A stretch of DNA of 64,000 nucleotides from an uncultured Thermoleophilia bacterium (GCA_963715985.1 CAVQSP010000014.1:1-64000); one strand, 5' to 3'. Positions 1 to 64,000 are shown, counted from the first letter of the stretch. A program made the numbers and translations. The notes: generated by a model not told the origin, from the sequence alone.

Positions 1-2
1 AG

Positions 3-413
3 AGAAGGGCGCTCGCACTGCTCAGCCTGGTCGTCCTGGCACTGGCTCTGCTCGCGCTCAGCGCGCTGCCCGCCCTGGCGTTGGCGCCGGTCGGACAGAG
101 TCCGGGCTACCCCAACACCAGCACAGCCTTCTACGAGCAGACCGGCGTTGGCGCGAACGTGGGGCCGATGGGCGACGGCAGGACCGGCGTCATCGGGCGG
201 ACCCGCCTCCCGGAGGCCTCGCCCAGCTTCACGTCGACCACGCTGGTCGTGTCTGGCCTCCTCGCCGTGGTGCTGATCGGCATCGCCGGTGCGACGGCGC
301 TGGTCGATCGCAGGATGCGGCGTGAGGGCGCGTTCGACAACCTCGTCGAACCGGGCGCGGTCGCGCGCATCCCGGTCAGGCAAACGGCGGAGTCGCAGCG
401 CAAGGCGGCGTAA
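3..413 (+). CDS. Hypothetical exported/membrane-anchored small protein (5' end runs off the window)
   Basis: The frame is open from base 3: signal-peptide-like RRALALLSLVVLALALLALSALPALA, then a C-terminal TM helix followed by RRMRR; stop TAA at 411-413. Confidence 0.6.
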   Translation, partial: RRALALLSLVVLALALLALSALPALALAPVGQSPGYPNTSTAFYEQTGVGANVGPMGDGRTGVIGRTRLPEASPSFTSTTLVVSGLLAVVLIGIAGATALVDRRMRREGAFDNLVEPGAVARIPVRQTAESQRKAA

Positions 414-793
414 CGCCGCGGTCGAGGTCGGCGGGGTTCGACGGCCTCGCCGCCCTCTCCGTCCTCTGCCCGTGCTTTCGCCGCTCAGCTCTCGTCGGCT
501 GTGCAGGCGAGCCCGCACTCGCGGTAGTGGTGCTCGCGCGGCACCTCGGCCTGCCCGCTGTTGGCGACGTTCGCGCGACCCGGTCCACGAGCATCGGCGT
601 CGCGTTTCCGGCGCGCCATGCAAACGCCCAGCTTCGGGAGGCGGTCCGAATGGACGGTGAACCTCGACGCGACGTGGTACGAGAGGCATCAGCTTCCGGG
701 AAGACTGCGCAGCAGCGATAGGCGTGCGATCAGCCGCCCGGCGGGGCGGTGAGGGACGCGAGATAACCAGGTAGGCGCCGGGCGCGCCGGCCG

Positions 794-1799
794 TCAGTTC
801 CTGCCGAGTTCCCGCCGGGCGCGCAGGTAGGCGACGAGCAGGGCGTCGCGTTCCGCGACCAGCTCGTCGTAGGTGCGCGCCCCCTTCTCCGCCGCGAGGC
901 CTTCCTCGAGCGCATCGGCCGTCTCGAGAGGGAACTCCGTCCACGTGGCCAGGTCGCGCAGCATGCCCTCCTTGACGGCCGCGAGGTGCTCGCACGTGGC
1001 CGCGGATGCCCTCCTCGCCGCCGCCGAGGTCGTAGAGCAGGTGCGGCCCCATGGCGGCCCAGCGCAGGCCGGGGCCGTTGCTCACGGCGCGGTCCACGTC
1101 CTCCACGGTGGCGACGCCGCGCAGCACGAGGTCCACGGCCTCGCGCCACAGCGCGGCGGAGAGGCGGTTGACGAGGTAGCCGGGCAGGTCGCGGGTGAGC
1201 GTGACCGGCTCCTTGCCGACCGATGCGTAGAAGGCGGCGGCGCGCTGCATGGCCTCCGGCGCCGTGAGGGCGCCGGGGGCGAGCTCCACGAGCGGCACCA
1301 GGTGCGGCGGGTTGTAGGGGTGGGCGGCGAGGCAGCGCTCCGGCCGGCTCGCCGCCGTCTGGATGTCGCTGATCGAGAGGCCCGACGAGCTCGTGCAGAT
1401 GAGGGCATCCTCCGGCGCCGCCGCGTCCACGGCGGCGAAGACCTCGCGCTTGAGCTCCAGGTCCTCACGCACGCACTCCTGCACGTGCCTGACGCCGGCC
1501 ACCGCCTCATCGAGGTCGGCCGTCGCGCTCAGCGCGGCGCGGCCGCGCGACGACGCGTCGGAGTCGGCGAGCCCGTTGCGGGCCAGGAACCGTGCCGCGT
1601 CCCCCGCGCGCTCGAGGGCGCCGGCGAGTCGCTCGCCGTCCACGTCGTGGATCCGCACTGTGAGGCCGGCGGCCGCGAACAGCCCGGCCCAGCTGGCGCC
1701 GGTCAACCCGGCGCCGACGACGGCCACCGGGCCGCTCGTGCCGGCCACCTCGGTCGCCGTCGTTCCGCCGGCCACCTCGTGCTCGCTGCCCGTCCGCAT
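794..1799 (-). CDS. 3-hydroxyacyl-CoA dehydrogenase family protein (lambda-crystallin/carnitine dehydrogenase-like), frameshift near 992
   Basis: Manual translation gives Rossmann motif VAVVGAGLTGASWA, HPYNPPHLVPLVE, PGYLVNRLSAALWREA and GPGLRWAAMGP; the C-terminus ERDALLVAYLRARRELGRN* is in a shifted frame. Not listed as one ORF in the track. Confidence 0.88.
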
Positions 1800-2055
1800 C
1801 AGTGTCGCTCCCTCCGCTCGCTCGCGCCGATTCTACTGCGCGACCGGCACGGCGGAAGTGCCCGGAGCAGCCGGTCACGCGCCTGCCCGCTGCTGTCGCG
1901 GGGCGCTCGATCGAGCCCGGATGCGCCGGCCACCGGGGCGGGACATGGGGCGTGTTGAGCCACCGGTCCGGCGGTGAGCGGGGATCTGCGCCACCGCCGG
2001 CTGACACAGTCGGTCGCCGGTTCATCCCTTGGCGGGGCGGGGTAACACCCGGACC

Positions 2056-2505
2056 ATGGGAGCCGCCGCCGATCCATGGGGACTGTTGCGCGAGCTGTTC
2101 GCACGCCAGCGTCTCGGCGTGCTCGCCACGCAGGGGCCGGGGCATCCGTACGCGAGCCTTGTGGGGGTGTGCGCCGACGAGGAGCTGCGGCACCTGTACT
2201 TCGTGACCACGCGGGCGACGCGCAAGTTCAACTATCTGGCCGCGGACCCGCACGTGGCCATGCTGGTGGACAGCCGTTCCGACGACGACCTGGACTTCCA
2301 CGGGGCCGTGGCCGCCACGGCGTTGGGCACGGCCCGCGAGCTGGCCGGGGAGGAGCGCGAGGAGCGGCTGGCGGCCTTTCTCCTGCGCCAGCCGCAGCTG
2401 CGCGGCTTCGCGAGTGCGCCGACCACGGCGCTCGTCGAGCTCACCGTCCAGACCTACTACATCGTCAATCGCTTCCAGAACGTCACCGAGCTGCGCTTTG
2501 AGTGA
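2056..2505 (+). CDS. Pyridoxamine 5'-phosphate oxidase-like FMN-binding split-barrel protein
   Basis: LGVLAT..GHPYASLV, LYFVTTRATRKFNYLAADPHVAMLVD motifs typical of the PNPOx-like family. Confidence 0.85.
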   Translation: MGAAADPWGLLRELFARQRLGVLATQGPGHPYASLVGVCADEELRHLYFVTTRATRKFNYLAADPHVAMLVDSRSDDDLDFHGAVAATALGTARELAGEEREERLAAFLLRQPQLRGFASAPTTALVELTVQTYYIVNRFQNVTELRFE

Positions 2506-4726
2506 TCCCCGGGCGGTCGCGGGGCCGAGGAGCGTGCCGCAGGGTCTGCGACCGCGCCGGCCGCTCGTCCTCGCCTCCGCGGACATCGACGACGGGGCGG
2601 CGGGGGTGGGCGGCAAGGCGCTCGCACTCGCGCGCATGGCGCGCGCCGGCATCGCCGTGCCGCCCTTTCTCGCCGTCACCACCGCGGCCTACGAGGCCTT
2701 CCTCGATGCGGCGCAGCTGCGCGCGCGCATTCTCACCGAGCTCGACCGCAAGGACTTCGCGGACATGCGCTGGGAGGAGATGTGGGACGCGGCCCTGCGC
2801 ATCCGCAGCCTGTTCCTGACGGCGCCGCTGCCGGAGGAGCTGCGGGCGGCGCTCGCGCAGCCCATCGCCGCGCGCTTCGCCGGAGTCGCCACGGTGGTGC
2901 GCTCGTCGGCGCCCGGCGAGGACTCGGCCGGTGCCTCGTTCGCCGGGCTTCACGAGTCCTACGTGAACGTGCGTGGAGTCGACGCGATCCTCGAACACGT
3001 CAAGCTCGTCTGGGCATCCCTGTGGTCGGATGCGGCGCTGCTGTACCGGCGAGAGCTGGGTCTGGACCCGCGTCGCAGCGTGATGGCCGTCGTCGTCCAG
3101 GAGATCGTCGCGGGGGAGTGCGCCGGCGTGGCCTTCAGCCGGCACCCCGAGGACGCCGGCAAGGCCCTGGTGGAGGCCGTGCACGGCCTGAACCAGGGCC
3201 TCGTGGACGGTCTCGTGGAGCCGGACCGCTGGACGCTCGACCGCGCCGACGGGTCCGTGCTCGAGCATCGGGCGGCAGAGCGTCTCGAGATGGTGGCCGC
3301 CGCCCCGGAGGGCACACGTGTGGTTGCCGCTGCCCGGCGAGCTGCGCCGGTGCGCCCCCGCTGGCCGCGGCCGACGTGACGCGCGTGTTCGGCCTCGCAC
3401 GCAGCGCCGAGGGGCACTTCGCGGCGCCGCAGGACGTGGAGTGGACGGTGCGCGGCGACGAGCTCTTCGCCCTCCAGTCCCGGCCCATCACCACACTGAC
3501 CGGGGAGGCCGGTGACGGGCGCGCCACGTACCTGACTCTGCGCCGCAGCTTCGAGAACCTGCAGCGCCTGCGGCGGCGCATCGAGGACGAGGATCTCCCG
3601 GCGCTGGCCGCGGAGGCGGACCGCCTGGCGGCCGTCCGCCTCGAAGACCTGGATGACGCCGGCTTGCTGGCGGCCGCGCGCGAGCGCAAGGCCGCGCACG
3701 ATCGCGGCGTGGACGTCTACGAGGCGGACTTCATCCCGTTCGCGCACGGCGTCCGCCTCTTCGGGAGCGCCTACAACGACGCCCTGCAGCCCGAGGACCC
3801 ATTCGAGTTCACCGACCTGCTGACGGCCACCCCGATGCTGAGCCTGCGCCGCAACGCCGCCCTGGAGCAGGGTGGCCGATCGCCTGCGCGCCGGCGACGT
3901 GACCGGCGCCTCGCGCGACCTCGACGCCTTCGTTGCCGAGTTCGGCGCGATGGAGGACGCGGGAGTGGACCTGCGCGAGCAGGCATTGGCGGTTGCGCGA
4001 CGGCTCGCACAGCGGCCGGCAATGGCGCGGCAGTCGAGGCCCGAGCCGGCGGCGCAAGCGGCTCGCTTCATCGAGTCTCACCCTGAGCCTGAACGTGAAC
4101 GTGCGGCCGAGCTGCTCGAGCTTGGTCGCGCCAGCTGGCGGCTGCGCGACGACGACAACCTGTACCTCGGCCGCCTCGAGCACCTTCTCACGGCCGCCTT
4201 GGACGAGGCGCGGCGTCGCCGGCTCGAGGTCGTCGCCGCGCTCGAACCGCGACCGATCGCGCTGCCGTCGCCGCTCGGCGTGCCGGCGTCCTCCGGCGGG
4301 TCAGCGCCGTCGGCCGGGGCGGCACGGGACGCGCGGGCGGCGCCGCGCGCGGCAGGCGCTCCTCGCTTGGCCCGCGTGCCCCTGCCTGCAGGCGTCCGCA
4401 GCCGGGTGCGCCAGATCGTGGGCCAGCCGGCCGGGCCCGGGCTGGCGGTGGGCACGGCGCGGGTGGTCGCCGGTCGCGACGACCTCGCGGCCTTTGAGGA
4501 CGGCGAGATCCTCGTCTGCGACGCCGTCCAGCCGGAGATGACGTTCATCGTGCCGCTCGCCGCCGGCATCGTGGAGCGCCGTGGCGGCATGTTGATCCAC
4601 GGCGCCATCATCGCTCGCGAGTACGGGCTGCCGTGCGTCACCGGCGTGCCCGGCGCCACCGAGCTCATTCGCACCGGCGACCGGGTGACCGTGGACGGCT
4701 ACCTGGGCATCGTGATCGTCGGCTGA
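2498..4726 (+). CDS. PEP/pyruvate-binding (PPDK_N) + PEP-utilising mobile-domain protein (PEP synthase / rifamycin phosphotransferase-like architecture), frameshifts near 3345 and 3870
   Basis: VGGKA, VRSSAPGEDSAGASFAGLHES, PQDVEW..LQSRPIT and the C-terminal phospho-His swivel motif GGMLIHGAIIAREYGLPCV, spread over three frames. Start uncertain. Confidence 0.85.
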
Positions 4727-4867
4727 GCGGCGCCGCGGCCGGCAACGACGCGCCGAGCGCGCGGTGCCCGTCGCGAGGCACAAGTGGCGCCCCGCTCGCG
4801 TCTCTTCCTCCCCGCCCCTGGGAAGACTACAGTGTGAAGGCGGATGCGGCGTCGGGGGGAGGCGGTC

Positions 4868-6265
4868 ATGGCAGCGCGGGGGATGTCGTGGGTCCGGACC
4901 TTGTCCATCATGGCGCGGTGGTGCGCATTCCTGCTCGCGGCGGGCATGGCCGTGGGTCTGGCCGCCGGATGCGGCTCGGGCGGCGGCGATTCAAGCGGCT
5001 CGAGCGCCGCCGCATCCCCGTCCGCCTCAGCCTCCGCCGGCTCCTCTTCCTCCACTGTGCTTGTCGATGTGAGCAGCGGTGGCGGCGCGGCCGCGGCCCC
5101 CGACCGCGCCGAGATAGAGCGCCGTCTCGCGCTGCCGCGCTTCACCTACGTCGGTGAGGTGGACGTCGACGCCGGCCAGTACCAGGGCGCCCTGGCCGTC
5201 ATCGACTCGGAGACCGACACGTTGGCCCATCGGCCCCTCATCGGCACGTACCTCTCACAGGTCGCCGTGGCGCCCGACGGACGCCTGGTGTACGTCACCG
5301 ACCGCGAGAAGCCGGTGATCCATGTCGTCGACGCCGAGACGAACAACGAGGTGCGCACCATCAGGCTTCCCGGTGTGAGACCCTCGACGAAGAAGATCAC
5401 CGCCACCGGCAAGGTGTGTTACGCGGACATGCTGGGATGCTCGTCGGCGGTCGCCTGCACCCCCGGCGGCGGCCTCGTCCTGGTGCTCTCCAAGGCCGGT
5501 CTTCAGGTGATCGACACGGCCACGTACGAAGTGGTACGCACCATGCCGGAGCTCCGCGACGGCTACGACCTGGCGGTGAGCTTCGACGGCCGGCACGCCT
5601 ACATCGCCACCGTCGACTCCCTCCGGCGTGGGTACAAGACGCTCCTCGAGTGGGTCGGGCGCTCTGTCCGCGGCGAAGGCGGCGGCTTGGCACTGCTGGA
5701 TCTTGAGAGCTGGGAGGTGGTCAAGAGGGTCAAGTGCGGTCAGGTCGGCGGCATCGCCGTCGACCCCGACGACAGCCGTCTCTTCTGCAGCGACTTCAAG
5801 CTGAAGGCGCTGCGCATCGTCGATCCGGACACGCTGGCCGACATCGCGGTCGTGTCGCTGAAGTCGGCCAAGGCCAGGTACTTCCAGCCGCGGGGCGTGG
5901 GCGTGCTGCCTGACGGCAGCAAGGTCTACGTCGTCTGCGCCGCGGTCTCCCCCAGCGACCCGATGACGGCCGCGGCCGGGGCGAGCCCTGATCTGTTCTT
6001 CTGCGCCGTGGTCAGGACAGACACGCAGGAGGTCGTCAAGCGCATTCCCCTGGACGCCTACTGACCGCTGTACATCGCCGTCCGGTCGGACGGCAAGAAG
6101 GCCTACCTCACCGGCGGTCCCATCCGCCGCGCCGTGGTCATCGACACCGTCAAGGACGTCGTGCTCGGCGACATCGGCGACAAGGTCGTCCAGACTGACG
6201 GCTTGGCCGTACGGCCGTTCTGGTGGTCGGCGGCCAGCATGGAGGTGCTGAGCGGCCGGCAGTGA
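4868..6265 (+). CDS. YVTN/YncE-type beta-propeller lipoprotein with in-frame TGA at 6062-6064 (candidate selenocysteine)
   Basis: RBS GGAGG, lipobox LAAGC, Ser/Ala linker and repeated blades (VAVAPDGRLVYV, LAVSFDGRHAYI, VGVLPDGSKVYV). Another blade (PLYIAVRSDGKKAYL..AVVIDT) follows the TGA in frame up to TGA 6263-6265. Confidence 0.8.
6065..6094 (+). promoter_or_regulatory. Putative bacterial SECIS element
   Basis: Perfect 7-bp stem GCCGTCC (6077-6083)/GGACGGC (6088-6094) with loop GGTC, starting 12 nt after the in-frame TGA. It resembles the E. coli fdhF SECIS (GGUC loop, 11-nt spacer). Confidence 0.65.
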
Positions 6266-6288
6266 AGGCTCCCGAGGCCGCGGCTCGC

Positions 6289-6694
6289 TTGCGTGCGGCC
6301 GCGCCGCCTGCGTATCGTGGGCGCGCCGCGCCAGCGCGCCCGACGCGCGAGGAGCCGCAGGGAAACGCACCTGATGCTTGGCAACGAGGCCGTCGCGCGC
6401 GGGGCCTGGGAGGCCGGCGTGCTGGTCGCCGCCGCGTACCCCGAGGCCATCAAGGCCGTCGGCGCCGGCAAGGCCCAGGCGACCATCATGGACGAGCTCC
6501 CGGCCGACTACCACATCAGCCGGTGCGGCCTCTCCGACACGGTCGTGCAGGCCGGGCAGCCTCCGGACGACGGCGTCATGACGCTCCCGGTGCAGAAGGA
6601 CGACACCGTGCTCCTCGGCATCCTCAACCAGGGCATGGCGTCCATCAGCGACGCGGAGATCCTGGCCATCCGTGACCAGCGGATGAGCCGGTGA
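6289..6694 (+). pseudogene. Chimeric remnant: duplicated iorA promoter/5' end fused to the C-terminal part of a family-3 (amino-acid) substrate-binding domain
   Basis: 6289-6442 closely matches 7843-7998 (ETHLMLGNEAVARGAWxAGVLVAAAYP) with ATG changed to AGG, then EAIKAVGAGKAQATIMDELPADY...KDDTVLLGILNQGMASIS. Confidence 0.65.
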
Positions 6695-6864
6695 CCTGAC
6701 CCCGCGCGGGCGGGCACGCTGATGGCGAACGCCGCCGTGTCCGCCCGCCCCCGGGGCATCGGTACGGTCCCGGCGCGAGCGCCCGAGTGGCGATGCGTCC
6801 CTTCTGGTGGTCTACTGCCTGCATGGACGTTCTGCGCGAAGCGCAGTGATGCTGGAGGTATGGG

Positions 6865-7815
6865 GTGCGCGTTCTCATCGTCGGGCTGGGGGTCATCGGT
6901 ACCGGGTACGGCTGTGCGTTTCGTGACTACGGGCATGAGGTGACCCATCTGCTGCGGCCCGGGCGCGCGGCGCAGGTCCCCAGACGCATCCTCGTCGACA
7001 TGTTGGACATGCGCCCGGGCAGGCTCGGCCTGAAGACCCTCGCGTACGGGCCGGTCGCCACCGAGACGGTGTCGGCCGAGGACGGCTACGACCTCGTCAT
7101 GGTCCCCGTGAAGCACTACCAGGTCGGCGAGGCACTGCGCGAGCTCACGGCCTCGCTGCCCGACGCGCGCTACCTGCTCTTCGCCGCCAACTGGGACGGC
7201 CTGGCAGAGGTGGACGCGCTGCTGCCTCGCTCGCAGTACACGTGGGGCTACTCCTCCTCCACCGGCGGCCACAGCGGTTCCACGCTCGTGTTCAACATGA
7301 GTCCCACGTACCGCTGCGGTCCCATAGACGGCGCCGAGCCCGAGTGGACGCCGGACGTGGTCCAGCTGTTCGATTCGGTGGACGTGATCCCGGACCGCAA
7401 GCCCGACATGCGCGAGTGGCTCTGGGTGCATTTCGCGCAGGCCGCAGGGACCATAGGCGCGACCCTCTACGCCGGCGGCCTGGCCCCGTTCTACGAGGAC
7501 CAGGACGGTCTTCGCGAGCGCCTGGTGCCGGCGGTGCGCGAGTGCCTGGACGTGCTCTCGGCGCGCGGCCTCGACCCGGCGGCGTGGCCCGACGTGGCGC
7601 CGTTCCTCACGCGCTCTCCCGAGGAGATCGCCGCCTCCGTGTACGGCACGCTCGGCACCCCGTGGGTACAGCGCACGCTCTCAGCCGGGCACTTCATGGA
7701 GAACGCCGACGAGATGCGGCGGTTCTATCTCGACGTGCTCGCCACCGGTGAGGCGCTGGGCGTGCCGATGCCGGTGATGCAGAGCTTCCGGGAGAGGGTC
7801 ACGGCCGGCGGCTGA
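6865..7815 (+). CDS. Ketopantoate reductase (ApbA/PanE) family protein
   Basis: RVLIVGLGVIGTGYG Rossmann motif, YDLVMVPVKHYQ, and C-terminal GEALGVPMP. Confidence 0.75.
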   Translation: MRVLIVGLGVIGTGYGCAFRDYGHEVTHLLRPGRAAQVPRRILVDMLDMRPGRLGLKTLAYGPVATETVSAEDGYDLVMVPVKHYQVGEALRELTASLPDARYLLFAANWDGLAEVDALLPRSQYTWGYSSSTGGHSGSTLVFNMSPTYRCGPIDGAEPEWTPDVVQLFDSVDVIPDRKPDMREWLWVHFAQAAGTIGATLYAGGLAPFYEDQDGLRERLVPAVRECLDVLSARGLDPAAWPDVAPFLTRSPEEIAASVYGTLGTPWVQRTLSAGHFMENADEMRRFYLDVLATGEALGVPMPVMQSFRERVTAGG

Positions 7816-7842
7816 CGAGTCGTACGGCCGCGGCCGGCGCGC

Positions 7843-7872
7843 TTGCGCACGGGCGCGCGGCCTGCGTATCGT
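7843..7872 (+). promoter_or_regulatory. Putative sigma70-type promoter of the ior-paaK operon
   Basis: TTGCGC-N18-TATCGT; conserved as TTGCGT-N18-TATCGT in the duplicate at 6289-6318. Confidence 0.5.
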
Positions 7873-7914
7873 GGGCGCCGCGCGCGCCAGCGCGCCAGAC
7901 GCACAAGGAGCCGT

Positions 7915-9792
7915 ATGGAAACGCACCTCATGCTCGGCAACGAGGCCGTCGCCCGCGGGGCGTGGGACGCCGGTGTGCTGGTCGCGGCCGCGTACCCGGG
8001 CACGCCCAGCACCGAGATCGTCACCAACCTCGCGCGCTACGAGGGCGTGTACGCCGAGTGGTCCACCAACGAGAAGGTCGCCTACGAGGTGGCCTTCGGG
8101 GCGGCCATGGGCGGCGCCCGTGCCCTCACGGCCATGAAGAGCGCCGGCGCCAGCGTGGCCGCAGACCCGCTCATCAGCTCCGTCTACACCGGCATCAACG
8201 GCGGGCTCGTGGTCTGCCTGGCCGGCGACCCCGGCATGGCCAGCGGCATGACCGAACAGGACGACCGCTACTTCGGCCGCATGAGCTCCATGCCCATGCT
8301 CGAGCCCGCCGACAGCCAGGAGTGCTACGAGTACGTCAAGCGCGCCTTCGAGATGAGCGAGGAGTTCGACGTGCCGGTGATGGTGCGCCTCAGCATCCAG
8401 ACGGCGCACCAGAAGTCCATCGTGCACATCGACGGCGACGGCGGGGCGACGGCGGGAGGCGGCGAGGGCGGAGGAGCCGGCGACCCGGCCAAGCTCGTCC
8501 GCACGCCGCCGGAGCGCAAGCCGCCGCACCGCATCACCGAGAAGTACTGCCTGCTACCGCGCTTCTCGCGGCCGCTGCACCGCAGCCTGCTGGAGCGCGT
8601 GGAGCGCCTCCGCGCCTACTCCGAGGCGAGCGCGCTGGCCGGCGAGCTGGCGCGCGTGGAGCCGGCCGCCTGCGAGGTGCGCCTGCGCGACGGCGGCTCG
8701 GCGCGCATCGGCGTCGTCGCGGCCGGCGCCGCCTACGTGAGCGCCAAGGAGGCGCTGCCCGAGGCCGCCTTCCTCAAGCTCGGCATGATCCACCCGCTGC
8801 CGCTGGACGCCATCGCCGACTTCGCCGACACGGTGGACCGCCTGTTCGTGGTCGAGGAGCTGGAGCCATATCTGGAGGAGCAGCTGCTCGCCGCCGGCAT
8901 CTCCTGCGAGGGCAAGGAGTGGTTCCCGGCCTGGGGCGAGCTCACGGCGGCGCGTGTGGGCCGGGGCTTCTACGAGGCCGGCCTCGACCTGCCGCGCTGG
9001 GCGGCCGAGAAGGCCGCGGAGGACGACTCCGTCATCCCGCGGCCGCCCGTGCTGTGCACCGGCTGCCCGCACCGCGGTATGGCCACGGCCATGAAGAAGC
9101 TCGACCTCGACGTGCACGGCGACATCGGCTGCTACGACCTCACCACGCTGCCGCCGGTGAGCCACATGCACTCGGCCTTCGAGATGGGCGCCAGCATCCC
9201 CATCGAGCAGGGCTTCACGCGCGCCGGCGGCAGCGCCAAGGGGTCCATCGCCGTCATCGGCGACTCGACCTTCCTGCACAGCGGCCTGACGGGACTCCTG
9301 AACGCCGTGCACCAGCGCACCAACGTCACCGTGCTCATCCAGGACAACCGCATCACCGCCATGACCGGGGGCCAGACCAACCCCGGCAACGAGACGACGC
9401 TGGCCGGCACGCAGACGGCGCCGGTCGACCTCGCCGCCATCTGCCGCGCCCTCGGCGTGGAGTTCGTGGAGCACGTGGATCCCTACGACTACGACGCCTG
9501 CCTCAAGGGCCTGAAGGCCGGGCTCGCCTTCGACGGCCCGGCCGTGCTCATCACCACCCGTCCCTGCATGCTCTTCCCGGCCAAGCTCGCCGGCGACCCC
9601 TACGTGGTCGACGAGGAGCTCTGCAACGCCTGCCAGCAGTGCATGAAGCTCGGCTGCCCGTCGCTGCACCACGTGGAGGCCGTGCACAAGACCCGCCGCA
9701 AGGTGGAGATCGACGTGGAGACCTGCACCGGCTGCTCGCTGTGCGCGCAGCTCTGCAGACCGGGCGCCATCGCGAAGGCGGGTGCGTCGTGA
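7915..9792 (+). CDS. iorA: Indolepyruvate:ferredoxin oxidoreductase subunit alpha
   Basis: MLGNEAVARG, YPGTPSTEI, EWSTNEKVA, RPPVLCTGCPHR, GDIGCY, GDSTFLHSG..DNRITAMTGGQ and two C-terminal ferredoxin Cys motifs. Confidence 0.95.
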   Translation: METHLMLGNEAVARGAWDAGVLVAAAYPGTPSTEIVTNLARYEGVYAEWSTNEKVAYEVAFGAAMGGARALTAMKSAGASVAADPLISSVYTGINGGLVVCLAGDPGMASGMTEQDDRYFGRMSSMPMLEPADSQECYEYVKRAFEMSEEFDVPVMVRLSIQTAHQKSIVHIDGDGGATAGGGEGGGAGDPAKLVRTPPERKPPHRITEKYCLLPRFSRPLHRSLLERVERLRAYSEASALAGELARVEPAACEVRLRDGGSARIGVVAAGAAYVSAKEALPEAAFLKLGMIHPLPLDAIADFADTVDRLFVVEELEPYLEEQLLAAGISCEGKEWFPAWGELTAARVGRGFYEAGLDLPRWAAEKAAEDDSVIPRPPVLCTGCPHRGMATAMKKLDLDVHGDIGCYDLTTLPPVSHMHSAFEMGASIPIEQGFTRAGGSAKGSIAVIGDSTFLHSGLTGLLNAVHQRTNVTVLIQDNRITAMTGGQTNPGNETTLAGTQTAPVDLAAICRALGVEFVEHVDPYDYDACLKGLKAGLAFDGPAVLITTRPCMLFPAKLAGDPYVVDEELCNACQQCMKLGCPSLHHVEAVHKTRRKVEIDVETCTGCSLCAQLCRPGAIAKAGAS

Positions 9793-9802
9793 GCGCCCGC
9801 CC

Positions 9803-10447
9803 GTGCCGGAGCCGGCCGAGTCCGCCGCCGCCCCCAGCGCCTGCGCCCTGCACTACGCCCCCGGCGTGGTCGACGACATCATGGTGGTGGGCGTGGGCGG
9901 CCAGGGCGTGATCGTGGCCGCCGCCGTCATCGCCGACACGGCGCTGCTGAACGGCGGCCTCGAGGTCAAGCTCAGCGAGACCCGCGGCATGAGCCAGCGC
10001 GGCGGCAGCGTGAACTCGCACATCCGCATCGGCAAGCAGGTCGTGGCGCCCAGCATCAGCCCCGGCGAGGTGGACTACCTGCTGGCCTTCGAGGCGGCCG
10101 AGGGGCTGCGCGCGGCGCCGTCGCTGACGCCGGAGGGCGTCGCCATCGTCAACACCCAGCAGATCGTGCCGCCGCTGGCCTCGCAGGGCGAGCACAGCTA
10201 CCCGTTCGACGCCGCCGAGCGCATGGTCGCCGACGGCCGCCACGTGGTCGTGGTGGACGGCAACGCCGTGGCCCTCGAGGTCGGCGACCTCAAGGTGGCC
10301 GGCATCGTGCTCGTCGGGGCGCTCTCCACGCACCTGCCGTTCGAGGTGGAGACGTGGCAGGAGGCGATCGCCCGCAACGTACCGCCGAGCTGGCTGGAGA
10401 TGAACTACGCCGCCTTCGCGGCGGGCCGGGGGGTGGGGGGCTCATGA
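9803..10447 (+). CDS. iorB: Indolepyruvate:ferredoxin oxidoreductase subunit beta
   Basis: IMVVGVGGQG, SETRGMSQRGGSV.SHIRIG, N..AF..G; directly follows iorA. Start 9782 or 9803. Confidence 0.92.
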   Translation: MPEPAESAAAPSACALHYAPGVVDDIMVVGVGGQGVIVAAAVIADTALLNGGLEVKLSETRGMSQRGGSVNSHIRIGKQVVAPSISPGEVDYLLAFEAAEGLRAAPSLTPEGVAIVNTQQIVPPLASQGEHSYPFDAAERMVADGRHVVVVDGNAVALEVGDLKVAGIVLVGALSTHLPFEVETWQEAIARNVPPSWLEMNYAAFAAGRGVGGS

Positions 10448-11802
10448 TGTCCGTCGACCCCCAAGCGGCCGGCGCTGCGCCGGGCCGCGACACGTACTTC
10501 GACCCGGAGAACGAGACGCTCGAGCCCGGCGCCCTGCGGGCGCTCCAGCTCGAGCGTCTTCAGGCCGTGGTCGCGGCCGCCTGCGCGGGCAGCGCCGTCT
10601 ACCGCGACCTCTGTCGCGAGGCCGGCGTGGAGCCGGCGGACGTCCGCACGCTGGACGACGTCCGCCTCCTCCCCTTCATCGACAAGCACACCCTGCGCGA
10701 CACGTACCCGGACGGCCTGCGCATCTGCGGCCTCGACAGGATCATCGAGGTGCACAGCACCTCCGGCACGACCGGCAAGCCGACGCCGATCTGGGCCACG
10801 CAGCATGAGATGGAGGCCTGGGCGCTGCGCAACGCGCGCACCGTATGGATGGTCGGACTGCGCCCGGACGACCTGTTGCAGAACTGCTTCGGCTACGGCC
10901 TGCCCACCAGTGTCGGCCTGCAGTACGGCGCCCAGCGCGCCGGCGTCGGCGTGGTGCCGGCCGGCATCGGCCGCCAGGAGCTGCTCATCGACCTCATCAT
11001 GGACCTCGGGGTGACGGCCATCTGCACCACCCCGTCCTACGGGCTGTACCTGGCCGACAAGGCCAGGGAGCGCGGCATCGACCTGGCCACCGACTCCAAG
11101 CTGCGCATCGGCCTCTTCGGGGCGGAGCCGTGGCCGGAGTCGGGCCGCGACCGGCTCACGGAGGCGATGGGCGTCGACCCCTTCAACGAGTACGGCATGG
11201 GCGAGTTCCTGGGACCGGGCATGGCCGCCGAATGCCCAGAGAAGAACGGCATGCACGTGTGGTCGGACCACCTGCTGGTGGAGTGCGTCGACCCGGAGAC
11301 CTGCGAGCCGGTGCCCGACGGCGCCGCCGGCGAGCTCGTGTGGACGTCGCTGACCAGCGACTCCACGGCCATGATCCGCTACCGCAGCCACGACATCAGC
11401 TCGCTCACGTGGGAGTCGTGCCCCTGCGGCCGCACGCACCCGCGTATCGGGCGCATCACGGGGCGCAGCGACGACGCGCTGTCGGTGGGCGGCCTCGTCG
11501 TGTTCCCCAGCCAGATCGAGGAGGTCCTGCTGCGCTTCCCCGAGGTGGGCAACAACTTCTGCCTGGTCGTGGAGCTCGTCGGCAATCTCGACCGGCTCAC
11601 CGTGCAGGTGGAGGTCACCGGGCTGGCGGAGATGACCGCCGAGGAGCGCGAGAAGTTCTCCCGGCGCGTGCAGGGCGGCATCAAGGCCACCGTGGGAGTC
11701 ACTCCCCGCATCGAACTGCACGAGCCGTTCGCCTTGCCGCGCGTGACGGGCGGTCAGGGCAAGACGGCCTGCCACCGGGTGGACGACCGCCGCCGCGGCT
11801 AA
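10444..11802 (+). CDS. paaK: Phenylacetate--CoA ligase family protein
   Basis: HSTSGTTGKP, FGYGL, CTTPSY, GLFGAEPW, YGMGEFLGPG, GRSDD..VFPSQIEEVL. Confidence 0.9.
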   Translation: MMSVDPQAAGAAPGRDTYFDPENETLEPGALRALQLERLQAVVAAACAGSAVYRDLCREAGVEPADVRTLDDVRLLPFIDKHTLRDTYPDGLRICGLDRIIEVHSTSGTTGKPTPIWATQHEMEAWALRNARTVWMVGLRPDDLLQNCFGYGLPTSVGLQYGAQRAGVGVVPAGIGRQELLIDLIMDLGVTAICTTPSYGLYLADKARERGIDLATDSKLRIGLFGAEPWPESGRDRLTEAMGVDPFNEYGMGEFLGPGMAAECPEKNGMHVWSDHLLVECVDPETCEPVPDGAAGELVWTSLTSDSTAMIRYRSHDISSLTWESCPCGRTHPRIGRITGRSDDALSVGGLVVFPSQIEEVLLRFPEVGNNFCLVVELVGNLDRLTVQVEVTGLAEMTAEEREKFSRRVQGGIKATVGVTPRIELHEPFALPRVTGGQGKTACHRVDDRRRG

Positions 11803-12644
11803 CCCAGGGTCAGGCAGACCACCCCGGCCAGCACGGTGAGGGCGGCGGCCCACTGCAGCGGCCGCAAGCGCTCGTGGAGAATGAGCCGCGCGCACACGAT
11901 CGTCACCGCCGGGGCCAGCCAGCCGAGAACTGCCACAACGCTCAGGTCTGCCAGTGTCGTGGCCGTCGCGAACACGGTGTTGGCGCCGACGATCATGAGG
12001 CCGAGCAGGATCAACAAGGGGAGGGACCGGCGCCGCAGTCGCAGGGCGGGGCGCGCTGCGGCGATCCACACGCCGCACAACAGTGCCGCCGAGCAGCGGA
12101 CGACCGTGACCGCCCAGATCGGATCGGAGGCGGCACCGTAGTCGAGCGTCACGACCATGAGGCCGGCGCTGACGGACCCCGCCACTGCGAACGCGATTCC
12201 CTTGAACGTGGTCGGGTGACTGTCGCCGGCGTCGGCGTCCCCGGGCCGCGAGACGACCACGATGCCGACGATCGCGAGAGCGATGCCGATCAGCTGCAGC
12301 GGCGCCGGTTGCTCACCCCGGGCGAGTCCCCAGACGACGGGAAGCACCGCGGCGCCGGCAAGGATCGGTGAGGTGATGCTCATCTTCGTGAACGACATCG
12401 CGTAGAAGTACGTGATCGCGCTCACCCCCGAACACACGCCGCCACCGGCGAGCACCAGGACCACGCCTGCGGTCGGCGCCGGCGGCGAGACGACGGCGAT
12501 GACCACCACCGCACCCAGCCCCGCAGCGGTCGTCGTGACGAGGGCGACCGCCCACGAGCTCATGCGGCGCGACTCCAGGCCCGCCACGAAGTCGGAGGTG
12601 CCCCACAAGACGCTGGCAAGCAGCGCAAGCAGGCTCGCGAGCAC
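11799..12644 (-). CDS. EamA/DMT family transporter
   Basis: About ten TM helices; LWGTSDF start, ..GE.P...Q..GI and LHERL...QW motifs. Confidence 0.88.
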   Translation of the reverse strand: MLASLLALLASVLWGTSDFVAGLESRRMSSWAVALVTTTAAGLGAVVVIAVVSPPAPTAGVVLVLAGGGVCSGVSAITYFYAMSFTKMSITSPILAGAAVLPVVWGLARGEQPAPLQLIGIALAIVGIVVVSRPGDADAGDSHPTTFKGIAFAVAGSVSAGLMVVTLDYGAASDPIWAVTVVRCSAALLCGVWIAAARPALRLRRRSLPLLILLGLMIVGANTVFATATTLADLSVVAVLGWLAPAVTIVCARLILHERLRPLQWAAALTVLAGVVCLTLG

Positions 12645-12803
12645 CGTCAGCCGCCCCGACTGCGGTGCCGGCGCGACAGTCCGTCCGGAGCTGAGCGCGG
12701 GTCAGGCACGGTGAGGCACGATATCACGGCACCTGCGGACGTTCACGGCGTGCACGCCATTCCGGCGCCCGGCGGGCGCCGCTGCACGGGATAGGATGGG
12801 CCC

Positions 12804-13466
12804 ATGCCGGTCCTCTCCATCGTCTGCGTGACGCTGTCGGCGCTGTGGCTCGCGCTGGTGATCGCCGCGCAGCTGCTTGCCCCCGGGCAGAGCCCGCTGA
12901 GCGTGGGCATGAGCGGGCTCGCCGTCGGGCCGCACGGCTGGGCGATGAAGGCGGCGTTCGCGGCACGCGGGTCCGCGGCCTGCGTGCTGGCGGCAGGGCT
13001 GCCCGGCGCGCTGCTCCCCGGCTGGCGCCTCACGGCGGGCTTCGTGCTCTTCTGGGTGTGGGGGGTGGGGTCGGTGCTGCTGGCGGTGTGGGACACTGAC
13101 ATGCCGGGGGATGCGCCCAGCCGGCACGGCCGCGCGCACGTGCTCATCGCCCTGGTCGCCTACCTCGCGGCGATGGTCGCGGTCATCGTCCTCTCGCCGG
13201 CGCTGCCGCGCCTCGGCGGGACCGCCGGCACGGCGCCCTGGGCCATGCCGCTGGCGATCGCCGCGGCGGTCTTTGCGCTGCTGCAGTTCGTCGCCTTCGG
13301 GCAGCAGGCGCGCGTCGCGGCGGCCGGCGACTCGAAGCCGCACGGGGACGGCGCGGCCGTCCCGTCGCCGGCCGCCACCGGCCTCGGCGCCTACGCCGGC
13401 CTGCTGCAGCGGGTGTTCATCGGACTGATCATGGTGTGGACCGTCCTCGCGGCGGTCAGCTTCTGA
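12804..13466 (+). CDS. DUF998-like membrane protein
   Basis: MSGLAVGPHGW, WDTD...HGRAH and GLLQRVF motifs; multiple TMs; -10-like TAGGAT just before the ATG (possibly leaderless). Confidence 0.7.
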   Translation: MPVLSIVCVTLSALWLALVIAAQLLAPGQSPLSVGMSGLAVGPHGWAMKAAFAARGSAACVLAAGLPGALLPGWRLTAGFVLFWVWGVGSVLLAVWDTDMPGDAPSRHGRAHVLIALVAYLAAMVAVIVLSPALPRLGGTAGTAPWAMPLAIAAAVFALLQFVAFGQQARVAAAGDSKPHGDGAAVPSPAATGLGAYAGLLQRVFIGLIMVWTVLAAVSF

Positions 13467-13495
13467 GGGATACTGAGCCGGCAAAGGGAGGCACG

Positions 13496-14261
13496 ATGAC
13501 GGCGATCGGAGCAGAGGGCATCGGGGAGTTCCTCGCAGCGGCGGGCGTCGACCAGTGGGGCGTGGCGCGTAACCTCGTGATGGCGGATCCCGGCGTGGCC
13601 GCCGGCTCGGGGTCCTCCCCTGCCCTCAAAGCTGAGGCCAGGCCGCCAGACGGCCGCTGGCCCCTCTCCCCGGACCTGCCCTTCGCCATCTCGATCGGCA
13701 TGCGCCTCGACCCGGGCATCATCGCCGAGGTCGTGAACGGCCCCACGCCTGCCTACTACGGCGAGTACAAGCGCCTGAACCGGACGCTCGCCGCCACCGC
13801 GCGAGGCGCTGGCCCTGTTCCTCTCGCGGAACGGGGCCGTGGCCGAGGCCTGCAAGCCGACGGCCCACGACGTCGCCGGCGTGTCCGACTGGACCGACGC
13901 CGGCGTCTTCCCCCACAAGACCGCAGCCACGCAGGCGGGTCTGGGCTGGATCGGCAAGACCGCGCTGTTCGTCTCACCGGTCCTGGGCCCGCGCGTACGT
14001 CTCACCACCGTGTTCACCGACCTCGAGCTGCCCCTCGGTGAGCCCGTCACTCGCGGGCAGTGCGCAGGTTGCCGTCAGTGCGTCGACGCCTGTCCCGCTG
14101 GTGCCGGCCGCGACGTGCAGTGGCGGGCGGGGATGCCGCGCGCTGAGCTCTACGACGCGCGCGCCTGCGAGCGTCAGTGCGACGCCAACGAGGGCGAGAA
14201 CGGCGGCCTCTGCGGCATCTGCATCGCCGTGTGCCCGTTCGGCCGCCGCGCGGGGGACTGA
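13496..14261 (+). CDS. Epoxyqueuosine reductase (QueG)-like 4Fe-4S protein, frameshift near 13800-13830
   Basis: FPHKTAATQAGLGWIGKTAL...GPRVRLTTVFTD, CAGCRQCVDACP, CGICIAVCP. Confidence 0.8.
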
Positions 14262-14309
14262 CGGGGACGACCCGGAGGCCGGCCGACCCCCGGCGCCCGC
14301 TCGAGGCGC

Positions 14310-16374
14310 TCAGCCCTGCACGAGCCCCATGAACTCGGCGGCGTCCACGTGCACCGCGAGCTGCTGGCCGGCCGGCAGGCTCGCGCGCTCGAAGCGCGGC
14401 TTGCCGGCGAGCGAGCTCATCTGCACGATGGCCTCCATCGAGCGCGCACCGTGGATGTACTCCCCGACCTGGAGGAACGCGCGGAGCACGCCGTCGTCGA
14501 TCTGCAAGGCGGGGCTCGCCGGCGTCGACGTCCGGCGCCAGCATCTGCGGTGCCCGTGAGGCCACCAGGGACCGCAGCATGATCGCGCGGCGCAGCGGTG
14601 CGGCCACGTCGTGATGGTCCTGACGATTGGGGCCGGTCACGTTCACGTAGCCGCGCAGGCGGCTGATGAAGTCGGGCTTCTTGGCGGCGCGCTCGGCGCG
14701 TTCGTCGCCATACGCGATGAAGTGGTCGAAGCTCGTCGTCGTGCCGCCGGCGAACACGAAGATCGCGGCGCCGAGGGGGTGGTAGCCGGCGCCGTCGCGA
14801 AAACGGCCGTCGGCCAGCGGCTTCAGGAAGTGGCGCAACCATCCGAGCGGCTCGCCGCCCAGCGGGCTGTCGAACTCGTCCCAGAACACGAGAGCCAGCT
14901 GGCCCTCGAGGGCCACGTCTCTGATCTCGTGGAACGCGGCCCGCAGCTCCCCCTCGTTGGGCAGCTGCGAGAGGTCGAACTCCAGCTTCCTGACGCGCCC
15001 CGGCAGCAGCACGCTCGCCATCTGCCGGACGGCGAAGGTCTTGCCGGCACCGGGCGGGCCGAACACGGCGATCGGAAGCGGCGTGCGGACGTCGCCGCCG
15101 CGTAGTTCCTGCTGCACGTACTCGTCGAGGATGTTGCGGACACTGCGCAGGTTCTCGATCTCCGAGCGGTCGACGGAGGACCATTGGCCCATGGTCTCGA
15201 CCGGGATGCCGTAGGGGAGGCTGGCGATGCCGTGCACCGCCGCCGCGGCGGCCACGTCGACCAGCGAGGCGCCGGCGTAGGTCTGGGCGAGGATGGACCC
15301 GCCCGCCTGCGGCTGGTAGACCACGCTGGCGAACTCCTCGGAGTCGCGCAGAAGGGCGGCGGCCACGTCGTCCAGCGGGAACGGGCTGTGCGGCCGGTCG
15401 CGGTCGCCGTCCACGCGAAAACCGGCCACGTGAGCGGCGCGAGCGGCCGCGAGCCCGCGTTTGACCGCGCCGACCAGGTCGGCCTCGTGGCCGCCGGTGA
15501 GCTCCAGCGCCACCGCGGCGTCCAGGCAGCGTCCGTAGCCGGCGCCCACACCCGGGTACCGCGCTCCCCAGTCGCCCTCCTGCGAGCGCGGGTCGAACAC
15601 CAGCGTGTCGTCGCCGTCCCGGTCCACGATGACGGCGCCCGAGGCGCCGACGATGACGATGACGCGGCGCGCTCGCGCCAGCGGATGCGCGCGCACGGCG
15701 GTGATGACCTCCTCCGTGAGCCTCTCCCAGGAGAGGGGATAGCCCACAAGGGCGCCGGCCTTGCGCAGCTCGTCGGACGAGGTCAGGACGGTCAGGCGCT
15801 CGGCATGCTCGGTGAGGAGCAGGTCGGCCAGCGGGGAGCCGGCAAGAGGGGCGCCTGTCTGCCAGACGACGGCGTCCGGGCCCGCGGCCAGAAGTGCCGG
15901 CAAGTCGTCGAACGAATCGCGGTAGCCTATGGCGTGGTCGACGACGAGAACGGTGTCCACCTGCGGAGGGGGCGGCGGAGTCGCGTCTTCCGGGGCCCTG
16001 CGGGCGGGGTCTGTGCCCTTGAACTCGGCGATGCGCCAGGCCGTGTCGCCCGTGGCCCCGGACCGGCGCGGGAACTGCTCGATGTCGGCGAAGGTGTGCG
16101 CGAAGTCCGGATGGCGAGGCGAGGCGAGCGCATCTGGCGGCACTCTGGCGCCGACCACCTCGACGTCCTCGTGGCCGCCGGCCTGGACGGTCCGCCGGAG
16201 GATGTCGGCGTGCGACGCCGCACCCCCCGCGCAGGCGAGTGCCCTGCAGGCGTAGCCGCCGCCCCACATCCAGATGAAGTCGAGCGCCTCGTTCTGGCGA
16301 GGTGCGGCGGAGAGAAACAGCCAGTCTATGGTCACGTCGCCGGTGACGACGATGGTACGCGGGAGTGGGGGCAT
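14310..16374 (-). CDS. AAA+ ATPase with PfkB-like N-terminal region, frameshift near 14505
   Basis: IVVTGDVTIDW...GGAA N-terminus, Walker A GPPGAGKT, Walker B LVFWDEFD, FVFAGGT, KPDFISRLRGY, HGARSMEAI. Confidence 0.75.
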
Positions 16375-16554
16375 GCGGGTCTCCGAGGATCGGGGAGCGG
16401 CGAGTGTACCAGCCCCTTCGGCCAGGAGTGGCCACGCTTCACGCTTCTTCATGGATGACATCACGTGGCCCGAACAACGCCGCCGGCGCACCGTTGCCAC
16501 GGCGACGGGAGCATACTTGCCATGCGTAGTCTGTCGTGGTCATCGAAGGGCTGC

Positions 16555-17067
16555 CATGGGGTATCGCGGACTCGTGGGACGCCGGTCGGCACGGTCGCCG
16601 GAACACCGGCACGGCGCGCACAGATCACGGCCGCCGTGGCGTCGGTCGCCCTCATCGCCCTGGTCCTCCTGACCCTCGTTCTGACTGCCGGCTGCGGGGG
16701 CGCCGCGGGGACGGTCTCGAACGGTGCCGCCTCCTCCGTGTCCCCTTCGTCGACCCCGCACTCCGGCGGCACCTACACCTATCCACTGGACTAGGACGTC
16801 GGCTCGCTGCTCCCGTTCCGTGCGTGGGGATTGGACGTCTCCGCCGTGGTCGCCCATGAGATCTACGAGGGGCTGGTCGCCTGCGAGACCCGGGCTGACG
16901 GCAGCGTGGTCACCATCCCGTACCTGGCGCAGAGCCGGTCGGCGAACGCGGACGCCACGGTGTGGACGTTTCGCCTGCGTCTCGGCGTGCGCTTCCAGGC
17001 ACCGGCCGACCGCAAGGTGACGGCGGCAGACGTCGTGGCCCTCTGCCGGTTCGCGGCCGACGTCTGA
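16555..17067 (+). pseudogene. Truncated family-5 (OppA/DppA) ABC substrate-binding lipoprotein with in-frame TAG at 16792-16794
   Basis: Lipobox LTAGC, GGTYTY, IYEGLV...PYLAQS.....TVWTFRLRLGVRF...VTAADV; stops after about 170 codons, far short of a full domain. Confidence 0.7.
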
Positions 17068-17075
17068 GCCCGGCC

Positions 17076-17756
17076 TCAGGAGCTGTGCGCCCGGGAGAGA
17101 CCGAGTACGGCAAGCCCCAGGGCCACGGCGAACAGACACACCGATGCGGCGCGCACGCCGTTGGCCAGCGCGTCGGTCGAGGAAAGCCACCCCAGGTCGC
17201 GCAGGATGTTGTGCCAGTCGTGACCGGCCCCCGAGCCGTCGTCACCGACCAGCGACAGCACCATGCGCTGCGCGTCGCCCACGTACACGGCCACGTTGTT
17301 GAGGTTCTCGGCGGCCCAGGCGACGAGCAGGATCACGGCGAAGCCGTCCTTGCGGCGCCAGAAGTACGCGGCGAAGGCGAGGGGAAGCGCCACCTGGAGA
17401 AAGGAGCCGGCGAGAGAGCACAGCAGAGGCGGCGCCCAGAACGTGAGCCAGTGCCCGGCCTCGTGGATCACGAGGTCGGCGCCGGACAGGACCGGGATCC
17501 ACCCGTCGCCGATGAAGGTGAGCGCCGCGAGAGCGATGGTGACGGCGGCGGCCACGACCCATTGGAGGGTGCGCCGCCAGATGCCGTCGCCTGCCCGGGT
17601 GCCGGCGATTCGGGGAGCGTCCGGGCCGGGTCCGGCGCCGGGCGCCGGCCGCTCCGCGGACGCCTCCAGCTCTGCGGCGGTCTGCCGGCCCGCGGCCGCC
17701 TGCCCCGGGCGCCCGAGCTGGTCGAGGGTTGGTGGCACGGTATGACCTTGCAGCAT
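17076..17756 (-). CDS. Membrane protein with HExxH motif (M50-like zinc metallopeptidase candidate)
   Basis: LVIHEAGH, several TMs, YVGDA and GHDWHNIL motifs. Confidence 0.7.
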   Translation of the reverse strand: MLQGHTVPPTLDQLGRPGQAAAGRQTAAELEASAERPAPGAGPGPDAPRIAGTRAGDGIWRRTLQWVVAAAVTIALAALTFIGDGWIPVLSGADLVIHEAGHWLTFWAPPLLCSLAGSFLQVALPLAFAAYFWRRKDGFAVILLVAWAAENLNNVAVYVGDAQRMVLSLVGDDGSGAGHDWHNILRDLGWLSSTDALANGVRAASVCLFAVALGLAVLGLSRAHSS

Positions 17757-18027
17757 CGCGGTCCTGCCTCGGGGCGTCAGTGCTCTCACCTGGCTGCATC
17801 GGCCGCGGGGGCGGGGTCCTTGACCGCGCCGGCTCCTCTGCCGTCTGCCCCGGCTACGTCTTTGCCCGGCCGGAGCGCCTCCCGCGAGGCCGTTCGAGCC
17901 TGACGCCGCGCATACCCAGCGAAGTTCCGGGCCAGCGTCCCTATGCAGGGAGGGAACGCCGGCGCCGACCCTCGCTTCTGAGGGGAGTCCCGCACCCGTG
18001 CGGGTGACCTCGGGGGAAGGAGGCCAG

Positions 18028-18522
18028 GTGGAGGTGCTCATCGCCCACAGTAGTGAGGTCTCGCGACGCGCTCTCGCAGGCGCTCTCGCCGCCCTCGACG
18101 TCGACTTCATCGAAGCGCCCGACGGCGCGCGCGCCCTTGAGGTCCTCATGCGCGCGGAGCCGCCTCGCCTGGCCTTCATCGAGTGGGACCTCCCGGACGT
18201 CGAGGGCCCGGAGCTCTGCCTGCTCCTCAGGGACTTCCATCTCGGCCAGGCGCCGTATGTCATCCTGCTCACCCCCGAGGCGGCGGACCGCGACGTGACC
18301 GCGGGCCTTGTGGCCGGCGCCAGCGACTTCGTCTGCACGCCGGCCTGCGCGCGCGAGCTGCCGGCGCGCGCCGAGTACGGGCTGCGGGTCGTCGAGCTGC
18401 CGTGGGGCCGCTCGGCGATGGGCGCGGCCGCAGTCGAGCCTTCCGAGCCGGCCGACTGCGGCGGCCGGGCCGAGCTCTCCGCCATGACCAGTGATCAGTG
18501 GGCGTCCGCCTTCGGCGTCTGA
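18028..18522 (+). CDS. Atypical stand-alone response-regulator receiver domain
   Basis: EAPDGARALEVL..PPRLAFIEWDLPDVEGPELC..LR....YVILLT......VTAGLVAGASDFVCTP; RBS GGAGG before GTG 18028. Confidence 0.75.
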   Translation: MEVLIAHSSEVSRRALAGALAALDVDFIEAPDGARALEVLMRAEPPRLAFIEWDLPDVEGPELCLLLRDFHLGQAPYVILLTPEAADRDVTAGLVAGASDFVCTPACARELPARAEYGLRVVELPWGRSAMGAAAVEPSEPADCGGRAELSAMTSDQWASAFGV

Positions 18523-18555
18523 CCTCGCGCGCTCCCCTCACAGCTGTTGACCACT

Positions 18556-18600
18556 TCACCCACTCTGGGTGAGGTTTCGTGTGTGCTCGCGGCCTACGCT
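18556..18600 (+). promoter_or_regulatory. Palindromic operator TCACCC-N5-GGGTGA plus -10 TACGCT (copy 1)
   Basis: Palindrome at 18556-18572, TACGCT at 18595-18600; the same layout occurs at 19500-19544. Confidence 0.6.
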
Positions 18601-18640
18601 GACGGCGCAGAGTTCGTCCTGAGCAGCCAGGAGGGGAGTC

Positions 18641-19038
18641 ATGAGCATCGCAGTAACGCATCCAAGGCATCACATCCACGTCCCGTGGATGTCCATCATC
18701 GCCGTGCTGGTCGCCGCCGCTGTCGCCGCCGCCGTGCTGGTGCTCGTCAACCAGCCCACGACGGTGTCGACGATCGGCCGAGTCCACTGCGATCCCGATG
18801 CCCGCCGTCGGCGCGGCCGCCGTCCCTATGCCGGAGTCGCCGGCACTGCGCAGCCAGCTCGCCAACGAGGTCGCCACCCCCGTGCGCGCAGGAGGCCCAG
18901 TTCGCGTATCCGCGCAACCACGTCGTGGGCGTCACCCTGAGCCCGTCCACCACAACGGCGGCCTTCGGCGGACAGCTGGGAGCGCCGGTCGCCCCCAGCG
19001 ATCCGTTCCCGCACAACCACTTCCCGAGCGAGCCGTGA
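18641..19038 (+). CDS. Small single-pass membrane protein with HxHVPW motif (paralog 1), two apparent frameshifts
   Basis: RBS GGAGGGGAG; MSIAVTHPRHHIHVPW-TM, then MPESPALRSQL and FPHNHFPSEP* in shifted frames; similar to 19579-19908. Confidence 0.6.
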
Positions 19039-19087
19039 CCTGAACACGGCACGAGGTCCGTCGGCCCTCCCGGCGGACCGCGCGAGA

Positions 19088-19125
19088 CGGCCGGGGCCGG
19101 GTGGCGAGCCACCCGGCCCCGGCCG
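19088..19125 (+). terminator. Long GC hairpin, probable terminator
   Basis: CGGCCGGGGCCGGGTGG / CCACCCGGCCCCGGCCG inverted repeat after the 19038 stop. Confidence 0.6.
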
Positions 19126-19188
19126 CGTTGCGAGGTCGGCCGACCCCGCGCGTCTGAGCCGGCCCCCCGGCGGGTACACCGGGGGGGC

Positions 19189-19455
19189 ATGGCCGCCCAC
19201 CGTGATCCAGCCGACGCTCCTCCGTCCGCCGGCCTCACCTACCACGAGGTGCTCGCCGCCCGCCGCTACGCCGTGCGCCGCGGCGAGAAGGACGAGTTCG
19301 TCTACCTGCCCCAGGGCATCACGTACTGGCGCTCCCTGGTGCCATGCGGGCCACGCACGTACTGCTGCTCGCTGCCCGTTGAGGACCGCACGCTGCCCGC
19401 CGACGGGTGGCTGCACGAGCAGCCCTGCGACTGCCCCTTCTGCCGGCCCGACTGA
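19189..19455 (+). CDS. Small Cys-rich hypothetical protein
   Basis: 88 aa with GC3-rich codon usage; C..TYCC and HEQPCDCPFC motifs. Confidence 0.6.
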   Translation: MAAHRDPADAPPSAGLTYHEVLAARRYAVRRGEKDEFVYLPQGITYWRSLVPCGPRTYCCSLPVEDRTLPADGWLHEQPCDCPFCRPD

Positions 19456-19499
19456 CGCGCCCTCCCACCGCAGACCGGTGCAGACCGGTGGCGTGAGCT

Positions 19500-19544
19500 T
19501 CACCCACACCGGGTGACGAATCCAGCGCGTTCACGCATTACGCT
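19500..19544 (+). promoter_or_regulatory. Palindromic operator TCACCC-N5-GGGTGA plus -10 TACGCT (copy 2)
   Basis: Palindrome at 19500-19516, TACGCT at 19539-19544; the 22-nt gap is identical to copy 1. Confidence 0.6.
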
Positions 19545-19578
19545 GGCCCGGTCAGGAGGATCTGACAGGGAGGGAGTC

Positions 19579-19908
19579 GTGAACATCACCGCCACCCACA
19601 GACCACACGTGCACGTGCCGTGGACGCCCGTCGTGGTCGTCCTCGTCGTGCTCGCCGCCGCGGCGGCCGTGCTGGTGCTGGTCGACCGGCCGGCCCCGCT
19701 GACCGTGAGCGAGCAGACGGTGCAGGTCGTGCCGGCGACGGCCGCAGGCGTCGTGGCAGTGGACCTGCCTCCGACGACGGCGATGCGTCGCCACCTCGTC
19801 GAGGAGCACGTCGCTTCGCTCGCGGAGGCCCGGCGACTCGCCGCCGCTCATGACGCTGCGTACCGCGACTATGTGCGTGGCCACAACCATGCGCAGCCGG
19901 TGCGGTAG
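19579..19908 (+). CDS. Small single-pass membrane protein with HxHVPW motif (paralog 2)
   Basis: RBS GGGAGGGAG; MNITATHRPHVHVPW-TM...PPTTAMRRHL...GHNHAQPVR*. Confidence 0.65.
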   Translation: MNITATHRPHVHVPWTPVVVVLVVLAAAAAVLVLVDRPAPLTVSEQTVQVVPATAAGVVAVDLPPTTAMRRHLVEEHVASLAEARRLAAAHDAAYRDYVRGHNHAQPVR

Positions 19909-20113
19909 CGCCGCGCATGGGGGGCGCCGTGAGCGGGGACAGTGCGCCGCGGCGACTGCCGGGTGAACGTTGACTCGGGCGCCCTTCCAGGCCCAATCTG
20001 GCCTTGAGGATCGCGGTGGCCGGCCGCCTGCGGCGCGGCCACCGCTCGCCGGTCTCGTGCCAGGCGTGTCGCGCGGCCGGCGCCGGGGAAGCGAGGCGAA
20101 AAGGGGGCCTCCG

Positions 20114-20689
20114 ATGAAACGTCTGCCGGTCGTCGTCCTGTTTGTGCTGTTTGCCCTGGCCGTGTCGTGTGCGCCGGCGGGCGCCTGGTACGCGCCGCAA
20201 CCCCAGACCGCCTACATCGACGTCGCCGGTCCGTCGTCGGGCTGGTGGGAATGGGGCGGGCCGGATCATCCGACCACGAAGATCGCGCACGCCACCGACC
20301 CCATCCCACGCGGCTGGAACGTGGTCCTCACCAAGACGTGGCTGGACTCGCAGACAGGTGTCAAGCTCGCGCCGCTCGCCATCCGCGACACGCTGTCGTT
20401 CAAGCAGGTCGGCGGCAAGTGGAAGCTGGCCGCGCTCGACCCGCTGAAGACGGTCAAGTACTGGAGCCCGCCCTATCAGTACGACGCCACGGCGTACCCC
20501 AATGAGTGGGCTTCTGACTGGTGGGTCCCTCTCGGCAAGCTCGCGAAGGGCACGTACTCGGGATGGATCAGGGACATGGTCCCCAGCGCCATGCCGGGGT
20601 GGCTCGACGACTCCGGCGCCGTCCTGGCCGAGCCGGTCTGGCTTCAGCCCTGGGACGACACCGTCCAGCATAAGTTCACCGTGAAGTAG
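20114..20689 (+). CDS. Secreted Trp-rich hypothetical protein
   Basis: Signal peptide MKRLPVVVLFVLFALAVSCAPAGA, Ig-like C-terminus (GTYSG...HKFTVK). Confidence 0.7.
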   Translation: MKRLPVVVLFVLFALAVSCAPAGAWYAPQPQTAYIDVAGPSSGWWEWGGPDHPTTKIAHATDPIPRGWNVVLTKTWLDSQTGVKLAPLAIRDTLSFKQVGGKWKLAALDPLKTVKYWSPPYQYDATAYPNEWASDWWVPLGKLAKGTYSGWIRDMVPSAMPGWLDDSGAVLAEPVWLQPWDDTVQHKFTVK

Positions 20690-20804
20690 GCGGCCGGGAG
20701 CTGCCGGGCACGGTCGCTGCCGGCGACTCGGTCCTGCTAGACTGCGGCGGTCAACAGCCCCCGCAAGGTGCGCGGGCGCGCAAGCAGAAAGGACCGGTCA
20801 CCGC

Positions 20805-22805
20805 ATGACCCTGCACGTCACCCTTCCCGACGGATCCCCCCTCGAGCTCGACGACGGTGCCACCGTGCGTGACGCGGCGGCCGCCATCGGCCCGCGCCTG
20901 GCCAAGGCCGCCGTGGCGGGCCGCGTGACCGCCGCCGCGGATGCCGCCGACGCCGCAGGCGGCTCGGCGTCCCCACGCCTCGTCGACGTCTCGGCGCCCC
21001 TGTACGAGGGTGACTCTGTCGCCATCGTCACTCTCAAGGGAGACGACCCCGACGCCGTCGACATCCTGCGCCACTCCGCCTCGCACGTGATGGCCCAGGC
21101 CGTCTTGCGCCTCTTCCCGGGCACCAGGTACGCCATCGGCCCGACCATCGAGAACGGCTTCTACTACGACTTCCAGTTCCCGGAGCCCATCGCCGAGGCC
21201 GACCTCGCGCGTATCGAGAAGGAGATGGCCAAGGTCGTCTCCGAGAACCAGGAGGTCGCGCGCCGGGAGCTGCCGCGCGATGAGGCCCTCGCCGTGTTCC
21301 GCCTCGCCGAACAGCCCTTCAAGGTGGAGCTCATCGAGGACCTCCCCGATGAGGAGACCATCAGCGTCTACTCGCAGGGCGAGTTCACCGACCTCTGCCG
21401 CGGCCCGCACCTGCCGAGCACCGGCAAGCTGGGGAGCGGCACCTTCAAGCTCACCAGCCTCGCCGGCGCCTACTGGCGGGGCGACGAGAAGAACCCCATG
21501 CTCACCCGCATCTATGGCACCGCCTTCCCGAGCAAGGAGGAGCTGGCGGCCCACCTCGAAGCGCTGGAGCTCGCGCGTCAGCGCGACCACCGCCGCATCG
21601 GCCGGGACCTCGACCTCTTCAGCTTTCACGAGGAGGGCCCCGGCTTCCCGTTCTTCCACCCCAAGGGCATGCGCCTCTGGAACGCGATGGTCGACTTCTG
21701 GCGCGCCGAGCACGTGCGCGCCGGCTACGAGGAGATCAGCACCCCGGTGATCCTGCGCCGCGAGCTCTGGGAGCGCAGCGGCCACTGGGACAACTACAAA
21801 GAGAACATGTACTTCACCGAGATCGACGAGCAGCCGTACGCGGTGAAGCCCATGAACTGCCCCGGCGGCCTGCTCATCTACAAGAGCCGCCGGCGCTCCT
21901 ACCGCGACCTGCCGCTGCGCATGGCCGAGCTCGGCCGCGTCCATCGCCACGAGATGAGCGGCGTGCTGCACGGCCTCTTCCGCGTGCGCTACTTCACTCA
22001 GGACGACGCGCACATCTACTGCACCCCCGAGCAACTCGAGGAGGAGGTGCTCGGCGTCGTCCGCTTCATGAAGCACATCTACGCCTCGTTCGGCTTCAGC
22101 GACGTCAAGATCGAGCTGAGCACGCGGCCTGAGAAGAGCATCGGCTCGGACGAGGTCTGGGAGCTCGCCGAGGGCGTCCTGCAGCGGGTGCTCGAGGGCG
22201 AGGGCATCGCCTACGTGCTCAACCCGGGCGACGGCGCCTTCTACGGCCCCAAGATCGACTTCCACATCCGCGACGTCATGGGCCGCACCTGGCAGTGCGG
22301 CACCATCCAGGTCGACTTCGCCATGCCGGAGCGGCTGGACATCACCTACACGGGGGCCGACAACGAAGAGCACCGGCCCGTGATGATCCACCGCGCCCTG
22401 CTGGGCAGCATCGAACGCTTCATGGGCATCCTGCTGGAGCACTACGGTGGCAATCTGCCGACCTGGCTGGCCCCGGAGCAGGCGCTGGTGTTGCCGATCG
22501 CCGACCGCCACGGCGAGTACGCGCAGGAGGTACTGCGTGCGCTGCGCGCCGCCGGCGCGGGGAGCAGAGCGGAGGCGCCGGTCACGATCCACGCCGACAT
22601 CGACGACCGCAGCGAGAGCATCGGCAAGCGCATCCGCGACGCGCAGCTGCAGAAGGTGCCGTACATCCTCGTGGTCGGCGACCGCGAGGCCGAGGCGGGC
22701 AGCGTGGGCATGCGCGAGCGCGGCGAGGACAAGGGCGCGCGGCCGCTCGCCGAGTTCGTCGACCACCTGGTCGACGAAGTGCGCGAGCGGCGCCTGCCGG
22801 GCTGA
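20805..22805 (+). CDS. thrS: Threonine--tRNA ligase
   Basis: TGS domain, RHSASH, DLCRGPH, RDHRRIG, KPMNCP, FTQDDAH, GAFYGPKID, HRALLGSIERF. Confidence 0.98.
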   Translation: MTLHVTLPDGSPLELDDGATVRDAAAAIGPRLAKAAVAGRVTAAADAADAAGGSASPRLVDVSAPLYEGDSVAIVTLKGDDPDAVDILRHSASHVMAQAVLRLFPGTRYAIGPTIENGFYYDFQFPEPIAEADLARIEKEMAKVVSENQEVARRELPRDEALAVFRLAEQPFKVELIEDLPDEETISVYSQGEFTDLCRGPHLPSTGKLGSGTFKLTSLAGAYWRGDEKNPMLTRIYGTAFPSKEELAAHLEALELARQRDHRRIGRDLDLFSFHEEGPGFPFFHPKGMRLWNAMVDFWRAEHVRAGYEEISTPVILRRELWERSGHWDNYKENMYFTEIDEQPYAVKPMNCPGGLLIYKSRRRSYRDLPLRMAELGRVHRHEMSGVLHGLFRVRYFTQDDAHIYCTPEQLEEEVLGVVRFMKHIYASFGFSDVKIELSTRPEKSIGSDEVWELAEGVLQRVLEGEGIAYVLNPGDGAFYGPKIDFHIRDVMGRTWQCGTIQVDFAMPERLDITYTGADNEEHRPVMIHRALLGSIERFMGILLEHYGGNLPTWLAPEQALVLPIADRHGEYAQEVLRALRAAGAGSRAEAPVTIHADIDDRSESIGKRIRDAQLQKVPYILVVGDREAEAGSVGMRERGEDKGARPLAEFVDHLVDEVRERRLPG

Positions 22806-22826
22806 GCCGGGCCGGCCGACCGCGAC

Positions 22827-23459
22827 GTGGACCTCGTGCGTGACAGCGCGCTGGGCGTGGAGTTCGAGATCGACCCGCGCTTCGCGCGCCTTGAGACGCC
22901 GACCGCCGGCACGCCGGATGTGACAAGCTTGCCGCCCGGCGGCAACAGGGATGGGCCGGGGGGCAACGGCCATGGGCCTGCCTCGGGTGGGGCGGAGGCG
23001 GCCGGCGCAGCCGTGCCGCAGCTGCCCACGGCGCACTTCATCGCCGTCGACCCGGCGGCCGGCTGGATCGCCGCGCTCGCCATCGTCACCGTGGCGGTCG
23101 AGCCGCTACCCCCGGACGTCTGGCTCGAGCAGCAGCTCCTTCGCGCTCGCGCCTCGTTCGCGCAGTGGTCGGCTGCATCGCACGAGATGCTGGTGCCGCC
23201 CGAGACGGCCGAGCTTGCCGGAAGGCCGGCGCTGCACGTGCGCTACCGCCTGACCGGAGCCGAGCCGGAGTACGCCGCGGCCGAGGACGCCGGTGAAGCC
23301 GCCGGCGAGCCGCCGCCTTCGCTCGTCGAGCACTGGACCGTGCTGGTGGCCGAGCGCTCGTGGCTGCTGGCCATGGAGCTCATGGTGCAGCCGCCGGAGC
23401 GCTGGGACGAGGAGCGCGCGTCGCTGGACCTGCCGTTCCGCACGCTCGCCCTCATATGA
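22827..23459 (+). CDS. Hypothetical protein (PsbP/LpqN-like alpha/beta fold suspected)
   Basis: GC3-biased ORF directly after thrS; no diagnostic motif. Confidence 0.5.
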   Translation: MDLVRDSALGVEFEIDPRFARLETPTAGTPDVTSLPPGGNRDGPGGNGHGPASGGAEAAGAAVPQLPTAHFIAVDPAAGWIAALAIVTVAVEPLPPDVWLEQQLLRARASFAQWSAASHEMLVPPETAELAGRPALHVRYRLTGAEPEYAAAEDAGEAAGEPPPSLVEHWTVLVAERSWLLAMELMVQPPERWDEERASLDLPFRTLALI

Positions 23460-23670
23460 AGCTCGCACCGGAGACCGCGTGAAGCCCTGTGTGACGCGGT
23501 CCACGGCGTGAGAGCCCCGATCGTCGATGAGGCGCTCGCGCTGCCGGATGACCTCGGCCTGTGCACCGGACCCTGCGTGGCGCCGGGGGTTCCGCCACGC
23601 CACCCTTGACGGCGTGACGGCAAGACGGTCTCATTCTCTGCGGACAGTCGCCGACGCACGGGAGCACCTC

Positions 23671-25140
23671 ATGGACAGGATCGGCCGATCTCCCACCGCG
23701 GGCACGCGGAGCATCGTCGTGCCCCCGGTCGGCCCGCGCAGCTGGTGGCTGCAGGAGGCGCTTCGCGCCGACCCCGGGGCGCCCTGTCCGCCGCTCTCAG
23801 GAGAGACGAGCGCCGACGTGTGCGTCGCCGGCGGCGGCTTCTGCGGCCTCTGGACCGCCTACGAGCTCACCGAGCGCGATCCGTCGCTGGACGTCGTGCT
23901 CCTCGAGTCCGACATCTGCGGCGCCGGGGGCAGCGGCGCCAACGGCGGCTTCTTCTCGACCTCGTGGCTCCAGCTCTCCACGTTGTGCCGGACGCTTGGA
24001 GAGGGCGGCGGCGTAGCATACGCCGCCGCCCTCTCCGAGATGGTCGCCGAGCTCGACGCGTGGATCGCCCGCCACGAGGCCCGCATCGACGCCCACCACG
24101 AGGGCATCCTCTACGCGCGCGCCGGGGAGTGGCAGGCCGGGCCGGACGAGGAGACGTTCCGGCTGCTCGAGGCGCACGGTCACGCCGACCGCCTGCGCCG
24201 TGTGGACGCCGCCGAGGCTCGGCATGTCGCCGACTCGCCGCGCTTCGTCGGCGGCGTCGTGACGCCGGACCTGACGGTGCTCCAGCCGGCCAAGCTCGCC
24301 CGCGAGCTGCGCCGGGTATTGCTGGAGCGCGGCGTGCGCATCTTCGAGGGCACGCCGGTGCAGCGCCTCGAGGCGGGGCGGCCTGCCCGCCTCGTCACGT
24401 CCGCAGGCGCCGTCTCCGCCGCCCAGGTGGTGGACGCCACCGGCGCCTGGGCGGCGCGGCAACGGCACTTCCGCAACGCGTTCACCGTCTGCGTGGACTA
24501 CATGGTCGTCACCGAGCCCGATTCCCGACCTGCTCGAGGACATCGGCTGGACCTCGCACATGGGCGTCGCCGACCTGCGCGAGATGCTCTTCTATCTGCG
24601 GCCCACCGACGACGGCCGCATCGCCATCGGCGGCGGGGCGATGCGCATCACCTACGACAATCACATCCGCGGCCGCGCGCTCACCTCGGCGCGCATCGCC
24701 GAGGTCGCGGCGCGCGGCCTCGTCTGGCTGTTCCCGCAGCTCGAGGGCGTGCGCTTCGACGCCGCCTGGAGCGGGCCTATGGACCTCACCAACGCAGCGC
24801 TGCCCTTCTTCGTCAGCGCGCCGGGCGGCAACGTCCACGCCGGCCTCGGCTTCTCCGGGCACGGGCTCACCTCCACCAAGCTGGGCGGCAAGATCCTCGC
24901 CTCTCTCGCCTTGGGAGCGGACGATCGCTGGAGCCGGATGCCGGTGGTCGGCCCGCCGCCGGCCACGCCGCCCCCGGAGCCGCTGCGCTGGCCCCTGGTC
25001 TCCTCGGTCACCTGGGCCTACGAGACCAGTGACCGGGCGCGCGAGCAGGGCCGGCGGCCGGGTCTCCTGCAGCGCGCCGTCATCGGCGGCTACGGCCGCT
25101 ATTCGGCCTTGAACTCGGCCACCGGCGCGCGACTCCGATC
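23671..25140 (+). CDS. FAD-dependent oxidoreductase (DAO / gamma-glutamylputrescine oxidase-like), frameshift near 24522; 3' end uncertain
   Basis: DVCVAGGGFCGLWTA, GGSGANGGF, QPAKLAREL, AWSGPMD, GFSGHG, PPEPLRW. Confidence 0.82.
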
Positions 25141-25322
25141 CGAGCTCTCTCGGAGGTGGTCTTCATGGACAGGGAGTGGACGCCGGTGCGCAAGGGCCAC
25201 GTGGCCTACCACCCGCGGAGACGCCGCTCCACGGCATCCGCAACCTCGGCACAGAGACCTTCGTGCTCGTCTGGGCATGCCCGACCGACACCCTGGCCGA
25301 GATCGAGTACTTCGACGACTGA
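25141..25322 (+). pseudogene. C-terminal fragment of a cupin-domain protein
   Basis: EVVFMDREWTPVRKGHVAYHP / PLHGIRNLGTETFVLVWACP...EYFDD* matches cupin motif 2; no N-terminal half. Confidence 0.5.
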
Positions 25323-25385
25323 CGTTCGGGACAGCGCACCCAACGCATACGGATGATAGAAATCCTCATGTAGTGGGTATCTTCA

Positions 25386-25407
25386 CGGTCGAGCAACTTC
25401 TCGACCG
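25386..25407. promoter_or_regulatory. Inverted repeat, probable MarR operator
   Basis: CGGTCGAG-caactt-CTCGACCG perfect inverted repeat ending 11 nt before the marR ATG, just after -10-like TATCTT. Confidence 0.55.
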
Positions 25408-25418
25408 AGGGATATCCG

Positions 25419-25875
25419 ATGAGCGCACCGTACACCGCCGACGACATCACCTGGGCGACCAGGCGCCTCGACATCGCCATGTCGAGGCTGATGGTCGCCT
25501 TCGCGCGTGAGGTCGGCATCAGCGTCCCCGAGTTACTGGCGCTCGAGCACCTCGACGCCGCGGGCGGGCTGGGCCCCAGCGACCTCGCCCGGCGCCTGCA
25601 GATGTCCACGGGGTCCGTCACCGCCCTCGTCGACCGTCTGGAGGCCGAGCGGGCACGCCGTGCGTGCCCCTCATCCCAGCGACCGGCGGCGAGTGGTGGT
25701 GTCGCGGACGGCCAAGGCGGACGAGGACCTCGCTCGCGAGGTCGCTCCGCTGGCGGCGCAGATCCGCGAGCTCGCCGTGAGCCTGAGCGAGCAGGAGCGC
25801 GAGACGGTGGGCCGGTTCCTCGAGCGCTTCATCGCCATCGTCGAGAAGTCGGCGGACGAGGCGTGCGCGGCATGA
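25419..25875 (+). CDS. MarR family transcriptional regulator, frameshift near 25650
   Basis: GPSDLARRLQMSTGSVTALVDRLE / GHAVRAPHPSDRRRVVV winged-helix motifs. Confidence 0.88.
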
Positions 25876-25951
25876 GCGCCGTCCGCCCCAGTCGAATCAT
25901 CCGGGCCGGCGGCCGTCGCCGGCCGGCCCTCACCCAACGAAGGAGCACACG

Positions 25952-26770
25952 ATGAGCACCCAGCCAGCCGCAGTCAGCAGCCCTCCCGCGCCCGCGAGCG
26001 CCGAGTCCCCCTCCGCCGACGTGCAGCGCCGCCTCAGCCGGCTGCGCGTCTGGAACGTCGGCGTCGGCGTCGTCCTCGCCCTCGAGGCCGTGGCCATCGC
26101 CCTGCTCACCAACGGCTTCTCGCTGCCGGTCACCGCCAACTACATGACCGGCCCGCCCGGCACCGCGCCCAAGCTCACCACGCTCTTCGACGTCCCGCTC
26201 GGCTGGGGCATCTTCGCCTTCGTCGCCATCTCGGCCGCGGCGCTCTTCATCATCGCCTCGCCGCGCGTCTTCGACTGGTACAAGGGCAACCTGCTGCAGA
26301 GCCGCAACTACGGGCGCTGGATCGAGTACTTCTTCAGCTCCAGCATCATGATCGTGCTCATCAGCATGATCACCGGCGTCAGCGACATCGCCGCCCTCAT
26401 CGCCATCTTCGGCGCCAACGCCAGCATGATCCTTTTCGGCCTGCTCATGGAGAAGTACGAGACGCCCGGCAAGCCCAGCTGGCTGTCGTTCTGGTTCGGC
26501 TGCTTCAGCGGCATCATCCCGTGGGTCATCGTCGGCATCTACGTGTGGAGCCCCGGCCTGGACGGTCCCGCGCCGCCGAGCTTCGTCTACGGCATCATCA
26601 TCAGCCTGTTCCTCTTCTTCAACATCTTCGCCATCAACATGTGGCTGCAGTACCACAAGGTGGGCAAGTGGGCCGACTACCTGTTCGGCGAGAAGGCCTA
26701 CATCATCCTGAGCCTGACGGCGAAGTCGCTGCTGGCCTGGTGGGTGTTCTCGGCGGTGCTGGCGAGCTGA
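25952..26770 (+). CDS. heR: Heliorhodopsin
   Basis: LR.WN, SLPVT..Y..GPPG, N..RWIEY..SSSIM, MILFGLLME, PP.FVY, LQY..VGKW.DY..GEKAYIILSLTAKSLLAW (retinal-binding Lys). Confidence 0.95.
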   Translation: MSTQPAAVSSPPAPASAESPSADVQRRLSRLRVWNVGVGVVLALEAVAIALLTNGFSLPVTANYMTGPPGTAPKLTTLFDVPLGWGIFAFVAISAAALFIIASPRVFDWYKGNLLQSRNYGRWIEYFFSSSIMIVLISMITGVSDIAALIAIFGANASMILFGLLMEKYETPGKPSWLSFWFGCFSGIIPWVIVGIYVWSPGLDGPAPPSFVYGIIISLFLFFNIFAINMWLQYHKVGKWADYLFGEKAYIILSLTAKSLLAWWVFSAVLAS

Positions 26771-26883
26771 GCCCCGGCTCGGACTCCGCGGCCGACTGGG
26801 CCCGGCGGCGCGCCGCGCCGCCGGGCCCTGTTCATGGCCGCTTCTCGCGCCTCGCCCGGCAGCGGCTGTGCGATACTCCCGCC

Positions 26884-27429
26884 ATGCCCGCCGTCAGCGC
26901 CGGACTCCTGCTCTACCGCCGCCGCCCGGACCCCGGGAGCGGCGACCTCAGGCTCGAGGTGTTGCTCGTGCACCCCGGAGGGCCGTACTGGGCCAAGAAG
27001 GACGCCGGCGCGTGGAGCATCCCCAAGGGTGAGGTGGAGCCGGAGGAGCTCGGGCCGGAGCCCCCCACGGTCACGGCGGCCAAGGCCCGCAACCGGGCCG
27101 CCGGCGTCGACCTGCTGGCCGTGGCGCGCCGCGAGGTCAGGGAGGAGACGGGGCTGGAGCCCGAAGGCCCCTTCCAGCCCCTGGGCGGCGTCAAGGCCCA
27201 CCACCACAAGCTCATCTACGCCTGGGCGGCGGAACACGACTGCGACCCGGCACTTCTGACGAGCAACGCGTTCGCCATCGAGTGGCCGCCGCGTTCCGGC
27301 AGGACCGCCGAGTTCCCCGAGGTGGACCGCGCCGCCTGGTTTGGCCTGGAGGCGGCGCGCGAAGCCATCGTGCCCGCCCAGCGCCGGTTCCTCGACGACC
27401 TCGCGGTCGTCGCAGCCGCCGGCGCCTGA
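26884..27429 (+). CDS. NUDIX hydrolase
   Basis: SAGLLLYR, LLVHPGGPYWAKKDAGAWSIPKG, ARREVREETG, EWPPRSGR..EFPEVDRA.WF. Confidence 0.92.
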   Translation: MPAVSAGLLLYRRRPDPGSGDLRLEVLLVHPGGPYWAKKDAGAWSIPKGEVEPEELGPEPPTVTAAKARNRAAGVDLLAVARREVREETGLEPEGPFQPLGGVKAHHHKLIYAWAAEHDCDPALLTSNAFAIEWPPRSGRTAEFPEVDRAAWFGLEAAREAIVPAQRRFLDDLAVVAAAGA

Positions 27430-27431
27430 CG

Positions 27432-28329
27432 CTAGGCCGGCCGGCCCGCGGGGTCCGGTTCCGCGGCTCCGTCCGCCGCCTCCGCACGCGCCTCCCGCAC
27501 CCGCCTCCGCTCCCGCACCCGCCTCCGCCGCCACCTCCGCACCCGCCGCCGGCCCCGCGTCCGCTGGCGGGATGCTCGGCAGGTGTGGCTTGCCGGCGAT
27601 CAGGTCGAAGAACGCCTCGCGCCAGGCGCGCCACGTCGCGTTCGTCCGGTCCTCGCGGTGCTGCGCCCTGGCCAGCCTTCTCGGCTTCTTGCCGTAGCGT
27701 TTGTGGGCCCAGGGCGAGTTGGGTCGCGCCAGGCGGACGGCTCCGACGATGCCGATGATCGGGATGAAGATGCCGAAGAACCCCGTCCAGTACTTGCCCT
27801 TGAGCAGGCAGATGACCGCAAAGCACAGGTTGATGATGAGGGTGACGGCGACGGCGGCGGCAGCGGCGGCGCCCGTCAGTCCCGAGTCGCCTGTCCCGAC
27901 CGGGTTGAAGCCCAGGATGATGAGGAGGCCCGCGCACACCGCGACGATCACAGCGTCCACGGAGAGCCGTCCCTCTGCCCGCCAGTAGACGTCCTGAAGG
28001 CGCAGGATCAGAGCGAACTCGTCGAGTGTGAGGGCAACGCCGGCGCCGAACAGCAGGGCGCAGAGCTGCAGCCACAGGCCCTGCGGGGTGAAGGCGATGA
28101 GTCCGATGCCGCTCGCCACCATCAGCACCACACCGATGACCATGTGGTGCACGTGCAGACCGCCCTCGGACTCGATGTCGTGGAACCACCACTTCACCTT
28201 GGCGCGGATGAGGCGCGTGTTGATGCGCACCGCGAGAAAGGTGACCAGCAGCCCCAGGGTGAACGCCGCCATCGCGGCGCGCTGCTCGCCGAGGTAGTGC
28301 TGGCCGATGGCGTTGACGGCGGTGATCAT
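27432..28329 (-). CDS. Actinobacterial integral membrane protein (LHVHH / DEFAL motifs); 3' end uncertain
   Basis: TFL..R..TRLIRA, GLHVHHMVIG, GAGVALTLDEFALIL.L.DVYW..EGRLSVDAV, LKGK, RLARP.SPWA. Confidence 0.75.
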
Positions 28330-28541
28330 GGCTGGCCCTTCTGCTCGGGCTTGCAGAGACCCTTCAGCGGCGCTCGCCGGACAGTATCGGCAGAGCGCCG
28401 TCGCATGCGTAGTCTCCCACGAAGGAGGGTCGGGAGGCCTGGTGCAGCCGCCAACACCGCCTCGAGGGCGCACGGCGGTACACTCAGCGTACGAGGGCGC
28501 CGGGCCGGAGCGCCCGCGAGGGTCCGAGCGAGGAGGAACCG

Positions 28542-29312
28542 GTGAGCGCACGAGCCGTCTCTCTCAGCCATGTGGGTCGCGCGAGCGGTGAAGGTTGGTG
28601 CGTGTTCACTCGCGGCGCCACCCGCGGCGAGTGCATCCTCACGCCGGCGGGGAGTCTGGGCATGGCCGGCGTCCAGTTCGCCGACATGAACTGCGGCACC
28701 ATCGCTGAGGCGGGTGGGGCTGCGCCTGCGCTGCGCATGTTCGCGGAGCGCCTGCGCGCGCGGGGTCTTCCCGGCATACTCGCGGTGCTGTCCACGGCTG
28801 CCGACGAGGTCGCGCCGGTGGCCGCGGAGCTCGACCTGACCGCCGGCCCGCTGGTGCCGCTCATGTGCGTGCGCGCCGCCGACGCGCGGCGTGTGGAGCA
28901 CGACTACTCGGTGTGGCGGGTAGACGACCAGGCCGGCGTGGACGATGCGGCCGCCGTCCTCGCCGACGCCTTCGACATCTCCGAGGAGTGGGTCCGCGGC
29001 ATGTACGGGCCGGACTTCGCGCACCTGCCCGGCGCCGACGTGTTCGCGGCCGGGCGCCACGGGCAGGCTGCGGCCGTGGTGGGCACCGCACGGCTGGGGA
29101 CCACGGTCGGCGTGTACGCCGTCGGCACGCGACAGGCGCACCGGCGCCGCGGCGCCGCGTCCGCCGCCATGTCGGCCGCCATGGACCACCACGTGAGCAG
29201 CGGCGCCCACCTGTTCGTACTGCTGTCGGCGCCGGAAGCGGAGCCCCTCTACAAGAGCCTGGGCTTCGCCGTGGTGGACCACCCGTCGCTGTGGGTCGTC
29301 CCGGGACCCTGA
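28542..29312 (+). CDS. GNAT family N-acetyltransferase
   Basis: VGVYAVGTRQAHRRRGAAS acetyl-CoA motif, PLYKSLGF. Confidence 0.8.
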   Translation: MSARAVSLSHVGRASGEGWCVFTRGATRGECILTPAGSLGMAGVQFADMNCGTIAEAGGAAPALRMFAERLRARGLPGILAVLSTAADEVAPVAAELDLTAGPLVPLMCVRAADARRVEHDYSVWRVDDQAGVDDAAAVLADAFDISEEWVRGMYGPDFAHLPGADVFAAGRHGQAAAVVGTARLGTTVGVYAVGTRQAHRRRGAASAAMSAAMDHHVSSGAHLFVLLSAPEAEPLYKSLGFAVVDHPSLWVVPGP

Positions 29313-29321
29313 GCGCACCGT

Positions 29322-30290
29322 CTAGACCCAGCCCTGCCGCCGGAACAGCCAGAGCATCACGAGCACCGCCGCCACCTGGGTCACGACGCCGAGCAGGAAG
29401 AAGGGGAGCCAGCCGGTGACGTTGACCACCATCCAGCCGAAGTTCATGCCGAAGAACCCCACGATCCAGGTCAGCGGCATGAAGATCGTGGCCACGATGG
29501 TGAGGCGCTTCATGACCTCGTTGAGCCGGTTGGACACGGTGGAGAGGTAGACGTCCATGGCGCCGGTGAGCAGGTCGCGGTAGCTGTCCACGAGGTCGCT
29601 GATGCGGATGAGGTGGTCGTAGAGGTCGCGGTAGTACCGCTCCATGTCGGGAGTCATGCCGGGGATCGTCACCACGCCCGTGACGAGCCGTGCGAACGCG
29701 TCCCGTTGCGGCGTGATGACCTTGCGCCACGTGATGAGGCGCCGCTTGAGGCGGAAGATGGCCTGCAGCTGGGCGTCGTCCGGCTTTCTGATCACGCCCG
29801 TCTCCAGGTCGTCGATGCGGTCGTCCAGCTTGGCGAGCTCGGGGAAGAAGCTGTCCACGAGCGCGTCCACCACTGAGTAGAGCAGCAGGGCGCCCTTGGC
29901 CGGGGGTACGAGCTCCTTGGCCACGCGTTCACGCAGGTCCTTGAACGTCGGGCAGTCGTCGCGGTGCACGGTGACGAGGTACCTGCTCGAGAGGAAGCAG
30001 TGGACCTCCACCAGCCCGTCCTTGTCGGCGTTGGCGCCGAAGGCGACGAGGAAGAGGAAGTCGTCGTACTCCTCGAGCTTGGGACGCTGCCCGAAGTGGG
30101 ACGCGTCCTCCACGGCCAGCGGGTGAAAGCCGAAGAGGTCCCTGAGCATCGTCAGGTCGTCGGCGCCGGTGCCGTGCAGGTCGAGCCAGAAGAACTCACT
30201 CTCGTCCAGATGCTGCGCGATCGCGGCGTGATCGACGTCGTCGTGCGAGCCCTTCATGTCGACGAGAAAGCGGCTTCGCGTCGCGGCCAT
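29322..30290 (-). CDS. corA: Magnesium/cobalt transporter CorA
   Basis: FWLDL, FHPLAVED, QRPKLEEY, NEVMKRLT...FMPLT..VGFFGMNF. Confidence 0.95.
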   Translation of the reverse strand: MAATRSRFLVDMKGSHDDVDHAAIAQHLDESEFFWLDLHGTGADDLTMLRDLFGFHPLAVEDASHFGQRPKLEEYDDFLFLVAFGANADKDGLVEVHCFLSSRYLVTVHRDDCPTFKDLRERVAKELVPPAKGALLLYSVVDALVDSFFPELAKLDDRIDDLETGVIRKPDDAQLQAIFRLKRRLITWRKVITPQRDAFARLVTGVVTIPGMTPDMERYYRDLYDHLIRISDLVDSYRDLLTGAMDVYLSTVSNRLNEVMKRLTIVATIFMPLTWIVGFFGMNFGWMVVNVTGWLPFFLLGVVTQVAAVLVMLWLFRRQGWV

Positions 30291-30485
30291 CGGTCCCTCC
30301 CGGTCCGGCTCTCCCGGCGATGCTACAGCGCGGCGGCGGCGCGCTCCAGACCTTCGGCGGGGTCGTGGTGCCGCTCTCCGGCGCGGCGCAGGCACGCCAT
30401 GTGAAGACCGTGTGAAGCCGGGTTGCATCCGTCGCCGACGTGGTCTTTACTGCCCAGAACCTCAAATGGACCCAGGGGGTTCGAC

Positions 30486-33019
30486 GTGCCGTATCGCTTG
30501 AACGACCGCCGCCCAGAAGTCCGCTCCGCCCTCCCGCTCCTCCTCTTCCCGCTTGTGCTTCTTGTCACGTTCGTCGCGCTCGCCGCGCCGGCGCTGGCGT
30601 ACGACCCGTGGGAGCATGGGGGCGCCAGGGAGTCCACCTGCGACTCCAGTGGCTGCCACAGGGATCAGACGCCGAGCAACTCAGCCTGTCTGGCCTCAGG
30701 CTGCCATGCGAGCTACGCGACGTCGGGCGCGAAGAAGTGCTGGGACTGTCACCGCCCCGGCTCCGCGCCTTCGGTGGATTGCTCCGGGAGCTGCCACCTC
30801 GCCAGCGCGGGCGGGGAGGATCATCTCGTATTCCGTCGCCTTCACGCACGGCGCCACGCCGCACCTCGGGGCCTCCGGCTACGGCAAGACCTGCGAGGAC
30901 TGCCACGGCGGCGGCGCCCATCACGACTCCGCCGCCGCCGCCGAGCCCACCTGCGCGCAGTGCCACAACGGCACCTACGCCAAGCTCCCGCCCGCCTCGC
31001 ACAACGACGGCAAGCACACGAACTGCACCAGTTGCCACACGGGGATGAAGCATCCCGTCCGGCGACTGTGCTTCCTGCCACGTCGGCAATCCCTCGTCCG
31101 GCGGCCCGCAGGTCACCTACTCGAACAACCTGACGTGCGCCGACGCCGCCTGCCACGCCAAGGTCAAGAACCACGCCGGCACGCCGATCAGCGCCGCCGC
31201 CTGCACCACCTGCCACACCGCCCACTACCAGTCGCTCGGCACCTGCACCAAGTGCCACGCCAACCCGCAGACGTTCCACCACGCGACCGCGAAGGCGATC
31301 CCCCTGAGCTCCTGCGCCACCTGTCACAACGGCAGCATCGCCAAGGCGCCGCCCGGGCACGCGACCTTCGGCACCAATTGCGCGAGCTGCCACACGGGCA
31401 TGAACCGTCCCACCGGCAATTGCGCTTCCTGCCACGTCGGCAACCCCTCGTCCGGCGGCCCGCAGGTCACCTACTCGAACAACCTGACGTGCGCCGACGC
31501 CGCCTGCCACGCCAAGGTCAAGAACCACGCCGGCACGCCGATCAGCGCCGCCGCCTGCACCACCTGCCATACCGCCCACTACGAGACGCTGGGCACCTGC
31601 ACGAAGTGCCACGCGGATCCGCAGACGTTCCACCACGCCACCGCGAAGGCGATCCCCCTGAGCTCCTGCGCCACCTGCCACAACGGCAGCATCGCCAAGG
31701 CGCCGCCCGGGCACGCGACTTTCGGCACCAACTGCGCGAGCTGCCACACGGGCATGAACCGCCCCTCCGGCGACTGCGCCACCTGCCACGTCGGCAAGCC
31801 GTCGTCGGGCGCTCCGCAGGTCACGTACACCAACTCGCTGTCGTGCGCTGACGCCGGCTGTCACGCCAAGGTCAAGAACCACGCCGGCACGCCGATCACA
31901 GCCGCCGCCTGCACCACCTGCCACGCCGCCCACTACGAGACGCTGGGCACCTGCACGAAGTGCCACGCGGATCCGCAGACGTTCCATCACGGCACCGCCA
32001 AGCCGATCGCGCTCAACGACTGCGCGACCTGCCACGACGGCAAGATCGCCCGGGCGCCGTCCAAACACGAGAGCTATGGCACGGCGTGCACCAGTTGTCA
32101 CAAGGGCATGGACATCCCGTCGGGCAGCTGCCTCACGTGCCACAGCAAGGCGCAGGGCAAGCTCCCGCCGGTGACGTACACGAACGAGTTGTCCTGCGCC
32201 GACGCGCAGTGCCACGGCAAGATCAAGAACCACGCCGGCACCAGCATCGCCGCCGCCTCCTGCACCACGTGCCACAAGGCGCACTACGAGAAGCTCGGCA
32301 AGTGCTCCACGTGCCATGCCGAGCCGCTCAAGTACCACCACGGTACGACCAGGGCCGTGCCGCTCAAGGAGTGCGCCACCTGCCACAACGGCACGCTCGC
32401 GCCGGCAAAGCAGTCCCACGCCGGTCTCTCGTGCAGCTCGTGCCACGAGACGATGGCGGCTCCTCGCGTGCCCGCCAAGTGCCAGACCTGCCACGAGAAG
32501 GCGACCTTCGGCTCGGCCACCTGCACCGCCTGCCACAGCAAGACCTCGGGCATGTTCGGCGACAGGGAGCAGGTCCACCTCAAGGACCCCAAGGTCGCCT
32601 GCACCACCTGCCACGACAAGCCGCACTACCAGGACGTCGGCACCTGCGACAGCTGCCACGGCAGCCACGCGGAAGCCCATCACGCGCAGGCCACGCCGGC
32701 CCCCACCAAGCTCACGGTCAGGGTCTCCAAGAAGCGCGTGAAGACGGGCACGACGATCCGTGTCGGCGGCACCCTCACCGGCGCCGCCGGCCCTCTGGCC
32801 GACCAGAAGGTCCTGCTCCAGGCGCGCAAGAGCTCGGTCAAGGGCAGCGCCTTCAAGACCGTCTCCACGCTGACCACCGGCGCCGACGGCAAGTACGGGC
32901 GCGCCCTGCGCGTGCGCACCTCGATGCAGTACCGCGTTGTCTTCAAGGCCGCCGGCGACATCGGCCTCCAGCAGGATCCGGCGGTCAAGCTCGCCAGAGT
33001 GCGGGTGACGCGTCGCTGA
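30486..33019 (+). CDS. Large secreted multiheme c-type cytochrome (~35 heme-binding motifs) with C-terminal Ig-like domain; frameshifts near 30820 and 31055
   Basis: Signal peptide ending ALAAPALA; manual count of 28 CxxCH, 1 Cx3CH and 6 Cx4CH across three frames; Lys/Arg-rich beta-sandwich C-terminus. Confidence 0.88.
31045..32440 (+). repeat. About four tandem 354-nt (118-aa) hexaheme repeats
   Basis: Units begin at Met codons 31045, 31400, 31754 and 32108; the first two are nearly identical at DNA level. Confidence 0.88.
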
Positions 33020-33024
33020 CGTGA

Positions 33025-33065
33025 GCGCCGGGCGGGCGGGGACGCCCGCCCGGCGCCCTTCTGTT
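33025..33065 (+). terminator. Intrinsic terminator after the cytochrome gene
   Basis: GCGCCGGGCGGGCG-ggga-CGCCCGCCCGGCGC followed by CCTTCTGTT. Confidence 0.7.
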
Positions 33066-33207
33066 CGACGCCCACACCGGCGTCGTGTATACTCCCCTGC
33101 GCCATCAAGCGGGAGCTTGCGAGCCCCCCACCCTGCGCCCTCAGTTGGTCGACAGGGTCCGTCACGAGAAAGGAGATCGTGAGGGCTCGCCGTCGGCGAG
33201 CCTTTTT
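33065..33207 (+). promoter_or_regulatory. infC promoter and structured leader with terminator/attenuator hairpin (L20-leader-like)
   Basis: TCGACG-N17-TATACT; leader AAGCGG...CCCACC...GGTC; hairpin GGCTCGCC-gtc-GGCGAGCC-TTTTT at 33184-33207. Confidence 0.6.
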
Positions 33208-33246
33208 CCGTCTATGGGCAGACCATTTTCTCCGAGAGATAGGTTC

Positions 33247-33771
33247 ATGCGAGAGCGGGCCAACGAGCCACGCATCCGCATCAACGACGGCATCACCGTG
33301 TCGCAGGTCCGACTGATCGATGAGAAGGGCGAGCAACTCGGCATCAAGCCCATCCGCTTCGCCCAGGACTACGCGGCCGACAAGGGCCTCGACCTGGTCG
33401 AGGTAGCGGCTCAGGCAGACCCACCGGTGTGCCGGGTCATGAACTACAGCAAGTACCGCTACGAGCTCGAGCTCAAGGCGAAGCAGGCGCGCAAGCATCA
33501 GAGCCAGATCGTGATCAAAGAGATCAAGTTCCGGCCCAAGGTGGGCGTGCACGACTACGAGACCAAGAAGGGCCACGTGCTGCGCTTCCTGGAGCACAAG
33601 GACAAGGTCAAGGTCACGATCATGTTCCGCGGCCGTGAGATGGTCCATCCCGAGCGGGGCGAGCAGCTGCTCATGCGGCTCGCCGAAGATGTCAAAGAAC
33701 ACGGCGTCATCGAGTCCATGCCCAATCTCGACGGGCGCAACATGGTCATGATGCTGGCGCCGGTGAAGTAG
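33247..33771 (+). CDS. infC: Translation initiation factor IF-3 (start codon uncertain)
   Basis: RINDGI..VRLID..GEQLG, LDLVEVA..A.PPVCR, KEIKFRPK, KVKVTIMFRGRE. Confidence 0.97.
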   Translation: MRERANEPRIRINDGITVSQVRLIDEKGEQLGIKPIRFAQDYAADKGLDLVEVAAQADPPVCRVMNYSKYRYELELKAKQARKHQSQIVIKEIKFRPKVGVHDYETKKGHVLRFLEHKDKVKVTIMFRGREMVHPERGEQLLMRLAEDVKEHGVIESMPNLDGRNMVMMLAPVK

Positions 33772-33786
33772 CGGGAGAGGGTGCGT

Positions 33787-33984
33787 ATGCCGAAGACAAA
33801 GACACACAGCGCCACGAAGAAGCGCTTTCGTCTCACGGGCAGCGGCAAGCTTGTCCGTCGCCATGGGATGAAGAGTCACCTCCTGGAGCACAAGTCCGCG
33901 AAGCGCAAGCGGGGCTTCCGCAAGATGAACGACGTCAGCCAGGCCGATTCCAAGGGGATCAAGCGCCTGCTCGGGCTCCGCTGA
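33787..33984 (+). CDS. rpmI: 50S ribosomal protein L35
   Basis: [21 protein letters not shown]. Confidence 0.97.
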
Positions 33985-34013
33985 GCCCGCACTAGTTCCA
34001 AGGAGTACGAACA

Positions 34014-34376
34014 ATGTCTCGAGTCAAACGAAGCGTCTCCGCGCGCAAGAAGCGCCGCAAGGTCCTCGAGCAGGCCAAGGGCTACCGCGCTACTAAGAAC
34101 TCCAGTTACAAGCGCGCCAAGGAGCAGGTACAGCGCAGCGGCCAGTACGCCTATCGCGACCGCCGCGTGCGCAAGCGTGAGTTCCGCAAGCTGTGGATCA
34201 TCCGTATCAATGCGGGCGCCCGCGAGAACGGCCTCTCGTACAACCAGTTCATGCACGGCCTCCAACTCGCCGACGTGGAGCTCGATCGCAAGATGCTGGC
34301 CGAGATCGCCGTCAGCGATCCCAAGTACTTCGCCTCGCTCGTCGATCAGGCGCGCGCGGCCCTCGAAGCGGCCTGA
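34014..34376 (+). CDS. rplT: 50S ribosomal protein L20
   Basis: MSRVKR...AKGYR...[21 protein letters not shown]. Confidence 0.98.
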
Positions 34377-35272
34377 GCGCCGGCGGGGCAGGCGAGCAGC
34401 TTGGGGTTTTAGGCGAGCCACTCGGCAGCACGCAGAACGCCCTCGTCAAGAGGGCGGCGTCGCTGCGGCAGCGTAAGTTCCGTGAACGGGAAGGCGCCTT
34501 CCTCGTGGAAGGCGCCGACCTCGTCGCGGCCGGCCTCGCGGCCGGCCGCCGGCCCCAGGTCGTGTTCGTGCGCGCGGAGCGCGCCGACGACCTGGTCGAG
34601 CGGCTGGGGCTGAGCGGCGGCGGCGCTGCCGCCGGCCCGCCACCGGCCGTGTACCCGGTCGCCGAGCACGTCGCACACAAGATCGGCACGCTCGAGTCGC
34701 CGGCCGACGTGCTGGCCGTGTTCGACCTGCCCGCGCGGCGGCCGTTCACGCTGGCGCCGGGCGCCACGGACACGCTGGTCGTGTACGCCGACGGCATCGG
34801 CGACCCCGGCAATCTGGGCACGCTCCTGCGTGCCGCCGTCGCCTTCGGCGCCGCCGCGTTCGTCACGGCGCCGGGGTCCGCCGACCTGTACGGCCCCAAG
34901 ACGGTGCGCGCCGGCATGGGCGCAGTGTTCGCGCTGCCGCTCTACCCGGAGGTCAAGCTCGCCGACCTCGTCGCGCGCCTGCCGGGCGCCGGCGTATACG
35001 GGCTCGCCGCCCACGGCGGCGAGCCGCTCTCCGGCGCCGATCTGCGGTGCCCGGCCGTCCTCGTGGTGGGCGCCGAGCGCGCCGGCGTCTCCGAGCAGGC
35101 GCGCCCGCTCGTCACGCGCACGCTCACCATCCCGCTGGCGCCGGACCGCCCCGCCTCCGTGGAGTCTCTCAACGCCGGCGTGGCCGGCGCCATCGCCCTG
35201 TACGAGTTCTCGCGCCACCTCGGCGCCGCCAACGACCCGCCGCCCACGCCCGCGGCGCCCCAGGAAGGATGA
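34373..35272 (+). CDS. TrmH/SpoU family RNA methyltransferase (start uncertain)
   Basis: [27 protein letters not shown]...ESLNAGVA. Confidence 0.9.
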
Positions 35273-36366
35273 CCATGGACGACGCCCACCTGCAGGAGCT
35301 GAAGCAGCGAGCCCCGGGTCTGGCGGCCATCTACCACACCGGCCGCGAGACCATCCTGCACGCCGCCGACCTCGAGGCGCTCGAGCACGCCCGCGTCACC
35401 ACGCTCGGGCGCAAGAGCGCCCTCACCGACCTCTTGCGCTCGATCCCGTCGCTGCCCGAGGCCGAGCGGCCCCTGGTGGGCAAGGGCGGCAACCTCATCC
35501 GCAAGGAGCTCGAGGAGCTCGTGGAGCAGCGCGAGGCCGAGCTCAAGCGCGAGGCGCTCACGGCCTCTCTGGAGGGCGAGCACCTGGACGTCACGCTGCC
35601 AGGACAGGCGTTCCCGGCGGGCCACGAGCACCTCATCAGCCAGACGATGCGCGAGGTGGAGGACATCTTCATCGGCCTCGGATACCAGATCGCGGAGGGC
35701 CCGGAGGTCGAGCTCGACTACTACAACTTCACCGCCCTCAACACGCCGCCCAGCCACCCCGCACGGTCCGCCCACGACACCTTCTGGGTCGTCGAGCAGC
35801 GCGAGACCATGCCCGAGGCGGTCGTGGACGCCGACCGTGGCGTCCTGCTGCGCACCCACACCTCGCCCGTCCAGGTGCGCGTCATGGAGCAGCAGCAGCC
35901 GCCGGTGTACGTGGTGTGCCTCGGCAAGGTGTACCGGCGCGACTCGGACGCCACGCACACGCCCATGTTCCACCAGGTCGAGGGCCTCGTCGTGGACGAG
36001 GGCATCACTCTGGCCGACCTCAAGGGCACCGTGGCGCATTTCACGCGCGAGTTCTTCGGGCCGCACCGCAGCATCCGCGTGCGGCCGCACTTCTTCCCGT
36101 TCACGGAGCCCAGCATAGAGGTCGACGTCAACTGCGAGCTGTGCGGCGGCACGGGCTGCCGCTCGTGCAAGCACTCCGGCTGGCTGGAGATCATGGGTGC
36201 CGGCATGGTGGACCCGGCGCTGTACGAGTTCGTCGACTACGACGCGGAGCGCTACACGGGCTTCGCCTTCGGCATGGGCGTGGAACGCATGGCGATGCTG
36301 AAGCACGGCATCCCCGACCTGCGCCTGTTCTACGACAACGACGTCCGCTTCCTGCGGCAGTTCTGA
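35269..36366 (+). CDS. pheS: Phenylalanine--tRNA ligase alpha subunit
   Basis: HPARSAHDTF, LRTHTSPVQ, HTPMFHQVEG, FPFTEPS, GFAFGMGVER. Confidence 0.98.
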   Translation: MTMDDAHLQELKQRAPGLAAIYHTGRETILHAADLEALEHARVTTLGRKSALTDLLRSIPSLPEAERPLVGKGGNLIRKELEELVEQREAELKREALTASLEGEHLDVTLPGQAFPAGHEHLISQTMREVEDIFIGLGYQIAEGPEVELDYYNFTALNTPPSHPARSAHDTFWVVEQRETMPEAVVDADRGVLLRTHTSPVQVRVMEQQQPPVYVVCLGKVYRRDSDATHTPMFHQVEGLVVDEGITLADLKGTVAHFTREFFGPHRSIRVRPHFFPFTEPSIEVDVNCELCGGTGCRSCKHSGWLEIMGAGMVDPALYEFVDYDAERYTGFAFGMGVERMAMLKHGIPDLRLFYDNDVRFLRQF

Positions 36367-36382
36367 GAGGAGGCGGAAAGAG

Positions 36383-38857
36383 ATGCGCGTACCGTTCAGC
36401 TGGATCAAGGAGTACGTCGACTGGCGCGGCACCGTGGAGGAGCTCGCGGAGCTGCTCACCATGTCGGGCACCGAGGTGGAGGGCATCGACTGGGTCGGCG
36501 CCCCTCGCGACCCCGAGAACCTCCGCCGCTTCGTGGTGGGCAAGGTGCTCACCCGCGACCGGCACCCCAACGCCGACAAGCTGAGCCTCTGCACCGTGGA
36601 GGTCGGCGAGGCCAACGGCGGTGTGCGGCAGATCGTCTGCGGCGCCGACAACTTCCAGGCCGGCGACACCGTCGCCGTGTCGCTCAGCGGCGCCGTGCTC
36701 GAGAACGGCCTCAAGCTCAAGAAGGCCAACCTGCGCGGCGTCGAGAGTGACGGCATGATGATGAGCGAGCAGGAGCTCGGGTACGAGGAGAAGAGCCCGG
36801 GCATCGTCGTGCTGCCGGACGAGTGGATCGTCGGGCAGCCGCTGCAGGACTACCTGCCCGTGAGCGAGGCGGTGCTCGAGCTGGAGCTCACCTCCAACCG
36901 CCCGGACTGCTTCAGCATCTACGGCATCGCCCGCGAGGTCGCGGCGGCGGCCCGCCTGGAGCTGGCGCCGCCGCCCACCGCCGGCCCGGCGGCCTTCGGC
37001 GGCGCCCCGGCTGAGGGCGCCATCGTCGTCGAGATCGCCGACCCGGACCTCTGCCCCCGGTACGGCGCCACCGTCATTCGCGGCGTCGCCATGGGCGACT
37101 CGCCGCCGTGGCTCAAGGCGCGTCTCACGCACGCCGGCATGCGGCCGATCAGCAACGTCGTCGACGTCACCAACTACGTCATGCTGGCCTGGGGCCAGCC
37201 CTTGCATGCGTTCGACGCCGGCAAGATCCGCGGCGACAAGCTCATCGCCCGTCGCGCCACCCCCGGCGAGAAGGTCGTCACCCTCGACGGGGTGGAGCGC
37301 ACTCTCGACGAGCACATGCTCGTCATCGCCGACGTGGAGCGCCCGCTGGTCATCGCCGGCGTCTTCGGCAGCGTCGACGCCGAGATCGACGAGCACACCG
37401 CGGACATCGTGCTCGAAGCCGCCAACTTCGCCGGCCCGAGCATCCTGCGCACGGAGATGCACACCGGCATCCGTAGTGAGGCCAGCAACCGCTTCGAGAA
37501 GGGCATCGACGCCGATCTCGTGCCGGGCGCGCTGGACTTCGCCGACAGGCTGTTCGCGGAGCTCTGCGGCGGCACGGTCGCGCCGGGCATGGTCGATGTC
37601 GGCAGCGTGCCGAGCGGCGCCCACGGCGCTGTCGTACCGGCCGGCCAGGAGCGACACCCTGCTCGGCTACGCGGTGCCTGCCGCCGAGCAGGCGGGCATC
37701 CTGCGCCGTCTTGACTGCGAGGTGGAGGAGAACGGGGAGGAGTGGGCGGTCACGCCGCCTACATTCCGCCCGGACCTCATCCGCGAGGTGGACCTCATCG
37801 AAGAGGTCGGGCGCATCGCCGGCTACGACCTCTCGCCGGAGACGCTGCCGCGGCACACCACGTGCGGCGGGCTCACCGAGCTGCAGAAGGTGCGGCGCAC
37901 GGTGCGCGCCGCCCTCGCCGGCTGCGGCCTGGACGAGGTCATCACCTACTCGTTCGTGGCTCCCGATGCGGTGGCGCCGTTCGGGCTGCCTGAGGGCGAC
38001 ATCCGCCTGGACCCGGTGCGTCTCTCCAACCCGATGAGCGTCGAGCAGTCGGTGATGCGCACCATGACGCTGCCGGGCCTGCTCGGCGTGGTGCGCGCCA
38101 ACATCGACAGGCTCAACGACCCGCCCAACATCTTCGAGATCGGCAAGGTGTACCTGTGGGACGAGCCCGTCCCGGCGCCGGCGCACGCCGCCGAACCCGG
38201 CGCCATGCTCCCGCACGAGCCCGAGGTCGTCGGCATCGTGCTCGCCGGTCTGCTGGAGGCTGAGAACTGGACGGGCGCGTGCCGCCCCACGGACTTCTAC
38301 ACGCTCAAGGGCGTCGTGGACGCGATGCTCGCGGCCGTGCGGCTGCGCGGCGAGTACACGCCGCTCGGCGACCAGGCTGCCCACTTCCCCTACCTGCATC
38401 CCGGCAAGGCGGCGCTGGTCAACGTGCCGGGCGCCGGCGGCACGGGTGTGCTGGGGCAACTGCGCCCGGACGTGGCCGCCGCCTTCGGCCTGGAAGACCT
38501 CGCCGTGTACGTCGCCACGCTCAACGGACGCTTCGCGACGCCGCCCTGCAGACGGCGGCCTTCGCCGACCTCGGCACGTACCCGCCGGCGTCGCAGGACC
38601 TCGCCGTCGTGGTCGGCCGCGGCGTGCCGGCCGCCGACGTCGTGGAGCAGGCGCGCCGCGCCGGCGGCAAGCTGGTGCGCAGCGTGCGCGTCTTCGACGT
38701 GTACGAGGGCGACCAGGTGCCGGGCGACAAGCGCTCTCTGGCCCTGCGCGTCGTCATGGGCTCGCCGGAGCGCACGCTGACGGAGAAGGACATCGCCGGC
38801 GTACGCGCCAAGATCCTCAAAGCGCTCGAGCGGGAGTTCCAGGCCACGCTGCGCTGA
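36383..38857 (+). CDS. pheT: Phenylalanine--tRNA ligase beta subunit, frameshifts near 37610 and 38530
   Basis: HPNADKL, NRPDCFS..GIARE, NVVDVTNYVM, RFEKG, DLIEEVGRI.GY, FDVYEG....GDKRSLA. Confidence 0.95.
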
Positions 38858-39393
38858 TCGGCGCAGCTCGCCTCGGTCGTCAACCCGACGATGATAGGTG
38901 CAGCCCTGATTCCGGGCATCCGTTGTCAGGTCAGGCGACGCATTCCCTTTTCGTGGACGTGACCACTCGAGTAGGATGCGCGGGAGAGAGGCGTTCGAAG
39001 GGTCTTCGCAGGTGGGCAGTAGGTGGCTTGGGCAAGCCACACCACTACCCTCGATGCCGGCCATCGGTGCGGGGACCCTGCGAATCTGAGGGGAACATGG
39101 GGTACCGCCCAGTCGACAGTCGTTGCGCACCTTCCCCGACGATCTCGCAGACGTCGGCCGGCGGCCTGGAAATGCCGCCCCGTTCATCTGTGAGGGATCG
39201 GCGGGCTATCGCGCGTCGCGTGCCGGCGCCGCCTCGCCTCTCGACCTCACCGCCCGCCACTACCCGTCAATCTCGCTTCCCGCGCTCGACGAGTCCGTCC
39301 GGCGCGCTCTGCACGCTGCCGCTTGAGGGTACCGCGGCATCTCTGCCTCGCGACCGTGGGTCGCGGGCGGCCTTCTGAAGGGGGTAAGGGGTA

Positions 39394-42300
39394 ATGGAGA
39401 AACCAAAACATTCACACGCTCTCGCCTACGTCCTGATCATCGCGCTGGTGCTGTTAGGCGCCTTCTCAGCCATAGCGGCCGCGGCGTCCGAGCGCAGCCC
39501 GGAAGCCTCGGCGTCCTCGGCTTCCGGGCAAGGCTCGGCAGACAACGCCGCCTCGAGCACTCGTCTGATGGCCGCGGCGGGTCCCTTGGCGGCCAGTGTC
39601 ACGGTCATCAAGGAAGTGGCACTGAACACTCCGGAGTTCCTCGACGAGCCGGGCGGTGCCTTCACCTTCACCCTGACGATCTCGAACCTGGGCGCTGATG
39701 CAGTGACGGTCCAGACCGTCACGGACATCCTGGACGGTCAGCCGCTGGTTCCGACGCCACCAGAGCTGCTGGTGTTGGAGGGGCAGCCGATCCCATCGAA
39801 CGGGTCCCTGACCGCGACCTTCTCGATCGTGGTGAAGGAGCCGGTGGACGGTAACGGCACTCCTCACGAGAACGGTGCCGAGGTCACGGTGGTCGACGCC
39901 CAGAACGTGCCCACGACGGTCGTCACGGACTCGCCGGCGTACTTCTGGGTCGATGATCTACGCCCCACCGTCACCATCCAGAGGCTCATCACGTCGCAGC
40001 CACCGTTCCTCGAGCTGGCCACGGTCAACTACACGCTTCGCATCACCAACACGAGCGTCGAGCCGGTCCTGATCACCCAGCTCGTGGATACCTTCCAGCC
40101 GACGAACTCGTTTCCCGGCATCGTCGGCAAGACGTGGCTGCAGCCAAACGGGTTCCTGGACATCCCGCTCACGGTCGGTCCTCTCGACGCCGGCGGCTAC
40201 TACGAGTGGGCCGAGGTCGTGGTGGAAGACAACGAAGGCAACCAGGTCACGCAGAGTGACAACCGCTTCCCCACCACTCTCACTCTGAGGGTGCAGGACG
40301 TCTTCCCGACGGTCACCATCTCCAAGACGGTCGACAGGACCTCGCTTCCTGCGCCTGCGACATTCAACTACACGCTCATCATCACGAACACGAGCCCTGA
40401 GCGTGTCCAAATCACCGACCTCTCCGACTCGCAATCCTTCGACCCCGGAGGCTGGGTCGGGGAATGGCTTGCCGCGGGCGAGGTCCTCTCTATTCCGTAC
40501 TCGGTCACCTATGACGCACCGGGGACATACGTGAACGACGTGTGGCTGTCGGTCATGGACAACGAGCTCAACCAGTTCGACGCCCCCATCGCCTCGCAGT
40601 CGGTCACGGTGGTCCCCGCGGCCCCGGCGCTCTCGCTGGTCAAGAGCGCGAGCCCGGCGACCTACGACACACTCGGCCAGGTGATCACCTACAGTTACAC
40701 CTTGACCAACACCGGCAACGTGACGCTGGTCGGGCCCTTCACGGTGACCGACGACAAGGCGGTGGCGGCTCCCACGCTGCCGCTGCCCATCACCTTGGCT
40801 CCGGCCGCCAGCATCGACTTCTCGGCCACCCACACGATCACCCAGGCCGACCTCGACGCCGGCTCGGTGAAGAACACCGCCACCGGCGCCGGGAAGTTCG
40901 GCAACGCCACCGTGACCTCCAACCAGGCGACGGCCACCGTGACCGCCACCCAGACCCCGGCGCTCTCGCTGGTCAAGAGCGCGAGCCCGGCGACCTACGA
41001 CGCCGCCGGCCAGACCATCACCTACACCTACGTGCTGAAGAACACCGGCAACGTCACCCTCGCCGGCCCCTTCTCGGTCGCCGACGACAAGGTGACCGTG
41101 CCCGCCGCCGCCGGCCCCCTGGCGCCCGGTGCCTCGGTGCAGACCTCGGCCACCTACACCGTCACCCCGGCCGACCTCGACGCCGGCTCGGTGACCAACG
41201 CCGCCACAGCCTCGACCACGCTCGGTGGCAACCCGGTGACCTCCAACCAGGCGACGGCCACCGTGACCGCCACCCAGGCCCCGGCGCTCTCGCTGGTCAA
41301 GAGCGCGAGCCCGGCGACCTACGACACACTCGGCCAGGTGATCACCTACAGTTACACCTTGACCAACACCGGCAACGTGACGCTGGTCGGGCCCTTCACG
41401 GTGACCGACGACAAGGCGGTGGCGGCTCCCACGCTGCCGCTGCCCATCACCTTGGCTCCGGCCGCCAGCATCGACTTCTCGGCCACCCACACGATCACCC
41501 AGGCCGACCTCGACGCCGGCTCGGTGAAGAACACCGCCACCGGCGCCGGGAAGTTCGGCAACGCCACCGTGACCTCCAACCAGGCGACGGCCACCGTGAC
41601 CGCCACCCAGACCCCGGCGCTCTCGCTGATCAAGAGCGCGAGCCCGGCGACCTACGACGCCGCCGGCCAGACCATCACCTACACCTACGTGCTGAAGAAC
41701 ACCGGCAACGTCACCCTCGCCGGCCCCTTCTCGGTCACCGACGACAAGGTCGCGCCGGCGGACATCACCGTTCCTGCGACGCCGACCAGCCTGGCGCCCA
41801 ACGCCAGCATCACCGTCACCGGCGCCTACAAGATCACCCAGGCCGACCTCGACGCCGGCTCGGTGAAGAACACCGCCACCGGCGCCGGGAAGTTCGGCAA
41901 CGCCACCGTGACCTCCAACCAGGCGACGGCCACCGTGACCGCCACCCAGGCCCCGGCGCTCTCGCTGACCAAGAGCGCGAGCCCGGCGACCTACGACACA
42001 CTCGGCCAGGTGATCACCTACACCTACGTGCTGAAGAACACCGGCAACGTCACCCTCGCCGGCCCCTTCTCGGTCACCGACGACAAGGTCGCGCCGGCGG
42101 ACATCACCGTTCCTGCGACGCCGACCAGCCTGGCGCCCAACGCCAGCATCACCGTCACCGGCGCCTACAAGATCACCCAGGCCGACCTCGACGCCGGCTC
42201 GGTGAAGAACACCGCCACCGGTCACGCCGCCTTCGGCGGCAAGGACGTGCCCTCGAACAGAGCCAGTGCCACGATCACCGCGGCTTGCTGCGTCACGGCG

Positions 42301-43032
42301 ATCAAGTTCTACGACCGCAATGCCAACGGCACGTTCGACTCCGGCGAGTCCTTCATCAAGGGCTGGCGGATCAAGGTCTTCCGCCTTGACGGTACTCTCG
42401 TGGCGCGGGGCCACACCGATGTGGCAGGCGAAGTGACCTTCAGGCTCGGAGCGGGCACGTACATCGTCCGCGAAGTCATGCCGTCGTGCGCCTGGGTGGC
42501 GACGACGCCCCAGCAGCAGACGATCACCGTACCGCCGGGAGGCCCGCAGCAGGTGTGGTTCGGCAACGTGTGCCTCGGCGCCGGTGGCGGCCACTCCCCG
42601 GGCTTCTGGTCGAACAAGAACGGTGAGTACACGATCAACGCAATGATCAGGAGCGGGATTGACGTTTACGCGAGGCTCCGCGCTCTCGATCTCAAGGACG
42701 GTTGGGGCCGCAGCTTCGACCCATGCAACTACACTCAGCTCAGGACCTGGCTACGGGCCGGCAACGCGGCCTACATGCCTTACCAGCTCTCGGTCCAGCT
42801 GGCCGCGATGGAGTTGAACGTCTGGTCCGGGTTCGTCAAGGGCGACGCCGTGGTCTACGGTGGACTCGCCATCGGCTTCCTCAGCATCAACGACCTGATG
42901 GACCGGGCCGACACGGCTCTTGGACAGGGCAGCGCGAGCCGCGCCTACCTGGAGCAGCTCAAGTCCGCCCTGGATGGTGCGAACAACAACTGCACTTTCG
43001 TCCAGCGCGGCCCCTGCTGCATCAGGTACTAG
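39394..43032 (+). CDS. Large secreted surface protein with tandem Ig-like (DUF11-like) repeats, an SdrD-B-like domain and a Cys-containing C-terminal domain
   Basis: Signal peptide; repeats LSLVKSA....GQ.ITY.Y.L.NTGNVTL...ITQADLDAGSV.NTAT; FYDRNANG..D.GE...G; GHSPGFWSN. Confidence 0.85.
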   Translation: MEKPKHSHALAYVLIIALVLLGAFSAIAAAASERSPEASASSASGQGSADNAASSTRLMAAAGPLAASVTVIKEVALNTPEFLDEPGGAFTFTLTISNLGADAVTVQTVTDILDGQPLVPTPPELLVLEGQPIPSNGSLTATFSIVVKEPVDGNGTPHENGAEVTVVDAQNVPTTVVTDSPAYFWVDDLRPTVTIQRLITSQPPFLELATVNYTLRITNTSVEPVLITQLVDTFQPTNSFPGIVGKTWLQPNGFLDIPLTVGPLDAGGYYEWAEVVVEDNEGNQVTQSDNRFPTTLTLRVQDVFPTVTISKTVDRTSLPAPATFNYTLIITNTSPERVQITDLSDSQSFDPGGWVGEWLAAGEVLSIPYSVTYDAPGTYVNDVWLSVMDNELNQFDAPIASQSVTVVPAAPALSLVKSASPATYDTLGQVITYSYTLTNTGNVTLVGPFTVTDDKAVAAPTLPLPITLAPAASIDFSATHTITQADLDAGSVKNTATGAGKFGNATVTSNQATATVTATQTPALSLVKSASPATYDAAGQTITYTYVLKNTGNVTLAGPFSVADDKVTVPAAAGPLAPGASVQTSATYTVTPADLDAGSVTNAATASTTLGGNPVTSNQATATVTATQAPALSLVKSASPATYDTLGQVITYSYTLTNTGNVTLVGPFTVTDDKAVAAPTLPLPITLAPAASIDFSATHTITQADLDAGSVKNTATGAGKFGNATVTSNQATATVTATQTPALSLIKSASPATYDAAGQTITYTYVLKNTGNVTLAGPFSVTDDKVAPADITVPATPTSLAPNASITVTGAYKITQADLDAGSVKNTATGAGKFGNATVTSNQATATVTATQAPALSLTKSASPATYDTLGQVITYTYVLKNTGNVTLAGPFSVTDDKVAPADITVPATPTSLAPNASITVTGAYKITQADLDAGSVKNTATGHAAFGGKDVPSNRASATITAACCVTAIKFYDRNANGTFDSGESFIKGWRIKVFRLDGTLVARGHTDVAGEVTFRLGAGTYIVREVMPSCAWVATTPQQQTITVPPGGPQQVWFGNVCLGAGGGHSPGFWSNKNGEYTINAMIRSGIDVYARLRALDLKDGWGRSFDPCNYTQLRTWLRAGNAAYMPYQLSVQLAAMELNVWSGFVKGDAVVYGGLAIGFLSINDLMDRADTALGQGSASRAYLEQLKSALDGANNNCTFVQRGPCCIRY
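40621..42280 (+). repeat. Five ~110-aa tandem repeats in an A-B-A-C-C mosaic arrangement
   Basis: Near-identical DNA at offsets of 657 nt (40621/41278) and 339 nt (41611/41950). Confidence 0.88.
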
Positions 43033-43069
43033 CCGGTATGACCGAGTAGGCTGGATGCGGGGTTGGAGA

Positions 43070-43110
43070 CGCCGGGGGCGGGCTGTGAAGCCCGCCCCCG
43101 GCGATTCTCT
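43070..43110 (+). terminator. Intrinsic terminator after the surface-protein gene
   Basis: CGCCGGGGGCGGGCT-gtga-AGCCCGCCCCCGGCG perfect 15-bp stem followed by ATTCTCT. Confidence 0.75.
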
Positions 43111-43168
43111 GCATACTGTTCATCGGCCAATCATCTGTCTTGCATCATTCCCACGGGTCCGGTATAGT
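43110..43168 (+). promoter_or_regulatory. arg operon promoter with ARG-box-like sites
   Basis: TTGCAT (43140-43145)-N17-TATAGT (43163-43168); upstream TGCATACTGTTCA resembles an ArgR box. Confidence 0.65.
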
Positions 43169-43177
43169 CCCCCGACG

Positions 43178-43306
43178 ATGAGCAGCGCCCCGATCATCTG
43201 GTCCGTCCCCGACGCTCGCGCCGCAGCGGGTGTCCGGCGCTGCGCCGCCCTCCGAGCCCGACGCGCACGACGCGCGCCGGCCGGTGGGCGTCTCCGTCTG
43301 CTCTAG
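43178..43306 (+). CDS. Putative Arg-rich leader peptide of the arg operon (42 aa)
   Basis: MSSAPIIWSVPDARAAAGVRRCAALRARRARRAPAGGRLRLL*; ATG 9 nt after the -10; 10 Arg codons including 3 CGA and 2 CGT. Confidence 0.55.
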   Translation: MSSAPIIWSVPDARAAAGVRRCAALRARRARRAPAGGRLRLL

Positions 43307-43425
43307 TCCCCGCGACTAGCAGCGCTCGCGAGACGACTCTCACGCCCTCCGCCGGCGACCATTCGCGCCTTGCCCGCGTCCATGCCAACGTGCACCCGGA
43401 GTGCCTGATGATTTCTGCGACCTGT

Positions 43426-44528
43426 ATGCATACCCCGCCTACCGCCGCCGTGGCGGGCCCTCACTCGGTCGCGGCCGGCCCCAGCTCGACGGCTGACCCG
43501 TGCGTGGCCACGGCCGGCATCGTGGGCGGCAGCGGCTACACCGGCGCCCTGCTGGCCGAGCTGCTGCTGCGGCACCCCTCCGTGATGCTCACGCACGTGA
43601 GCTCCGAAGAGCCTCGCCGGCGAGCCGGTGAGCAAGCATCTGCCGCGCGTGCGCGGCGACCTCACCTTCTGCCCTGAGAGCGAGGTGCAGGGTGTGGACG
43701 TGGCCTTCGTGTGCACGCCGCACGGCGAGGCGGCTCGGGTGGTCAAGCGCCTCGTCGACGACGGCGCCCGCGTCATCGACCTCAGCGCCGACTTCCGTCT
43801 CGACGCCGCCACCTACGCCGAGTGGTACGGGGAGCACCCGTGCCCGGAGCTCCTCCCCGGTGTGTACGGCCTCACGGAGCTGAACCGCGAGGCGGTGGCG
43901 GGCGCGACCATCGTGGCCAACCCCGGGTGCTATCCCACGGCGGCACTGCTGGCGCTGACGCCGCTCAAGTCCCTGGGCCTCGCCGACGTGATCATCGACG
44001 CCAAGTCGGGCGTCAGCGGCGCCGGCAAGGCGGCCAAGCCCACGACGCACTTCTGCAGCGTGGACTCCGACCTCGTCGCCTACGGCGTGCAGTCGCACAG
44101 GCACTACCCGGAGATCGCCGCGGGTCTCGCCGGCGGCGGCGCGGGCCCGAGCGCGTTCGGCGCGGCGGCCGGCGCCGGGGGCCCGTCTCTCACCTTCATC
44201 CCGCATCTCGTGCCTCTTCAGCGCGGCATCAGCGAGACCATCTACGTGCGCCCCTCCACGTTCCCGCTGCCCAGCGCGGCGCAGGTCAGGCAGCTGTACG
44301 AGGAGTCCTACGCGTCCGAACCCTTCGTCGAGCTCTGCGACGCGCCGCCGCAGCTCAAGGACGTGGCCGGCACCAACTACTGCCGCATCTTCGTGCACGT
44401 CGACGAGCGCGCCGGCCGCCTCGTGGTGATCAGCGTCATCGACAACCTGATGAAGGGCGCCTCAGGGCCAGGCCGTGCAGAACCTCAACGTCATGCTCGG
44501 CCTGCCCGAGCACGAAGGGCTGGTCTGA
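43426..44528 (+). CDS. argC: N-acetyl-gamma-glutamyl-phosphate reductase, frameshifts near 43612 and 44465
   Basis: GIVGGSGYTG, VIDLSADFRL, VYGLTE, ANPGCYPT, KSGVSGAG, HRH.PEI, IDNLMKGA. Confidence 0.95.
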
Positions 44529-44529
44529 C

Positions 44530-45777
44530 GTGCTGCCCGTGACCAGGTTCGCCGCGCTGCCGGCGGCGGCCCGCTCGGTGAGCGGCGGCGTCACACACCC
44601 CAAGGGGTTCGTGGCGGCGGGTGTGTCCAGCGGCGTCAAGAAGCGCGGCAAGCTCGACCTCGGCATCCTCTTCTCCGAGGTGGCGACGGTCTCGGCGGCC
44701 ACGTTCACCGGCAACGCCCATGCCGCCGCGCCGGTCCGGCTCACGCGGGAGACCAGCGACTGCGCCCACCTGCGTGCGGTCGTTGTCAATGCCGGCAACG
44801 CCAACGCCGTCACCGGCAAGCAGGGCCTCGCAGACGCAGCCCGCATGCGGCTCCTCACGGCCAACCACCTGCGCCTGCCTGTGGAGGCGGTGGCCGTGTG
44901 CTCCACCGGCATCATCGGCGTGCCGCTCCCCATGGAGAAGGTCGAGGCCGGCATCGACGCCGCGGCGCGCAAGCTCGCGCCCGGCGCCTCCCAGGAGTTC
45001 GCCACCGCCATCCGCACCACCGACAAGCACGCCAAGTACGGCGCCGTGGACGTCAAGCTGGACGAGGGGGTCGTGCACTTCGGCTTCTCCGCCAAGGGGT
45101 GCGGCATGATCAGCCCCAACATGGCGACGATGCTGTGCTTCGTCACCTGCGACGCGGAGCTGAGCGAGGCGGCGTGGTCGGAGATGCTGCACGCCGCCGT
45201 CCACGCCTCCTTCAACCGCATCACCGTGGACGGGCAGGAGTCCACCAACGACACGGTGCTGGGCCTCTGCAACGGCGCCTCGGGGGTCCGGCCCGGTGAG
45301 GGCAGCGTGGCGCTGCTCGCCGAGGTCCTCACCGCGGCCCTGCTCTCGCTGGCCGTCTCCATCGTCGCCGACGGTGAGGGCTCCACGCGCACCATGCGGC
45401 TCACCGTGACGGGCGCGAGCACTCCGGAGCAGGCCGAGGCGGTGGCCCGGGCGGTGGCCAACTCGCCGCTGGTCAAGACGGCCTTCTACGGGCGCGACCC
45501 CAACTGGGGCCGCATCATGCAGGCCATCGGCCAGGCGCTGGGGCGCGGCGGGCACGCGGCGCTGCCGGCGCGCATCGCCTACGAGGAGGTCGTCATCGTG
45601 GAGCACGGGCAGCCCGCCGTGCTGGACGCCGCCGCGCAGGAGCGCCTCGTCGCCATCATGCACCAGCCGGAGATCGACGTGAACGTCGCGCTCAACGGGC
45701 CCGGATCGGCGTCCACCGTGTATTTCAGCGACCTCACGCACGACTACGTTACCCTCAACGCGGAGTACTCGACATGA
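44530..45777 (+). CDS. argJ: Glutamate N-acetyltransferase (ornithine acetyltransferase)
   Basis: PKGF, NAGNANA.TG, STGIIG, KGCGMI.PNMATML, STND, DGEG, DPNWGRI, DLTHDYV.LNAEYST. Confidence 0.96.
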   Translation: MLPVTRFAALPAAARSVSGGVTHPKGFVAAGVSSGVKKRGKLDLGILFSEVATVSAATFTGNAHAAAPVRLTRETSDCAHLRAVVVNAGNANAVTGKQGLADAARMRLLTANHLRLPVEAVAVCSTGIIGVPLPMEKVEAGIDAAARKLAPGASQEFATAIRTTDKHAKYGAVDVKLDEGVVHFGFSAKGCGMISPNMATMLCFVTCDAELSEAAWSEMLHAAVHASFNRITVDGQESTNDTVLGLCNGASGVRPGEGSVALLAEVLTAALLSLAVSIVADGEGSTRTMRLTVTGASTPEQAEAVARAVANSPLVKTAFYGRDPNWGRIMQAIGQALGRGGHAALPARIAYEEVVIVEHGQPAVLDAAAQERLVAIMHQPEIDVNVALNGPGSASTVYFSDLTHDYVTLNAEYST

Positions 45778-46649
45778 CTGTGCGCCACCAGAAGACGGTC
45801 CAGACCCTCCTCGAGGCCATGCCGTACATCCGCCGCTTCTGGGGGACGACGGTGGTGGTCAAGTACGGCGGCGCCGCCATGACCAGCCCGCGCCTGCGCG
45901 AGCAGTTCGCGGAGGACGTCGTGCTGTTGCGGCTCGTGGGCATGAAGCCGGTGGTCGTGCACGGCGGCGGGCCGGAGATCAGCCGCCACATGGCCCGGCT
46001 CGGTATGGAGGCCCAGTTCGTGGACGGTCTGCGCGTGACCGACGAGGCCACGATGGAGATCGCCAAGATGGTCCTCGTCGGCAAGGTCAACAAGGAGATC
46101 GTGGGTCTCATCGCGCGGCACGGCGGCAGCGCCGTGGGCATCTCCGGCGAGGACGGACGCATGCTCACGTGCGAACCGAAGAAACACCAGGACCACGCCG
46201 GCAACGAGGTGGACCTGGGCTTCGTCGGCGACATCGTGGGCGTGGACGTCAGCGTCCTGGAACTGCTCGCTGAGGCCAACATCCCGGTGGTCGCGACCGT
46301 GGGCGCCGACGACCAGGGTCACGGCTACAACATCAACGCCGACACCGTCGCCGGAGAGCTGGCCGCCGCCCTGCACGCCGAGAAGATCCTCTTCCTCACC
46401 GACGTGGACGGCATCTACGAGGATCAGGGCGGGGAGATGACGTCGATCTCGGAGTGCGATCTCGCCTATCTTGGCGCCCTGCAAGCCGCCGGGCGCATCA
46501 CCGGCGGCATGATCCCCAAGGTCGGCGCCGTGCGCCGCGCCCTCGAGTCCGGCGTGCACAGCGCCCACGTCATCGATGGCCGCGTGGAGCACGCCGTGCT
46601 GCTCGAGATCCTCACCGACGCCGGCTGCGGCACCAAGGTGACGGCGTGA
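45774..46649 (+). CDS. argB: Acetylglutamate kinase
   Basis: VVKYGGAAM, VHGGGP, GLRVTD, NINAD, GGMIPK. Confidence 0.97.
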   Translation: MTVRHQKTVQTLLEAMPYIRRFWGTTVVVKYGGAAMTSPRLREQFAEDVVLLRLVGMKPVVVHGGGPEISRHMARLGMEAQFVDGLRVTDEATMEIAKMVLVGKVNKEIVGLIARHGGSAVGISGEDGRMLTCEPKKHQDHAGNEVDLGFVGDIVGVDVSVLELLAEANIPVVATVGADDQGHGYNINADTVAGELAAALHAEKILFLTDVDGIYEDQGGEMTSISECDLAYLGALQAAGRITGGMIPKVGAVRRALESGVHSAHVIDGRVEHAVLLEILTDAGCGTKVTA

Positions 46650-46813
46650 GCGCAGCCGCCGTCGCGAGCGGCAGCGTCCCCGGCGGGACTTGCATATTCT
46701 GCGCCCCGCTGGTGTATTCTATGCACGCCTGCATGGAGGGCGCCGCGCCTTCCCCGGCATGGGCAGGGGTCGTCGAAACGGGGGTCCTGAGAGACGTGAT
46801 CGCACGCCCGCCA

Positions 46814-47272
46814 ATGAGCAAGACCGAGCGCCAGCGGCTCATCCAGACGGTGGTGCAGCAGCGCGAGGTGGCCACGCAGCGCGAGCTCGTGAGCGCCCTC
46901 AGTGCCCTGGGCTGCGAGGTCACGCAGGCCACCGTGTCGCGCGACATCCGCGAGCTCGACCTGCAGAAGGTGCGCACGCACCTGGGCCGCGCCAAGTACG
47001 TGCTGAGCTCGCGCGAACGGCCCAAGGATCCCGAGCAGTCGGCGCGCCACGTGATGCACGACTTCGCGCGCTCCACCGCCGTCTCCCAGCAGCTCGTCGT
47101 GGTGCGCTGCGAGATCGGCACGGCGAACACGGTGGCCCGCCAGATCGACAACCTGAACCACTCCGACATCATCGGTACCCTGGCGGGCGACGACACGTTC
47201 GTCGTCATCGTCGGGGACAGCGAGGCGGCGCAGAGCATGAAGCGCTATCTCGACCGTCTCCGAGAGGCCTAG
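46814..47272 (+). CDS. argR: Arginine repressor
   Basis: TQRELV..L...G.EVTQATVSRDIREL, GTLAGDDT. Confidence 0.96.
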   Translation: MSKTERQRLIQTVVQQREVATQRELVSALSALGCEVTQATVSRDIRELDLQKVRTHLGRAKYVLSSRERPKDPEQSARHVMHDFARSTAVSQQLVVVRCEIGTANTVARQIDNLNHSDIIGTLAGDDTFVVIVGDSEAAQSMKRYLDRLREA

Positions 47273-47407
47273 CGCGCAGGCACACACTCGCGCGCATCCC
47301 AGTCGCTCTCGGGCGGCGGCCGGCTCTCGCCCGCGCCGCCCGTCGGCGCCGCTCGCGCGGCGCCCCGGCATGAACGTCATCACCCCTGACCACAGGAGCA
47401 GCAGAAC

Positions 47408-48655
47408 GTGAGCACCGACACCAGCAGCGCCCCCAACGGTACCGTCGTCCTCGCCTACTCGGGCGGGCTCGACACCTCGGCCCTCATCCCCTGGCTCAAG
47501 GAGAAGTACGGCTACGATGTCGTGGCCTGTCTCGTCGACCTCGGACGCGTCAAGGACATCCCGATGATGATGGACCGCGCGATGGCGTCGGGCGCCATCG
47601 CCGCCGAGGCCATCGACGCCAAGGAGGAGTTCGCCGAGCACCACTGCCTGCCGGCCCTCATGGCCAACGCCCTCTACGAGGACAAGTACCCGCTCTCCAC
47701 CGCCATCGGCCGGCCGCTCATCGCCAAGAAGCTCGTGGAGACGGCGCACAAGTACGGCGCCACCGCGGTCGCCCACGGCTGCACCGGCAAGGGCAACGAC
47801 CAGGTGCGTATCGACATCGGCGTGCGCGCCCTCGACCCGAGCCTCGCCATCATCGCCCCGGCGCGTGCCGCCGACTGGCCGAGTCGCGAGGAGTTGCTCG
47901 ACTACGTGGCCGCCCACGACATCCCGATCGCGCTGACCAAGAAGAGCCCGTACTCGATCGACGAGAACATGTGGGGCCGCAGCAACGAGTGCGGCGTGCT
48001 GGAGGACCCGTGGGTGGCGCCGCCGGAGGACGCGTTCCAGTTCGTGGTGTCCCCCGCCGACGCCCCGGACGAGCCGCAGCACGTCGTGGTGACCTTCGAG
48101 AAGGGCAAGCCCGTCGCTCTTGACGGCAAGCCCATGGGCATGGTCGAGATCATCGAGACCATGGACGCTATCGGCAACACGCACGGCTTCGGCCGCGTGG
48201 ACATGATCGAGAACAGGCTCGTCGGGATCAAGAGCCGCGAGGTCTACGAGGTCGCCGGCGCTCTGGCGCTCATCACTGCGCATCGCGAGCTCGAGGACCT
48301 CGTCCTCACGCGCGACCTGATCCACTTCAAGCGCACCATCGAGAGCAAGCTCTCCGACATGATCTACGAGGGCCAATGGTTCGACCCGCTCACGGAGGCC
48401 TGCAAGGCGTTCCTCTTCCAGAGCCAGGAGCGGGTCACCGGCGACATCCGCCTCAAGTTCTACAAGGGCAGCTGCGTGGCCGACGGACGCAAGAGCGACT
48501 TCTCCCTGTACAGCTACAAGCTCGCGACGTACACGACCGAGGACGAGTTCTCGCACGAGGCGGCGGCCGGCTTCATCCAGCTGTGGGGCCTGCCCATCGA
48601 GGTGTGGGCGCGGGTCGGCAAGGAGCACCACATGATGAAGGAGCTGGAGACCTGA
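47408..48655 (+). CDS. argG: Argininosuccinate synthase
   Basis: LAYSGGLDTS, HGCTGKGNDQVR, SIDENMWG, ENRLVGIKSREVYE. Confidence 0.98.
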   Translation: MSTDTSSAPNGTVVLAYSGGLDTSALIPWLKEKYGYDVVACLVDLGRVKDIPMMMDRAMASGAIAAEAIDAKEEFAEHHCLPALMANALYEDKYPLSTAIGRPLIAKKLVETAHKYGATAVAHGCTGKGNDQVRIDIGVRALDPSLAIIAPARAADWPSREELLDYVAAHDIPIALTKKSPYSIDENMWGRSNECGVLEDPWVAPPEDAFQFVVSPADAPDEPQHVVVTFEKGKPVALDGKPMGMVEIIETMDAIGNTHGFGRVDMIENRLVGIKSREVYEVAGALALITAHRELEDLVLTRDLIHFKRTIESKLSDMIYEGQWFDPLTEACKAFLFQSQERVTGDIRLKFYKGSCVADGRKSDFSLYSYKLATYTTEDEFSHEAAAGFIQLWGLPIEVWARVGKEHHMMKELET

Positions 48656-48716
48656 GGCCCGCGGCGGGGAAGAGGCGCCGGGCATGCCGCCCGGCGCCGG
48701 CACGGGAGGCCGCACG

Positions 48717-50105
48717 GTGACGGTCGCGCGCTCGGGCCGCTTCGCCGGCGAGCGCGCACCGGCGTTCGTGGCCCTGAACAGCTCGCTGGCGCTCGACTGG
48801 CGCCTGTGGCCGCAGGACATCCAGGGCTCCGTCGCGCACGCGCGCGCCCTGAAGGGCGCCGGCCTGCTCAGCGCGGCCGAGCTCGAGGCCGTCGAGGACG
48901 GCCTCGCCCAGGTCGGCCGCGAGATCGAGGCCGGCGCCTTCGTGCCCGCCGACGCCGACGAAGACGTGCACATGGCCATCGAGCGCCGGCTCACCGAGCT
49001 CATCGGGGACGCCGGCGCCCGCCTGCACACCGGGCGCAGCCGCAACGACCAGGTGGTCACCGACGTGCGCCTGCACCTGCGGCTGGTCGTCGAGCGCCAG
49101 GACGCCGCCCTGGCCGACCTGCAGGGCGTGCTGCTGGCGCGCGCCGCCGGCCACGTGGAGACGGTCATGCCGGCGTACACACACCTGCAGCGTGCCCAGG
49201 TCACGTCGCTGGCGCAGCACCTGCTCGCGTACGTCTGGATGCTGGACCGCGACCGCACGCGGCTCGAGGCCGCCCGTGAGGCCTGCCTCGAGCTGCCGCT
49301 CGGGGCGGGCGCGGCGGTCGGCCTCGACTTCGACCTCGACCGCGAGGCGGAGGCCGCCGACCTCGGCTTCAGCCGGGTCGCCGAGAACTCGCTCGACGCG
49401 GTCGCCTCGCGCGACTTCGCCCTGGACTACCTGGCCGCGGCGGCGCAGCTGGGCGGCCACCTCAGCCGGCTGGGCGGCGAGCTCGTACTCTGGGCCACCT
49501 CGGAGTTCGGCTTCGTGCGCCTGCCGGACGCGTTCAGCGGCGGCTCCAGCATCATGCCGCAGAAGAAGAACCCGGACGCAGCCGAGCTCACGCGGGCCGC
49601 CGCGCCGCGGCTCACCGCCGACCTCTGCGGCCTCCTCGGCGTGCTGCACGGCCTGCCGCTCGCCTACAACACCGACCTGCGCGAGGACAAGCGTTACCTC
49701 TTCGACGCCGTCGACTGCCTCGAAGAGCTGCTGCCTGTGGTACGCGGCCTGCTTGAGGAGATCACCTTCGACGAGGCGCGCATGGCGGCGGCCTGCGACC
49801 AGTTCCTGGCCGCCACCGACGTCGCCGACTACCTCGTGGAGCGGGGCGTGCCGTTCCGCGAGGCGCACCACCTCACCGGCGCCCTGGTGCGCCGCTGCCT
49901 CGAGAGCGGCGAGCACCTTGCCCAGGTCTCGCTCGACGACCTGCGCACGCTCTCGCCGGCCTTCGACGACGGGTACTACGCCCTGCACGAGCCGGCCGCC
50001 CAGCTGGCGCGCAAGCGCTCGCGCGGCGGCTCCGCCCCTGCCCGCGTGCGTGAACAGCTCGAGCGGGCGCGGGAGGCCCTCGCCGCGCGTCCCTGCTGTG
50101 GCTGA
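48717..50105 (+). CDS. argH: Argininosuccinate lyase
   Basis: EDVHMAIE, LHTGRSRNDQ, YTHLQRAQ, GSSIMPQKKNPD, GVPFREAH. Confidence 0.97.
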   Translation: MTVARSGRFAGERAPAFVALNSSLALDWRLWPQDIQGSVAHARALKGAGLLSAAELEAVEDGLAQVGREIEAGAFVPADADEDVHMAIERRLTELIGDAGARLHTGRSRNDQVVTDVRLHLRLVVERQDAALADLQGVLLARAAGHVETVMPAYTHLQRAQVTSLAQHLLAYVWMLDRDRTRLEAAREACLELPLGAGAAVGLDFDLDREAEAADLGFSRVAENSLDAVASRDFALDYLAAAAQLGGHLSRLGGELVLWATSEFGFVRLPDAFSGGSSIMPQKKNPDAAELTRAAAPRLTADLCGLLGVLHGLPLAYNTDLREDKRYLFDAVDCLEELLPVVRGLLEEITFDEARMAAACDQFLAATDVADYLVERGVPFREAHHLTGALVRRCLESGEHLAQVSLDDLRTLSPAFDDGYYALHEPAAQLARKRSRGGSAPARVREQLERAREALAARPCCG

Positions 50106-50734
50106 CGCGCCGGCGCGCGCAAGCCGCTCGCGCGCGCCCAAGCCCCTGTCGCAGTCCTTCTTCGCCCGTTCCGCCCTGGAGGTCGCCCGCGACCTCATCG
50201 GGTGCACCTTCCTGGTCGCGGGCGTCGGCGGCCGCATCGTGGAGACCGAGGCGTACCGCCAGGACGACCCGTGCTGCCACGCCTTCAACGGCAGGACGGA
50301 GCGCAATGCCGTGCTCTTCGGACCGCCCGGCCACCTCTACGTCTACTTCACCTACGGCATGCACTACTGCAGCAACACATCCTGCGAGGACGAGGGTGTG
50401 GGCGCCGGCGTGCTGCTCCGCGCCCTCGAGCCCGAAGCCGGGCGCGACGCCATGGCGGAGCGCCGCGGCATGAGCGAGCCGCGCCTGCTGTGCTCCGGCC
50501 CGGCGCGGCTTGCCCAGGCGCTCGGCATCGGCCGCGAGCACAACGGGCTGCCGGTGTGGCGGGAGCCGCTGGCCATCCTCCCGCCGCTGCCCGACGCGCC
50601 GGCGCCGCGAGGTCCTCACCACGGCGCGCATCGGCGTGCGCGGCGGCGACCAGAAGCCCTGGCGCTTCGTGGACGCCGCCAGCCACCACCTCTCGCGCTC
50701 GCTGGCGCGTACTCCCATCCTCCCGGCTGGGTAA
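50098..50734 (+). CDS. mpg: DNA-3-methyladenine glycosylase (MPG/AAG), frameshift near 50605
   Basis: GRIVETEAY, GPPGHLYVYFTYGMH, VLLRALEP, SGPARL, RIGV...PWRF. Confidence 0.9.
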
Positions 50735-50767
50735 GATACCTCCCGACCAAGAGAGGAAAGGACCACC

Positions 50768-51769
50768 GTGAAACTCCGCGAGATCTACGAGACCGCTGTC
50801 CGCATGGGCATCGAGGCCGACCCGCGCGGCAAGCAGGGCGTCGAAGAGTTCCTCGCGCGCCAGAATCGTCGCCATGAGGCTCTTCCCGAGTACCTCAAGG
50901 CTCTGGTCGACCCGGAAGAGCTCACCAACCCGTTCAGCGACACGCGCATCTACGTCGGCGACCCCGAGGCCGAGGTCACCACCCTGCTCGGCGGCATCGA
51001 CATGAACACCGGCGAGGTGCTGCTCGCAGACCGTCTGCGCGAGAAGGGCACGCCGATCGACGCCATCTACACCCACCACCCCGAAGGCTGGGGTCTCACC
51101 AAGCTCGACACCGTGATGGAGGTGCAGGCCGACATCTGGGCCACCGTCGGCGTGCCCATCCAGGCCGGCGAGAAGTTCATCACGGAGCGCATGGACGAGG
51201 TGCGCCGTCGCCTCATGCCGGTCAACTACGACCAGGCCGTCGATGCGGCCCGCCTTCTTGGTGTGCCCTTCTTCTCGGCGCACACGCCCACCGACAACCT
51301 CGTCGTGCACTACCTGAACAAGTACTTCGCCAAGCGCGACCTCAAGCTCATCGAGGACGTGCAGAAGGCGCTGCTGGAGATCCCCGAGTACCGCATCGCC
51401 GCGCTCAAGGGGGCGGGACCGTACCTGGGCAAGAGCAAGCCCGGCGCGCGCAGCGGCAAGATCCTCGTCGACATGACCGGCGGCACCGAGGGCCCCAAGC
51501 AGATGATCGAGAAGCTCGCCGACGCCGGTGTGGGCACGATCGTCCAGATGCACATGGGTCAGGAGATGCGCGACGAGGCCGAGAAGCACAACATGCACGT
51601 CATCATCGCCGGGCACATGAGCAGCGACTCGCTGGGCATCAACCTGTTCCTCGACGAGCTGGAGCGCAACGGCGTCAAGACCATCGCCACGAGCGGTCTC
51701 ATCCGCGTGCACCGCGACAAGCGCGGCAAGGTCGTGAAGGAGGAGCCCGGGGCGCTGCCGGCGCACTGA
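50768..51769 (+). CDS. NIF3 (NGG1p-interacting factor)-like metal-binding protein
   Basis: GIEADPRG, NPFSDTR, THHPEG, HTPTDN, DMTGGTEG, AGHMSSDSLGIN. Confidence 0.85.
   Translation: MKLREIYETAVRMGIEADPRGKQGVEEFLARQNRRHEALPEYLKALVDPEELTNPFSDTRIYVGDPEAEVTTLLGGIDMNTGEVLLADRLREKGTPIDAIYTHHPEGWGLTKLDTVMEVQADIWATVGVPIQAGEKFITERMDEVRRRLMPVNYDQAVDAARLLGVPFFSAHTPTDNLVVHYLNKYFAKRDLKLIEDVQKALLEIPEYRIAALKGAGPYLGKSKPGARSGKILVDMTGGTEGPKQMIEKLADAGVGTIVQMHMGQEMRDEAEKHNMHVIIAGHMSSDSLGINLFLDELERNGVKTIATSGLIRVHRDKRGKVVKEEPGALPAH

Positions 51770-64000: not shown

Follow-up and report, generated by a model that had tools for sequence, protein, structure and literature searches.

The analysed window is a stretch of 64,000 nucleotides from an uncultured Thermoleophilia bacterium (GCA_963715985.1, CAVQSP010000014.1:1-64000), and its plus strand carries at 4868-6265 a gene that we read as a single beta-propeller selenoprotein. 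A GGAGG motif at 4858-4862, 5 nt before the ATG at 4868, is the likely ribosome-binding site as judged from the sequence, and homologues begin at the Met equivalent to this ATG. From here the frame holds 398 sense codons that end in ...VVKRIPLDAY, followed by TGA at 6062-6064 (codon 399); past this codon, the same frame reads PLYIAVRSDGKKAYL... for 66 sense codons up to a TGA at 6263-6265. Both the halt at codon 399 after VVKRIPLDAY and the 66 sense codons beyond it are just as the earlier note had described them. The first part of the gene (4868-4972) encodes a predicted signal peptide with a lipobox, whose Cys35 lies at 4970-4972, and a Ser/Gly/Ala-rich linker follows. The candidate selenocysteine (Sec) codon, U399, is followed by a putative SECIS apical hairpin at 6077-6094, and the post-UGA coding part (6065-6262) would supply the last blade of the propeller, a closing strand and a conserved VRPFWWS motif. 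The read-through translation, homologue alignments and an AF2 model point to one continuous gene, and on all the evidence below we put at about 0.9 the probability that 4868-6265 is one gene for a protein of 465 residues, with UGA 6062-6064 read as selenocysteine and TGA 6263-6265 as the true stop.

Taken singly, the sequence of this gene does not rise above chance. On this contig, from a genome of 70% G+C, 52% of positions picked at random have 66 open codons, and significance therefore comes only from the comparison of homologues. Site DNA was drawn from relatives of this genome, a 401-genome sample of the class, all 61 genomes of family f4, GTDB contigs named as MAGs of uncultured Thermoleophilia, Actinomycetota and Gaiellales, and metagenome contigs. 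The 75 homologous sites recovered come from uncultured Thermoleophilia and related Actinomycetota, cover two families of the class and reach down to about 45% identity. Every one of the 75 carries TGA, in 42 different 60-nt contexts, and TGC, TGT or TGG occurs at none. Genome searches show relatives matching over the full length with exactly one internal TGA. Nine loci from the GTDB and metagenome contigs are without the site: L031-L036 are distant propellers from outside the family, and the matches of L056, L058 and L061 stop short of it. Two loci of the 401-genome sample (L090 and L095) gave no site either, both matching just the part after the Sec codon. For the distant homologues P0074-P0094, P0111 and P0112, the TGA is deduced only from where the called proteins end. 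When the read-through product was searched against a protein database, 89 of 100 matches ended exactly at ...IPLxxY, and the downstream VRPFWW motif was in none of the 100. Sources name the homologues 'YncE family protein' or 'hypothetical protein', and each is a truncated form.

A TGA at this position could also be a nonsense mutation in a pseudogene, or an assembly or sequencing error. Broken homologues do exist, with an extra TAG in genomes G008 and G153 and a remnant only in G002, and the ppsA-like neighbour in the window has two frameshifts relative to a single-ORF homologue. However, an accident of this kind is hard to square with a TGA that recurs at every recovered site, in so many contexts and assemblies. 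Wetland metagenome contigs from independent runs (X1 and X4) that bridge 6062-6064 show no change there, and outside the TGA the ORF is unbroken and can be aligned from end to end. We give this explanation almost no weight. These genomes still use TGA as a stop, since the read-through ORFs themselves finish with it in 56 of the 75 cases.

The predicted fold bears on where the protein ends. An AF2 model of residues 80-465, based on 26 read-through homologues, reached a pLDDT of 90.9 and a pTM of 0.91. Read from its strand list, the protein is probably a seven-bladed propeller of four-stranded blades, with the post-TGA residues forming the whole last blade (strands within 323-370, in model numbering). 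The final strand, at 362-370 of the model and assigned without coordinates, would complete the first blade. Both the last blade and this final strand depend in the model on post-UGA strands; a product ending at the TGA would thus be an open, incomplete propeller.

Conservation past the TGA is found at the level of amino acids. The downstream peptide, U-P-x-x-I-A-[VI]-R-S-D-G-x-K-A-Y...VVIDT...GVAVRPFWWS, is conserved while third codon positions vary, and homologue alignments rank it with the most strongly conserved regions of the protein. In family f4 (about 45-53% identity), 11 of the 13 loci listed keep the frame open for 181-255 codons beyond the TGA, and in one further locus a contig end cuts it. 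This extension holds, in order, an acidic Gly/Ser/Thr linker, a transmembrane helix, an RGRRG stop-transfer motif and, at the C-terminus, a zinc ribbon (PF13240 at 29.3 bits, cut-off 25).

These observations weigh against a protein of 398 residues that truly ends at TGA 6062-6064, with the downstream frame and hairpin as an untranslated remnant or a terminator-like element. Gene callers do place the end there in the 89 database matches, the length of the open frame is unremarkable, and the energy of the hairpin alone is ordinary (-15.9 kcal/mol for 49 nt, z = -0.81, with 34 of 200 shuffles folding at least as well). Nevertheless, an untranslated remnant would not be expected to keep its peptide, with synonymous variation, at identities down to about 45%, to supply the last blade and final strand of a confident model, or to carry in-frame a transmembrane helix and zinc ribbon in f4; for a terminator-like element, the hairpin has no T-run after it. 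We regard an end at codon 398 as very improbable.

The propeller is of the YVTN type, scoring 34.0 bits with the YVTN repeat model TIGR02276 (cut-off 27.85). Foldseek returned 1l0q_A as the best match (E 7.6e-23, TM 0.67), then 5c2v_B, 3bws_A and 6tv2_A, and its best matches comprise the archaeal S-layer YVTN domain 1L0Q, hydrazine synthase beta, Lp49, NirF and amine dehydrogenase heavy chains. More specific identities were tried and rejected. The scores were 35.4 bits for YncE (NF052280) against an equivalog cut-off of 400, 43.3 bits for hydrazine synthase beta against 560 and 35.6 bits for L-NosZ against 700, and the AztD score was likewise far below the cut-off of its model. With the specific family models this far below their cut-offs, the propeller belongs to none of these families. 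Note that the name 'YncE family' given by some sources is a label at the level of the fold only.

The signal peptide of a lipoprotein ends in a lipobox with an invariant Cys; the putative lipobox of this protein is LAAGC at residues 31-35, and L/V-x-G-C is conserved in its close homologues. Several f4 members are without the lipobox Cys and have instead a signal or anchor sequence together with the C-terminal transmembrane helix. The predicted lipobox and the topology of these relatives place the propeller outside the cell, in agreement with the extracytoplasmic propeller lipoprotein that had been proposed from the sequence of the window.

The hairpin GCCGTCC-GGTC-GGACGGC, noted at the outset as perfect and twelve nt past the TGA, was found at 6077-6094 with that spacing. 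Its 7-bp stem (GCCGUCC/GGACGGC) closes a GGUC loop that lies 19 nt from the UGA, and both the 12-nt spacer and the loop are invariant across homologues. Among 30 distinct sequences, the seven stem pairs form in 210 of 210 cells, and the pair 6080-6091 occurs as A-U (16), G-C (10) and G.U (4). Over all 42 contexts, the same pair is G-C in 21, A-U in 14, G.U in 6 and an A/C mismatch in one (L084); a second A/C mismatch variant is present in a relative in wetland run X4. The variation of this pair is compensatory, a Val-to-Ile change on one stem arm being accompanied by a synonymous GAC-to-GAT change on the other. The covariation score was reached by none of 500 shuffles, a control that ignores relatedness and so yields no probability.

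Codon usage within the hairpin is nearly frozen. Across 45 distinct sequences, Arg is always CGG, Ser always TCG and Gly always GGC (45/45 each), and Ala is GCC in 43 and GCT in 2. Along the same stretch, codon entropy is at least 0.76 bits in each of the 12 further invariant columns that have four-fold or higher codon degeneracy. From the pairing and the frozen codons, we infer that the conserved hairpin is a constrained RNA element that acts as a bacterial SECIS. A longer lower stem, in which the UGA region would pair with GGCGG further on, was paired in 69.6% of cells and is unsupported. The homologues thus hold at this position one of the outcomes that the earlier note had proposed to look for, a UGA with a conserved hairpin.

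The published consensus for bacterial SECIS elements (bSECIS) has an apical loop of 3-9 nt, an upper stem of 4-16 bp, a G in the first two loop positions, 16-37 nt between UGA and loop, and an MFE of -7.5 kcal/mol or lower (PMC13188914). The propeller hairpin lies within these ranges, having a 4-nt GGUC loop, a 7-bp stem, a distance of 19 nt and an MFE of -15.9 kcal/mol over 49 nt. An Rfam scan of 5950-6300 at E values up to 10 returned two chance miRNA matches and no SECIS family. Within this genome, the FdhA-like gene on contig 10 (..CART-U-HAPTVAG..) serves as a positive control: its UGA is followed by a spacer of 11 nt and a G/C stem of 7 bp, with a GGUCU loop at a distance of 18 nt. The likeness to Escherichia coli fdhF that was first remarked on also stands, since the GGUC apical loop of the K-12 gene lies 18 nt after its UGA, compared with 19 nt here. 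In the propeller gene as in FdhA and fdhF, the hairpin sits inside the coding sequence directly after the UGA and its loop begins with GGUC. It differs from the formate dehydrogenase elements in its perfect stem without a bulged U, in having no conserved lower stem reaching back to the UGA, and in an unrelated host protein. The bulged U matters for SelB binding in E. coli.

The machinery for selenocysteine insertion is encoded in this genome. The four genes that the earlier note had proposed to search for, selA, selB, selC and selD, are all on contig 13, where selD, selA and selB lie together and ARAGORN also finds tRNA-SeC. Scores were 441.9 bits for SelA, 58.7 bits for the SelB wing domain and 326.1 bits for selD, which carries an in-frame TGA of its own within a GU-AAK motif. 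In the 401-genome sample of the class, the propeller is present in 23 genomes (in G002 as a remnant only), 22 of which have SelA. SelA is also found in 273 of all 401 genomes, counting G350, which is flagged as unpublished, and because it is so common in the class, its co-occurrence with the propeller discriminates weakly. The carrier genome G004 has two intact TGA copies of the propeller, but its assembly, 93% complete, yielded no selA, selB or selD. A tRNA-Sec match (51.4 bits, cut-off 47) and a TGA-bearing FdhA-like gene are nevertheless present in it, so that a missing contig holding the selDAB cluster is the likelier explanation; the absence is still a point against the selenocysteine reading.

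Cys-containing homologues exist for most selenoprotein families, and this is a customary search criterion rather than a requirement of the mechanism. We found no homologue with Cys in place of Sec among the 100 protein-database matches or in the best 150 of a search over 1.84 billion cluster representatives. The Cys at this column that the earlier note had thought to look for was thus not seen among the homologues examined, two of which have Gln or an insertion. In the fragment P0140, the site is occupied by Gln; in P0108, which is full length with helix and zinc ribbon, VGTADG is inserted there. Both of these Sec-less proteins read IAVQADG where Sec forms have IAVRSDG, and the RSDG motif is absent from them. 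Their existence indicates that the Sec residue is not indispensable to the fold. With P0108 as the query, no non-Sec form was found in the 61 f4 genomes, and all 12 matches spanning the Sec position had one TGA.

Sec-less proteins of this kind, the failure to find Cys homologues and the undetected selABD of G004 are what might be expected if the UGA were read through without Sec, either by a near-cognate tRNA (Trp, Cys or Arg) or as a regulated leaky stop that the hairpin merely stimulates. If any residue were tolerated, however, changes of the UGA to a sense codon should be common, and none of the 75 sites shows one. A stimulating hairpin would also have to share, by coincidence, its geometry and GGUC-type loop with the FdhA SECIS of the same genome and with E. 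coli fdhF. The near-constant presence of SelA in carrier genomes and the use of TGA as the ordinary stop of these same genes likewise speak against read-through of this kind, and we leave it a small chance of being correct. Taken together, the TGA, frame, hairpin and machinery evidence supports the core of the earlier proposal, a new selenoprotein in the form of a beta-propeller and predicted lipoprotein with an fdhF-like SECIS.

In the AF2 model, Sec399 is in the loop that connects the outer strand of blade 6 to the inner strand of blade 7, three residues ahead of the latter. In the usual propeller topology, such loops ring the central channel on one face, and by analogy the Sec399 loop would lie on that face. 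The alignment of 26 sequences has two invariant Cys residues, C357 (YVVC, blade 6 strand B) and C379 (FFC, at the start of blade 6 strand C). The earlier note had matched U399 with C191 by aligning blades. This register holds in the present sequence, where C191 (CSSAVACTPGG) and U399 (UPLYIAVRSDG) each stand 10 residues before the last G of their blade. The proposal that C191 is the partner of the selenol did not hold up, as this Cys is unconserved across the family and is replaced in several f4 members. Judging from blade order, C191, ahead of the third blade, would also sit well round the ring from the last blade. The selenol may have its partners in the neighbouring blade, in Cys379 and Cys357, possibly through a selenenylsulfide with C379 or C357. 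Among the distant homologues, P0111 and P0112 also end at the Sec site; both are without Cys379, and P0112 is without Cys357 too.

Gene neighbourhoods vary among the lineages that carry the propeller. Genus g1 has a ppsA-like gene upstream of the propeller in 8 loci and, in 6, an iorA-like gene on the downstream side. The neighbours in genus g25 are a HAD hydrolase, a LysR regulator, an aldehyde:ferredoxin oxidoreductase, a Zn-ADH and an [FeFe] hydrogenase, and those in g13 and g38 are a beta-CASP nuclease, an acetyl-CoA synthetase and an E1 dehydrogenase. Neighbouring genes were called with a crude GC3 filter, by which some genes were missed. No neighbour was common to g1, g25, g13 and g38, the genes being ordinary ones of anaerobic metabolism, and we therefore draw no functional inference from the neighbourhood.

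We propose that decoding of this gene follows the established bacterial pathway of Sec insertion. The hairpin at 6077-6094 in the mRNA would act as the SECIS for UGA 6062-6064, and SelB with Sec-tRNA(Sec) would bind it and bring Sec to a ribosome whose A site holds the UGA. The selD-selA-selB cluster and tRNA-Sec of this genome would supply the machinery. The product would then be exported over the membrane as a lipoprotein, folding into a seven-bladed YVTN-type beta-propeller at the cell surface. Gene callers stop at the UGA, and databases thus hold the protein without its last blade.

What the selenol does is a matter of low certainty. We consider it about an even bet that Sec399 forms a surface or extracytoplasmic site that is either redox active or binds soft metals or chalcogens; this estimate covers both forms jointly, and there is no basis to favour one over the other. 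A more ambitious proposal, which we regard as doubtful, is that the protein is an obligately Se-dependent surface enzyme or sensor that would form a class of its own. A lone selenol at the mouth of the propeller channel would carry out extracellular chemistry that sulfur cannot, signalling into the cell in the zinc-ribbon lineage, and Se supply would decide between a full-length anchored form and a truncated one. Were this so, the protein might, in anoxic wetland sediment, oxidise or capture sulfide, selenide, methanethiol or soft metals, and the transmembrane helix, tying the propeller to the cytoplasmic zinc ribbon, might relay this outside chemistry inwards. That no Cys-form homologues were seen hints that selenium has a role here beyond that of an improved sulfur.

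The bacterial selenoproteome is dominated by thioredoxin-like redox proteins, and the propeller would add a fold to it. It would also be a surface-exposed selenoprotein in uncultured anaerobic Thermoleophilia from wetlands and sediments. For annotation, the consequence is that 89 of 100 database matches are cut at the UGA and lose their last blade, and that one lineage also loses its membrane anchor and zinc ribbon. The 18-nt hairpin, near-invariant and with a GGUC-type loop as in FdhA, offers a clean SECIS signature for finding other selenoproteins of the class.

The propeller would be a new selenoprotein family; the recoding mechanism itself is entirely standard. A 2026 catalogue lists 119 prokaryotic selenoprotein families and subfamilies (Zhang et al., AEM 2026, PMC13188914). 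Its Table 1 has no beta-propeller, YVTN or YncE entry, and the supplementary lists of the selenoprotein surveys may hold one; within the 119-family catalogue, this agrees with the initial remark that YVTN propellers are not known among described selenoprotein families. The word 'propeller' occurs 0 times in the main texts of this catalogue, of deep-Sep (PMC12013277), of BSepDB (PMC13326102) and of the Haft preprint (10.1101/2022.07.06.499078). Full-text searches of the literature for a link between selenoproteins or selenocysteine and beta-propellers, YncE, YVTN or Thermoleophilia returned nothing relevant.

The gene can be set beside several known systems. Like the catalogued selenoprotein families, it has its UGA and bSECIS inside a bacterial ORF (PMC13188914). 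Several of the YVTN/YncE-type propellers (1L0Q, E. coli YncE, hydrazine synthase beta, NirF) are extracytoplasmic, as the propeller here is predicted to be; no selenocysteine is mentioned for them in the sources examined. SaoX and SaoB are extracytoplasmic substrate-binding (lipo)proteins predicted by genomics, described as having a periplasmic-binding-protein fold, CU or UxP motifs beside Cys, a conserved operon and Cys-containing members (10.1101/2022.07.06.499078). The propeller differs from them in its fold and in its Y-U-P motif without an adjacent Cys, with no conserved operon and no Cys form seen. Nevertheless, SaoX and SaoB resemble the propeller in being exported or lipid-anchored and in having database copies cut at the TGA, and their Sec is proposed to be a soft-metal ligand (10.1101/2022.07.06.499078).

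The genome to which the window belongs (G000) encodes its own selenocysteine machinery: a selD-selA-selB cluster and a tRNA-SeC gene lie on its contig 13 (101879-107000 and 139538-139635). Its selD is itself a selenoprotein gene, with the TGA falling within ..AKSG-U-AAKLGP.., and an FdhA-like selenoprotein gene with a GGUCU SECIS loop is found on the minus strand of contig 10 (about 180000-182200).

Tandem or second copies of the propeller gene occur in several relatives (locus L021 and genomes G004, G357 and G062). On contig 9 of G357, two propeller selenoprotein genes are arranged in tandem (L021/L069), each with the TGA and the hairpin; the variable pair of the stem is A-U in one gene and G-C in the other. 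Within the window, the terminal 62 nt of the propeller gene (6204-6265) occur a second time at 6788-6849, with 74% identity. This copy translates as ..VAMRPFWWSTACMDVLREAQ*, with stops and unrelated sequence on its upstream side, and appears to be the leftover 3' end of a paralogue that has since been lost. The homologue in G002 (L013/L090, contig 11, about 390737-391006) is reduced to the TGA and the 66 codons downstream, with unrelated sequence ahead of the TGA and an intact hairpin; it is a deletion remnant. Homologues in G008 (L009/L023/L071) and G153 (L074) carry an in-frame TAG in addition to the TGA, and may be pseudogenes or reflect sequencing errors.

In relatives, iorA comes immediately downstream of the propeller gene, whereas in the window about 1.5 kb separates the two, including the 6788-6849 remnant and an ApbA/PanE-like gene (6865-7815). 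Furthermore, a stretch covering the iorA-like gene's upstream region and its first codons (MLGNEAVARGAW..AAYP) is present twice (6281-6441 and 7835-7997; 78-90% identity), the two copies being spaced about 1555 nt apart. Together, the duplication and the added interval point to a local rearrangement. Upstream of the propeller gene, the PEP-utilising (PpsA-like) gene (2414-4726) matches a single-ORF homologue (L027) in three pieces in alternating frames (frame 2, 2702-3316; frame 1, 3358-3870; frame 2, 3869-4723). This indicates two frameshifts, so that either the gene is a pseudogene or the assembly is wrong here.
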